This document shows, in pieces, positions 1-64,000 of a DNA stretch of 64,000 bases. Position numbers and translations under genes: made by a program. A model generated the notes under the pieces. That model was not told the DNA's origin and made no database searches. It saw only the letters and a program-made list of their open reading frames with translations. Position 1 is the stretch's first letter; every line of letters begins with the position of its first letter. Origin of the DNA: Vermamoeba vermiformis (lineage: Eukaryota). The stretch covers positions 124,001-188,000 of the forward strand of contig JBEWZL010000272.1 in assembly GCA_045837725.1 (NCBI GenBank), read 5' to 3'.

Positions 1-54
1 AAAATATTTAAATTGAATGCACGCAAGACCACATATAATTGTGTAATATACAAA

Positions 55-844
55 ATGTCCAACCCCTTTCAAGATATTCTACAAACTGCACAAAAACTTG
101 GATACTCCATCCCCGAACCAGTATGCATTATTTACTAGCAGTGATAGTTGTATTAATATTTACATAGGCGAATGACAATAGCAACATCGCATTTTTGAAA
201 TTGCTGAAGCAAATAAGGCAATTAAGGACGGAAATTCAAACCACATCTAATCAAATTAAGCAACGCGAGATATTATCTCAAAATTACGACGTGCTTGCAA
301 AGGAATATGTCGGTGAGTAGCAAATAATCGGATATATTTCCACATTAACACCATCTAACGTTACAAAATGCAGAGGACAAGATCGAAACCCTAAGAACAC
401 TGAGCGCGCATTTGAATAATATTTTGAAGAACAAAGACGTGTTAATTTCATATTTACAACAACCTTTTGCTGGCGATTTTGTCGTGGTAGAAGCTGATAA
501 CCAACAGTAAGTTTGCTCTCGCTCTAACAGTAATTGCGAGACCCTTACTTAATGTATAATTATTTAGGCACGTGTACGAATTATTTGTCCAAATGCGAGA
601 CGGTATTAGAAATCTTTCGAAGCATCTGGAGCTGATCGACTGGGCTTCGAGTTTTAATTTGAACGACGGTGTATTGGTGCGTAATAAGAACGACAACACT
701 TAGTTACACATGATACTGATACGAAATATTTAATAGGAACGAACGTTAAACTCATTGACCGCTTTCTTAGCCAAGTGTCAGCGGTACAGCGAATCTCTGC
801 AGCAGATGAAGCAGACGGTTTTGAGCTTGGAGCAAGTTTACTAA
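55..844 (+). CDS. HAUS2/AUG2-like augmin complex subunit (5 exons)
   Basis: The spliced reading gives MSNPFQDILQTAQKLGY...LNNILKNKDVLISYLQQPFAGDFVVVEADNQQHVYELF...IDWASSF. This resembles the HAUS2/AUG2 core (NKD..I..LQQP.....vEA.yQ). GT-AG introns, stop TAA at 842-844. Confidence 0.7.
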
Positions 845-1042
845 GCAACACAGTGTACAATTTGTATATAAACGAATACGAGGCTGCTTCGGGAAGCCGT
901 TGCGCTGAAACAAATTTAAAAAATTTTTGAAGCGAAAAAGGGCGGGAAAGATTTTGGCTCGCGTTATTGGCGACAATCGGCATTTTATTGTTTTAAACCT
1001 GTTAACAAAATATAATTCGCTGGATATGCCATATTGTAAATA

Positions 1043-4000
1043 ATGGAAGACACTCTAGTTGCTGGCATCCAGTTCTCCTTGAATAATTACTTGCATGACA
1101 ATGCTCTGTTTTTAGCGGAGCGGTTGCGAGCCTGCGTCAAGAATGAAACATCTCTATATCAATTAGGAACTGTTTACTTGCAAATGGGCAAGATAGCGAA
1201 GGTAAAACCGCATCTAAAAATTATTAACTGGCGCCAAATTTATTCAAATTTGTATTTGGAATATATTGGTGCATAATATTGTAGCTATATTATTTTTGTA
1301 TCGTATGTACGGCAAGACGTAATTTTATTCAATAATCGAATTAAGATCTTTTCTGATCCCGGATTGTAGGCCTATGAAGTGTTGAAGGACGCGCAATCCG
1401 AAGAAAATAGATATTTATTTGCATTAATTGCATTTAAACTTCAAAAATACAAAGAGGCAGAGTCATCATTGCTCGAGAGCGTGTCCCTGACAACAACAGC
1501 GCAAGGCATTCCCGAGACTGTTCCTAACGGTGCTGCCGGCTTCAATTTGCTCGGCATGATCTATAAGTAAGAGAATACGACATCAGCTGTTCCCAGATTC
1601 CTTATCAAATTCTTTTCAGGGCACAAAATATACAGATGAAAGCGAAGCAGTGCTTTACGAAGAGTTTGGAAATGAACCCGTTTCTTTGGACATCATACGA
1701 AGCCTTATGCTCATTAGGTCCGTATAAGCCTTATAATAGTGTTACGTAGCTAATATTGTTCCAGGCGAGGACGCGGATCCTGAGGTCTTCTTTGGTGCTG
1801 ATGAAAGTGCACTTGAAGATCATATGCAGTTACTTAAGAACACACGCGAGAGCGCGGAATTGACCCTACCGCTGCCCACAAAGAAAATGGAAGTTGACAG
1901 TAGCCTCGAACACACTGCAACCAAAAGGTACGGGATCGATGTTAGTACTTTGCAAACAGCTGACACGTTCTACCAGTCTATCATTCAAAACACCAAACGC
2001 TCCTGCAGCCCTTAAAGCAAAACGAGGCGATCAAATATCAACACCCGCGATTGCTCGACGGCTAATCCTAACAAACAAATTTGGTCACGTACAATCACCG
2101 TTTTCAAAGGCTGAAACCTCACCACGAACACCGCACGATGGGTACGTTAGGCAGTTTGCAACTACCTTATTAACAGACGCACAGCAAACCAACACCAAGC
2201 AAATTGAGCACTCCAGGAACACCTGGCACGTACATCACGCCCAAAATCGTTCCGGTAAGTTATATTCAGCAACGAGGTCCGAAACAGTCCGCTTTCTCGA
2301 CTCCAACAAGCTTCCATAGCTCAGTCGGCAGAGCGTTCGGCTGTTAACCGAAAGGTCCCTGGTTCGAACCCAGGTGGGAGCGAATTTTTTTTGCCTCTTG
2401 CTCTTCTGCTCTTTTTTTTGTTATTTGTACGTTCGTTTTGTCTTACCATTATGTCCACTGTAGGGCAAGGTTCACATCTCGTTGCGAGCAAGGAAGAACC
2501 AAGGTGAAGCGGAGGTCCCGGTGGTATGTCCCAAGTTTTGCTCCAATTGCCCTTTAACCTCCATATACGCACAGGGACGACTTTTTACGCCGTCAGGAAG
2601 CACAGCTAAGAGATCCAGTGCTCGTTTGTTCAACCAAGAAAAGGTAAGTTAGTCAGATCTGGCGCACTCCTCGATCCATGATCCACGCCTAACGCTTCTC
2701 TTAGGAAGCAAACACGCACGGTCGTACTCCTCCCATTCACAGCAACGTCACCACTCGCACAACTGCGCCTGTCAAACCAACCGCACCAAAGAAATCGCTC
2801 GCGAAGGGTGTCAGCATCCGACCAAAATCGCTCCGCTTGATTGATTCTGAAAACAATACTGATGTACATAATAACGCCACTCCTGGTCGTAAAGAAGATG
2901 TATTGGAACAGTTCAAAGAAGAGGCGATGCAAATCGATTTTATGGTGGACAATCCTGCCACAGACAGCGGATCTTGCTCAACAACTTCAACTGCGATTAC
3001 AATTAACGGTACCAATACCAACACAGCTACCTCATCTAGCGGCACTGTTACTATTGAAGGCACCGTAGAAGTGCTTACACTATTGCGAACATTCGCCGAA
3101 GCGTACAGACTGCTTTCAAGGTACGGATCACATCCGGATCTTACGCGCTATAATCTGACAACTCCTTTAGATACGAATGCCAAGCAGCTATTCGAGCCTT
3201 CCATCGATTACCTCAAGTGCACTTCAACTCGTCTTGGGTCATGACTATGGTCGCTAAGGCTCATTTTGAATTGGCCAAGTATCAAGAGGTCCGTACTGAC
3301 TCATTTTCTTGCCAACATTGAAACTAACGAATATAACGGTTAGGCAAAGCAACTGTTCCAAGAAGTTAGACGAATGGAGCCTTACAGAACTAACGGCATG
3401 GAAATCTTTTCCACGATCTTGTGGCACTTGCGCAATGAAGTAGATCTGTCATACTTGGCACACGAGCTGCTCAAATACGATCATGAAGCCCCTGAATCTT
3501 GGTGCGCTGTCGGCAACTGTTTCGCACTTCAAAAAGAACACGAAACTGCGCTCAAGTTCTTCCAACGAGTAAGTCCAAATTAACGTACCGAAAAGGCCGG
3601 ATCCAGTACTTACTTCTCATAGGCCCTTCATCTTAACCCTGAGTTTACATATGCCTATACTTTGTCTGGCCACGAATACGTAGCCACTGATAATTGGGAG
3701 AAGGCCCTCGCTTGCTTCAGAAACGCTTTGAGATTGGATCCGCGCCACTACAATGCATGGTAAATTCGAGCAATAGTTACTTAGTGATAGCAATATTTAA
3801 CCAATATTTGTTGCAGGTATGGTCTTGGCATTATTTATTATCGCCAAGAAAAGTTTACAATGGCCGAACATTACTTCAAAAAAGCGCTCGCAATCAACAA
3901 GTACAACTCGGTCTTGTACTGCTACATTGGCATGGCACTGCAAGCACAAGGCAAGCCTCGCGAGGCCTTGCGAGAGATGAACACGGCGTTGAGTATTGAC

Positions 4001-4285
4001 CCGCGCAATAGCTTGGCTAAGTTCAAAAAGGCAAGCGTACTGACGAGTCTCGGAGAATACCCGAAAGCCCTGGAAGAATTGGAAATGTTGCAGGATTGGG
4101 CGCCGAAAGAAGCACCGATCTTGTACTTAATGGGTCGTATTTATAAGAAGCTTAATAAGCTCAACGAAGCGATGAACTGCTTTTCTATGGCGCACGACAT
4201 TGATTCAAAACATCCGATGATCAAAGCAGCCATTGAAAAATTAAATCAAAAAGATGAGCCTGACGAGCCCGATGAATTAATTTAA
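1043..4285 (+). CDS. CDC27: Anaphase-promoting complex subunit CDC27/APC3 (TPR protein, multi-exon)
   Basis: N-terminal NALFLAERL and NPFLWTSYEALCSLG motifs. C-terminal TPRs include EPYRTNGMEIFSTILWHL, PESWCAVGNCFALQKEHETALKFFQRA, YAYTLSGHEY and DPRHYNAWYGLG. Confidence 0.95.
2310..2382 (+). tRNA. tRNA-Asn(GTT), inside CDC27 intron 2255-2463
   Basis: Acceptor stem GCTTCCA/TGGGAGC, D arm GCTCAGTCGGCAGAGC, anticodon arm TTCGG-CTGTTAA-CCGAA, T arm CCTGG-TTCGAAC-CCAGG. 73 nt, no encoded CCA. Confidence 0.97.
2385..2392 (+). terminator. RNA polymerase III terminator (T run) of tRNA-Asn
   Basis: T8 run starting 3 nt after the discriminator base. Confidence 0.8.
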
Positions 4286-4669
4286 ATCGAGCTCTGTATT
4301 GTAATTTCGAATTAAACTTGTACAACAAGCACAATAAATTCATTCCTCAATCTTTCTCTTATTGTTTCGCATTATTAATAAAAACTCTGGTCAACAGCCA
4401 AACCTTTTGTTGAATGATCGAGTTAGAGCAAGCACTCAAAGGACCTACAGGCACGATACCATCAGGTACATTATTAATCGGCAATTGTAGGTGCTAATCC
4501 TTTTAGCTTCTATTTTTTCATTTCCGAAATTCTATTATTTTGTGTAGTTTTTATTAATTTTTACTGTGATAATTTTGCATTTATACAACGAATACGACAA
4601 CATCGCTTCAGATTGATAATTTTAAAAATTAATTTGAATTTTTCGTTTTCCAGATTATTCACCAGAAAA

Positions 4670-6289
4670 ATGGCCAAAGAGGCTACTACCAGCGAAGAAG
4701 TACAGTACTTGATTGACTCAAGTTCAAACGAAGAGTTTGAAATCCTCGCTACTGATTTGGAAATTAGTTTGCATTACGCGACGCACCCTCCACTGGAAAA
4801 TGCCTTAAGATCCACTCGTTCACTGAAAACCCTAGATATTTTTTTTGAAAGCATGCCACCATGCTATGGAATTATTGATGCGTTGCTTAATAACGGATCC
4901 ATTCATACTTTTACGGCAACATTCGACGAAGAATCGTTTGACGGACATTTAACCAAATCTGGAACTATATTTGGGGCACTAGTATTAAATACCAAGACTA
5001 TTACCAGCTTGAAGATCCAACGCACATTTCGGATGCAGAAAAGTTACGAAGAATTTTGTACCGGCTTGGAAATGAACCAATCATTGACGAGCTTGAGTTT
5101 GAGCGATTGTTTTGTAACGGACGCGGCATTGAAATCTATTTCTAGTGCACTCAAGCACAACACTACATTGAAGTCGTTGGATCTGAGCGTTAACTCTTTC
5201 GAGATTGAAGGATGCAGATATTTGGGAGAGTTATTAAAGAGTAATACAGCATTGGATTATTTGAACTTGAGCAATTGCGTTGTTCCGTTAGAAGGCTGGA
5301 AAGAGTTTTTTGGCGGATTGAAAATGAACTCTTCTTTGACGGAACTAAACTTGGCACAGAATAAAATGAGCGATATTGAAGTCTGTCACTATATGAACGA
5401 TATGCTGAAGAGTAATAAGACACTAGTGAACATCGATTTGAGCGGAAACGGAATCGGATCTGATGGTCTGAATAATTTGTTTCGAGATATTGACTTCAGA
5501 GGCTCAGGTGGATTATTAACAAGCATCAACTTACGCAACACAAAATTAGATTCAAAATGCTGCGAAACACTGGCCAAGTATGTTTCAGTGAACGACAAAA
5601 TGACAGAACTGGAGCTGTCGTTCAACAATATCAGCGCTGAAGGATGCAAATGGCTCGGCACCATGCTGAAACACAACAAAGCACTCACCACGCTGAATAT
5701 GACGCACAACAAGATTGGATCAGAAGGAGCACAATGGCTCGCTGACGGACTGAGAGTGAACACTCGCTTGTGTTACGTTGTGCTGCAAGACTGTGCGATC
5801 AAATCAGAGGGCTGCACACACCTCGCTGCAGCACTTGCAGTCAATCCGTGCTTGATGCATGTCAATCTGAATGGCAACGACATTGGTGCGCAAGGATGTG
5901 CAGCACTCGTTGCAGCGATGCAAACGAACCAATCAGTGACAGAGCTGTCCATCACCAAAGACAAGAAGATCAGTGCTGCGTCGTTAGAGCAGCTGATTGA
6001 TGCGCAGAACAGGAACAAACGTCATCAACGAGCATTGATCTCGAATGTGATGACAACACTCGTCAACATGGCACGCAGAGCTGAAGACTTGGTGTCGCTG
6101 CTTCCATTGGAGATTTGGCTGCACGTGTTCAAGCACGTGGTGTGTGGCGGAGTGCCAGGCTTTGATCAGATTGCACTGGAGCTGTTCACCAATCAGATTG
6201 ATTGTCGTGACATTGCTTCGCTCGTCAAAATGAAAATTGTTCGCAAACGTGGCAAAAGTGTTCTCGCTAAGCCTTCCAACGATGATTAA
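4670..6289 (+). CDS. Intronless RNI-like leucine-rich repeat protein with a C-terminal F-box-like motif
   Basis: About 28-aa repeats of the type LKHNTTLKSLDLSVNSFEIEGCRYLGEL. LPLEIWLHVFKHV lies near the C-terminus. Single ORF; first ATG at 4670. Confidence 0.88.
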   Translation: MAKEATTSEEVQYLIDSSSNEEFEILATDLEISLHYATHPPLENALRSTRSLKTLDIFFESMPPCYGIIDALLNNGSIHTFTATFDEESFDGHLTKSGTIFGALVLNTKTITSLKIQRTFRMQKSYEEFCTGLEMNQSLTSLSLSDCFVTDAALKSISSALKHNTTLKSLDLSVNSFEIEGCRYLGELLKSNTALDYLNLSNCVVPLEGWKEFFGGLKMNSSLTELNLAQNKMSDIEVCHYMNDMLKSNKTLVNIDLSGNGIGSDGLNNLFRDIDFRGSGGLLTSINLRNTKLDSKCCETLAKYVSVNDKMTELELSFNNISAEGCKWLGTMLKHNKALTTLNMTHNKIGSEGAQWLADGLRVNTRLCYVVLQDCAIKSEGCTHLAAALAVNPCLMHVNLNGNDIGAQGCAALVAAMQTNQSVTELSITKDKKISAASLEQLIDAQNRNKRHQRALISNVMTTLVNMARRAEDLVSLLPLEIWLHVFKHVVCGGVPGFDQIALELFTNQIDCRDIASLVKMKIVRKRGKSVLAKPSNDD

Positions 6290-6356
6290 TAAAATTAAGA
6301 AATTCTTGGTACAAAGCCAATATTTATTCAGTGAAAAGTGTTCGCCTATCGTTGAG

Positions 6357-8843
6357 TTACAAGATCAAACTCACGATCAACAACGCTAACGAGATTAAAG
6401 GTCTTAATACAATTGACTCGCTAACTTTACCAGCTTCAGCAGGAGGTTGGCTCTTGGTGGGTCCATTGGAGCCTTTGACAGGTGCACTTGAGTGTGTTGG
6501 CTCAGATCCGGTAGGTTGGTTGGCGTCAGCAGGAGCGTTTGACTGATTTGGAGCGCTAGATTGAGTTGGTGTGCTGGACTGCGTCGGAGTGTTGGATTGA
6601 GTTGGAGTGTTAGACTGAGTAGGTGCATTAGTGCCAGGGACATTAGCACTGCCTGGAGCGTTGGGGCTCGAAGGAGCACCGGGACTGGTACTGCCGGAGG
6701 GTGAATTGGTGGAACTCGGGGCTTGTTGAGAAGGACTGTTTTGATTCGGCGAAGGCGATGGTGTGTCAGGGACGGGAGGAACAATCGTTGCGTTGGCAAT
6801 TTCGTAGATTCCGATGCGACCATCGGCCCACAATGCGTGAATAAACAGGCCTGACACATCAACGTAGACTGCTGCCACACTCTCGGAAAGTTCCAAGATG
6901 TATTGCTGAGGAGGCGATAAACTGAGTTGAATGACAGTGATTGACGTAGGTTCTAGCACGGCAACAACTCCACTACGCGCGGACATGTCCAAAATGTTAG
7001 TGAAATCTTGTGTCACCGAAATGTCCGCTGAGATGCTGTAGATGTTCAAGGTGTTGCCGACAGTGAATACAGCGACATCTGAGAGGAGTTCAAAGTGCGT
7101 GTAGTCGACGGGCACGTCTCGTGTGAAGTCACGTGTCAAGCCTGTCAAATTATGGCCAGTCAAAGAGTAGAGGGTAATGTCGTCACAAACAACGATGCTC
7201 GTGTCGCTGTCCAATGGGTAGAGACTTTGAATGGTGCCTTGGAAGTGGTCAATGCCATAGACATGAGTATCAGCCACGAACAAAAAGTTATCACCGCACA
7301 CTGCGATCTGACGCGGTTGATACACATTGATGTCCGTTGTATCGATCGAGTCTCCAGTGATAGAAATGCATCGAACGAGACCTCCTGCCAATGCGCAGTA
7401 ATAGGAGCTGCCTACAACAAAATCGACGTCGATTGCTCTCTTTTGTGAAACGAGATCCAAGGCCAAAGTCTTGCAGATCGGATCCGCTGGACAGGTCGAT
7501 GTAGCCTCTGCAGTTCCAGAGATTTGATATGCGCCACCCAAACCATTGGCATAATGTTCAATAGCATGATGATCGAACGCGTCAGGTGATTGGTCAATGA
7601 AGTACAAGTCGTCGGATGAAACTTGAGTGATACCTCCGTTGGCAATATGAAAGACTGCGCCAGGAATGTTGAACAAAATGTTGTCAGAGCGAACAGATGC
7701 GTACAATTCGAAGAAATTGTTGCAAGACGCGCCTGAAGACAAACCTAAGCGGAGACTGGACAGAATTTCAGGAAAACCTTCGTTGTTGCACTGTTGAACT
7801 GCATCGCGGGCAGACCAAATGCTCAGACGTGGAACAATATCGGATTCATAGACGTAGGAACTGAAGTTGGGGAAGTCGACGGTGGATGTAGCAACACGTG
7901 GCGTTCCAAAACCAAAGCCTTGGACATTAGGAACGACGTCCATTGAAGAGATTAGTGAGAATGGAAGCAACAGCAGCACCACTTGAATGGCCAGTGATGA
8001 ACAGCGATGAAAATCTGGAGGGTAGATCTTCCATGCCGTAGACTTGCATGATCTGGTTGAAGATTCTAACAGCACGCCAGTAGTAACCTGAGTGGACGTA
8101 GCCGTTATTCCAATTACGTAGCGCTAGAACGAGTATCAGTGAGCCAATCCAAAGGATTATCATTTCCCCGAAGCACAATGACAATCGCATCCAAACACAG
8201 ATCTTCGACGAGCACCCAGTCTTGAGTCACGGAGTTTTGTTGGACAGCTAGGACTACGCTACCATCAATAGTAGAATCTGACAGCGTCACAGCACGATTA
8301 TAAGTCTGGGTAGTGTAGGCAGCCATGGCATACATCGACATCCGCAGCGGAACATTGTCAGATTGGCACTCGAATTGTGGGCAAGTGAAAGAAGTACAGT
8401 CGAGAAGAAAGAGCTGTAGGAAGGCCAACTCCGGTGCACGTATTGTCGGGGTACTGGAACATATAAACTTCCGCACTTCTGCATCTGAATCTAACGAAAG
8501 GTGTGGGGTCTGCGGAGAACATCAGGCAAGCTGAAGGCGTGAAGTAGAATGTAGTGCTAGAAGTAGGATCGCACTGGCCTTGGGAGTCTTTAGACAGCTG
8601 TTCGAGGACCAACTCGTTGATCGCTGCCGCAGGTACATCCGTCTCGCAGTGGCCTTCAAGTGAAGTACCAGCGCCATAAACAAGCGCGTTACTCGTGGTA
8701 CAGGTAATGTTAGAAGAGCATGTTGACGAAACGATCGTGAAAACAACGTCTCCACTGCAAGTTCCATCGTTGTAGATTCGGGTCACTTGCTGCTGAGCGT
8801 GGCAAGCAACTAAGTGCAATACAAACAGTATTAGTATGCGCAT
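6357..8843 (-). CDS. Secreted, probably GPI-anchored class-3 lipase-fold protein with a Cys-rich N-terminus and Ser/Thr/Pro stalk; three +1 frameshifts (possible pseudogene)
   Basis: Signal peptide MRILILFVLHLVACHA. Lipase motifs lie in successive frames: IVIVLRGNDNPLDWLTD, then VHSGY...ITGHSSGAAVA, then GFGTPRV...DIVPRL. Hydrophobic C-terminus. Confidence 0.8.
6540..6632 (-). repeat. Imperfect 18-nt coding tandem repeat (PTQSNT-like, about 5 units) in the stalk
   Basis: Translation APTQSNTPTQSNTPTQSSTPTQSSAPNQSN. Confidence 0.85.
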
Positions 8844-9715
8844 CTTCGGTGTTGTGTTGTGGTGCTTAGCAAAACGAATAGCATAAGACTGAACAATTCG
8901 CCACTGCCTGAAATAAATCTTTCTTCACCAATTCGCTTTTCAGTTCACAAATCTAGTTTTCCGATGAATTCTTTTTACTCAAAACCTTTGCACGAAGTTG
9001 TCGATGTTAAAGTGATTCCTACTACTTTCACTTTGATAAAGTCTTATTGAACTAACTCGAGACAAAATTAAAGTTAACAATCGAGCAGATGATACTTGTT
9101 CTCAGGCACTCCCTCATTACACAACGATATCATATAGAGTAACCGCCAGTAGCTCTTCAACGTTCACAATTCGCTTTTGAAAGTCGGGATTTGTTCGTAG
9201 AACTCACACTTTGAATCAACGGTTGACATGTACGACACGGCTGAAACAAACAAGCGAGCGAAAGTAAAGACTTACAGTTGTAGCGTAAACTATCCCTGTA
9301 CTATAGTAGTACTGTCACCAAGATAGCCAGGGTGCAGCTTGAATCGAACTTCGGAACATCTCCGCTAGTGTCAATCTGTCACGATGCCAGTCCCCTCTAA
9401 AATCTGCGGAACACTTCATAAGATAATAACGGCACAGATGATTTAATGGTCGTGCTCGTTTTGCACACCCGTGCAATAGTGCCACCACCAAGGCCCCCTT
9501 GACTTTAAGAACTTAATTTCAAGAACAACTACTACCAATAAGTGCGCGATGAGCGGCAAGTATGAAATACGCGGCGACGTGTCAATCTGGCTTCTAGAAG
9601 ATAAAGTTTTACACGTCACCAGAAAAATCTCGAAATCCACACCGATAATATTATCACTCTCATTGAGTTAAATAGAGCAACACGAACGTAATATAATACT
9701 ATTAATTACGAAAAA

Positions 9716-10743
9716 ATGGAAATGGGCGATTTGTCAAAAAATCAAAAGGAAATGGTACGTGCGTACTTAGCCAAAGTTTGCAATCAAGAACGAACTCAAT
9801 CGTTAAAAATAGGTGTCAAAATTATATCAATTATCGTTACGATTTTTGCAAATAATTTCGAGTTGGCTGGGCTTCTTAAATTGCCAGATCTTAAATTGCT
9901 GATTGATAAAATTTGTTTAGATGCTTACCGGCCAGCTGTATTATTCTGGGGGCCAAGAACTTGTTGAAGAACGAAATGCAGCTCGTCGTATCATTAAGAA
10001 ATACAATGATACTGATCCAGATCAAACTGAAGAACGACAGGCCCTATTGAAGCAATTATTAGGCAGTATGGGAACAGATTGCTTTTTAGAAACACCTCTT
10101 AGATGCGATTATGGATACAATATTCATCTCGGTAAGAGACTAACAAATTTGTCGATCTGACACTGAAGAATACTCAAAACTGACGCACTTACTAATTAGG
10201 AAACCGCGTGTACATGAACTTCAATGCCGTTATATTGGATTGCGCTAAAGTTGAAATTGGTTAGTAAATTTTCTACGATATTCCTTGGCGTACACATGCT
10301 GATCTGCTCACTGAATCTAGGTGACGACGTCATGTTTGCTCCGAACGTTCAAATCTACACGGCCACCCATCCTACTGGTAAGTACTGTTATACGAATAAC
10401 ATGACTGTTAGACGAATAAGATTAGTCGAAAAAATTGACTTACCTGACTCGTGTTAGATCCCGAACTTCGATGCTATCCCAACCTCTGGGAGCAAGCCAA
10501 GCCCATCAAAGTAAGTGAAATCAGTCATGCTTGCCGACGTGTCTGACTAACGCTTGATTTTAGATCGGCAACAAAGTGTGGCTCGGCGGTGGAGTGATCG
10601 TGTTGCCTGGTGTCACGATCGGCGACAACACGACGATTGGTGCGGGCAGTGTTGTGACCAAAGATATTCCTGCCAACTGTGTCGCTGTTGGTAATCCGTG
10701 TAAAGTCGTCAAGTACTTGCCTGTGAAAGAAGAACAGAAATAA
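9716..10743 (+). CDS. Maltose/galactoside O-acetyltransferase (hexapeptide repeat), copy 1
   Basis: [88 protein letters not shown]. 5 introns. Confidence 0.93.
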
Positions 10744-11142
10744 AATGCCGTTTGCACTTTTACTGAAATTACAAGCACTTACCTTCCCCAACGTTGGGAA
10801 GCCTCCTGTGCATCGAGAATATCACAATCCATCACTGCCATTTATAGCCAAGCACAACGTGCGGGCAAAGCAGCAAGGCCAACACCAAGCACTCGTATGT
10901 CGGATGCATGTTATAGCGGACAACGGACATAGAGCGTTGATAGGTGTTAATCGTGATCTCGATAGTTATGGCACGGTCAAAGTGGTATTATGACTGCGAG
11001 GCTAGTTCGAACTGTGCACAATTTAATAGGTACACATTCAGTCGAGCTCACATCCTCCAAAAACTGACAAAATCATGAAAATCATTTCAGTAATCGAACG
11101 TTATCAACAACAACGCAAGCTTATTTTAATAAAAATTACGAA

Positions 11143-12138
11143 ATGGGCGATCTGTCAAAGAATCAAAAGGAAATGGTACGTTGTATTCTGGATCTGGTTG
11201 GATCAAATAGTTTTGACATGTTTTAGTAATTAATTGTCCAACTATAATTTTATCAAAAATTATTTTTAAACGCAGATTCGATCTGGGTTTGGATCTACAT
11301 CCAGATCGCTGATAAAAATTTGTTAGATGCTTACCGGCCAACTGTACTTCGCCAATGGGCCAGAATTAACCGGTGATCGATACGCCGCTCGTCACAAGGC
11401 CAAAAAATACAACGACACAGATCCAGAACAAAGCGAGCTGCGGAACGCCCTGTTGACGGAATATATGGGTAGTATAGGAAAAGATTGTTTTATAGAAACA
11501 CCATTCAGATTCGACTATGGCTATAATATTCACATTGGTAAGATCTGAAACAAACAAAAAAATGTGGATTCGGTAAACAAAAATGCACCAAACTTACGTA
11601 TCTCCATTGGTAGGTAATCGCGTCTATATGAACTTCAATGTAACTATATTGGACTGCGGCCGAGTTGACATTGGTGAGTACACATTCTTCGGATGTCAAA
11701 TGTCTCGATCTGCTAGTTAACCCAATCACCAGGTGACGACGTCATGTTTGCTCCGAACGTCCAACTCTTTACTGCCACTCATCCTACTGGTAAGTACTGT
11801 TATACGAATAACATGACTGTTAGACGAATAAGATTAGTCGAAAAAATTTGACTTACCTGACTCGTGTTAGATCCCGAACTTCGATGCTATCCCAACCTCT
11901 GGGAGCAAGCCAAGCCCATCAAAGTATGTGAAATTAGTCATGCTTGGCAACGTGTTTGACTAACACTTTGTCGTAGATCGGTAACAAAGTGTGGCTCGGT
12001 GGTGGAGTGATCGTGTTGCCTGGTGTCACGATTGGCGACAACACGACGATTGGTGCGGGCAGTGTTGTTACCAAAGATATTCCTGCCAACTGTATTGCCG
12101 TAGGAAACCCGTGTAAAGTCGTGAAATCTTGCCTGTAA
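11143..12138 (+). CDS. Maltose/galactoside O-acetyltransferase, tandem copy 2
   Basis: Same motifs and intron positions as copy 1. The C-terminus is slightly shorter (VKSCL-stop). Confidence 0.92.
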
Positions 12139-12762
12139 AGAGAAAACAAATAAAAAGGTTAAATAGATCAGATCACCAAGGATTGAGATCTAAAAGAATA
12201 AGGGTATGTAAGTATAGTTCAAAAGAGTCAACGCAAACGATTAGATTGAAAATTTTTCTTTTTTATTTCGATCACAAGGGTAAATGTAGGGATTATTATT
12301 TTATGCTTGAAATATTCGCATACGAACAACTTAATGTCCGAAAGGGAAGGGTATTGGTATTGTAATGGCTAGTTATTAGGGTATTATTATTGGGGTTATG
12401 GTAGGGGTTTGCGTGACTGATTCGAGTGATAAGTTAAAAAAGAAATCGAAAAAAACCAATCAGGTCCAATCAGCCAATCAAAAGTATTAAATAATCAACA
12501 TGATATCAAAAAATTATTCGACCAATCACAAAACGTTTGATGTGAATGAAAAATTGTGGATGCAGTGGGTAAAGGAAGAATCAATCAAAAAAACTGTAGT
12601 ACTACGTCTCGTATAACGTACGTCTCCTTCAATTGCTTGCTTAAAAGCTTATTGTCGAAGACGTAGCCGAGAAGTAGACCGTGAGCAGATTCGTTGATCC
12701 TTGGGCAGTTGGGTTGAGGGCACTCTATATACGGCAGTGTTGAGGGGAGTAGGATTATATTT

Positions 12763-15700
12763 TTACATTTGGTTGATGAGCTATGAAAAGAGTCAGTTAG
12801 ACGAGTTCAAAAGTGAAAATTAAACGAGAGTCAAGTATGAAAGTGACGTACTTCGCGGGCCCAGACGGCAAGTTCTCGTGTTTGAGCTTGTTGTGAACCA
12901 GCAGCAGTTTTCAGGACGTAAGTAACTTGGTCAGAAGTCAACAAAGGCTTAATCTTCTTGCCGAGACCTTGAGCCAAATCACTGCAGATCCGCCAGTTAG
13001 TAATCACGTAGTGGGAGTATACAATAGGCGTAATATAACGTAATAACGCAAATAATAGTACTCACCCGATGAGACCGACGGCGCCTTGAGTAACTTCACG
13101 GGTTCGCATGCTGTCTTGCCAAACGATGGAGATCAACTTGATGATGCCCGGAACGAATTCGGCCATCAAACCGACCTTGTCGCTCTCGCGCAGACCTTGG
13201 ATAATACCAGTGTAGGCCTCGAAGATACCTTCACGCAGACCGTTGATGTAGTGGATCAAGTCATCGTCTTCGCATTGGTCCAATCGCTCGCTCATAGCAA
13301 TTTCACTAGCGCGTTGCAACATGGTAAGAACAGGGCCCAAGTACTTGTCGAAGAGGCCACCCAAAGCGTTGGCAAGTTCACCAAAGGTTGAGAGAATGGT
13401 TTGTCGGACCATGCGTTCCAAAGAGGGGTTGACAATGGCTTCCAACATCAAGTGCACCATCATGTCAGTGAACTCGAAGATCTTAGGGCCAATAGCACGA
13501 GCAATATCACCGACGACACCGACGGCAGCATCGCAAACCTAAAGTGCACAAGTTAGAAAATTAAATCGGAAGTGAGTTCAATGGCGGTCAAACGTACTCT
13601 GTAATCTTGAATGTTACGCAAAGCAACGTTCAAAACTTGAGAAACAGCGCTCATGTAGTTGTAGAAGTCAGGACCGAGGGCTAATAAAAGGAGGTAAGCA
13701 AACGGACCCATGCGAATACTTTTTGACTCGATCAGATCTTACCAGTAGCCATAGCACCAACGCCCAAAATAGCTTCTTCGGACAGTTGTTCATTAATACC
13801 GCCCTTAGGATTGGCAAAGACGCGCATGTAAGCGGTCATAATATTGTTGGCAAAAGGAGCAATCTTGTGTTCGAACTTTTGAGTGATGACCATCAATGTG
13901 CTGCACAAGAGACCCTTGACTTCGTTTTGAGCAGCTTGTTCGTTTTGATCTTGAGCAGTTTGCAAAGTAGCTTCCAATTGTTGCAAGAACATAGGAATAA
14001 ATTGCTCAATGTTGGGATAGTTCTTCTCGCTAGCAGCGGTGATGATTGAGTTGACTGTCTCGTAGACTGACAAGCGCAAATTGATGTCACCAACGTTATC
14101 GGCCTTGTTGGCGGTAGTCAAGAGAGCGTTGATGAAGTTTGTGAAGTAAGGAGTGAAGGGGCTGTTGTCAGGATCCTCTTCGAAAGCGGTAGCAAGCTTC
14201 AAAATACCCTGCAGGAACGTCCATTAGTAAGCTAAAAAAGAAGCTGCTAGCAATGCGCAATACTTACGAAGCAAACGTGCTTAACGACGCGAGGGTCGTC
14301 GTTGAGGGCCTCACCCAAAGCCTTGACGAGGGCGTCCATGTGTGAACCAATGCATTGGTGGTGCATGTGGCAAATACGAGCTAAACAATAGCGTAAGAAC
14401 ATGTAATAAAACAGTAGATCCGGATCGACTTACACAAAGTCCAGGCAGTGGTGTCACGGACTTCAAGGCTGGCGTCCTTGAGAGTGATAAGCATGAAAGG
14501 AATAGTGTTGGGAATGACAGTGCGGATGTAAGTCATAGGACCCTCCATGATAGAACCGAAGGCGAAGAGAGCGGCTTCCTTGAACTTCCAGTCGTTGCTG
14601 TGAATGTTGTTTTGAATGAAAGGCATGACGTGAGGAACGATCTCGTCTTCGACAGTGTTAGCGCACAAGTTCAAGCAAGAACCAGCAGCCATAGCCAAGT
14701 TCCAGTCTTCAGGATCAGCGTCGTCCTCTTGTTTAGTCATGGCTTCAGTCAAGACGGGCACGAGGAACTTGACAGCGGCCTTAATGTAGCCCTTGCACTC
14801 GCGAGGAGGAGGCATGTTGTATGAGGCGTGCTCGGCAATTTCTTCCATAATAAGCATTTCTTCGTCACAAAGTGTGCTCCAGAACTCAACGGCTTGTTGG
14901 GCAACGTCTTCTTTGTCAGTCTTAATAGTGTTCAAAGTCATCTGCGTGCAACAATTAGAAGACCAGTCTACGAGCTAGTTCACATCAATGATACTTACGT
15001 TGAAGATGCGGACCATGTAGTCGGGCAAGAACTCGTAGTAGCGCGTAGCAATACGAACTAAAATTTCATAAGCAGCAATGCGAACTCTGTCATCAGGGAA
15101 GACACAGCAGTCAAGAACGACGTTCATAATGTGATCGCGCTTAGCTTGGTTGCCAAAGTGACGCTTGACAAAGCCCAAGCCGTAGAACAAGGCACTGCAA
15201 GCAGCCAACTTGACGTTTCTGTCCTTCTCTTCAGGGATCATACCGTGAACAACAGCAGCCAAAATATTGTCAGCGACGTTGTCTGCCAAGCTGTTCGCGC
15301 CCTTATATAAAATAAATCAATAATTGAACGAAAAGCCACGTGTCACAGGGACCCATCCGGATGCCCATCCAAAAAAATTCTCAAAAATTAACGGCGTTAA
15401 AAATACGTACCACCATGTGTTCGCTGATATCTCCGAGAGCCAATACTGTGGACTGTCTAATATGAGGATTTTCATTGCGCATATTGCTCAACAAAGCTTC
15501 AATAAGACCGGGCCACATGTTCTTGGGCAACTCAATAATGGCGACTTTAGAGACAACCTAATAATGCCATTGTTAGGTTGAATTTCGGTTCATGAAAAAC
15601 ATTAGCAAATCTGCTATTTAAAAAAGCGCGCCAAAATGAATTACGGCGATTCCTGTGTTGGGAGAGTATTAAAAATAGAGTACTTTACCTGAGCAGCGAA

Positions 15701-16508
15701 GGTACGAACTTGCTCCACGGGAGAAGCCAATGTGTTGAAGGCCTACAAAGAAAAAAGTTAGATTTTGCTGCACACTACCACGTAGACGCTCAGAACGCGT
15801 CCAAAAAAATATAGTCAATAGCTCTTTCGATGATATTGATAATATTCGAATAATAGGCACGAGATCTTGATGCTTTCAAAAAAAAATTAATTCGTAAAAT
15901 ATAATTTTACTCACAATTTGCTTAATGTTCATTCTAGTTTCTTGGTCAAGAGCCAACCATTTGTTGTGTAAATCTTTTTTGCGCTCAAGGTCCTAACAAA
16001 TAAAAGAAAATTAGAGAATAGATCAGATTGCCCACAAAGCTTCGCAAACTACGAGCACTAAAATTAATAGGCTACTAATTTTATTCAACCTACCTTTGCA
16101 TCAAGTGTGTTCTTTAAAAGAATGCCGGCAAGCACTCGAGACTCTCCTTGCTTTTGCTCATTCGCAAGCTCATAGCACAGAGCGAGAAGGAAAAGGGCCT
16201 AATATAAATATTAGCTATTATTATCGGTACACTACAATTTAAATAATTTAAAACGATTAATTATACAAGCCAAAGTCAATACAAGGAATATTTCAAATCT
16301 AGGATTAACTGAGTCCATTTCGTACCATGTTGTCATCACCCCATTTCTTCAATTGAGCCGTTGCAGGGTCACGAACATTGGCCACTAAGAGATATTATTA
16401 GTTGAAATTGTCAAAAAAGAAAGAGATTTGCAACTTACAGTGAGATTGGGCTGCCAACAAAGTGTTGGTCAGGTTATTTTTCAAGTCTTCGATCAACTGT
16501 TGAGACAT
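12763..16508 (-). CDS. KPNB1: Importin subunit beta-1 (karyopherin beta)
   Basis: SRVLAGILLKNTL, VAQQAVEFWSTLCDEE, EDWNLAMAAGSCL, DWKFKEAALFAFGSIMEGP, VRDTTAWTL, LREGIFEAYTGIIQGL. Many GT-AG introns. Confidence 0.96.
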
Positions 16509-16814
16509 GTTCGTAAGCTTCGAATGCTGCCTTCGCTAAAATACTGTTTGAATAAGCCCGAGTGTATTTTAGATTTGGGCGGGACGAAAAAAACTCCATA
16601 AACATTCTGCGCAACATTTTGACCCAAAATCAATTATTCGCCTGGCTGCGCTCGGAACCAATAGTAAACCGAATAACAAAGAAATTTGAAGTTAAGCAGT
16701 CAAGTTAAGCTGTTCACGAAATTTAAAGAACTCTTCTGACGGAAAAGTTCACCAGATCGATAACGCTAACTTTACAACAAGAAATTACATTTTAATACAC
16801 GACTACGCTCGAAT

Positions 16815-19142
16815 TTACTTCTTCCTCGGTGTCTTCTTCACACTGCCATTGCTGCCTCCCTCTAAGGTTGTGATATTCTTCAAGGGTATCTGCGGTAGCT
16901 TCGCAAGAAAAGCACTGACCGCTTCGAGATCTCCTGACTTGTCGCCCATTTTCCTTAACTGCCGCTCGAGGCTCTATCACGAAACGGTTATACAACGTTA
17001 AAGGCATGTAATATAACGTACTTCTGTTAACAGTTGCATTTTAGGAATGCATTGTAGCGTAAACGATAGCAGATCACTGAGCGTCTCGGTGCTGGCAAGT
17101 CGCATCCTAATTCCTTCGACCGCCGCTACAAACTTGGCTTTAGATTGCATCTTTTTCAAAATTGCCATGGCTTGCGGGAAGTTGACAGCGAAGGCGACGT
17201 AAAGTGGAATACAGCCCTCCTACAGTTGGAAAATTGGTACCGATTCACAGACAAGACGCACAAACACGTTCACTTACCAGTAAGAAGAATAAGCTTTTGA
17301 GGCCCGTTGTGCTCAATTCACTAACCTTCGCATTCAATTTGTTCAAAAACGTGAAGTTGAGCTGATGAATGGCTTCAACGCCGAAGAACAACGTGTTGAA
17401 TTTCTTCGACGAGATCAATTTTTGCTTGTCACCTTTTAACTCCATCATATATACCTACGATTGTCAGTATCGTAGACGGAGTGCACTATTATATACGTAC
17501 ATTCTTCAAGTTTGACAACACCGTGACTAGGTTAGCAATGAGTGCTTGGAACTTCAGTAGCGAGTCAGATAGTGATCCGTCCAGTTCTTATTGTCGTTAA
17601 TAAGGTACTCTAAGATGTGTTTAGCGATCACATACCTGCTTCTATTTCGGCCGTTTTCTTCGATTTAATTGCGACATAAATGTCAGCAGTGATGCTGGAC
17701 AGCTGTAAGTCCAAGCCAATGGGTTCTTTGTTCAAGTATGACACCGTCAGTGTATCTAAGGTGCAGTTCGGCAGTCTTGTTCTGATAATCTTGTTCAACA
17801 AATCGCGCACCGTTGTGTTGGGCTCAACTCGCAGCACTTGTGACTGATCGTACGGTAAATGCACTTTCAGAATTTGACGAGGTGTCGCAAGCACGTCTTT
17901 TGAAAGTTTTTCGGTTGAAAAGTTCAAATCTACATTTCGTTAGTAACGGGAACACTACGCTGTGCTGCGCTTACTTGGAATCTTCTCATTGGCTGGGTTC
18001 TTATGTCGCGATGGAGTTACAGCCATTGTAGCCTTACGGACGTTTTCCAGGTTATGCTGAGTCTCGAATAGTGTCGGCTCTTTTTTAAACAAGTTGATAT
18101 ACATAGTGTGGCGTTTGTTCTGTGTGGCATTATCGTTTTTCAGGTGCGCCAAGTGAGCAGGAACATCGTCTTCGCTAGTAAAGAACTCGTCATCATCTTT
18201 TTTTCGTTCGGCCGACGGCGGTAGCGTAGCAGTAACATCTTCCTGCATTTTGATTGGTGACGGCACTTCAACACTGGTTGGAGCACTGTCGGTAAGCTCA
18301 TCGAGGGACTGGCTTGGAGGCTCGAGGGATTCAAAAGAAGTGATTATGGAGTCGAAAATTTGGTCAGAAGTTTGAGCCCCCGACGAGCCTAGTGATAATT
18401 GATCGATTTCGCTCTCAACTTTTGCCAAGTACTCGTCCACTTGTTCGACTTTTTTCTCAGCTTCGTCGTACCGCTGTAAGTTCTCAATGGCGTCTTCTTT
18501 AGACATATTCGCTACTGATTTTCGAATGAACCCGACGTCCGTTGGAGTCGACGGCAGCTGCTTCACGTAGCGTGTGGTTGCTTCAGTTCGTGGGCTGATT
18601 GGTACGGGCTTTGTTATTTTAGGTTGGATCAGGACACCGCTTCCTCTCCTATCTCCGCTACTCTTCAATATCCTTTGAAATGCTTTAACATTTGATAAAG
18701 GGCTTGACTGCAACGAGGGCTTTTCCATTGATGATTCGGAGGTCTCGTGCAATGGATCGGCGCTCAATGGTGATTCGGTATTTTCAGGAGTTGACGTTTG
18801 CTCGGTATTTACATTAGAAAAATGTTCATAATAATCCACGTTGGTCGAGGGAGATCCTAATTATTTTAATTTTAAAAAAATGAGATCTAGCTAAAATTAA
18901 TTTTATTACTTACCACCAAGTACTGTGGGTCCATTATCTTGACTTTCTAAAAATATATGACGAGGTTAAAATAATTTGCAATATTAGTTTGGAAGGTGTG
19001 GTTGGTCTTCGGCGGTACATTTTCGCGATCAACCGAAAAATCTGCATTGCTGCTTACCTGGATAATAAGAATATGACGCTGATGAAAATGATTTGTCCGC
19101 AAAGTCTAATTGCTCGAATACGTTGCTGTTGTCGTCTCCCAT
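16815..19142 (-). CDS. Protein with a low-complexity N-terminus, an RBD/ubiquitin-like domain and a degenerate DH (RhoGEF)-like C-terminal domain
   Basis: LKVHLPYDQSQVLRVEPNTTVRDLLNKI is RBD-like. FNTLFFGVEAIHQLNFTFLNKL, PLYVAFAVNFPQAM and LSDLLSFTLQCIPKMQLL are DH-like. Spliced from MGDDNSNVF. Confidence 0.6.
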
Positions 19143-19447
19143 CCTATAACTGCATCCAGCGCTTCCGGAAGTCCGCTTGTATGTTTTAGTTTTGCTGCCC
19201 GAAAATTTGGAGCTACGCTGTTCTGCTGTTATTGCACTCCTTCTACCTACAAATAAGAAATCAATATTCTGTCGTCCAAATTTAGCTCCACAAGCGCCAA
19301 AAAAATTGCAATTACCAGCCAATCGTAGTGTAACAACGCTCGCGCGATAACAATTTATTGTTAGTGATAAATACAAAAACTCGCTCGACTTTGTTTCATT
19401 AAGTATTACGTGGATATATGTAACAAAAAAATTAACCGACAGATCAC

Positions 19448-21759
<2,312 letters not shown>

Positions 21760-22039
21760 CGTCTTAAGTCAACACCAACGTATGTTGAAGTAATCTCGTG
21801 TATGAACAACGGCTTGCTTCAAACAAATTGAGTAACGGTGCAAAATCGTGCGAAGTCGCCTGACTACCACGTGATTCCATCGCCGTTCACTGAACTCGGC
21901 CCGCGCAATCATGAAAATAAGACAAAGGAAATCTACCGCTCCGGGCCGTAAAGACGAGAGAACAGAAGCGAGTTCATTGAATAATATGAGCAATGTATTT
22001 ATAAACAAGTGCTAAGACTATGAACAGAAAATTAACAGT

Positions 22040-23346
22040 TTAGTGCTCGTTGTTGAATTGAGCTTGCAATTGGCGAGCGTACTCCTCGTCAGACATGGGC
22101 TGGAAGGCAACATGTTGAGGCACCATAGGAGCTTGAACGGGCATCATATAAGGATAAGCACCGTAGCTAAGATCCAAGGTCAGAAAAATTTTTGATCAAC
22201 GATGCGTTTTTGTCATAAGACTTACGGGGCTTGGTTGACGGCAGGAGCCTGAGGATAAGGAGCATAGTAGTAGATAGGTTGAGGTTGAGCTTGAGGAACA
22301 ACGGTGGCTTGCTCAGGTTGAGTCTCGGCGTGCTTGGTCAAAGCTTCGAGGGCTGCGAAAGAATAATTGTTAGCTAATGTACTTTCAACTCGAATATCCC
22401 ATTTTATCATGCTAATAATTAAAAGCGTCGGGTATAACGATAAAAAAAGCTTAAAAATGTTCAGTGAATTAATACAGCGTCGCACAAGGTTGTTCGTGTA
22501 CCACTTACATTCAAGATCGCACTCGTTGTTGACAGCACATCTTCTGCGACGAGCAAGGGCAGCGCAGCAGCACATGCACAAAGAAAAGCAAACGGCAGTA
22601 AAGATGGTGAAGCTAAGCACGAAGACAGCCAATCTCATGCGACCTACAACGTGGTGGTTAGTTGTCGGGCACGAAAATTCGAAAATATCTTACCAACAGA
22701 GTGGTGGCCAGTGGAGATGGTGGTGGTAGCATTGTGTCTATCGTTGGGGCAAGGAGCAAATTCACCTGCGGAAATACGGATTAAATTCGAAATTAGACGG
22801 ATTAATTTTCCTTCAAATCCGGATTGCTTCTCCACGAGCTTCTATAATATTCTCTATCGTTTTTGCTTACACTTGGGACCAGTGCGGCCAACATAGGAGC
22901 CGTCAGGGCACATCTTGGCCTCTTGGGTGCAATAAACAGGCTCCAGGTGGTAAATCACCTTCACGCCTCTGTATGATTGAGGGAAAGTAAGGGCAGCGGG
23001 AGGCTGTTGCCACAAAGTAACGAAAATAACAAATTCACCATTTTCTTCTTGAACAGTAGAGGCAGTAATGTAATTTGAGTAGGGATGTTGCGAGGTGTAA
23101 TGACGGTCAAAAGCTCTCTTAGCGCTTTCAACCTTCTCGCGGGTGAGAGGACCGGCCAAAGCTAATTTTAAAATTATTATTAGTAAATACTGTGCAAATC
23201 AGATTCCGTTTCTGAATTATTACATAAAAATGACGCATCGAATTTCATACTCCGCGTAAAGATTACAAATGCTTTATTAAGTGCAGCGTCTTATTATACT
23301 TACCGAGGACTACAAGGCCCAAGAAAACTAATAAACTGGCTCTCAT
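22040..23346 (-). CDS. Small type-I membrane protein with a CTQEAKMCPDGSYVGRTGPKCEFAPCP module and a Pro/Tyr/Gln-rich tail
   Basis: Signal peptide MRASLLVFLGLVVL. The Cys module is split by intron 22766-22870. TM helix LAVFVLSFTIFTAVCFSLCMCC is followed by RRRR and a PQPIYYYAPYP tail. Confidence 0.75.
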
Positions 23347-23806
23347 TGTTAACGAGCTGTGGTGAACAAAATCGATCTGGTAAAATTTGGTTTGCTTTCC
23401 CTGCTCCTCCTATCTACGAGAACAACACGTGACACGACTCCTTACGGACGAAAGGAAATAAATATGATCCTGTATGCGTTACTCGGCGATCCCCAAGGCT
23501 GCCGGCTTTGTTTAAATTTTGATACTCTTAATTATGGCAATATGAATTTGCTAGAGGGTTATTATATAAAATATTGAACAGGTATGTACCAGGCCACACG
23601 CCGTTGACTGGTCCATTTTTTGGTTTGTTATTGGGGGGGGGGGGGTGTTTTTTTTTTGAGGACCGACGAGGGGCGGTCTGTATGATTTTAGGACAGACAG
23701 AAATTTGTTGTCTTTTTTTAATTTGAATTACGGTAAAGCGCCTACCCAAGCAACAATGAACAACCGTACAAGAATGTGTAAGTTGTAGCCTCGAATTAAA
23801 TGACTA

Positions 23807-26800
23807 ATGCGCGCAGCAAAGAAAAGAAAGCGCGATGACCTTTCGGAAGAGGACGTCGATCGGAGAAAAAAGAAGCAGCTCGTTGGTAGGAATAAAATAG
23901 ATTTATTAGCAGGTAGTCTTATTGCATGATACACGCAAGAAAAGTTGCTTTGTTTAAAATTTAATTGACATCTGCAAATCCAAAACTTTGACGACGAGCT
24001 AACAATTATCATCTGCGACAGTGCTATAATTTTATCTTCATAACATAGCTAATTAAACGGCACTCACAAAATTTCAGAAGAGGAAGACTTCAAAACCTTC
24101 GATACGGAGCAAATCTACCAGTGGGCGCGAAATAATGACGTCGCGCACACATCAGCTGTATTCATACAACGATACACGGCCACGGAGTTGCTTTCTATGA
24201 CTGAAGAGGATGTCAGAAAGCTGCCTGAAAGTTCAAAGAAAAAAGTTTCCGTCCGCGCTGCGGAGTCGCTTTGGAAAGCCTTGTCGAAGGTCAATAAGTA
24301 CACAAATCCTAAGACAACGCTGGGTACAAGCAACGGAGGGACTAAAGTTAGTAAGAGCCCGAAGACAAATGCAAAGGAGGGTGGGATCCCGAGCCACGCT
24401 AATCCGAGTACGAAACTGGATCACGCTCCAACGGTCAGCGAAGACGAGATCGACTTAGAGACCCGAGAAGGCGTGCTGAGTTGGCTGCGGCTCGTTGTTA
24501 AAGACAAGCCCAAGACACCAGCTGTCACAGACGTAAGTAGTGAATAGCATCATTTACTGTTAACTCTTATGACGCGAGATTATAAGTTCGAGTGAATCTA
24601 CTTCCATAACGGGAGATTAAATTGAGATCATCCAAGTTCCTGAACCGTTTTTGATAGATTTTGAGCACGATTGGTGCAAAATTTCCGCATTGTACTCCGA
24701 AAGAAACAAAGCGAAGTTTGTATCAAGCTGCCGTTCGTTCCCACGTGGCAATTAATTTCAACAAGGAAATGATGGAAATTCCATTCATAAACGGTTCTCC
24801 TGGCATCGGCAAAACGAGAATGGCGTTAGAATCTTTGAACATTTTACAAGTACGGTATCAGCTAACGTTTCTGCTTTCTTATTTTTTGTTCTAGGAATGC
24901 GCAAGCGAGTCAAAAGATCCGCGTGATCAGTCACTGAAGCAATTGTTAATGAGCAATGGCTGCATCATGAGTTACATCAGCTTCGGAAGTGAATTTTCAT
25001 TAAGTTCGTGCAATTCATTCGTGGTAGACTTTTAACGATTGCACAGCTCCACAAGATCAAGTATTTTGGGAATCCGCCGATTGCAGTGGTCTGCTTGCTA
25101 TTCGAGTGTTATGGAAGTATTATTTACAGGCCAAGTACCCTAAATTAGAATACCTGAAAGTTACCAAAGCAATGGCCCAATATCTCACGGTAATGACTTC
25201 CTCGTTTATCGCGGGCAATGGGTCAATCCATTGCTAAATTATATTTTAGCTCGGGGCACTGATAGATCGATTGCGAGAGGTGGGAGTGACGTACTATGTG
25301 CTGGCTATCGATGAAATGAATATGTTGCATGACATCAGCACGGACCGATTCCGTCAAGTTGTTGCTTCTATTAGTAATGCCATGCTTAAGGATTTCAAAA
25401 ACTTTTTTGTTTTATTTGCTGGTAAGCGAACTTTTAATGGTTTAGCTATTCTTCGGTCGTTAATGCTTATTTAAAGGCGCCATTCACACGCCCCTGAAGA
25501 CAATAATTACAAAATATCTGGGCATTCCTGTTAGCATTTGTCCATCGCTGTTTACTCTCGCTGATGTTTACCGAATCCTAACTGGTAAGTGACGTGCTTG
25601 TTAGTTAAACGTGCTAAGTTTATCAGCTTTGGCAGAGCAATTCGAATATTTAAAGGATTGGCAGCTTGCAGGAACTTTTAGACGATGTATTGCCGACTTA
25701 TCCAATCCACCGCGTGTGTTTGATTACTTCATGATGGAGATAGACAGCGAAATAACACACAACACAAGCCGAAACGTCTTTACGCTCGATTATACTCTCA
25801 TAATGAAAAATGTCCTGGCAAAGGCCAACAATAAGCGACCCAGCGGATTGGATCCAGTCGATGCTAAGGAAATGATTAATCTCAGCTTGATGAAGAAGCC
25901 GGTATCGATTGATTACCGACTCGCAAGTGGCAAGTCGCTTGAAGAATACTCGCAAAATGGATACGTCTTCTTTTCGAACGTTGGTGTCAAATCAGAAATG
26001 CACGTTGCAGTGCCTTATTTTTATCTTTACCACTGGTTGAAATCAAGTGAGACAGTCTTTGCCACCGCAGAGTCGCTGTTTCAATTCTCCTGGAACGATC
26101 CGACGGAAATTGGACCAGCGGCATTCGAGAGATTCAATGTTAAATTTACTTCATTCAAACTCACATTACTCGCGGACGGTAAGAAAGCGGTCCCATTTGG
26201 TATGTACTTATAACCTCTCTTTGTGCATTTTAACTAACGTGGAAGCAGATAAATTTCACTCCGGCGCGATGTTAGGTGAAGATTGCAGTAAATACGATAT
26301 AACTCCGCGAGTCACCGTGCCCGCTGCTGTGCTTAATCAGGTAACTCTCTTGTGATTGGCTGAGCGATTCTCACCTCTTTTGTTAGTTTCCGGCTTGTTT
26401 TAAAACAGGCACGATGGAGACCGATTTATTAACCGACCTCCAACCGAGTTCATCCCGACCCAAATCTTATTGGACCTCTGTCTGTAAAAATGCAATGAAC
26501 ACGACCGGCATCGATGCGTTTTATTGGCTTTCGGAGAAAGTGATCGAATTTCAACGGTACAAGGCAAACGAACTTGATTCGATAAATCCAACAAATCTAA
26601 CGCAAGAGGACCTCGACGATGAATATAACAAGGCGAAGAGGCTCTTCGATCAGTATTTGGCCCCATTGAACTATCAATTTGTCTTCGGACTCATCTCGAA
26701 CCGAGCTCTCGCTGGCAATGTTCGACTCAAACCGAACATGTACCTCGTGCATCAAGGCAACATGGAAGAGTACTACGGCCCGTCATTTGCTTCTGTGGCG

Positions 26801-27050
26801 CAAATCAAAGGTACGAATTGGCGGTTATTACGCAGAATTTGAAACTAATATTTTTCGTGCAGCCTTTCGCTCGGTGAATATCAACACTGATGACGTGTCG
26901 AGATTAATGCGCCTCGACAGTGTCTCGCAACAGAAGGCGCTTGAAATCATTGCTTTGCGGGAAGAGAAGCCGTTTCAAGATTTCGCAGATTTGCACGCAA
27001 GAGTGAAAGGCATTCGCCACAATCAAGACCATATTGTTATTGAATTTTAG
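23807..27050 (+). CDS. Crinkler/RHS-like effector: SAM-like header, P-loop NTPase, PD-(D/E)xK-like nuclease and ComEA-type HhH
   Basis: Basic NLS-like start KKRKR. SAM-like FDTEQIYQWA...ELLSMTEEDV. Walker A GSPGIGKT, Walker B VLAIDE. GIDAF...FQRYK. C-terminal VNINTDDVSRLMRLDSVSQQKALEIIALREEKPFQDFADL. Confidence 0.75.
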
Positions 27051-27366
27051 GCATGCCGTGTGTTGAACAGTTGATGAAGAAAGAACTTATAATGACTTTT
27101 TCTGATTCGCATCCGGCGTAGAGTTTGAACTGATCGGGAACGATGGTTTATTCGTTACTTTTTTTGCATGAGTTTAAAGCATTTAATACAGTAACGCAAT
27201 TTCTTTCCGTGTCTTCGTCGGGCCGAAGACACTTTCGTTTGAGTTTTCAGTTTCAATTAATCGAACCGACAGATCGAACACAGCGGAGTATCTGAGCTTC
27301 AAAGTTTCGACATAATAATTTGAGGATATTCAAGCTATTGGAGGACGTTCGAGAGAGGCTGTTAAA

Positions 27367-29179
27367 ATGCAATTGAAGCTGTGGTCGATTTTTATTATTG
27401 TAATGCTAGCAGTAGCAGATGCCAAAAAGATTGGCTTTGCGTTTTCAGGAGGTAATTGTGTTTTCATCATGTAACATTTTGCAATTTATATTTAATACTC
27501 GGGCACGAAGATCCGCAAGCCAAGAAATTAAATATTTATTTATTGTTTTTTTAGGAGGCGCTAACTTCGGGCAAGAAGCTGCATTAATGGAGACTTTATA
27601 CAAGGTAAAATAGTATTTCATTAATTTCAGCGAAGGTTGCGGATTTGTTTAACGCGTCGGTTTGTTGATCTAGGGCTGGCAACCAAGCGGCGAGATAATT
27701 CGACCTACAGAGGTCAGTGGAGCTAGTGCTGGATCAATTGCAGCATTAGCTTTGAACGCCATCATGCAGTAAGACTTTCAGAATCGCATACTTACTCTGA
27801 TCAAATTTACAATTGTTTATTTTCAAGATCTGAAGCTGGAGGCCCACAATTTACATGGGACGACTTTCACAATATGCTATGGGGTCTTACACAGAGCTCA
27901 ATCATGGATACTAGCTTGAGTATGTTTCAAAACGTTCGCTTGTGATTCTTTAAGACCGTACTTATAAGTACCCTAAACAGCTGGAATATCGCATATATTC
28001 ACCAAAAACATTCCCAATGGTTTCATTGTCGACAACTCACCTTTAAGACAATTAATGTCGAACTTCTTCCAACGCGTTGGCTGGTCCGTGCTCGGTGATG
28101 TTTATTTACCTACTTTCATTAGCGTTGTTGATAGAGTACGTACTTGCATAAATAGTATCGTAATTATCAATAAATTGCTAATGCTTGACCGTAGGACAGC
28201 GGCGAAACTATGCGATTGTCGTCGTTAAACCCTGAGCACGCACAGATCCCACTCGTGGATATCGTTATGGCATCAGCTGCTATTCCTATGGGTAATTTAT
28301 ATTGATAATAGCCGACGGGTATATTATAGCTAATGCTATGACATTGATAGTATTCACTCCTGTGTACATTAAAGAACTCAACAAAACATTCATTGACGGT
28401 GGATCCGGCAACGATATGATTCCATTGTTTGGTACGTTGCCTATACTAAACGTATTGATATATGATGGTACTAATCTATTGTGTAAAGCCCTTTTGGAGC
28501 GAAGGGTCGACGAAGTGTACATTATTGCCCGTGAACAGGACATCGGTACCAGTACGTGCAAACAAGACTATTTATTAAATTTATTAAAATTGCGGAGTGT
28601 TAATATATTTATATAGGCAGTTTACTAATATTCTTTTGATTTGCATAGCCTCTGGCTTGCCTTCGTTCTTGCAATCTCTCAAGCTCGTTACCAACACCAT
28701 CGCGTTCCTCGAGGTGATGAAACAAGCAATGTTCTTCAGTGGTAAGTCATATAGCTAGATATCGCTATAGGATGATTGTTAGAGAAACAAGAAAAGTATT
28801 GGATCTGTTCGTGTACTGATTCAACTCTTTTTAGCGATGGAACAGGCCATGACTTCATCCGTACCTTGCTACGCCTACGTACCTAAGTTGCCTGTCGACG
28901 TAAGTGCATTTCTATAATATTAAAGTCTAGTGAGGCGGGTCAAACAAGTGTTGATCCAGCCCTGATCTCCGTACAAATTCTAACATCCAAAGCGTTTTCA
29001 CGTTCACTAACGGCTATATTGTATAGTACTCGGCATTCAACTTCGATGTTGAGAAGCCAATGTGGCAAGACACGATGACGTGGGCCAGCAGAAACGATCC
29101 GATCAGACTGAATCCAAGTCTGGATCAAAACTGCCGCAATAAGACGACAGAAAGAATAGTTGCCAAGGTTCTATATTAA
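27367..29179 (+). CDS. Secreted patatin-like phospholipase
   Basis: Signal peptide, then FAFSGGGA (oxyanion loop), GASAG (nucleophile), VMASAAIP and FIDGG. About 10 introns. Confidence 0.88.
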
Positions 29180-29316
29180 ATCAAAAAAACACATTTGTAA
29201 CGCCAATAGCTCTTTGCTCCTGTACATAAATAAACCCGATTAATTTTTTTGGGTCCGATTTTTGTCCGTACAAGGTTTATCTTGTTTATAATTATTTTTT
29301 GTATCATATATACACA

Positions 29317-31357
29317 ATGGCCACATCCATTTTCAGGTCATTCCAACGTGTAAGCACTAATCTGTTGTCCAAGAAAAATAACAGATGGGGCTCGCGTTTG
29401 GCAACTTCAAATAAGACCAAGAAGTGTTCAAATTTGTTCAATAATAATGTTAAGAGTATTATTAGCACGCGAATGTACTCTAAGGATGTTAAAAAGGAAG
29501 ATTCAGTTGATGTTAGCAACAACATCTTTTTAAAAGGAGACATGCGCTCAAAATTGCACCAAATATTGCCAGACGATCCACAAGGTATATTAATAATTTT
29601 TTAAATGCGTATTTAATATTTCAGAATTTTTGGGACAATTATTTTGGATGTCTCCATCCAACACGTCAATTTTTATTTCTATGCACTTGTTCATCCTTTC
29701 AAAATTATAAAATTATATACAACATTATTATTATGCACGTATATTAATACCGTTAATAGGAGTTGAAAACATTTTGACTTTCGCTGAGGAAAATCGTCTC
29801 AGCGAGCTGATGCAGAAGACGTTCAATGAAGCTATTAAAAAGGTGTGGGCCGGTGAGTTGGCCAAGCTCCCCGATGATGAAGTCCCTGCTGAACGCGTCG
29901 CTGAAATTCAACACAGTAAGTTTGAATCCGGATTCGTAAACCCCTTTAGCGCTATCAATTTATTATATTAATTTAATTTCTAATAATACTCGGCAAATAT
30001 TATAACGACAAATTCAGTCAATTAGTGAATTAACTAAACATTTTTTGCGATCCAGATCTCGAACAACGTGTTATGGAAATCGCTGCCAAGGCACCCATTC
30101 AATTTATGGAGTTCGCTAATAGCCTGGTCGTGGACAGAGAAAAAGAAGAAAAAATTGCTGCGCGAATTGGAGACCCGAACTGGTGGGACTGGCAGAACCC
30201 ATACATTCGCAAGTCATTCTTGGCCAGTCTTAGAAACAACTACTTGGAGGCCCAAAAGTTCTTAATGTAAGTTATCATATGGTTAGTGGCGGGTATATGA
30301 AGATGTACTATATACGATCGGCTGATGTTACCATGGGGACGAGAAGATCTGTCGTCAACATCCGGATCGCAAATGCAAAATTTTTATTATTTGAGCTCTA
30401 AATAGACAATGTTTATGAATAACATATTTGCAATTACTAATATTTATATCTATTAGTAAGCCTGGTACTGGTGAAATCGACGGAACACGTGCCTCTGCTA
30501 AATTGGATGAGATGGACTTGTAAGTAGTGTTTATTATGAATATGACCTCAAGATTATAAGAATCGAATATTATCCGATGTTGTAGTTTCTTTATCACCTA
30601 TTTTCGAGAATAGTCGAAGATAGAAAGGTTAACCAAGCCAATTTTATATTTATTTTTCGGCCGAGATCTCGCGATCGGGATCTTAGTCATGATTTCCACG
30701 TACTAATGGTTCTTATTTATTCAGCAATGAAGTCAAAGACGATCAGTTCGTGACCCCTGAAGACATTATCTCCACTGATGTCTCAGATCTCGAATTTGAC
30801 AAGCCTCAGCGACGACGCCGCGAATGTCTCTTGTGCTCTGATTCTCGTCACGAGTTCCCTCTTGAACCCATGGTACGTATTCATAGTACCTTTTATACTA
30901 TAGTATTAAGCCGCGACTACTGAGAAAGACTGATCTTGATCTCACGTAAAATTGCGTTTATTTTTACGCTTTATTACTCTTGCTCTTAATATGGCTAATG
31001 CGTTCGTCTAAAGCCTATTTATATATAATCGTAATAATGGTTACTAATTGTTTATTAATAGAACGTGCCATTCTTGCGTCGTTTCATGAACACATCTGGT
31101 AACATTTTGGGCCGACCACAGACTGGCTTGTGCCGTAAACATCAAGTAAGGATCTTATACTCGGCAAGCATGATTGACTTATATAGCTAATACGGTCATA
31201 TTATTTATAGGCTAAGGTACAAAAGACGATCAAGTGGGCTAAGCACATCGGAATTTTCCAATACAAGGACGGATTCCAAGTGTTCAATCCTGCGCGCACA
31301 ACTGGCCCTGAAGCTGAAGAGATTGAAATCCCTGAATGGATGTTGGCTCCTAAATAA
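29317..31357 (+). CDS. Mitochondrial ribosomal protein S18 family (bS18m) with a long N-terminal extension
   Basis: Arg/Ser-rich transit-like N-terminus. C-terminal CLLC...NVPFLRRFMNTSGNILGRPQTGLCRKHQAKVQKTIKWAKHIG. Confidence 0.85.
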
Positions 31358-31607
31358 TACAAGCGAATACAAAATATGTTTAAAACCCGCGAATAACTTA
31401 AATTAATTTTTTGTGTGATTAAAATAAATGCGAATATTCATTAGACGACAATTAATTGGATTGATGTGACACGAACTTGACTGCCATCCTTGGAATTCTT
31501 GCTTTTTTCTGTCGACCCTGTCCACAAAACGCGTTTTGCGGTTTGTCGAATGTCAAAATTATTTTAGTTAAAAAAGGTGAAATACAACAATAAAAGACCA
31601 AAATACA

Positions 31608-33319
31608 ATGGGTAAGTAGATAACATTCGTAGGAAAATTAACATTAATAACGAAATAATTTTTTAGTTCATTATTAAAATCCAATACGAAGCCAGCCATT
31701 TAATTATTTTTATATTGAATTCAACAATAGGAAAAATAGAAATATTATCAGTGTATTTATTGCTCAATATTCTATTCGCATAGACGTTCAAATCGGAGTT
31801 CTTCCGGCTGACGTGCTGGATGCGATTGTACAATATTCAGAACCTCAATCAGCAGTGGCTATATATCTGTCATGCAAATACTGGCACAACAGGTTCAAAA
31901 ATATTTTCGCAGCAGATCGCGTTGTGGTCAGCGCAAGAATTAAAGATTTCGACACGAACTTCAGATATATATTCGAGCTATATAGAGGTCGAGGTAATTG
32001 ATCTAGGCATTAATTATATATTTTAAGCTAATACGTGTCAGTTAAGGAGTACAAGTTGGATCATGACCAAAATGATCTGGATGGCTACGCTTGCATTCCG
32101 GTTAATAGAGTGGCCATTGGATATTTCAACACGGTCTCGGATACGACAAAATTTATCAAGCAAATCAATGATATTCTGATTAATAACAAAGATGTCGCTG
32201 ACATTGAAGCAAATCCGTTTTTTGAATGTTCAGTGGAATTAGGATCGGCAGCTAATAACAAAGTATATTATACAATTGATCATGGAGAACAAGGCATACT
32301 AATAGGTGTATATAAAGGCACGCAAATCCTCGAACTGATTAAACAAGCTGGTTTTGTTACGAGATCTGTCGTTGACAATGCAAGCCTGAAGATTAAAACA
32401 ATGCACCGCAATAGTGATAGAAAACTTATATATAAGAGCAAGGTACATATTAATCCTCAAGGAGATGTATTTATGAAGATTAACAGCAATGTCGGTTGCG
32501 AAGAAATAACACTTAGAACTTCATCGGAGTTGTACGATCAAATGATGGAGATTATTAAATACAGCAAGCATAAGACAAATATATTAAAGTCAAAACAGAT
32601 TGAGAAAGATGATATTCAATCATTATTCTGCGCCAAACTGAAGTGCGATGAAACTCGTAAGTATTAAGATTTTGTACGGTTAATGGCTTGGTTTTAATTT
32701 AACAATTCCTAGAATACATCGTGCAGGAATATAACGTATATGACAGTCCGAGTGTCATTACCAATGGATACAAAACACATGCAACTAAAAGAATTGTCAA
32801 GTTGTTACTGACGCACTTGTACCCAGCCAAACTCGATGAAAATTCATCCGTACGATCAGAAAGAGAACTGCCTAAGCCACAAGCATTAATGTACGTTATT
32901 TTAACATTATCGTTAGTTTAATCTAAGTTTATTTCCCTAGATACGATTTAGCCCGGCGAGTACCGTATCCAGTGAGCATTGATCGATTTCGGCGAATTGA
33001 CAATCTTAGTGTGTCTATAAATCACGGCGGCGAAACTTCGTACATTGATTTAGGACTGCGACGGCATTTAAATATCCCGCGCAAAGAATTGATCGATTTG
33101 CTGCAACTGCTAGAGGCACAACCAATACAGAGACGGAGGAACAGAATTCACTATCGAATGGACAAGCATATCAAAGGCGAAGGATCGATCATAATGCAAG
33201 TTTATATTGACACGTTCTACAACCATACGTATCTGCTTCCAAAATTAGAGAAAGTTATTGTAGATCGGCTGTGGACCTTGTTAAGGACTAGCGGTTATTT
33301 AGACTTCCTTAACAAATAA
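31608..33319 (+). CDS. F-box protein with an unrecognised C-terminal region
   Basis: The ATG-G micro-exon splices to DVQIGVLPADVLDAIVQYSEPQSAVAIYLSCKYWH (F-box pattern). Further exons correspond to the ORFs at 32035, 32721 and 32972. Confidence 0.65.
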
Positions 33320-33407
33320 ATGAAAAGATTTCTTAATAAAAATCGATATTGTCTTACCGATATTACATTAAAAGTATTCATTTATGTAAAAATTAATTAT
33401 CTACATC

Positions 33408-34679
33408 TTAAATAATTTCCTCTCGTTCAATCTGGGTTAAACCTAAGATGCGATTATTCAGCTCGTCAAAAGCTTCGTTGAACTCAACCTCGGCAACATT
33501 ATTTCGTTCCAATAATTGTTGTAAGGTGTTTTGTGTTTTCAATTGATTTATATTTGATTGCCATAATTGGAAAATACTCTTAATTGCGGTATTATGAAGC
33601 GCTGCGCAGACGGATCTCTCGTCCAAATGAAATAACTTGGAGTTGCGATAGTTGTGATCATCAAACCCTACTTTAATTCCGGTCGGAACCCACGATACTA
33701 ATCGAATTTTTTCCGCTTCTTGCAGTCGCTGAACACTTTGGCTGATCTCATCTCGAAGCAGTCCTCGAGTAAACATGTGAATTCTCATGTAATATCCGGC
33801 GTTAAAGTCTACATCGCATAATAGTGAACTATTTTGCAAAGCATTTCCTATTAAAGACTGCGTTGACGGATCTACTTCGCAAGGCATGCCGATTTCATCA
33901 GTTACGTAGCTCGGTACCGTGAAGCTGATTCCAGGGTACGCATCAGAGTGAGAAATCTGGGAAAGATATATTCCGTTTTCATTTGAGAATCTATCGGCTG
34001 CTGTAAAGCTTGACAGAGTTTTCGCAACGAATCTGTTCAGATCTACTTTGCTGTGTTGATTATTCGAGTGCACTTGTCGTTGAATAGCACTGTCTTGATA
34101 AATAATCCTTGATGGATATTCTTGTGCAAATAAATCAAGCGAAAGAGTTGAATTGATAATTTGTTCGTCATTTGAAGAGCGATCTGCCAGCACAACGATG
34201 TCATGAATGTACTTTCTGCCGAGCCCAATATTCTCCAGTTCAATATCATGTACAATAATGCTGATAGCCTCTGTCGAGTCTCGAATAAACATGCATTGGG
34301 TGAGAGAGTCACACCTTTCAATTTGTTTTCGGATGGCAGACTCGATCTGGCTTAGTTCTTCTTCGCGTAGCTTGCCATTATCTCTATTATTAAACAACAC
34401 ATAGTTTTTCTCAGGGTCATCGTAATCAGAATATTGCAAGAAGGGAGTATCTGTCAAGTTGTTGTTTGATCCTGCATCTATGATAACGGATCGGGGTATA
34501 ATTTTGTTTTCATTTTGTTCGTGAAAAAATGCCGCCCAGTTATTGTCCTTTTGGTTTATAGACTCCTTCTGTGTAAAAGAATGATTTTCCAGCCAGTGCT
34601 CTGCTGAAATCTGGCGCCAAAAGCTCGATCCAATATTAGCGCCTCTATTCCCCAGTTGAATAACAATAGTTTCTCGCAT
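33408..34679 (-). CDS. Highly divergent, intronless alpha-like tubulin lacking the GGGTGSG signature
   Basis: 423-aa ORF collinear with tubulin: MRETIVIQLG, FFHE...PRSVIID, IRKQIERCDSL, LNRFVAKTLSSFTAADRF, IRLVSWVPTGIKVG, HNTAIKSIF, EVEFNEA. Confidence 0.9.
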   Translation of the reverse strand: MRETIVIQLGNRGANIGSSFWRQISAEHWLENHSFTQKESINQKDNNWAAFFHEQNENKIIPRSVIIDAGSNNNLTDTPFLQYSDYDDPEKNYVLFNNRDNGKLREEELSQIESAIRKQIERCDSLTQCMFIRDSTEAISIIVHDIELENIGLGRKYIHDIVVLADRSSNDEQIINSTLSLDLFAQEYPSRIIYQDSAIQRQVHSNNQHSKVDLNRFVAKTLSSFTAADRFSNENGIYLSQISHSDAYPGISFTVPSYVTDEIGMPCEVDPSTQSLIGNALQNSSLLCDVDFNAGYYMRIHMFTRGLLRDEISQSVQRLQEAEKIRLVSWVPTGIKVGFDDHNYRNSKLFHLDERSVCAALHNTAIKSIFQLWQSNINQLKTQNTLQQLLERNNVAEVEFNEAFDELNNRILGLTQIEREEII

Positions 34680-35040
34680 TATGCCTACGAAAGATTATTT
34701 AAATTGATTTTTTCCATTTTTTATTTTAAAAATAATGGTTGAATTCAGATGTCGCTTCAAACCTTACCGTTCGAGAGTAATATTTTCTATCTTTATTATT
34801 TTGTTGAAGGGCAATTTTCCCTTGCGATGGTCTTTGATAAATTGTACAATGACCGAAGGTCTTTAATGTCTGGCCACTGTATAAAGAATAACTGTCTCCT
34901 CGACACTAAGACTAATACTAATGTGGTCGTGTTTATGTTGACGCACAGAACAGTCAAAAACGATTAAATTGGATTTTAAAATCGGAAACTTTTTCGAATT
35001 GCAAAACCGATAACAGATACACATTGTTAATTTTCATCTC

Positions 35041-37099
35041 TTAGTTCAATGGCTTAATAGTGCAAGGACACGGCGAGTCAGGCTTGGTAACGAATTGTTG
35101 AACGCTGCCACTCAAACCGTGCTTGCGTGCATCAATTTCAAAGTCGCGGATCAGCATAGCAGTGGCAAACTTCATTTCAGTCATGGCGAATGTCTTTCCG
35201 ACACAGATGCGCAAACTATACACGACGATGATTAGTCAAAGGTGTAAGGTACTAAGATTAAGGAAATGAATAGCGAAGACTTTAACAAAACTGGACGTGA
35301 GAGTCTTGGTCTTTGTCTTACCCTCCGCCGAATGGAACGTACGAGTGCATGGGACGTTTTTCCTCTTCTTCTTTGGTAAATCGCTCGGGGTTGAACTTCT
35401 TCGGCTCTTTCCAAAATCGTTCGTCCATGTGCAAGTACTCAGTGGAGCAGACGAGGGCAGCACCCTTGGGCACCATATATTGACCGACTTTGAGGTCTTC
35501 AGTGAGCTCACGACGCATGAGATACGAGACAGTGCACATGCGCATGGATTCTTTGATGACCATCTCCAAGTACGGAATGTTGTTGAGTTCAGCCATTGTA
35601 GGAACTTTATTGCCGATGGCCTTCTTGATTTCATCACGGAGCTGTCGGAAACATCCTGTCAGTAATGCCAATGACATATATTATAGGGAGTACTAGTATT
35701 TCGGGCCCTCGTAGTACGTACTTTTTGTTGTTCAGCAAGGTGGTTTCCGAGCAAGTTGAACATGAACGTCAACGAGATGGACGTTGTTTCGTTACCAGCG
35801 ATCCTAAGATACGTCTTTAGTCATCTTTCTATCATATGATGATTGATTATTGCTTACATGAAGGTCATGCACTCGCTGTACAAGTCATCGACTGAGATCT
35901 GACCTTCAGAGTTTTCTTGAGAGGCACGCAACAACAAGTCCAACAAATCAAGGCGGTCATCATTGAGAGTACCAGCGGCCTTTTGTTTCTTATAGTTCTC
36001 GATCCTAGTCTCGATCAGCTTGGTGATGGTATTCTTGACGAGTTCACGGGCAGCGAAGAGTTTCTTGTTTTCAGGCAAAAACGGCAACCAATCCCAATAA
36101 GGAGTTGAAGAGTAGATAATTCTCTTAACGGCCGTATCCAAGATGTAGTCCATCGCCTTAAAAAGCTCCTTGTTGGAATCACCTTCGATCGCTGGACAAA
36201 AAAATTAGAAAATGGTGGCTGGGCTCAATATGACTTACATTTAAAATCAAAGCCGAAAGCAGCGTGTCCAATGGCATCAACAGTAAGTTTCTGGAATTCA
36301 GGCCAAGTTTGGATCTCGGCGTGACCGTTTTTGGCGAGATCCTTCCAGCGCTGAGCAAGTCGCTGAACTTTTTCTACCATAATCCAATCGGTCTTCTGCA
36401 AGTTGGTGTTTTGGAAAACTAAACAAAAGAAGTAAGCTTTTGCGGCCTAAATTTGGATCTGATCCGCTAGTTCCGGTAATGATGAAGATTTTCAGGGAAT
36501 TGATGTGGAAAAAGGTGGTTACTTACTCGGTGAAATCAAGCGACGGTGGAATCTCCATCTATCTCCGTAGCCCATGGAGAAGATGCCGTTGACTAGAAAA
36601 AATGGTCAGATCGAAGCAATTTGTACTAAGCCAAGACAATCTTACTTTGAGTGGTATCGATGAAAGGCTCGGACATGGCAGTGCCTCGTTCGTTAGAGAC
36701 TTGGAACATCAGCTTTATGTGCTCGGGGTTGCTAATGACGACGTCTGGAATGAAGCCGTAGAACGCAAACTGCGATCAGATCAGCAACAAAAATAAAGAA
36801 ATAAGAGCTAACTTACAACTTCACCGTATTTAGGAATGAATTGGTCAAAGCCTCGGCCGTAGCTACCCTTCTTGGCCAGTACATCTGGAATGTTTCCAAA
36901 GTACGCGTTTGGCTTGGGGCCAGGAAGGTGGCCAATCAATCTCTTCATACGATCCTATAGCATATAATAAGATAATTATTTGCTTGCAAGCATTGTTATT
37001 TTAAGGTTCGGTGCATACGATCTTGGCCTTCTGAGCATTAAACCAATTCAGGACGATAACAAGTACTACTAAACCGAAGGTAATCCAAATGCTGAACAT
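35041..37099 (-). CDS. Cytochrome P450 (membrane-anchored)
   Basis: N-terminal TM and PGPKP, I-helix TFMIAGNETT, ExxR (KESMR), FNPERF, and heme motif PFGGGLRICVG across an intron. Confidence 0.95.
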
Positions 37100-37561
37100 T
37101 TTGAGAATTGTGTGCTTGATTTAGAGTGTTGAGCTACAACAGAAAAGATAAAGCTCTATCGTTTCATTTCGCTGAAAACTAAAAATAGAAATTTTGTCTT
37201 CGGATTATCATCAAACTCCTGATACCTACAAAAGGGGTAAAGTATATACGGCACCGATGGACTTAAAAAGAAAATTGCCACCTCGTTTAGAAGATCCTGG
37301 ACCAGCGTTGAGATCTACACAGATCTTGGAAGACCTCCGATCTTTCTATCGTCGATCTGGATGCATTATAAGCCTGTTTTGTCCAGTTCACGTGATTCGT
37401 TGGCTGCAGTATTCATGCGGTTAGTACATTGGCACGTGCTTTTTTAGTACGACGAAAAGCAAAGAAATTGATTTGACCAAAACTTGCCTAGTTGTTAAAC
37501 GCATTGTATACTATAAGAGCATTAGTGTTTATAAACACTCCACAGTACCATCAAATAGCAG

Positions 37562-38695
37562 ATGAGCGAAAAGAAAGTGTCCTCGATCGTTGCTCGTGCA
37601 ATGAATTCATTGCAATGGCGACGTGGAAACGGCAGCGATGATACACATTCCATTGAAATTAAGGGCAATAAGCTTGCTCTGCTTCAAAAACCAGGTTAGT
37701 CTTCGAAGACCGGAAATTAAATATTTAAATAATCGTTATTTTAAATTGTTATTATATTTAAGGCTTATCACGTATTTGTTACCTTTTTGATTATCTAAAT
37801 ATATGATAATTTAATTTTTAACGAATATTATAGAGATACAAAAGCAAGATCTGGGTACTGGAGGCACAGTTTGGAACTGCGCGATCGTTATTTCAAAATA
37901 TTTCGAAAAATTATCGGAAAAAGAGAATTGGTCCGATAAAAATGTGTTGGAAGGTTAGTATCTCGAGAACAAAATCAAATCCGTCAAAGATTCTGTTATC
38001 AACCAAAAATTCCGCTTATGCAGCTTACTTATTCTTTCATATTTAGTTGGTAGTGGTACTGGTATAGTCGGCATTACTACAGCCTTGACAATGAAGCCAA
38101 AAAAATTGCTTGTAACGGACATTGAACAACAGCTCGAACTCATGACTACCAATGTAAATAACGTGCGCGAGCAAATTAACGATAAATCAGTAAGTATCAC
38201 TCTATATAAAACATATAATATCATAGATTGATATAAAGAATGCATAGGACTTGGATTGTATTTCGATTCAAGAATTCGATTGGAGCAAAGACGAAGTCAA
38301 GCTGGATCCGCCTCCACCATATGACATTGTTGTGGCTAGTGATTGCGTCTGGCCGAAGATCAACAACGAATTATTGATAAATGCATTGTTAAAAGTTACT
38401 GGTAAGTCTGCAATCGAGGCAAAAAGTCGATCTCGCTCAGGTGGGATCCGTTACCCCTAATAACAATAGAAGTGATTCTTATAGCATTTAACTGACGCAT
38501 AAGCTTGTTTTAGATGAGAAGACGTTGATTATTCAAGCATATGAATATCGTGGTGAAAGTTGCCGAACGACGTACTTCAAAAAGGCCGAACAGTTCTTTA
38601 CATTCGAACGCATTCCCGAAGAAGAATTGCACCAACAGTTTATTGTAGATGATATTGAATTATATCGCGTGCGTCGCAAGCCTGAAGCAAAGTAA
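37562..38695 (+). CDS. METTL21/Methyltransf_16-family protein-lysine methyltransferase
   Basis: GTGGTVWNCA, VLEVGSGTGIVGI, VTD, FDW and DIVVASDCVW motifs. Confidence 0.9.
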
Positions 38696-38826
38696 AATAA
38701 AGTCCTAGCTGATCCTGGATTCAAACGTCATTTTGTCAACGGCTGCAAGAAAAAAAAACCAGTTTAAGAGCTATTGCGTCTTTCTCAAGAGTATCCACAA
38801 AAGAAGCACCTTGGCGCAACAATCAA

Positions 38827-41800
38827 ATGGAGGGTGGTCAACCTCAGCTGGTGGACGACATCTGGTTCTCGATCTTCGGCTCGCTTCCTTTGCAAACGAA
38901 ACTTTTAATTGCTCAGGTAATTCAAAATATATTTATATAATATTTAATAATGCAATATCCTGCGATTTTCTATCCCGGTTTGGAAGCGATTTATGCTGCT
39001 CAAAAATTCGTTCTCGTAAAATTGAGAAATTCTACTTCTAATACTAACCTTTCATAAAGAAAATACCTTGATAAATTTACTGATTTAAATACGAGGTTTC
39101 AAAAAGCTGGAGGGAAATTGCAAGACATCCCGTCAACTGGACGCGACTTGAGGTTGCTCTGGCTGGTCCATATGTTCATATAGATGCAAAATTAAGGAGG
39201 ATGAATAGTTTCTTCAATTTCGTAACCAAATATTGCTCATCCCTGACAGATCTCTACGTTAATGTCGGATTCGACGACAGCAGCGTAAAGCAATTGAATT
39301 TTGGCCAAACTGGCCTTGATTCGTACATGAAGGAGTCGTCACGACACTTGGATGAGTTATTTCAGATCACAACGTTGCGAAGAGTCACAATAGTGGACTT
39401 TGTTCACCTTGGCTACAGACCAGCGAAGCTTCCGTTATGCAAAGACTTGCGCTTGCTAAACATTAGGTGTATTACCACATATGACGACTTCGGACTATTT
39501 TTACAGGTACGAGCACGACCAACTAGTTTCAGACCTAACCTTGGACAGGAATTGCCTAATTTGGAAGAGTTGTACTTGTCAGAAAACGCACAATATGGCC
39601 CAATTTTTGCAGCGACATTGAATAAGGCACAAGGACTGCGCATTCTAGCTATTCCGGAGGCACCTTTAAAGTCAGGCTCGATCAAAATCTCTTGCCCTTC
39701 GTTGGAGTACGTCGTGATTCTTTCGTATTCTAAGATCACTGAAACCATCAAACAAAATATAACAAATGGAATCGTGGTTTCGAAGAGGCAATTCTCAAAA
39801 GAGATGTTCAAGGGAGGAAAAGCCGTTACTAGCGAACTGAAAAAGCTTGCGCCGCTGTTGAATCAGCAGTATTTCAGTGCTGAAGGCGGCCTTCCGAGAA
39901 CAATTTTGATGTATCTTACGCATGGATACGACATGTTCAAAGAAGTCATTCATTTTTTGGTCAGAGAGCTTCACTTTGACCTCAACTTAATGTACGTAAA
40001 TTTATCGTTACCGAAGTTATCACTAACTTTTCCACCAGACCTAACGAATTCTTCTATCGACCATCATTTTATCGCGACTTTGGTGTAAGTACCACATATG
40101 TAGTAACACTCTCAGACCCTAACCGTAATCAAGCATTTCGGCGATATTTTACTTCCGCTTGAAGTTGCCGTTATAAAGGGAAATGTTGATGCGGTATCCG
40201 ACCTGCTAAAGCTTGGCGCAAGGGCTGAATATCCCTTCCCGAATCGATCGCCTCTGCAATATTGTTCTGAGAGAGCGCAGCTCTACCTCGTGTTACTGCA
40301 ACACGGAGCAGATCCGAACAAAGTAGTCGATGGGGCGCCAGTATTTATTAAGGCATTCAAAAGGCAGAAGAGAGGTAAGTTAACATTATTTTACGTATCT
40401 TGTTTTGCTAACGATTTACGCCAGACCCGATTATCATTAACGCGTTGCTTGACAAAATCGACGTTACATATCAAACGAAGGAGGGATCTCTCCTTGACGT
40501 AAGACGCGTTACTAATGCCCTCTACAAAAATTAACATCTTTGGTTAGTTGGTTATACCTGATTGGGAGACGTACGAAGTATTGCTGGCAGCGGGTGCCAA
40601 ACCTACGGCAAAAACCGTAAAGCTATTGCTAGCTCACGATGCATCGAGGGTAAATGCTTTAAAGTAAATATAAATTCGTTCAATACTAACACAATTTGTA
40701 CGGCAGATTAAGGAATTACTGGTCACCAAAAAGCTGACTGCTGACATGTTTGACGTTGAAACCGCTGCGAGTGCCATTTTGCATGGCCATGGACAGTATA
40801 TGTACGGTTAATATTGTTGTATTTGTGGTCCGATACTAATGATTCGTTGTAGGGAGGATGTTCTCAAGTCATTCGAGAACAAAAAAGACTTAGCGGGAAT
40901 GACGATTCTGCATTACGTGTGCTGTAGTTATTCTACGTCAAGCAGGCAGGCGTATCCATCGAGCCTAACCTATGAACCTGGCCGTCGTTGGCATATGATC
41001 GAGGATGTAGCACCTACTTTGTCTTCAGTCGCAGCCTCAAAGGATGAACGAGTCATGCCCAATATGCCATCTTCAATGCCATTTGGGCAACGACCCTTCG
41101 TGCCTACTGATGAACGAGTCATGCCAAAAAGGCTATCTACAACGCAAGACAAGCCACTGGGGGAACGACCTTTCGTGCCTACTGATGATAAGAACCCAGA
41201 CGGGAAATCTCCCGTAATCACACAGCCATTCTCGTTCGATTTCTCAGTTCCCATTGGCTTCGGATCCGCGCCTTTCTCTCCTTTCAACAACAACACAACC
41301 AACGCGACCAATCCTTTCGAAACTCCAACATCCGGTGCACCATTTACCTCTCCGTTCTCAGCGCCCGTTGGCTTCGAATCTACTCCTCCTTTTCAGTTTA
41401 GTGGCAATGCACCGGCCCCGTTCAATCCAAACAGCCCTTTTGGAGCAATTCCAATGCCCGCCTCACGTCCGACTGTAGGGCCCTATCCTATTGGAGCCAA
41501 ACCAGTGTCATTGAAAGGCAATAGCAGTGGATTTGAAGCACAAGCTCCGATTCTTTCGAAAGAACAACGGTTCGAGTCCAGTATTCAGTTTATTCTGGAC
41601 GACGTGAACACAAAGAATAACATAGGTGAGACAGCATTGCTTATGATAGTCAAAGCTTGCATGAAAGAAAGCGACAAACAGCATCGAGTCGATGCGTTAC
41701 TCAAAAGAATGGCTGACGTCAATTTGAGCGTAAGAACTAATCTCGGTCTTGTGCATCGTTGATGACTTACCATCGCTAAATTTAGGACTGTAATGGTTGG

Positions 41801-44027
41801 TCGCCTTTGCATGCCGCTTATTATTGCGGTCATTACAAAGTTGCCAAGACTCTCTTGGACAATAGAGCGAATGCTAACGCGCAAGATCAGCACGGAGTTA
41901 CACCTCTTATGGCTGCTGTTTATGGCTTAAAGCACAATAATTTGTCTGAAGATATAATCGACACTCTTTTTGACAACTTCGGATCTGATGTTAAATTGGA
42001 CTTCGGTTTGACGGAGAAGGTATGTCCTGTCATGCTTGAACTGACAAGTAACTAATTAATTTTATTACTAGTATTCGCAGAGAGCCTTGTTGCATTTTAT
42101 TGTTTGCGTGCTCTCCGATGCCAATGTACTTGACAGGGTTCTGAGCAAGACCAAACACGATGTTAACGCACGGCACGTATCGTTCAATGTTTCTTCACCG
42201 GTCTTAATACTTCCTTAGTGATTCAGATGGCTGGACGCCTCTTCACTACGCAGTGATGTTTGGCAAGTTCGAACTAATTCCCGTTCTCAAAAAATTTGGA
42301 GCAGATTTCAATGCGCAATCTTATGGCATGAGATTGACACGTAAGTTTGCGGGTGTTTAATATGAAAGCTATTAACATTTTTATAGCTGCCATGTTGTTG
42401 TTGCATATGACGACTCCGGCCTCACCGTACCATGCTTGCTTGGAGAACTGCAACTTGATCTTGCACGGCACCCGAAAGTTGAATAGTAGCTCCAGGTAAG
42501 TCATTCGATCCAGTTAATGTATATGAATTGACCTTTCTACAGCTGCGAAACAATTACTGGGGACATCGAAGTGATTGAAGCGCCGTGGAATGCCCAGGGT
42601 CCTCGTATTGCTTCTAATCCAAGGTAAATCGTATACTAATTTTTTAACCATCTCTCTAATTGTTTTAGGATTAACTTGCGGAATGCAATGCTTGCCCTAG
42701 ATAGTTTACTGAACGAATCGAACATTGATCTGGTGGATGCAAGCGGAAATTCCTATCTTCATTTGGTAATGATCTCGCGGTATATATTTAACGGTTTTTA
42801 ACATTATTATGATAGCTTGTGATGCATTCGGACTCCAGCAAGGTCGATTTTATCGAGTGGTCAAACAAAGTGCCTGGTTTGCGCGGCCAATGGAACGCGA
42901 AGAATTACAACGATGAAACGCCATTCTTATTGTAAGTCATATTGTAACACTATGACTAAATGCTAATATTTAATTAGGCTATCCAAACAAGCCTTGAGTA
43001 GCAGATCGGCGTTATTTGGGTAAGTCTGCAGTGACGAGGTCGCTTCCGATGCCTAACTCTTTGTTATTAGTCATAAAGTTGACATTTTGGGCATCATCGC
43101 ACATTATCAGATCGATTACGCGACTCCCAATAGCAGAGGAGAGTCGCCGATAGGATACTTAGTCATGGGCAAAAGTTTCTGGAGCTTGGCTTCTTCGTGG
43201 CTTGCACTGCCAGGTACTTGATTACATGCACTTGTATCAATCCTAATTTATGATTATCACCAAGGGTTCGATCTCTCAATGCAAGAAAAATCAAGTCCAG
43301 ATTTGTGGGAAAAGCTGTGGGACAGAAACCTTCTGACAAAACAGATCGTCGATCAAATCATTTGCGTCAATCCCGCGATGCTGAACAAGCCTGGTAGCGC
43401 CAAGAAAAAGACTTTGTTGATGCTTGTGCTTGAGCGGGTAAGTTACATTGATTAGCTATTATGTAAGTTAACAACAAGAAAGATTGTGGACGAAAGCGGG
43501 ATCGGAAGTGACACGGACACGTCAGGAACGTTAGGCTCGCAGTTGGAGTGCAGCAGAGTGTTTTTTGATTCGCTCGCGAAGTATAAGCCTCACTTGAACA
43601 TTCAAGACATCAACGGCAACACAGCACTTCACATTGCGTGTCAGTACTTTCATCTCGGTGCTGTTGACGCGGCCAGATATCGTGTCAGAAACGTCAAGTC
43701 CCAAACATACATGAAAATTGCATTTGCATTGCTGGAAGGTAAGCTAGAAGTGGACTTTGTCTCAGACGCCATTCTAATCTTGGTTGTTCGTCAAAAGCGG
43801 GAGCAGATCCGACGATCAAAAATCGACTGGGACTGAGTCCGTTAGACTACGCACCACACCTAATGGATTTGAACACGCCATTTATTCGAGATTGGATTGT
43901 ACAAAGTGAAGCAACAGGTAGCGAAGCAAAAGCTATTTCGAAGGCAGAACCAACCGTCCGTTCCCGAGCAGAGAAACTGTTTAATTATCAACACTGGAAT
44001 GAGACCAAGAGTGACGATGACGAGTGA
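38827..44027 (+). CDS. F-box + LRR-like + ankyrin-repeat protein, array copy 1
   Basis: F-box QLVDDIWFSIFGSL...AQ|VSKSWREI, LRR-like LPNLEELYLS, ankyrins GWSPLHAA, HGVTPLMAA, DGWTPLHYA and NGNTALHIAC. About 20 introns. Confidence 0.85.
41043..41189 (+). repeat. Coding tandem duplication (DERVMP...G[QE]RPFVPT x2; 66 and 75 nt units)
   Basis: gatgaacgagtcatgcc occurs at 41043 and 41109; ttcgtgcctactgatga ends both units. Confidence 0.9.
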
Positions 44028-44264
44028 ACTTGCTGCATGTAAAGTGCCTTCTGCGAGGCCATAATCATTAAGACCTTAATGCGTTTTTTGCTTAATTCAT
44101 GTGTGCAATTCCAATGTAGGCGTTTAACACGCTTCTCGGACCCGACGTTCATGAAAATAGGAAGATTCGCGCTGCAGAGAGTCTGAACGAGAGCAGAACT
44201 CGCTTTCTGGCTCTAAACGAATTATTACGAAATCTTACACAATATAATATACTACAGAGCAATA

Positions 44265-47200
44265 ATGTCTTCGTCAATCGAAGATAGATCTGTAGAGCTT
44301 GCTGAGGACAACTGGATCGTCATTTTTTCCTTCTTATCAACGCCAACAAAGCTTAAAATATCGCAGGTAATTTTAACGTTATTATTAAAATTATTACAAT
44401 TAACCCGTAATGATACTCAAAATATAATAATCCAACCAGGAAGGAATAAAAATCTTCAACAAATCTTGCATAAATTACAATTGACGCCCTTATTGCTCAT
44501 TATACTCAAAATATAATAATCATAAATTAATAGATTTTTAGGTGTGCAAACAATGGCGAGCTCTAATTATGCATCCGTCATTTTGGAAAGCTGTCGAAGT
44601 CAGGCTTGGGCGTTCAAGAAGTCTAGGTCTTGCAGTGCAATATCAACGTCTTATCGACTTCATCACCAAATATTGTCCAGTAATTGTAGATCTGCACATT
44701 ACCATTCTTTCGCACCAGGATCTACCCGAAAATTGGTTGAATCCCGTCTTTCAAAGCAAAACATTGCAAAGATTAGCAGTGGTGATGCGTGATTATGAGC
44801 ATGCCTCATCAAATCTTGTTTATAGAATGACTCTCCGGCCAGCGAGTGAAGATCTTAAACTTGTGAATTTAGCCAGCGTCAAGCTTGACAAGAACACGGT
44901 GGAATTACTATTGGTAATTTTATAGACAGCTATATGTATATTTACATTTAAGAGAAAAATGGCTAATTATTGGTTTAAAGCAATTACCGAATTTGGAAGA
45001 GCTTTACTTGCACTGCAATACGCAATTAGCCGAGAATTCTTTAAAACAAGCCAGAAAATTACAGATATTATATGCGTCTCAGGATATTGTCAGGTCATCA
45101 GCCATAGTTGCAGCTTGTCCGTCATTGAAGTACCTGATCTGTCATGTCCTCGGATACGACGACGATGAGGACGATGATTGGAGAGAAGATGAGCGTACCA
45201 TATCAAAAATAGAGAACACAATAGTAGTTACAGATAACACGTTGGATCTGCTGGAAATTGATCCCAACGCACAAATCAATTTTAATCGTGTCGCACCGCT
45301 TGTGATGCCATACACTTGTGGACTAGTAGAAAACGTGTTGGTGCCTATGTCATGCAAATTCAATTCTCTCCAGCCCTACATAGAAAGCTTCGTCAAAGAG
45401 CTTAATTTTGATTTGAACTCGGCGTAAGTACTCTACCGTTTTATCAATTTTTATTGGTTAGTAATATACACATGAAATATAAATGTAATATAAAACTAAA
45501 TATTAATTTATTGTTAATTTTTCTAGGTACGCATCTCAATGCCTTTATCGACCGTCGTTCACTTTTTCTGCTCGTCATACGGTACGTTACAAGCCAGAAA
45601 AATGGTGCTTTAAATGAAATATTAACTAAGGTTATTTTTCTTTAATTTTTCAGCGTATGTGCTTCGGAAGTAATTATATTCAGCCCGAATATTTAGAAAA
45701 ATATCCAATTGAAGCAACTATTACACAAGGAGACCTGAAGATCGTCGAAGAAATAATCAAACTCGGAGCTTGGGTGGAATGTCCTGAACCTAATAGGTCT
45801 TATTTAACTATCGCCTATCGTGCGGATATTCGCCTTTTATTGCTTCAACACGGAGCGGATCCGAACAAAAATATTGATGCGAAGGAGTACTTGCCAGTTT
45901 TTGCATATATGTTTATGGATCCACGATTTGAAGGTGATAACATTTATATTATTTTCGTTCGTAATATTAACCATTTTTCCTAGACTCCGCTGAAGTTGTG
46001 CGTGCACTCCAAGACAAATGTGACTTAAGCGTAAAAATCCTGGGCAAATCACTTTTACACGTATGAAATGTTGATGAGTTATTATATAATGATCTTTTGG
46101 TGTTTAGTGGGCTATAAGCAATCAGAAATGGGAGTCTTTCGATGCACTGATGGCACATGGACTACAATTGTCGCAAAAGGATCAGCTGCACCTCTTGAAA
46201 CGCAATCCTCCGTTGGTACGCATCATATTAATTGCAATATAATGATAAAACAATTTCTAACTATTTTTGTTAGTTCGTTGAGATGATTTTGAACAAAACT
46301 TTGGACATGATGCAATTCGATACCAAAGTTGCAATTGAAATGATACATATGGATCTAGCGCCATTAATGTAGGATAAAATACCGAATAATTAGGTAAATT
46401 AATAATTTTTGTAACAGAGCACCGTACATGAACGAGAATATGAATAAACTGGACGAGTGCGGATACACGTTGTTCCATTACATGTGCCTGACTGGAAAAG
46501 ACGATCAGTTTAGTTTTTTAGAAGAGCCGGAGTTATTTGAAGGAGAGAAATATCGATGGAAGTTAGCGGATCCGGAGAATTGTTCGTGGAGGAGTTCCCA
46601 ACAAAAAGTCAAGGACATTCGCAACGAAAATGAATCGGAACAAACCGATCAAAATGAGACAATAATACACCAGGCATATATCTACGAGTCGAATGAGGAC
46701 AAAGAACAGTCTATTTATGAAAAATTGCGACTGAAGCAATTTCAGCGGTCACCAAAGAAACCAAAGCCCAAGTTCACTATACAAAATCTACCGCCAGTTA
46801 CTATTGTTAATCCTGACGTGGCGATATTGACAAAAGACAATGAGACTGGATTACTTCTCGTGTGCAAGTCTAGTTTCACACCCGAAGAGATGATGAGACG
46901 TGTCAAAGAACATTTGTCGTTTGGTGCTGACTTTAATTTGCCCGTAAGTCAATAACGAGACAAAAATAGTAATTTTTAGCTTTAACGTAAAGTATCTTAA
47001 CAGGATAAATTCGGCTGGACACCGTTACATGCGTTATGCTACGGTCAGTATTGGCAAGTAGCGTGTTTGTTGCTAGAGAACGGTGCAAATATAAATGTGC
47101 AAGACAATCACGGAGTTACGCCCTTTATGGCTGCAATCTATGGGTACAAACGCTTGGCTGACAGGGCGGAGAACCCTAGCTCGTTCACTGAACACTTTCT

Positions 47201-49202
47201 CTCGTTAATGAAAGCGACAAAAGAATCGATTACTAGCATTGATGCAACTGAAAAGGTACGCGTTGGCGTTGGTTCTTCGGCTGTAGAAATTTCTAACGAG
47301 TTTTCCTGCAGTTTTCAAACCGAACGTTGCTTCATCTGGCAGTCAGTGTCAACGACAAACACTTGATATCAGCGCTGTTAAAAACGAAACTTGACATTAA
47401 CGCAAGGTAAGGAAACTTAACGAAGCTACTTAAGTTCGACTCGAAAGAGCTAAAAGTATTTCTTGCAGAGACGCGGATGGCTTTACACCGTTGCATCATG
47501 CAGTGATGTACGGCCACAATGGAGCGGTAGAAACACTTGTTAAGAACGGAGCTGACCTGAATGCACAAACAACTTCGCTCAGATTAACACGTAAGAATAG
47601 GCTGGACTCTGACGAACAATTTGCTAATTTTATGTATTTGATAGCTGCAATGGTTCTGATGCAAATATTATCTGTTTTCAAGACCTCGAAATATGCTGAT
47701 AATGTTCCGCCTAATGTTCCGTACTTCAAGTACCTCGAATCTTACAACACCATTACGCGCGTTCGCCAATGTTGGAGAGACGTAGAGTACGTCCAAAGAA
47801 TTTAAAAATATTTTGTTTACTGACTTTGGGACAGCGATTTGAAGGTTAATGTTGAGCTGTGTGATGCGCCCTGGCATCATAGCGACCTTTGGTTCCACGG
47901 CTCTTCTTTGTACGTACAAACGTATCATTTAAACTTGTTAGTAACCTCATTTTGTTACGTATATAGTGAGACATTGACTAACTGCGATGAAATGCTTGAG
48001 TTACTAACCAGCAAAGCGAATCTGACCTTGACCGACATCAACCGAAATACCTACCTTCACTTTGTAAGTATTGAAGCATCGATCTTAAATAATGCTAATA
48101 AGAACTAAATGCACTTACAGCTTATCATTCTTTACGGCGACAATTTCTCCGGATTGAACGAGTGGCTTGTTAAACACGAAGAACTGAACAGCCAGTGGAA
48201 CGAGAAAAATGACAGCAATACGTCAAGTTTTCATTCGTAAGGACAATTGAGTTTAAGCTAGCAATTTGATCTAATTAGCTTTGCAGGTTATGTTCGCAGC
48301 TTGATAGGACGAAAGTTTATTCTGCAAGGTACGTCCAGACATTTTTGAGCCATGTCATTAATAAGTTAATTAGCGAAGAAGCATTTTTATACGACCTTGT
48401 CACCAAGTATAATATTGATATCATGGCACGTGGTAGTTCAGGAAAGTTCCCGTTGTATTTTATCGCATCCGCCAAATGGTCTTCGTTCTCATGGGATAAA
48501 TGGACCGCATTACAAGGTAATCGCTATTATAATATAACGTATCATTTTTTAATATTTAATCAGGTGTTGATTTAAGCGTCGAGTTGCCAGAGCCACATGT
48601 ACCTGATTTCTTCGAAGTCTTGTGGTCAGAAAAACGCGTCAGCCTAACGATGTTAAAGGACATTTTGGCGAAGAATCCTGCTTATCTCGAGCGACGAGAT
48701 CAAAACGGAGAAACTTTTCTGATCAGATTGATTCGACAGGTACGTGAAAGACCGAAACAAAGTGCTCAACTGACCGATGAACTAGATTGTCGCTGGTGAT
48801 CTAAAGCTGGATGTTCTCGAAGTTATACTCGCGTATACGTCACATTTGAACATTCAAGACGTGAATGGCAACACAGCGCTGCATATTGCGTGTCAGTTCT
48901 TTCATCTCGGGGCCGTTGACTCGATCAGATCGCACCTCGATAATGTACACAAATCTTATTTATTCTTCGCTACTCCTTTCATACTATTGGATGGTAAGCT
49001 CGAGCATATGATATGTACTATATTAACTGGTTCTATATTTGTAGCGGGAGCAGATCCGTACATCAAAAATAATCGCGGTGAGACGCCGTTGAGTTATGTT
49101 CCAGCATTGATGAGTCATTATCAACACTTGTATAAATGGATCAAAAGTGCTGCTGAAAGGGCTTTAGACATGGAAAGGGAATACGGAATGGAAGTTGATT
49201 AG
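44265..49202 (+). CDS. F-box + LRR-like + ankyrin-repeat protein, array copy 2
   Basis: ELAEDNWIVIFSFL...SQ|VCKQWRAL. Same domain order and intron positions as copy 1. NGNTALHIACQFFHLGAVD and AGADP terminal exon. Confidence 0.87.
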
Positions 49203-49319
49203 GCACGTGAGTTGCCCTGAAATTTCAGAAAAACACATCTCCGAAATAAATGTCGCGCATATTTAATTACTTTTTTGAAAGAATACATATATAATCTTTA
49301 TTTGATGATATAGTAGATA

Positions 49320-52300
49320 ATGAGCTTGGTGGATGATAATTTACTCGCGATCTTTTCTTGGTTGCCAAATGTAGCCACCAAACTAGCGGTATCTCAGGTA
49401 ATACATTTAAATATGTCATTTCTTATTTGGCAAACATTTTATACTTTTTTTATTCGACGGATCAAGAGAAAATAATTAATTATCGCCTTTTTACCCACCC
49501 AAAATTTTAATTATTTCGCAAAAAACGAGGAATAATTAGTCGCCACGAATTAGTTCAAAATTTAATTTATTAGGTCTGCACAAAATGGCGGGAGATTATT
49601 ATGCATCCGTCACTTTGGAAGGCTGTCGAAGTACGCCTTGGAGAAAACGACAACAATCATGCACGCGCATATATGCAGTTAGTTAAATTCATTCAACGAT
49701 ATTGCACATCAGTCGTAGACATCTGCATCAAAGTTGTTGACATTGAGCTGCACTTGCCGAAGAATTGGTTGGATGCGATCTTTCAAATCAAAACACTGCA
49801 GAGATTATCAATATTATTTTGCGATGAAGAGTACGGCCATTATAACTTGAAATACAATACAACGAAGGCTCCAAATTGCCCCGATCTGCGATTGCTTAAT
49901 TTGACGAGCGTCGGAGTGAAGGAGGATACATTAAAACTTCTATTAGAGGTAAGTTAATAATTTATTGCAAAATAATTTAATAATTATCTCGTTCTAATTA
50001 ATTTTCTGTTATTTACAAAAGCGGATGCCGAATCTGGAGGAACTCTATCTGTACCCCTACAACAAATTTAGCAAAAGTATTCTACCCACGCTATCAAAAT
50101 GCAAAAAACTACAACGACTCTTGGTCCCTCAAAAAGTTCCTGAAAGTAAAATCGTTCGTGCTTGTCCGTGGCTCAAGTACCTCATTGTTTATGACCATGA
50201 CGGCGACGACGACGAAGAAAGTGAAGATTGGGACGATTTCGTAATTGATCCACTTACTAGAATAGGAAATACTGTCGTCGTACAGGAAACTGTTCTGGAT
50301 CTCAGCGACACCAACTTTAATATCGGGCGGTTGCGGCAACTTAAGCCACTTCTGGTGCCATATACTAGCGGAGCGATTGTAGAGAGTGTGTTTGTGAAGT
50401 TAGGATTTAGAGACATCAATGATTATCCGATCAAAAATGGAGTTTTGCAATTTTTAGTGAACGAAATGCACTATGATTTGAACGCTGCGTAAGATTAAAT
50501 TATTGACTATATATTAATATTAACGTTTAAATAGGGGTCCCGAATATACTTACCGGCCTTCATTTACCCATAGTGAGTCTGTAAGTTGCCTAATTAATTT
50601 GAGATCTGACTAATTTAAACTTTTTCGCTAGAGTTATCGCTACGGACTTTTCGGCACAGATGTAAAGCCAGATTACAGCGAAAAATATCCGTTGGAAGCA
50701 GTGCTCAGTAAAAATAGCCCTGCTGCGATAATTAGTACTGGCAACCCTAGTAGAGAGTCACCCGACGTAGCAGCATTGAGATTTTGGACGGAGCTTGGTT
50801 GTAAACCAGAGTGTCCTGAGCCGAACAGGTCATATTTAACTATTGCCTATCGAGCGGATACACGACTTTTCTTGTTACAATGTGGAGCAGATCCGAACAA
50901 AATTATTAACGTCAAAGAAAATATTCCTGTATATGCTCATATGTTTATGGACCCACGATTCGAAGGTATAACTATGATAATAACTACACACATCTAATTA
51001 TGAAAAAAAGATTCTGGTGCGGTCGTCCAAGCGCTAATGGGCAGAGTTGATTGGAGCATCGAAGTGAAGGGAAAAACGCCTTTAGGAGTAAGTCGTATTA
51101 AATAGCAACATATATTAATGACTCGAATTTTTAGTGGATGATTGAGAATAAGAAATGGGAGTCATTTGAAGCTCTAATGTCAAGCGGCATGAAACTCTCG
51201 GCCATCAATCAATTTACACTTCTTCAGCACGAGCCAACAAAAGTAGGGGTTAACTTATTCCAAGAAATTCGAGACTGACTAGTATTTTTTCAGTTCTTGG
51301 AAAGAATAGCTAACGGATCTATCGACATGATGACATTGAGTGTCGAAATCGCACTTCATATGATCAATACAGGACTTGGTACTTCAATGTAAGCATCATA
51401 ATCGATTCTTCTATGACCCTTCATAACAAAAAATACTAATCTGCGTAATTTAGTGCGCCGTACATAAATGCAAATATCAACAAAATCGACGAGAATGGAT
51501 ACACGCTGTACCACTACATGAGCATGACTTCAAGTGAAGCTAATATGAACAATAAGATAGAGTACAAGCAGGAAGAAGGAAACGAGTTCCGATGGGTTTT
51601 AGCAGACCCCAAGAGTTGTTCGTGGCGGGAAACAAAACAACGTGCATCGTACGATTTGGACGAAAAAGACTATTTATTTGATGAGGAAATGGAGGAAAGA
51701 GAGGAAGAAGAAGCCAGAAAAAAGAAATTTCAGCTTAAACTCCACCAAGTACTAAGACAAACTGGCGCACTGCACGCAACACAGCCACCTAAAAATTTAC
51801 AAACTAAAGGACCAGTCGCTTTTGTCAAGCCTAATATCACGATGGTGACCAAAGACGGCGAGACTGGATTGCTTCTCGTGTGCAAGTCACGACTTACTGC
51901 GGATGCGATGACAAAGCGAATTCAACATAATCTGGCTGCCAAGCCTGATGTTAATAGAGGCGTAGGTTATCAGTTAAAATTATAGAAATTAATTTTCAGC
52001 AAAGTTATTGTAAAGACTCGGAAAAATTGAACTAACTTTTGTTTCATGAACAGGATAAAAATGGCTGGACACCACTACATGCGTTATGTTACGGTCAATA
52101 TTGGCCAGCAGCACTATTGTTACTCAACAGCGAAGCAGACATCAATGCGAAAGATAGCCACGGAGTTACGCCGTTGATGGCTGCGATCTACGGATACAAA
52201 CACTTGCCCAAATCAAATGGATCAAACGAATTCACTGAAAATTTCTTGTCGTTACTTAATGCAGCAAAATTACCTATAGATGTTACTGCTACTGAAAAGG

Positions 52301-54441
52301 TACGTCGAAATACCTCTCCTTGAATTTTTTAACGAAATTTCCAATTAGTTTTCTAACCGAACACTGCTTCATTTGGCAGTCAGTATTGACGATCCAAGGC
52401 TAATTTTGGAACTGTTGAAACTTAAATACGACGTCAATGCAAGGTACGATAGAAACTTGTTCCAATTTATCCGAGCCTTAACCTTCGTACCTTCAAGGGA
52501 TGCAGACGGTTACACCCCATTGCACGTAGCAGCATTGGTCGGTGCAGCAGCTAAAGTCATTGAAATTTTGGTGAAAAATGGAGCTGATGTTAATGCACAG
52601 ACGTACTCGCTCAAATTAACACGTACGAAAAATTCAACTTGATTAACTCTCGTATTAGTATTAATCGTTTTATTTACAGCTGCGATGGTCTTTATGCAAA
52701 TAATGTCCGCGTTTAGGGGTACTGAATATGCCGGTGCCGATGCAGTGCTACCGGATCTGATTTACTTCAACCACCTCGAGGCTTGCAGCAACATGATGCG
52801 AGGCAACAAATATTATCGTGAAGTAATGTAAGAAGTAAGGTATACTAGTATGTCATATTGATTTGATTTTAGGGTTGATAAGCGACCAGTTGCATTATTG
52901 ACCGAAGCGCCGTGGCATTACCACAAACAAACTTTTGACAAGCATGAAGGAACTTCCAAGTAGCTCTAAGTCACGATAATACCATAAATATTGATAGTCA
53001 TATTGATTTACTATTAATATAGTGAACGGTTCTCCGATTGTGATTCTGTTTTCGAATCGCTGACGCGAGGAGCAAATCTGACTTTGACTGATGTGAACAA
53101 AAATAATTATTTGCATTTCGTAAGTACAAAACACTACTGCAGTACTAAAAATTGATATTAATATATATGTCTCTTTTAAGCTCGTCATAATGTGCGGGGA
53201 TAATCATGAAGCGTTATTAAGAGTCGTTCAACATCCACCGTTGAATCAGCTCTGGAACAGCAAAAATGACTCCAAAATATCGCCTTTTTTTGCGTACGAT
53301 ATTACATTTATTCGCATCTTGAAATTTCAAGCTCGATACTAACGTTTCTTTCTAACAACAGTTTGTGTATGAGTCTTACCGAAAGTAACTCATCCAGGTA
53401 TGTTAATATAAGAGGTGCTATTAGTGGCTAATTCATTCGATTAGTTCAATTTACCCGTATCTGCCAAAAACTTATTCGTACGTACAAACGATTTTCTATC
53501 TATTTTGTTCAAGTAATTAATGGATTAATAGAAATAACATGTTCTTATACGACCTCGTTATCAAGCACAATATCGATGTGATGGAATGCGATTACTATGG
53601 AATGTTCCCGTTCTATTACATCGCATCCGCTAAATGGAAACACTTAAACATGCAAAAATGGACGGCTTTGCCAGGTAACCTTGCACATTTAGTAGTATAT
53701 TCTTAATATAAGGATATTATATGCAAAATCATCATTAATGATAATCTAACCTAATTGTAGGAGTGGATCTTACTTTCGAGTTTCCGGATGCGTACAAGCA
53801 GACGAATTTGTTCGACAAGTTATTTCATAAATACCTTGTGAATACAGCGATGCTAAGAGAAACTATCGCTATACGTCCTAATTTTTTGTTACGACAAGAT
53901 CCGAGCGGATTAACTTTGTTGATGCGAGTGGTTCAAGGAGTAAGTTCTGTTTGTCAATATAATACATCATCTGTATTAATCATTGGTATAATATAGATTG
54001 GTTTGGGAGTGGTAAGAGCTCGAAAAACTTAAGAATTGAATTCTAAGTTCGTTTAGGGCGCGCAACACAATTTTATGGACTTCCTCGAAATATTACTCGA
54101 ACATAAGGCGCATTTGAACCTTCAAGAATTGAATGGCAACACAGCGCTGCATTTTGCTTGTCAGTTCTTCAATCTTGGTGCCGTTGACTCGATCCGATTC
54201 AACTTGCAGAACTTGAATATCACCTATCCTTTATTTGCTATACCATTCATGTTACTGGAGGGTACGTACTAATGAAATACCGTAATTATTTCTCTTAAAG
54301 TTAAATTTGACAAATTTATTTGTAGCGGGAGCAGATCCGTCCATCAAAAACAATCGTGGTGAGACGCCGTTGAGTTATGTTCCAGCATTGATGAGTCATT
54401 ACCAACACTTGTATAAATGGATCAAAAGTGCTGCTGAATGA
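49320..54441 (+). CDS. F-box + LRR-like + ankyrin-repeat protein, array copy 3
   Basis: MSLVDDNLLAIFSWL...SQ|VCTKWREI. Collinear with copy 2; ends KSAAE-TGA. Confidence 0.87.
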
Positions 54442-54524
54442 GCTTAGTCGTGGAGCGAAAAATTGGATGTTGATTAGCACGTGATTTGAAATAACCACCG
54501 ATGTAGGCTATAATATAAGTGTTA

Positions 54525-54900
54525 TCTTCGGCTAATTCGTTGTATTCATGTATCTGCCAAAAACGTATCTGTACATACAAACGACTAATCTTCAGCAGGC
54601 AATTAATGGACTAATGGAAGTGTTCATGTACGCCCTGGTTATGAAGCGTAACATCGATGTGATGGAATGCGATTACTACGGAAAGTTCCCGTTCTAATTC
54701 GAGGAAACACAAAGATGGATCTTGCCGGATATGCATAATAGTAGAGAAAATAAGATAATCTAACCTAATAGGAGATTATCGACTTTCCGACGCAATATTT
54801 TATTTGTGCATATTGCAAAAAGATGTGAAGCGAGCAAACATTATCTATGGCGTAAGATCTCAACTACGAGTAAATAAAAGAGTTGAGGTAAGAGTTTGAA
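54525..54900 (+). pseudogene. Deletion-riddled relic of the 3' exons and introns of an array gene
   Basis: Matches ~53425-54025 in blocks (gtatctgccaaaaac, atcgatgtgatggaatgcgattacta, gttcccgttcta, gataatctaacctaat, ggtaagag), with many short deletions and no ORF. Confidence 0.8.
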
Positions 54901-56384
54901 CTCTAACTCAGCAAATCCGACGATACTACCTTTATTAACTCCGTTAATTAAAAGTGCGACCATTAATGATTTAGAGCTTAAGAGCGATGTGACCCGCGGA
55001 ACTTTCAAATCTCCGCTCTAATCCTAAAAAATACGAAAGATTCATACCACGTGCACCAACCTTTAAAAGTTGCGTTTGACAAGAGACGGAGTTATGTCGA
55101 CGACTCAAATGACGCTTTTTATGCTATTTGCTATATAGCATCGTGCACACTCAAGCACGTACCCTGTGTTGTAGCGTAGCAAACCAATACGCGACGACAC
55201 AACATCCCAAGCTATAACTTACCTTCCGGGCAACTCCGATATTTGGGAACATTATATAACCTATTATTGCAGCAATGGCGATTTTTAGCAAGTCTGCACT
55301 TCGCCTACATGCATCTATTAATGCTCCTGTAAATAATGCTTTTTTGTACCATTCTTTTCACTTCCTCATTAGGTGTGAACTTATGGGAGGAAGCAAATTG
55401 AGTTCTACCTTGAGAGAATATGTAAACAAACAGGCCAGAACATACCTTCCACTCATTTTAGCAGCAATGTTTATTAGCATTTAGAAGCATTCAATAAATT
55501 TAACGTAATCTAACTCAATTCACGAGCGATTATTATTTAACAACTTTACGCGATATCCTACAATACGCTCAATCACAAGTGATAGATACTGACTCGCTCT
55601 ATAAAATCTCCGCTCTTATCCTAATGATTTTTCGCAAGAACTTTCATAACCGGTGCTGACCTTTAAATAACGCGTTTTCAGAACTAACGGGAATTTCCGT
55701 ATTATTTCCGCTTTCTTACGCGTGGCGCGTGCTTTGTTTTGCAGTTGTTTTTCTAGGCTTTCACGGCAAAACGTATATGAGGTTGCTTCGTCCTCATTTA
55801 TAATACTAACAAACCTGAGGAGTGATCTACATGGTCAAACGCGTCGCTGAATTTAGACTCTCGATCACAGATCTAGCGTCTAAGGCTCACAGTGATAGAA
55901 TTCATGCTTAAAAATATATTTGAAAAATGTAAACGCTCAGACCTTTATCACATAGCATCTTCGAGCTTCTAAATTAGGAAATTGTCCTAATTTGTCAACA
56001 AAGTTTCAAGCACTGGAAAACTGTTATTTATTAAAAGACTGACGATGAATTACTTATATACAGCCGACTTATTCTGAAATGTCCGCAAATTCATTGAAGC
56101 ATAAAGCCTAACAACACATCACCGCGGCAATGAAATGGATCGTGATTGCGGGATGTCTTAAAAAGTTTGCAAGCAATTCTGTAACACTTGCCGTCCGGTG
56201 CAGCAATAGAACCGGAAAACTCGTTTTTCCTAACATTTTAATGTGGCCGTTCACTGAAAGCCGGTTGTATTGATTCCTCTCAGTAAGAAGAATTATTATT
56301 TTAAATAGTAAAAATTTATTTTCATTATGAAGCAAAACAATGCAACATACGTGCACATCATAAATAATTATTTAATTGAACAAA

Positions 56385-58200
56385 ATGGATGCGCATACGA
56401 AGCAAAAAAATATATCCCTTGCTTGCGTAAGCTGCAGAACAAAAAAGCGCAGATGCGATGGAAACCAACCTTGTTCACGATGCGACAAATTCAAACTCGA
56501 ATGTATATACACTAAGACCAAACCACGTGGCGGTAGAATAATTATTAAAAATTACGATCCAGCGGCTATCACTAAAAGCAACCCCGTTAAAGCTGCAGAA
56601 GGTGATATAAATATTACATTAACTAATATTAATTATTTCTATTATTGAAGGAAATTTTACCGTTGATGGGACAAATTATTAATTTTCGAAAATGCTGATC
56701 TAATTTTTAACTCGACACAGGGATTCCAGCGACGGTTCCGTCCATGGATATCACAGTATATATAAATTATTATGCCAATGAACTCGATAATATTTGCAAG
56801 GCTGAACTTGCGCAGTTTCTCCGTTCGACATCAGATCAAACCAGTGCGTACTGACCGTTAAAAGCCCTTGCATTGCTAAAACTACATTTATTATAGGTGT
56901 AGAGCGTAGATTTCATGTTTGCTCCACTATCGCATTGACAGCGTTTACTATGGGGCATCTGACTCAAGGCAGATCATTAACAGATCACGCCAAGTAAGAT
57001 CATTTTCCTGTAAGACCGTAATATATAATATTTTTTATAGGGCTTATTTACCCCAAGTCTTGTCGAGCTGTTCGTTAGACACTGCTATTGGGTTCAATAA
57101 TTTGGCCGCGTGCCACATGCTCGAGTTTGAATTTACACCGGTCACTAATTATTTAAAATTATCTAAAAATGTTGCAAATACTATTTGGAAATTTCAGCAA
57201 ATTACTGAGCCTAGTGGATTAACGAAGACTGGTTCAGTAATGGTTCATACTATTTTAGGCAATTTGCTTTTATCTTTAACGACCTTTGTGGACGAAAACA
57301 ATATTAATTATGTCATGTAAGTATAATAGTATTTGTTATAGAGTATTTTCATTAATATTATATTCAATTACAGCCAAAAGACGCAGCGAAAAATAGATCA
57401 ACTTTCTGAGATCGCAAATCAGATAAATATGCCGTACACAAATACTCTTCAAGTAATATTGGTAAGTCTATTAATGCTATAATTCATTAAATTTCGAATG
57501 ATTACTGAACGTATTATTCATAGGGACTGTTTTCAATTTGCGTTGGTGAAGTCAACCAACTTTTTGACTCAATAAGCAAAATTGAGACCGCTGCCATAGG
57601 ATTGAATGATACGTGGCGAGAGTAAGATATATTTTTATATGATAATCATTCACTTTTGATTGTATTAATCCTGTTTTTTTCAGCTCAATGTTGTTAGTCC
57701 ACATGATCCGGTCGTTCAAGTTGGCGCTGCTTCAAAATAACCCTGAAGAGTTAAACAGGGAATGCAATAATTTCTTAGAAGTATTATCTGCGTTAAATGT
57801 TCGTGATGGCTTTACCTTCGCGATATTGCATACCACTGCGCTATTGTGGAGCGCTGTAGGCCTGAATGCCGAGCTACAACAGGTAAATTAGCGATCTAAT
57901 TTATTTAGGGACGCACTTACTAATATCCGTAATGATTTTCAGTTAGTTGACCTTGTGCGCCAAATCCAGATGTCCTATCCGGGAGTTAAATTTATCGTCA
58001 ATCGTTTCGAGCAGCCAGAGCAAAGTATACAATGGAACCCATTCGTAGACCTTGTTTACAAGTATAGTATTGCTCATTCAATTCCGATGGAAGAGCAGAT
58101 TCAGCACATCCAAACCGAATCAAATCTTACGTGGATTGATGAAGATTTAGGCCTGAATGTAGGGTCACAAAATTGTACGGAGCATTCCGAAGTTTGGTAA
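56385..58200 (+). CDS. Zn(II)2Cys6 binuclear-cluster transcription factor
   Basis: CVSCRTKKRRCDGNQPCSRCDKFKLEC has C-x2-C-x6-C-x5-C-x2-C-x6-C spacing at the N-terminus. Multi-exon. Confidence 0.9.
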
Positions 58201-58257
58201 TTTGCGCATTTTCGAAATGCGGCGGTGCGGTGCGAACTTTTTTTGGTAATTGCGGAG

Positions 58258-60932
58258 ATGGCGAAGTCCGCGGTCATTACTTAAGGTAATTTTCAGTCTT
58301 TTATTATAATTTAATTTATTTAAACATTCACATGCACATAAAACTAATATTTACCATTTTCCTAGCGGGTCTGCTGACAGATCGTGTCACATCTGAATGC
58401 CTGCAACCGTTGGGAGTGGCTTTACCTATTTGGATTGGAGATAGTAAGTTATAAATTTATTATAAATTAATATTTGTTATTAATAAATTAATGACAGATG
58501 GCACCGGTCCTGCATGTGCTAGTGGATATTATTGCCCATTTATAAATGAGACAGATCCGACTACTTGGCCTTCTGTTTGCCCGCCAACGCCGAGCTGCTA
58601 CGTAGATAGAGTTGTATCGATACTATGCGATCAACAAGGAACTTATGAGCCTGTTGTATGTGAAGCTGGATTCTACTGCCCAGATTTCAGAACAAAGTTG
58701 ATCTGCCCTGAAGGCCATTTTTGTCGCTTGGGATCGACAGAACCAGTAGAATGCCAATTTTGGAGCGACTGTCCTGAAGGTTCAGAGCAACAACGATTTT
58801 ATGGCGCTTTGGTTTTCCTCATCGGACCGGATTTGCTCCTTGCGGCTGCGTTATTCGCGTATTTATTCTCGCAATATAAGAAAGCTCAAAGACACTCTAG
58901 GAAGACTAGCATCAATATCTCACTTTCGACTGAGATTCCCATGGAAACATTGCTCGAGATCAAGCCTGCCGTAAAAACTCTCGTGGAAGGATTTCAACGC
59001 AGCAGTAACTCGTCTCCACCGCTCGATATTGCGTTTGAAGATTTAAGACTAGTCTTGCCTGCGAAGAAAGTATTATTAGAAGGCGTTACTGGCAACATGC
59101 ACGCAGGAAACGTAACGGCGATTATGGGCCCTTCGGGCGCAGGCAAAACTATCTTTATTAGCACTCTTATGGGCAAGATAGACTCGAGATGGAATAGAAG
59201 TGGTCAATTACACGTTAATGGCGTCGAAACATCTCTTTCTGCGATCAGATCTTCGGTTGGTTACGTGCCGCAAGAAGACATTATGCACTGCGAGCTGACT
59301 GTATGGCAAAACATTTGTTATTCTGCTGATGTACGATTGCCTCCGTCATGGACGAAGAAAGAGCGAAGAGCTTATTGCCATAGGTAAGCAGATCCAACAA
59401 ACAATTTCGATGCATTTTTTAGCTTGAAAATTCGTTCAAAACCCTTACTGCAGTGATAGTATACTCATACCTTATCACAGTATCGTCGAAGTGCTGAATC
59501 TCAATCACGTGAAGCACTTGCGTGTTGGTGACGAGAAGACACGAGGCATCAGTGGAGGTCAAAAGCGAAGGCTGAATATCGCTATGGAACTCGCTGCTGC
59601 ACCTCTTATCTTGTTCTTGGACGAGCCAACGACAGGCTTGGACGCATCGTCTGCATTAGAGGTCTGTGAAGTGCTTAACAAGATTGCAAAGTTGACCTCA
59701 ATCAACGTGGTCGTCGTGATCCACCAGCCGCGAGTAGAGATCTGGAACTCGTTGGATAACTTGCTGATTTTAGCTCCTGGCGGAAAGACAGTGTATTTGG
59801 GCCCACAGAGATATGCGCAAAAGTATTTCGAGCGTCATTTGGAGGTCGAATTCAAGCCGTTCGAGAATCCAGCGGACACTTTGATGGACGCGATCTCCAA
59901 GTTTGGTTTGGCGTATGCTGACAAATGGAAAGTCGATGGACCATCATTACTAGAATCGATAATGCAAGGCACTAAGATCAAAGAGAACAAACGAAAAAAG
60001 AAAACGGATCCGAGACCAACACAAGCGAATCCAGAACAAGCTCAGAAGAATTAGCGAACAACACGACGGAGAGAAATTACGAAGGGTTTGATATCAAGAA
60101 AATTGCTAAACGTCGTGGAGCCAACATCTTCATGCAAATCATCTACGCTCATGGCCGTGCATTGAAACAACAAGCCGTGGGTTATCTCTCGTTGCTGCTC
60201 GAGTTTGGTTTGGCACTATTGGCCGGAATTTTAATCGGTTTGGCAACGACTGGCTCGTACCGAGGACTGCTCAAAGTGCCGTACATCTTGATCTCAGCGT
60301 CCCCTGCGGAGTTAATTATTCCGCTGAAGGCTCTGTTCATGAACATATCGATCGGACTTGTCGGCGCCACTGCTGGTGTCCGTGCCTTTGGAAGTGATCG
60401 CGTGACGTACTGGCGTGAAGCAGCAGCAGGACACAACCGTGCAAGTTACTTCCTTGGCGTGACCATTGCGTACTTTTATCGCATTGCAATGTCCTCGCTG
60501 CACTTTGTGATCATTTTGTACGTGGTTGGCATGCCGATCTCAGACTTGAGCCGAATGTACGCGATTGGATTTTCAACTTTCTTCGCAGTCTATGGCATTG
60601 GCTGTGTCTGCTCAATTTTGTTCGACCCGACCGACGCGCCGTTGACATCTGTCATCGCAACACTCGTAGCCGCAGTCATGAGCGGATTTATTTCAGTTTT
60701 TCCGCTCGGTCTCAAAGCGATCTCGTATGCGTTTTGGAGCAGCGAAGCTTTTTATGCTGGAGAAGTGGAGCCTTTTGGAAACATCTTCGATCTTGATTCT
60801 TCGAGCAAAGGTTGGGAATACACACGCGACAGATTTGCAGTGGACATGGGTGTCGTCATTAGTCTTGGCGTGGCGTACAGAGTCATAGCGTTCATCTTCA
60901 TGGTGTTGCTGAACCGTGATAAACAACGCTAA
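58258..60932 (+). CDS. ABCG-type half transporter with a Cys-rich extracellular N-terminus; frameshift near 60000; 5' end unresolved
   Basis: [15 protein letters not shown] repeats, TM helix, Walker [16 protein letters not shown], signature ISGGQ, Walker [18 protein letters not shown] and an ABC2-type membrane domain. Confidence 0.85.
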
Positions 60933-61239
60933 TGGGTCGACATCTGTTTTGTACTTAAGCCGTAGGTCATATCGCCTATCTCAGGCGAGATTAAATAAAA
61001 TTGCGCGCTTTTCGATTTATTTAAGAACATCGTTTATTGATAGCAGAGTTGATATGATATTAATCTTTCACCTCGTGACAAACAACGTTGAAACAATTAC
61101 TGAGATCCGTTGTATGGGAGGGAAAAGGAGGATTCGGGTTGGAAACGATTAGTTAAGGAAATGTAAGGCGAAAAATATTTAAATGCGAATTTTTTCATAA
61201 TATTAAAATTTGTAGTAAGCCAAATTACCACAGATCCGA

Positions 61240-63235
61240 ATGTTACAGTCGAAAATTCAGAATCCATTAGCTTACGAGCTAGAAGAGGCAGAAAAGAGCA
61301 ATATTGAGCACGAAAAATACCACGAAAATCTGCAAGAAGTAATTGCAAGCATAAGCCAGCTGAAACGCTTGACGACAACAGAGGAGCGCGAATTGAGAAT
61401 GGCCAAAAATTGGCTTATTTACACAGATCAATTAGCATTATCAAATCTATCCAAATTGAAGTGTCGACAAATCGCTTTGACTTCGCCTGTAAAAGAAGCA
61501 CTTTGCAAATCCACAAGCAGCTCAAACTACGATAAAAATCTCATAGATGAATTCACCAGCGTCGTCGATGACAGTGCATCTGCTATTGACCAAACAGCCA
61601 CTAGAGTATACAATTGTGCATACAACGTTTTTCATTCGATAAAAACCAAACTTGAAGCAAAGGCAGAAAACGATACTTTGGACGAATGGACGCTAATGAT
61701 AGACACTGTTGTAGCGCTTGTCAAGGCCTACGTTACAACATATTGCAAGAATCTTTTTGATATCGAGTATGATAGTACAATTGACGGTCAACGCGTCCTG
61801 ACTTTAAAATTTATCTGGATGACAATCGCTCGTTGCCAATTTTGCTTTGCGAAGTTTCTAAGGAGGCTATGGGAATATTAGATCATTTCACAGTTGTGCA
61901 TAAAGACGGGATGAGGCTTCCCACCATGATGCAACAACTTCTTCGGAAGCAACTCCGTCGGGTGCCCATCGAGAGCGCAGGCATATTTGGAATATTGGTT
62001 GGTAAGAAACTTATTAGTATTGCCTTAGAATCGTTCTGATTTATTATTCTAGGTCAGTTTGATATTCGAATTGTGTTCATGAAAGCAATTTGCAAGAACA
62101 ACTTATGGGCCTTTCCTATCCACCAGGTGGGGCGTGCACTAAATATAAAGCAACCGAGAAGCTTTACGCACTTTTTCAACGCCCTGGCACAAGTTGAATC
62201 GTTTGCGCAGGAAGTAAAGCGTGCTGCTCAACCAGAGGAGATTGTTCGACACTTTCCAATATTCCCCGAAAATCCAGAGCCAGGAAGAAGGTCTGCTAAA
62301 GAGCCTAAGAGTGATCAAAACACAGGCAACAATAACACAAACTCGGGGAGTAGCCGTCAACATACGTCTTTCAAGCAACAATTTTTGCCAAATTTGGAAG
62401 GAACGTTGAAGGATGTGAGAGAATTCGAAGAGAATTGTTATTCTGCTATTTGGAAGCGCGGAGATGAAGCCGAAGACGTGTTTATCATCACAAAGACTGC
62501 TTGTGACACTCGTGAGATCGAATTTTTGAAGGAAAGCAACTGTCGAACGATTGTCAAGCTGTTACACTCAGAAATCAACTCACAAACCGAAGGTATTAAT
62601 TATTATTTATATGCCTCACATGTCAAGTTACACTAACCAGTTTAAAGATGAAGTTACGTACACGTTAGTATTGCCATTTTTGGAAGTGGAAGATTTTGTG
62701 CCCTACGGACTCGTTAATCACCTAACATTTGCTCGCGATATTCTCGAGGCGATAGATCATATCCACACAAAGCATATAGTTCATCGAGATATCAAACCGG
62801 GCAATATTGGACGATCGCTAGATGGAAATTGGATCTTGTTCGACTTTAACAACGCAACAAGGTTATTAGAAGAAAATAATTACAGGTCATTTAGTGAAGG
62901 TGTTGGCACTGAAGATTTTATGGCTCCTGAAGTCATGAAAGTGGATCCGCAGCTTGGTTATGATTGTAAAGCGGATCTATTCAGCTTTGGCAAAGCATTG
63001 TTAGAAATGTGTCAGACGAATTCGGTAACTAATATTGATATACTTTGGTGGTATTTTAACTTCGTATTAGAGAAAATTTTATGCCCCAATCCAGCTAATC
63101 GCGGATGTGTGCACGAGAGCTGATCCAAACCAGCGACCAGAAATCAGCGACTTGTTGCAGTTTGTGCAACTTAATCTCGACAAAGTTATGTTGAAGAAGG
63201 AAAAGCAAGCTGCGAAGAAAACAATCTCTGATTAG
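61240..63235 (+). CDS. Crinkler-like PD-(D/E)xK nuclease + Ser/Thr kinase fusion with one frameshift (start uncertain)
   Basis: RPDFKI...ILLCEVSK...HKD...IFGILVG (REase-like). Kinase motifs HRDIKPGN, LFDFN, GTEDFMAPEV, ADLFSFG and DPNQRP. Introns 62002-62052, 62593-62647 and 63025-63070. Confidence 0.78.
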
Positions 63236-63600
63236 GGGCGTGGACAACGTTTTCGAAATGCTGCAAACTCGCACATGTGTTCTGTTGGTATGCATTCAAG
63301 CTACTCAATGGTAAGGCACTCATATGTTAAACTTTTTACGATGTTATCTTCTGCTCTGACTAAATGTTGGTTGCAAAATAGCGGGTGCGGATCCAACGAT
63401 CCGAAACAACAAAGCTGAAACACCGCTTGATTTCGTTCCTGAACTCTTAGAATACTGCAAAGATATCTATCCGACATTGAATGGAAATAATGCGCACAAT
63501 ATTTTGCAACTCTGTATAATTCTGTATGAGATGGAACACACTGGCAGAAAAAATAAAGAAGCACGCGCACTCCGTCAACAAATCAAAAGACAAAGCTTTA
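63232..63600 (+). pseudogene. Orphan last two exons of an F-box/ankyrin array paralog
   Basis: Broken LG(A)VD...YAFKLLN, then a phase-1 intron at 63311-63381 in the paralog position, then AGADPTIRNNKAETPLDFVPELL. No upstream exons are present. Confidence 0.8.
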
Positions 63601-63643
63601 GAACTTTAATTTTTAGTATGGCAGGAATTATTAACGACCAACA

Positions 63644-64000
63644 ATGGAAGCAACGAAAGTCGAGTTGGTGGACGACATCTGGATTTACATTTTCAACTTC
63701 CTGTCGCTGTATGAAAAAGCCAAATTGTCCCAGGTAAATAATTGTTATCGATGTATTAGTAAATAATAATTGACTTTTTTGTTTCGAATAAGCAGAAATT
63801 ATTTTTGGTCGTTGAATCCACTTATGCGCTCATAATTAACCTTATTAAATTTGAAGCAGTCCGTATGTTATATTTATTAACAATAATAGAAAATTAGTAC
63901 GAAATTAATTCGGTATCAATAGATCTCGAAGAGGTTGCAATCTATATTGGCCAACCCTTCAACTTGGCCAGTCATCGAGATAGAAATAACAAAAAAGTCA
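63644..64000 (+). CDS. Start of a further F-box array member (runs off the window)
   Basis: MEATKVELVDDIWIYIFNFLSLYEKAKLSQ, intron 63734-63922, then ISKRLQSILANPSTWPVIEI. Same F-box and first-intron position as copies 1-3. Confidence 0.85.

Follow-up and report, generated by a model that had tools for sequence, protein, structure and literature searches.

A lineage-restricted, probably alpha-derived tubulin-fold protein of Vermamoeba vermiformis with a replaced and conserved nucleotide pocket

The GTP held at the N-site of alpha-tubulin counts as a structural cofactor, indispensable to the fold and to the alpha-beta dimer. Paramecium possesses very divergent beta-tubulins that lack the P-loop, which the authors, in an excerpt of Findeisen et al. 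(PMC4202323), consider to be structural and not polymerising. According to an excerpt of a second study (PMC3382179), the BLTs of Tetrahymena keep the GGGTGSG signature, are 56-65% identical to canonical beta-tubulin and incorporate into specific microtubule arrays. Septin pseudoGTPases have lost nucleotide binding, and the subunit has been retained in evolution, as described in part of a third article (PMC10731463).

Here, we report a tubulin-like gene in a window of 64,000 nucleotides of Vermamoeba vermiformis DNA (contig JBEWZL010000272.1), the window being the whole stretch that was analysed. An intronless coding sequence at positions 33408-34679 of the minus strand, stop codon included, encodes 423 amino acids (P0001), which we read as a divergent, probably alpha-derived tubulin-fold protein. 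The protein resembles the Paramecium P-loop-less tubulins, as far as the excerpt describes them, in being a eukaryotic tubulin paralogue without the phosphate-binding signature; unlike it, they are beta-derived, belong to a ciliate and are kin at the superfamily level only, and the comparison is one by description. With the Tetrahymena BLT and ALT proteins, as characterized in the excerpt, it shares the traits of lineage-specific divergent isotypes, substitutions in the GTP pocket and the interface, and the lack of tail modification motifs, but it is far more divergent and is without the signature. Misato/DML1 is likewise a eukaryotic relative of tubulin whose nucleotide motifs are degenerate, whereas P0001 has a plain Tubulin plus Tubulin_C architecture; Misato/DML1 was rejected as an identity, since Misat_Tub_SegII scored 18.5 bits against a cut-off of 26.5 (E 0.0025) and Tubulin_3 was not listed at E up to 1. 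The septin pseudoGTPases, in the part of the account cited, offer the parallel of a cytoskeletal family subunit with a lost site at the subunit interface; they belong to an unrelated superfamily (the P-loop GTPase fold) and provide an analogy only. P0001 fits no described tubulin class and is set within the known theme of P-loop-less tubulins. We did not find its family described in the literature, and the Echinamoeba genome paper contains “Tubulin” only within “Tubulinea”. With this protein, Amoebozoa would join ciliates as groups in which tubulin paralogues have shed the phosphate loop independently.

The gene is real and intact. Its frame is free of interruption for 423 codons and the stop codon, as the initial annotation had reported, and a stop codon lies in frame five codons 5' of the ATG (stop-to-stop frame, 33411-34694). 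MRE forms the N-terminal start in all orthologues, and simple arithmetic, with about 5% stops per codon in DNA of 40% GC, puts the chance of an open frame of 423 codons at about 1e-10. The description of the gene as intronless among intron-rich neighbours was also accurate. In tblastn, the multi-exon importin-beta-1 gene (12849-16508, minus strand), our rate yardstick, was split into nine pieces with P0175 and eight with P0300, and the Methyltransf_16 lysine methyltransferase gene (37559-38409, plus strand; four exon pieces), which stands head-to-head with the tubulin-like gene, into four. The cytochrome P450 whose exons lie between these two genes (35321-36204, minus strand) gave at least two pieces. 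The neighbouring genes, importin-beta-1 among them, assign the window to a Vermamoeba-like amoeba. The genes of the P0001 family are all intronless where DNA is available.

P0001 is predicted to keep the whole two-domain tubulin fold. Both Pfam domains were detected, namely Tubulin (PF00091; 4.6e-11, 43.8 bits against a cut-off of 33, the match covering residues 4-132 only) and Tubulin_C (PF03953; 7.1e-12, 46 bits against a cut-off of 26.6); Tubulin was matched in all three orthologues, and the Tubulin_C cut-off was reached in two of the three. Residues 1-406 are collinear with residues 1-425 of yeast alpha-tubulin (4ffb_A, E 6.4e-21), in agreement with the collinearity from MRE to H12 that had been proposed. 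The AF2 model had a pLDDT of 88.8 and a pTM of 0.91, and its best Foldseek matches were solved tubulin chains (TM 0.84-0.87). The best sequence matches in the PDB were alpha chains, as were the best fold matches, which supports the earlier view of a full-length tubulin-fold protein closest to alpha-tubulin. The structural segments said to persist (PRSVIID, LNRFVAKTLSSFTAADRF and VSWVPTGIKVG) are all present, and with canonical alpha-tubulin (yeast Tub1 in 4ffb_A; row P0077) the protein shares LNR[FL]VA..LS..T...RF, W-x-P-T-G-x-K-V-G and a long S9-S10 loop. In contrast, it shares no more than 18-21% identity with canonical alpha-tubulin when aligned by structure, and about 20% when aligned with MAFFT; it is fast-evolving, it lacks GGGTGSG, the conserved Glu254 and the E-hook, and about eight residues are missing after T3. 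The C-terminus, IEREEII, ends seven residues past H12, and the long acidic tail is indeed absent.

The nucleotide loops were described in the initial annotation as replaced, and all of the strings given there (T1 GNRG, T4 RDSTEAIS, T5 DEQIIN, T6 QDSA and T7/H8 GIYLSQI) occur in the sequence. The T1 loop (residues 10-17; 34629-34652, minus strand) reads GNRGANIG against GQAGVQMG in the canonical alpha row P0077; three glycines are retained, and the family shows no variation at G10, R12, G13, N15 and G17. At the T4 position (residues 132-139; 34263-34286, minus strand), IRDSTEAI takes the place of the tubulin signature GGGTGSG, the family being invariant for I-R-D-S-x-E (IRDS[T/A]E). The glycine-rich pattern [SAG]GGTG[SA]G does not match P0001, whose T4 window is free of glycine; each of the 10 family rows has 0-1 glycines there, against at least two in each of the 82 other tubulin rows. 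The T5 position (residues 165-176, ADRSSNDEQIIN; 34152-34187, minus strand) is two residues shorter than in canonical tubulin, and A165, D166, R167, S169, D171, Q173 and N176 are invariant. S6/T6 (residues 194-198; 34086-34100, minus strand) reads YQDSA against the canonical VDNEA, with Y, Q, D and A invariant. At the start of H7 (residues 211-216, KVDLNR; 34032-34049, minus strand), Lys211 occupies the column of Tyr224, the guanine-stacking tyrosine of alpha-tubulin, and Asn215, which corresponds to alpha Asn228, is retained. The T7/H8 position (residues 232-243, SNENGIYLSQIS; 33951-33986, minus strand) is weakly conserved, 2 of its 12 residues being invariant. The reported loss of the catalytic glutamate holds for the window, where Gln241 stands in the Glu254 column, but not for the family, since the three orthologues have E, D and D in that column.

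We take the GTP contacts of alpha-tubulin to number about 19 (Q11, A12, Q15, D69, E71, A99, A100, N101, S140, G143, G144, T145, G146, V177, S178, T179, E183, N206, Y224 and N228). P0001 keeps only D69 (as D68), N228 (as N215) and a serine at the S178 column. As judged from the alignment, the canonical N-site nucleotide contacts are gone from P0001, and D68, N176 and N215, together with the glycines G10, G13 and G17, are invariant in the family.

Orthologues, with 48-57% identity, were found in only three clusters of a set of 5.8 billion clustered proteins; the next match beyond the family, in a filter-free phmmer search of 1.84 billion representatives, had an E-value of 1e-21 and 25% identity. 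The frame is open at full length in four lineages that diverged deeply and in seven further cluster members, among them P0006 with 395 amino acids. Orthologue DNA came from one metagenome locus (L001), in which the ORF is intact. Comparison of the window with L001 by NG86, on these two DNA sequences only, gave a dN of 0.40, a saturated dS of 2.7 and an omega of 0.15; omega was 0.29 when the dS of the neighbouring methyltransferase (1.39) was used. The dN of that neighbour was 0.057, about seven times lower. The gene is under purifying selection while evolving fast, and the ratio called for by the initial annotation lies far from 1.

Conservation within the family is uneven, ranging from 0 of 18 invariant positions in H4 to 23 of 28 at the N-terminus. 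The T1, T4, T5, T6 and H7-start loops are invariant at 26 of 39 positions, against 112 of 384 elsewhere (Fisher p 7e-6, with loop windows picked after viewing the alignment), and none of the 24 variable sites of the P0002 cluster falls in these loops. In contrast, T3, T7, H10 and H12 drift: T3 and T7 together are invariant at 3 of 23 positions, and H12 at 2 of 27. The aligned pocket loops thus read as conserved but different, without decay. It had been suggested that selection acts on the fold and not on GTPase function; selection is confirmed, but it does not act on the fold alone: conservation in the protein peaks in the replaced pocket loops.

The family is probably alpha-derived, with moderate support and a very long stem. 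A careful mixture-model tree, in which delta, epsilon and zeta references were left out, separated the family and alpha-like rows (23) from beta, gamma and other rows (15) with a support of 91/95.3, the family lying outside the 100/100 canonical alpha clade. The AU test rejected a grouping of the family with beta (p 0.025), and gamma-tubulin was discarded as an identity since the gamma rows, including P0131 labelled gamma, group together at 100/100 to the exclusion of the family. VSWVPTGIKVG fits the alpha-type W-x-P-T-G-[IF]-K-V-G, and the S9-S10 loop is as long as in the alpha rows P0156 and P0034 and longer than in the beta/gamma rows P0154 and P0131. We take a long S9-S10 loop and the WCPTGFKVG motif to be alpha-specific.

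We consider it unlikely that the protein is instead a very divergent delta-, epsilon- or zeta-tubulin, or an old separate tubulin class surviving only in this lineage. Such an origin would suit the stem of 2.1 substitutions per site, the scope of the mixture-model tree and the quick 38-row tree, in which the family lay outside the alpha, beta and gamma groups beside other orphans; a first tree of 86 matches was unresolved, with the family among other long branches. The Atlas language-model feature neighbours, which we regard as a lead only, were “tubulin delta” and archaeal FtsZ clusters at 0.91-0.92. Against these points stand the grouping with alpha-like rows, the alpha-type motifs and loop, the best sequence and fold matches, and the absence of the family from all other eukaryotes in the protein searches. 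In addition, the excerpt of Findeisen et al. (PMC4202323) counts no delta-, epsilon- or zeta-tubulin among 46 amoebozoan tubulins.

The initial annotation also considered a retrogene or a virally mediated copy; neither a viral route nor a recent retrogene is supported, whereas an ancient retroposition may have taken place. The methyltransferase gene is a synteny marker common to the window and L001, so that synteny is seen for at least one orthologue; the P450 gene is missing from the corresponding interval of L001. Since the tubulin-like gene occupies the same place in L001 and the dS of its neighbour is about 1.4, it is unlikely to be a recent retrogene. A gene acquired from, or exchanged with, a giant virus of Vermamoeba would explain an intronless, fast-evolving gene in a host group known for giant-virus gene traffic (excerpt of PMC9116030). 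We hold this to be very improbable, given that none of 40 pattern matches among 2.9 million IMG/VR contigs was confirmed, the locus is syntenic between genomes, and the GC3 of the gene (0.39) equals that of the adjacent host methyltransferase. Only phage PhuZ/TubZ/FtsZ-like folds were found in BFVD (TM at most 0.53, 10-14% identity), and a search of prokaryote genome contigs found no relative; a viral or bacterial tubulin of the PhuZ or TubZ type was rejected on these grounds. The orphan ORF of 210 amino acids next door had no relative in IMG/VR and no match in Atlas. A dead or dying alpha-tubulin retrocopy with a frame open by chance is close to refuted. It would account for an intronless gene of low GC3 among split genes and for identities of 48-57%, where the importin-beta pieces mostly reach 83-96% and the methyltransferase about 90%. 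Moreover, three RNA runs of the same species label, with about 13 million records each, placed 0, 1 and 4 reads on positions 32000-37000; the neighbouring P450 received none either, so that these counts speak neither for nor against expression. However, the frames open across the deeply diverged lineages, an omega not near 1, the uneven conservation and the confident AF2 fold all argue against decay.

We favor, with fair though incomplete confidence, the interpretation that P0001 is a lineage-restricted alpha paralogue turned pseudo-GTPase, known only from Vermamoeba-like amoebae (Amoebozoa, Echinamoebida). The protein probably functions independently of GTP and in a role other than that of a standard microtubule subunit. 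In place of the residues that bind the non-exchangeable GTP of alpha-tubulin, it carries another strongly conserved set: the T4 glycine signature, Gln11 and Gln15 of T1, T5, Asn206 of T6 and Tyr224 are lost, and the replacements are largely charged (Arg12, Arg133, Asp134, Glu137, Asp166, Arg167, Asp171, Gln173, Asp196 and Lys211). On balance, we expect that these side chains fill or bridge the remodelled pocket, such that no nucleotide is needed. A further step is tentative and rather doubtful, in which the conserved pocket face (plus-end, N-site) still binds the minus-end face of beta-tubulin and P0001 acts as a cap, a sequestering partner or a regulator. Such a dimer would be unable to propagate a protofilament, because drift affects both the protein's own minus-end face (T7, H8 and H10) and its outer surface (H11-H12, no E-hook). 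T3, part of the proposed beta-binding face, itself lacks conservation (1 of 11 positions).

Co-folding of P0001 with a canonical beta-tubulin stand-in from another organism (P0104, residues 1-430) and GTP gave a score of 0.60 against 0.01 for the best control, with runs agreeing in at least 80% of contacts and a partner pLDDT of at least 76; no interface was returned. Of 78 solved complexes, 51 attained the mark applied, as did 2 of 108 mismatches; a score of 0.60 or less was seen for just 5 of these complexes and for all four mismatches that passed. The result hints at a non-propagating partner of beta-tubulin, and the pass may reflect memory of solved alpha-beta dimers. This weak signal is the one that bears on the candidate roles named in the initial annotation (cap, sequestering factor, chaperone client or decoy). 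A bolder proposal, to which we give little credence, is a nucleotide-free alpha in which a charged network (Arg12, Arg133, Asp134, Glu137, Asp166, Arg167, Asp171 and Lys211) replaces the N-site GTP and offers beta-tubulin an acidic, phosphate-like surface. In an amoeba without centrioles, P0001 would then form dead-end dimers or cap minus ends, and its variable outer surfaces would result from conflict with the giant viruses and intracellular bacteria that exploit this host.

Evolution has stripped away almost every N-site contact and yet retained the frame, the fold and, above all, the rebuilt pocket across deeply diverged amoebae. If P0001 is truly nucleotide-free, it would be a natural experiment on the purpose of the N-site nucleotide, a scaffold for studying how tubulin folds and dimerises in the absence of GTP, and potentially a new microtubule regulator in acentriolar amoebae. 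A nucleotide bound in a new way would be of equal interest, and a non-canonical ligand is possible because the T1 glycines, Asp68, Asn176 and Asn215 are kept.

Two other functions were weighed against the pseudo-GTPase interpretation. P0001 might be a polymerising isotype that still binds nucleotide, with a rebuilt pocket in which GTP or another phosphorylated ligand is held by Arg12, Arg133, Arg167, Lys211 and the T1 glycines, and which serves a special subset of microtubules or filaments, as in ciliates. The invariant glycines, D68, N176 and N215 are in keeping with this idea, as is the conservation of the pocket loops, the highest in the protein, which a functional ligand site would be expected to show; in the excerpt of PMC3382179, divergent Tetrahymena isotypes with altered pockets do assemble. 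Those BLTs, however, keep GGGTGSG and 56-65% identity to canonical beta-tubulin, whereas P0001 has only about 20-25%. The T4 phosphate loop of P0001 is replaced as a whole, two invariant acidic residues now standing there; T5 is shortened, Tyr224 and Asn206 are lost, and the polymer and MAP surfaces of T3, T7, H10 and H12 drift. We thus regard a polymerising isotype as improbable. A fast-evolving tubulin mimic, produced in conflict with intracellular parasites to act as a decoy when their effectors or viral factors target host tubulin, would be compatible with the pseudo-GTPase interpretation, and we also find it unlikely, since an omega of 0.15-0.29, taken from two DNA sequences with saturated dS, needs no arms race. 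According to excerpts of two articles (PMC9116030, PMC7238060), the host is known to serve giant viruses and intracellular bacteria as a reservoir. A decoy would fit a dN seven times that of the neighbour in a gene whose frame and core are retained, and variation in the surface helices and in T3 and T7 is seen even among the members of the P0002 cluster, which are 95-99% identical.

Our analysis demonstrated that the tubulin-like gene (window 33408-34679, minus strand) encodes a selected tubulin-fold protein without canonical nucleotide contacts, and that its rebuilt pocket is under tighter constraint than any other surface. The gene is an open frame of 423 codons, unbroken from ATG to stop, with another in-frame stop five codons 5' of the ATG, and its product exceeds the cut-offs of both Pfam tubulin domains: Tubulin with 43.8 bits against 33, in a match confined to residues 4-132, and Tubulin_C with 46 bits against 26.6. 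In a phmmer search of all PDB chains, the top match was yeast alpha-tubulin 4ffb_A (E 6.4e-21), with residues 1-406 collinear with 1-425 of that chain, and most of the top 60 matches were alpha chains. The AF2 model (92-row alignment; pLDDT 88.8, pTM 0.91) follows the full tubulin order of secondary structure, and its best PDB matches in Foldseek were tubulin chains (TM 0.84-0.87, 18-21% identity). The full-length pseudo-tubulin described in the initial annotation is confirmed, including its loop readings GNRG, RDSTEAIS, DEQIIN, QDSA and GIYLSQI and the missing tail, all of which are present in the sequence.

The pocket was compared by aligning the family, that is, the tubulin-like protein and its orthologue clusters, with the canonical alpha row P0077. 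Among 19 positions that we take to be the alpha-tubulin GTP contacts, the tubulin-like protein retains only the Asp69, Asn228 and Ser178 columns, together with three T1 glycines. In the family, T4 reads I-R-D-S-[T/A]-E, T5 reads A-D-R-x-S-x-D-x-Q-x-x-N, with two residues fewer than the canonical loop, T6 reads Y-Q-D-x-A, and a Lys stands at the Tyr224 column; the alpha-Glu254 column holds Q in the window protein and E, D and D in the orthologues. The T4 window contains no or one glycine in 10/10 family rows and at least two in 82/82 other tubulin rows, a comparison set itself rich in orphan tubulins (strict GGGTG[SA]G in just 71 of the 148 phmmer matches). In the alignment, conservation peaks in the replaced pocket loops, with 26/39 invariant positions across T1, T4, T5, T6 and the beginning of H7 versus 112/384 elsewhere (Fisher p 7e-6, for loop windows picked after the alignment was seen). 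Invariant positions number 3/23 in T3 and T7, 2/27 in H12, 0/18 in H4 and 2/17 in H10. The P0002 cluster (95-99% identical) varies at 24 sites, all of them outside the pocket loops and concentrated around T2-T3, in T7 and in the C-terminal helices.

Only three related clusters were found among 5.8 billion clustered proteins: P0002 (431 aa, 55% identity, eight members, on metagenome contigs of up to 293,712 bp), P0003 (434 aa, 56%) and P0004 (432 aa, 48%). A filter-free phmmer search of 1.84 billion representatives returned the same clusters, followed by a drop to E 1e-21 at 25% identity. The P0002 cluster (P0002, P0005-P0011) comprises two haplotype groups with a mutual identity of about 95%, and P0008 resembles a mosaic of both. 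The nearest matches outside the family (P0012-P0159) are mostly orphan, long-branch protist tubulin paralogues, such as an Anaeramoeba flamelloides hypothetical protein and a Toxoplasma 'tubulin/FtsZ family' protein. The absence of the strict T4 motif from 77/148 matches suggests that degenerate tubulins form a large group that has been little described. The sole other match with family-like odd loops is P0157 (452 aa, 1868-bp contig; T4 ADSTEG, T1 GNFGTN), which shares 19% overall identity and lacks the remaining family motifs; it has an N-terminal extension beginning MGCGGSC, which resembles an acylation motif. P0157 could represent a distant sister lineage or a case of convergence.

We place the family on the alpha side with moderate confidence. 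The protein carries the alpha-specific marks W-x-P-T-G-[IF]-K-V-G, a long S9-S10 loop and LNR[FL]VA. A first tree of 86 matches left the placement without resolution. In a careful tree of 38 rows under LG+C20, whose references, labelled via PDB, were alpha, beta and gamma only (P0077, P0104, P0131), the four family members formed a 100/100 clade, the stem of which measures 2.1 substitutions per site. A split with 91/95.3 support set the family and all alpha-like rows (23) apart from the 15 beta, gamma and other rows, and grouping the family with beta was rejected by the AU test (p 0.025). However, a quick tree of the same data put the family outside the starred alpha group, and the placement is therefore not firm. 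Findeisen et al. list no delta, epsilon or zeta among 46 amoebozoan tubulins (PMC4202323).

The interpretation in the initial annotation is partly supported. It was right about selection on the fold; of its proposed origins, a virally mediated copy gained no support, and a retrogene, if it is one, would probably go back to an ancient retroposition. No relative of the family was found in IMG/VR or in prokaryote genomes, and a BFVD fold search gave phage PhuZ/TubZ/FtsZ-like proteins only (TM <=0.53). The gene is intronless, as is the P0004 DNA in the metagenome locus L001; a recent retrocopy is nevertheless unlikely, since the gene is syntenic in L001, where a Methyltransf_16 lysine methyltransferase (L001 90-1026, minus strand) lies head-to-head with it, 444 bp upstream. 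Given this distance, the pair could have a common bidirectional promoter. The window counterpart (37559-38409, plus strand; METTL21-like, as in L001) is likewise head-to-head with the tubulin-like gene and matches L001 in four exon pieces; here the two genes are 2.9 kb apart, with a P450 gene between them. Compared with L001, the window has additional DNA on both sides of the tubulin-like gene (34680-37558 and 31445-33407); the roughly 1.9 kb downstream contains two orphan ORFs (32035-32667, 210 aa; 32972-33319, 115 aa) without a match in Pfam, IMG/VR or Atlas. Between the window and L001, the methyltransferase shows dN 0.057, dS 1.39 and omega 0.04 over 202 codons, while the tubulin-like gene shows dN 0.40, dS 2.7 (saturated, pS 0.73) and omega 0.15, or 0.29 with the neighbour's dS as denominator. 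The tubulin-like protein thus changes roughly sevenfold faster than the methyltransferase, yet is clearly under purifying selection.

Judging from sequence, conserved charged residues may stand in for the nucleotide, making the protein a predicted pseudo-GTPase. Its pocket face would still contact beta-tubulin. The T7/H8/H10 face and the H11-H12 surface, which drift, would be unable to propagate or decorate a lattice, and such a protein would be a candidate cap or sequestering partner of beta-tubulin. The co-fold with a canonical beta stand-in (P0104) and GTP weakly suggests this partnership: it scored 0.60 against 0.01 for the best control, with contact agreement between runs of at least 80% and partner pLDDT of at least 76. 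Among solved complexes, 51/78 reached the mark, as did 2/108 mismatches, but scores of 0.60 or less include just five of the 78 solved complexes and all four passing mismatches. Alpha-beta dimers have been solved many times, so the pass may reflect likeness only, and T3, on the proposed beta-binding face, is not conserved, which counts against this binding. Among the closest precedents are divergent Paramecium beta-tubulins, likewise without a P-loop (PMC4202323). Tetrahymena BLTs diverge more mildly and, unlike the family, keep GGGTGSG (PMC3382179); septin pseudoGTPases offer a precedent by analogy only (PMC10731463). Our literature search found no description of the family.

The window is eukaryotic DNA whose introns are short, and it contains importin-beta, squalene epoxidase, P450, ABCG transporter, LRR, ankyrin and kinase genes. 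For one importin-beta exon, a single cluster representative matches at 93% identity and all others at 57% at most, and the 90% cluster of that representative includes the EukProt protein EP00029_Vermamoeba_vermiformis_P008052. The window importin exons are 70-100% (mostly 83-96%) identical to the Vermamoeba EukProt importin-beta, and importin-beta of other amoebozoans (Nematostelium, Gocevia, Vermistella) reaches 46-50%. These matches assign the window to a Vermamoeba-like amoeba (Amoebozoa, Tubulinea, Echinamoebida) that is a relative of the EukProt strain but differs from it. The longest contig is 293,712 bp for both this importin-beta cluster and P0002, a hint, though no proof, that linkage of importin-beta with the tubulin-like gene is kept in the P0002 genome. 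RNA-seq runs X15-X17, which bear the same species label as the best-matching DNA run, gave almost zero reads on window 32000-37000, a 5-kb stretch including the P450 gene; the runs may come from another strain or organism, or both genes may have been silent in the conditions sampled. Codon composition is heterogeneous across 25 kb of the window, with GC3 of 0.39 in the tubulin-like gene, 0.395 in the methyltransferase, 0.56 in importin-beta, 0.61 in P450 and 0.48 in ABCG. Two further long intronless ORFs directly adjoin each other, one encoding a 539-aa RNI-type LRR protein (4670-6289, plus strand) and the other 528 aa without a Pfam match (6357-7943, minus strand).
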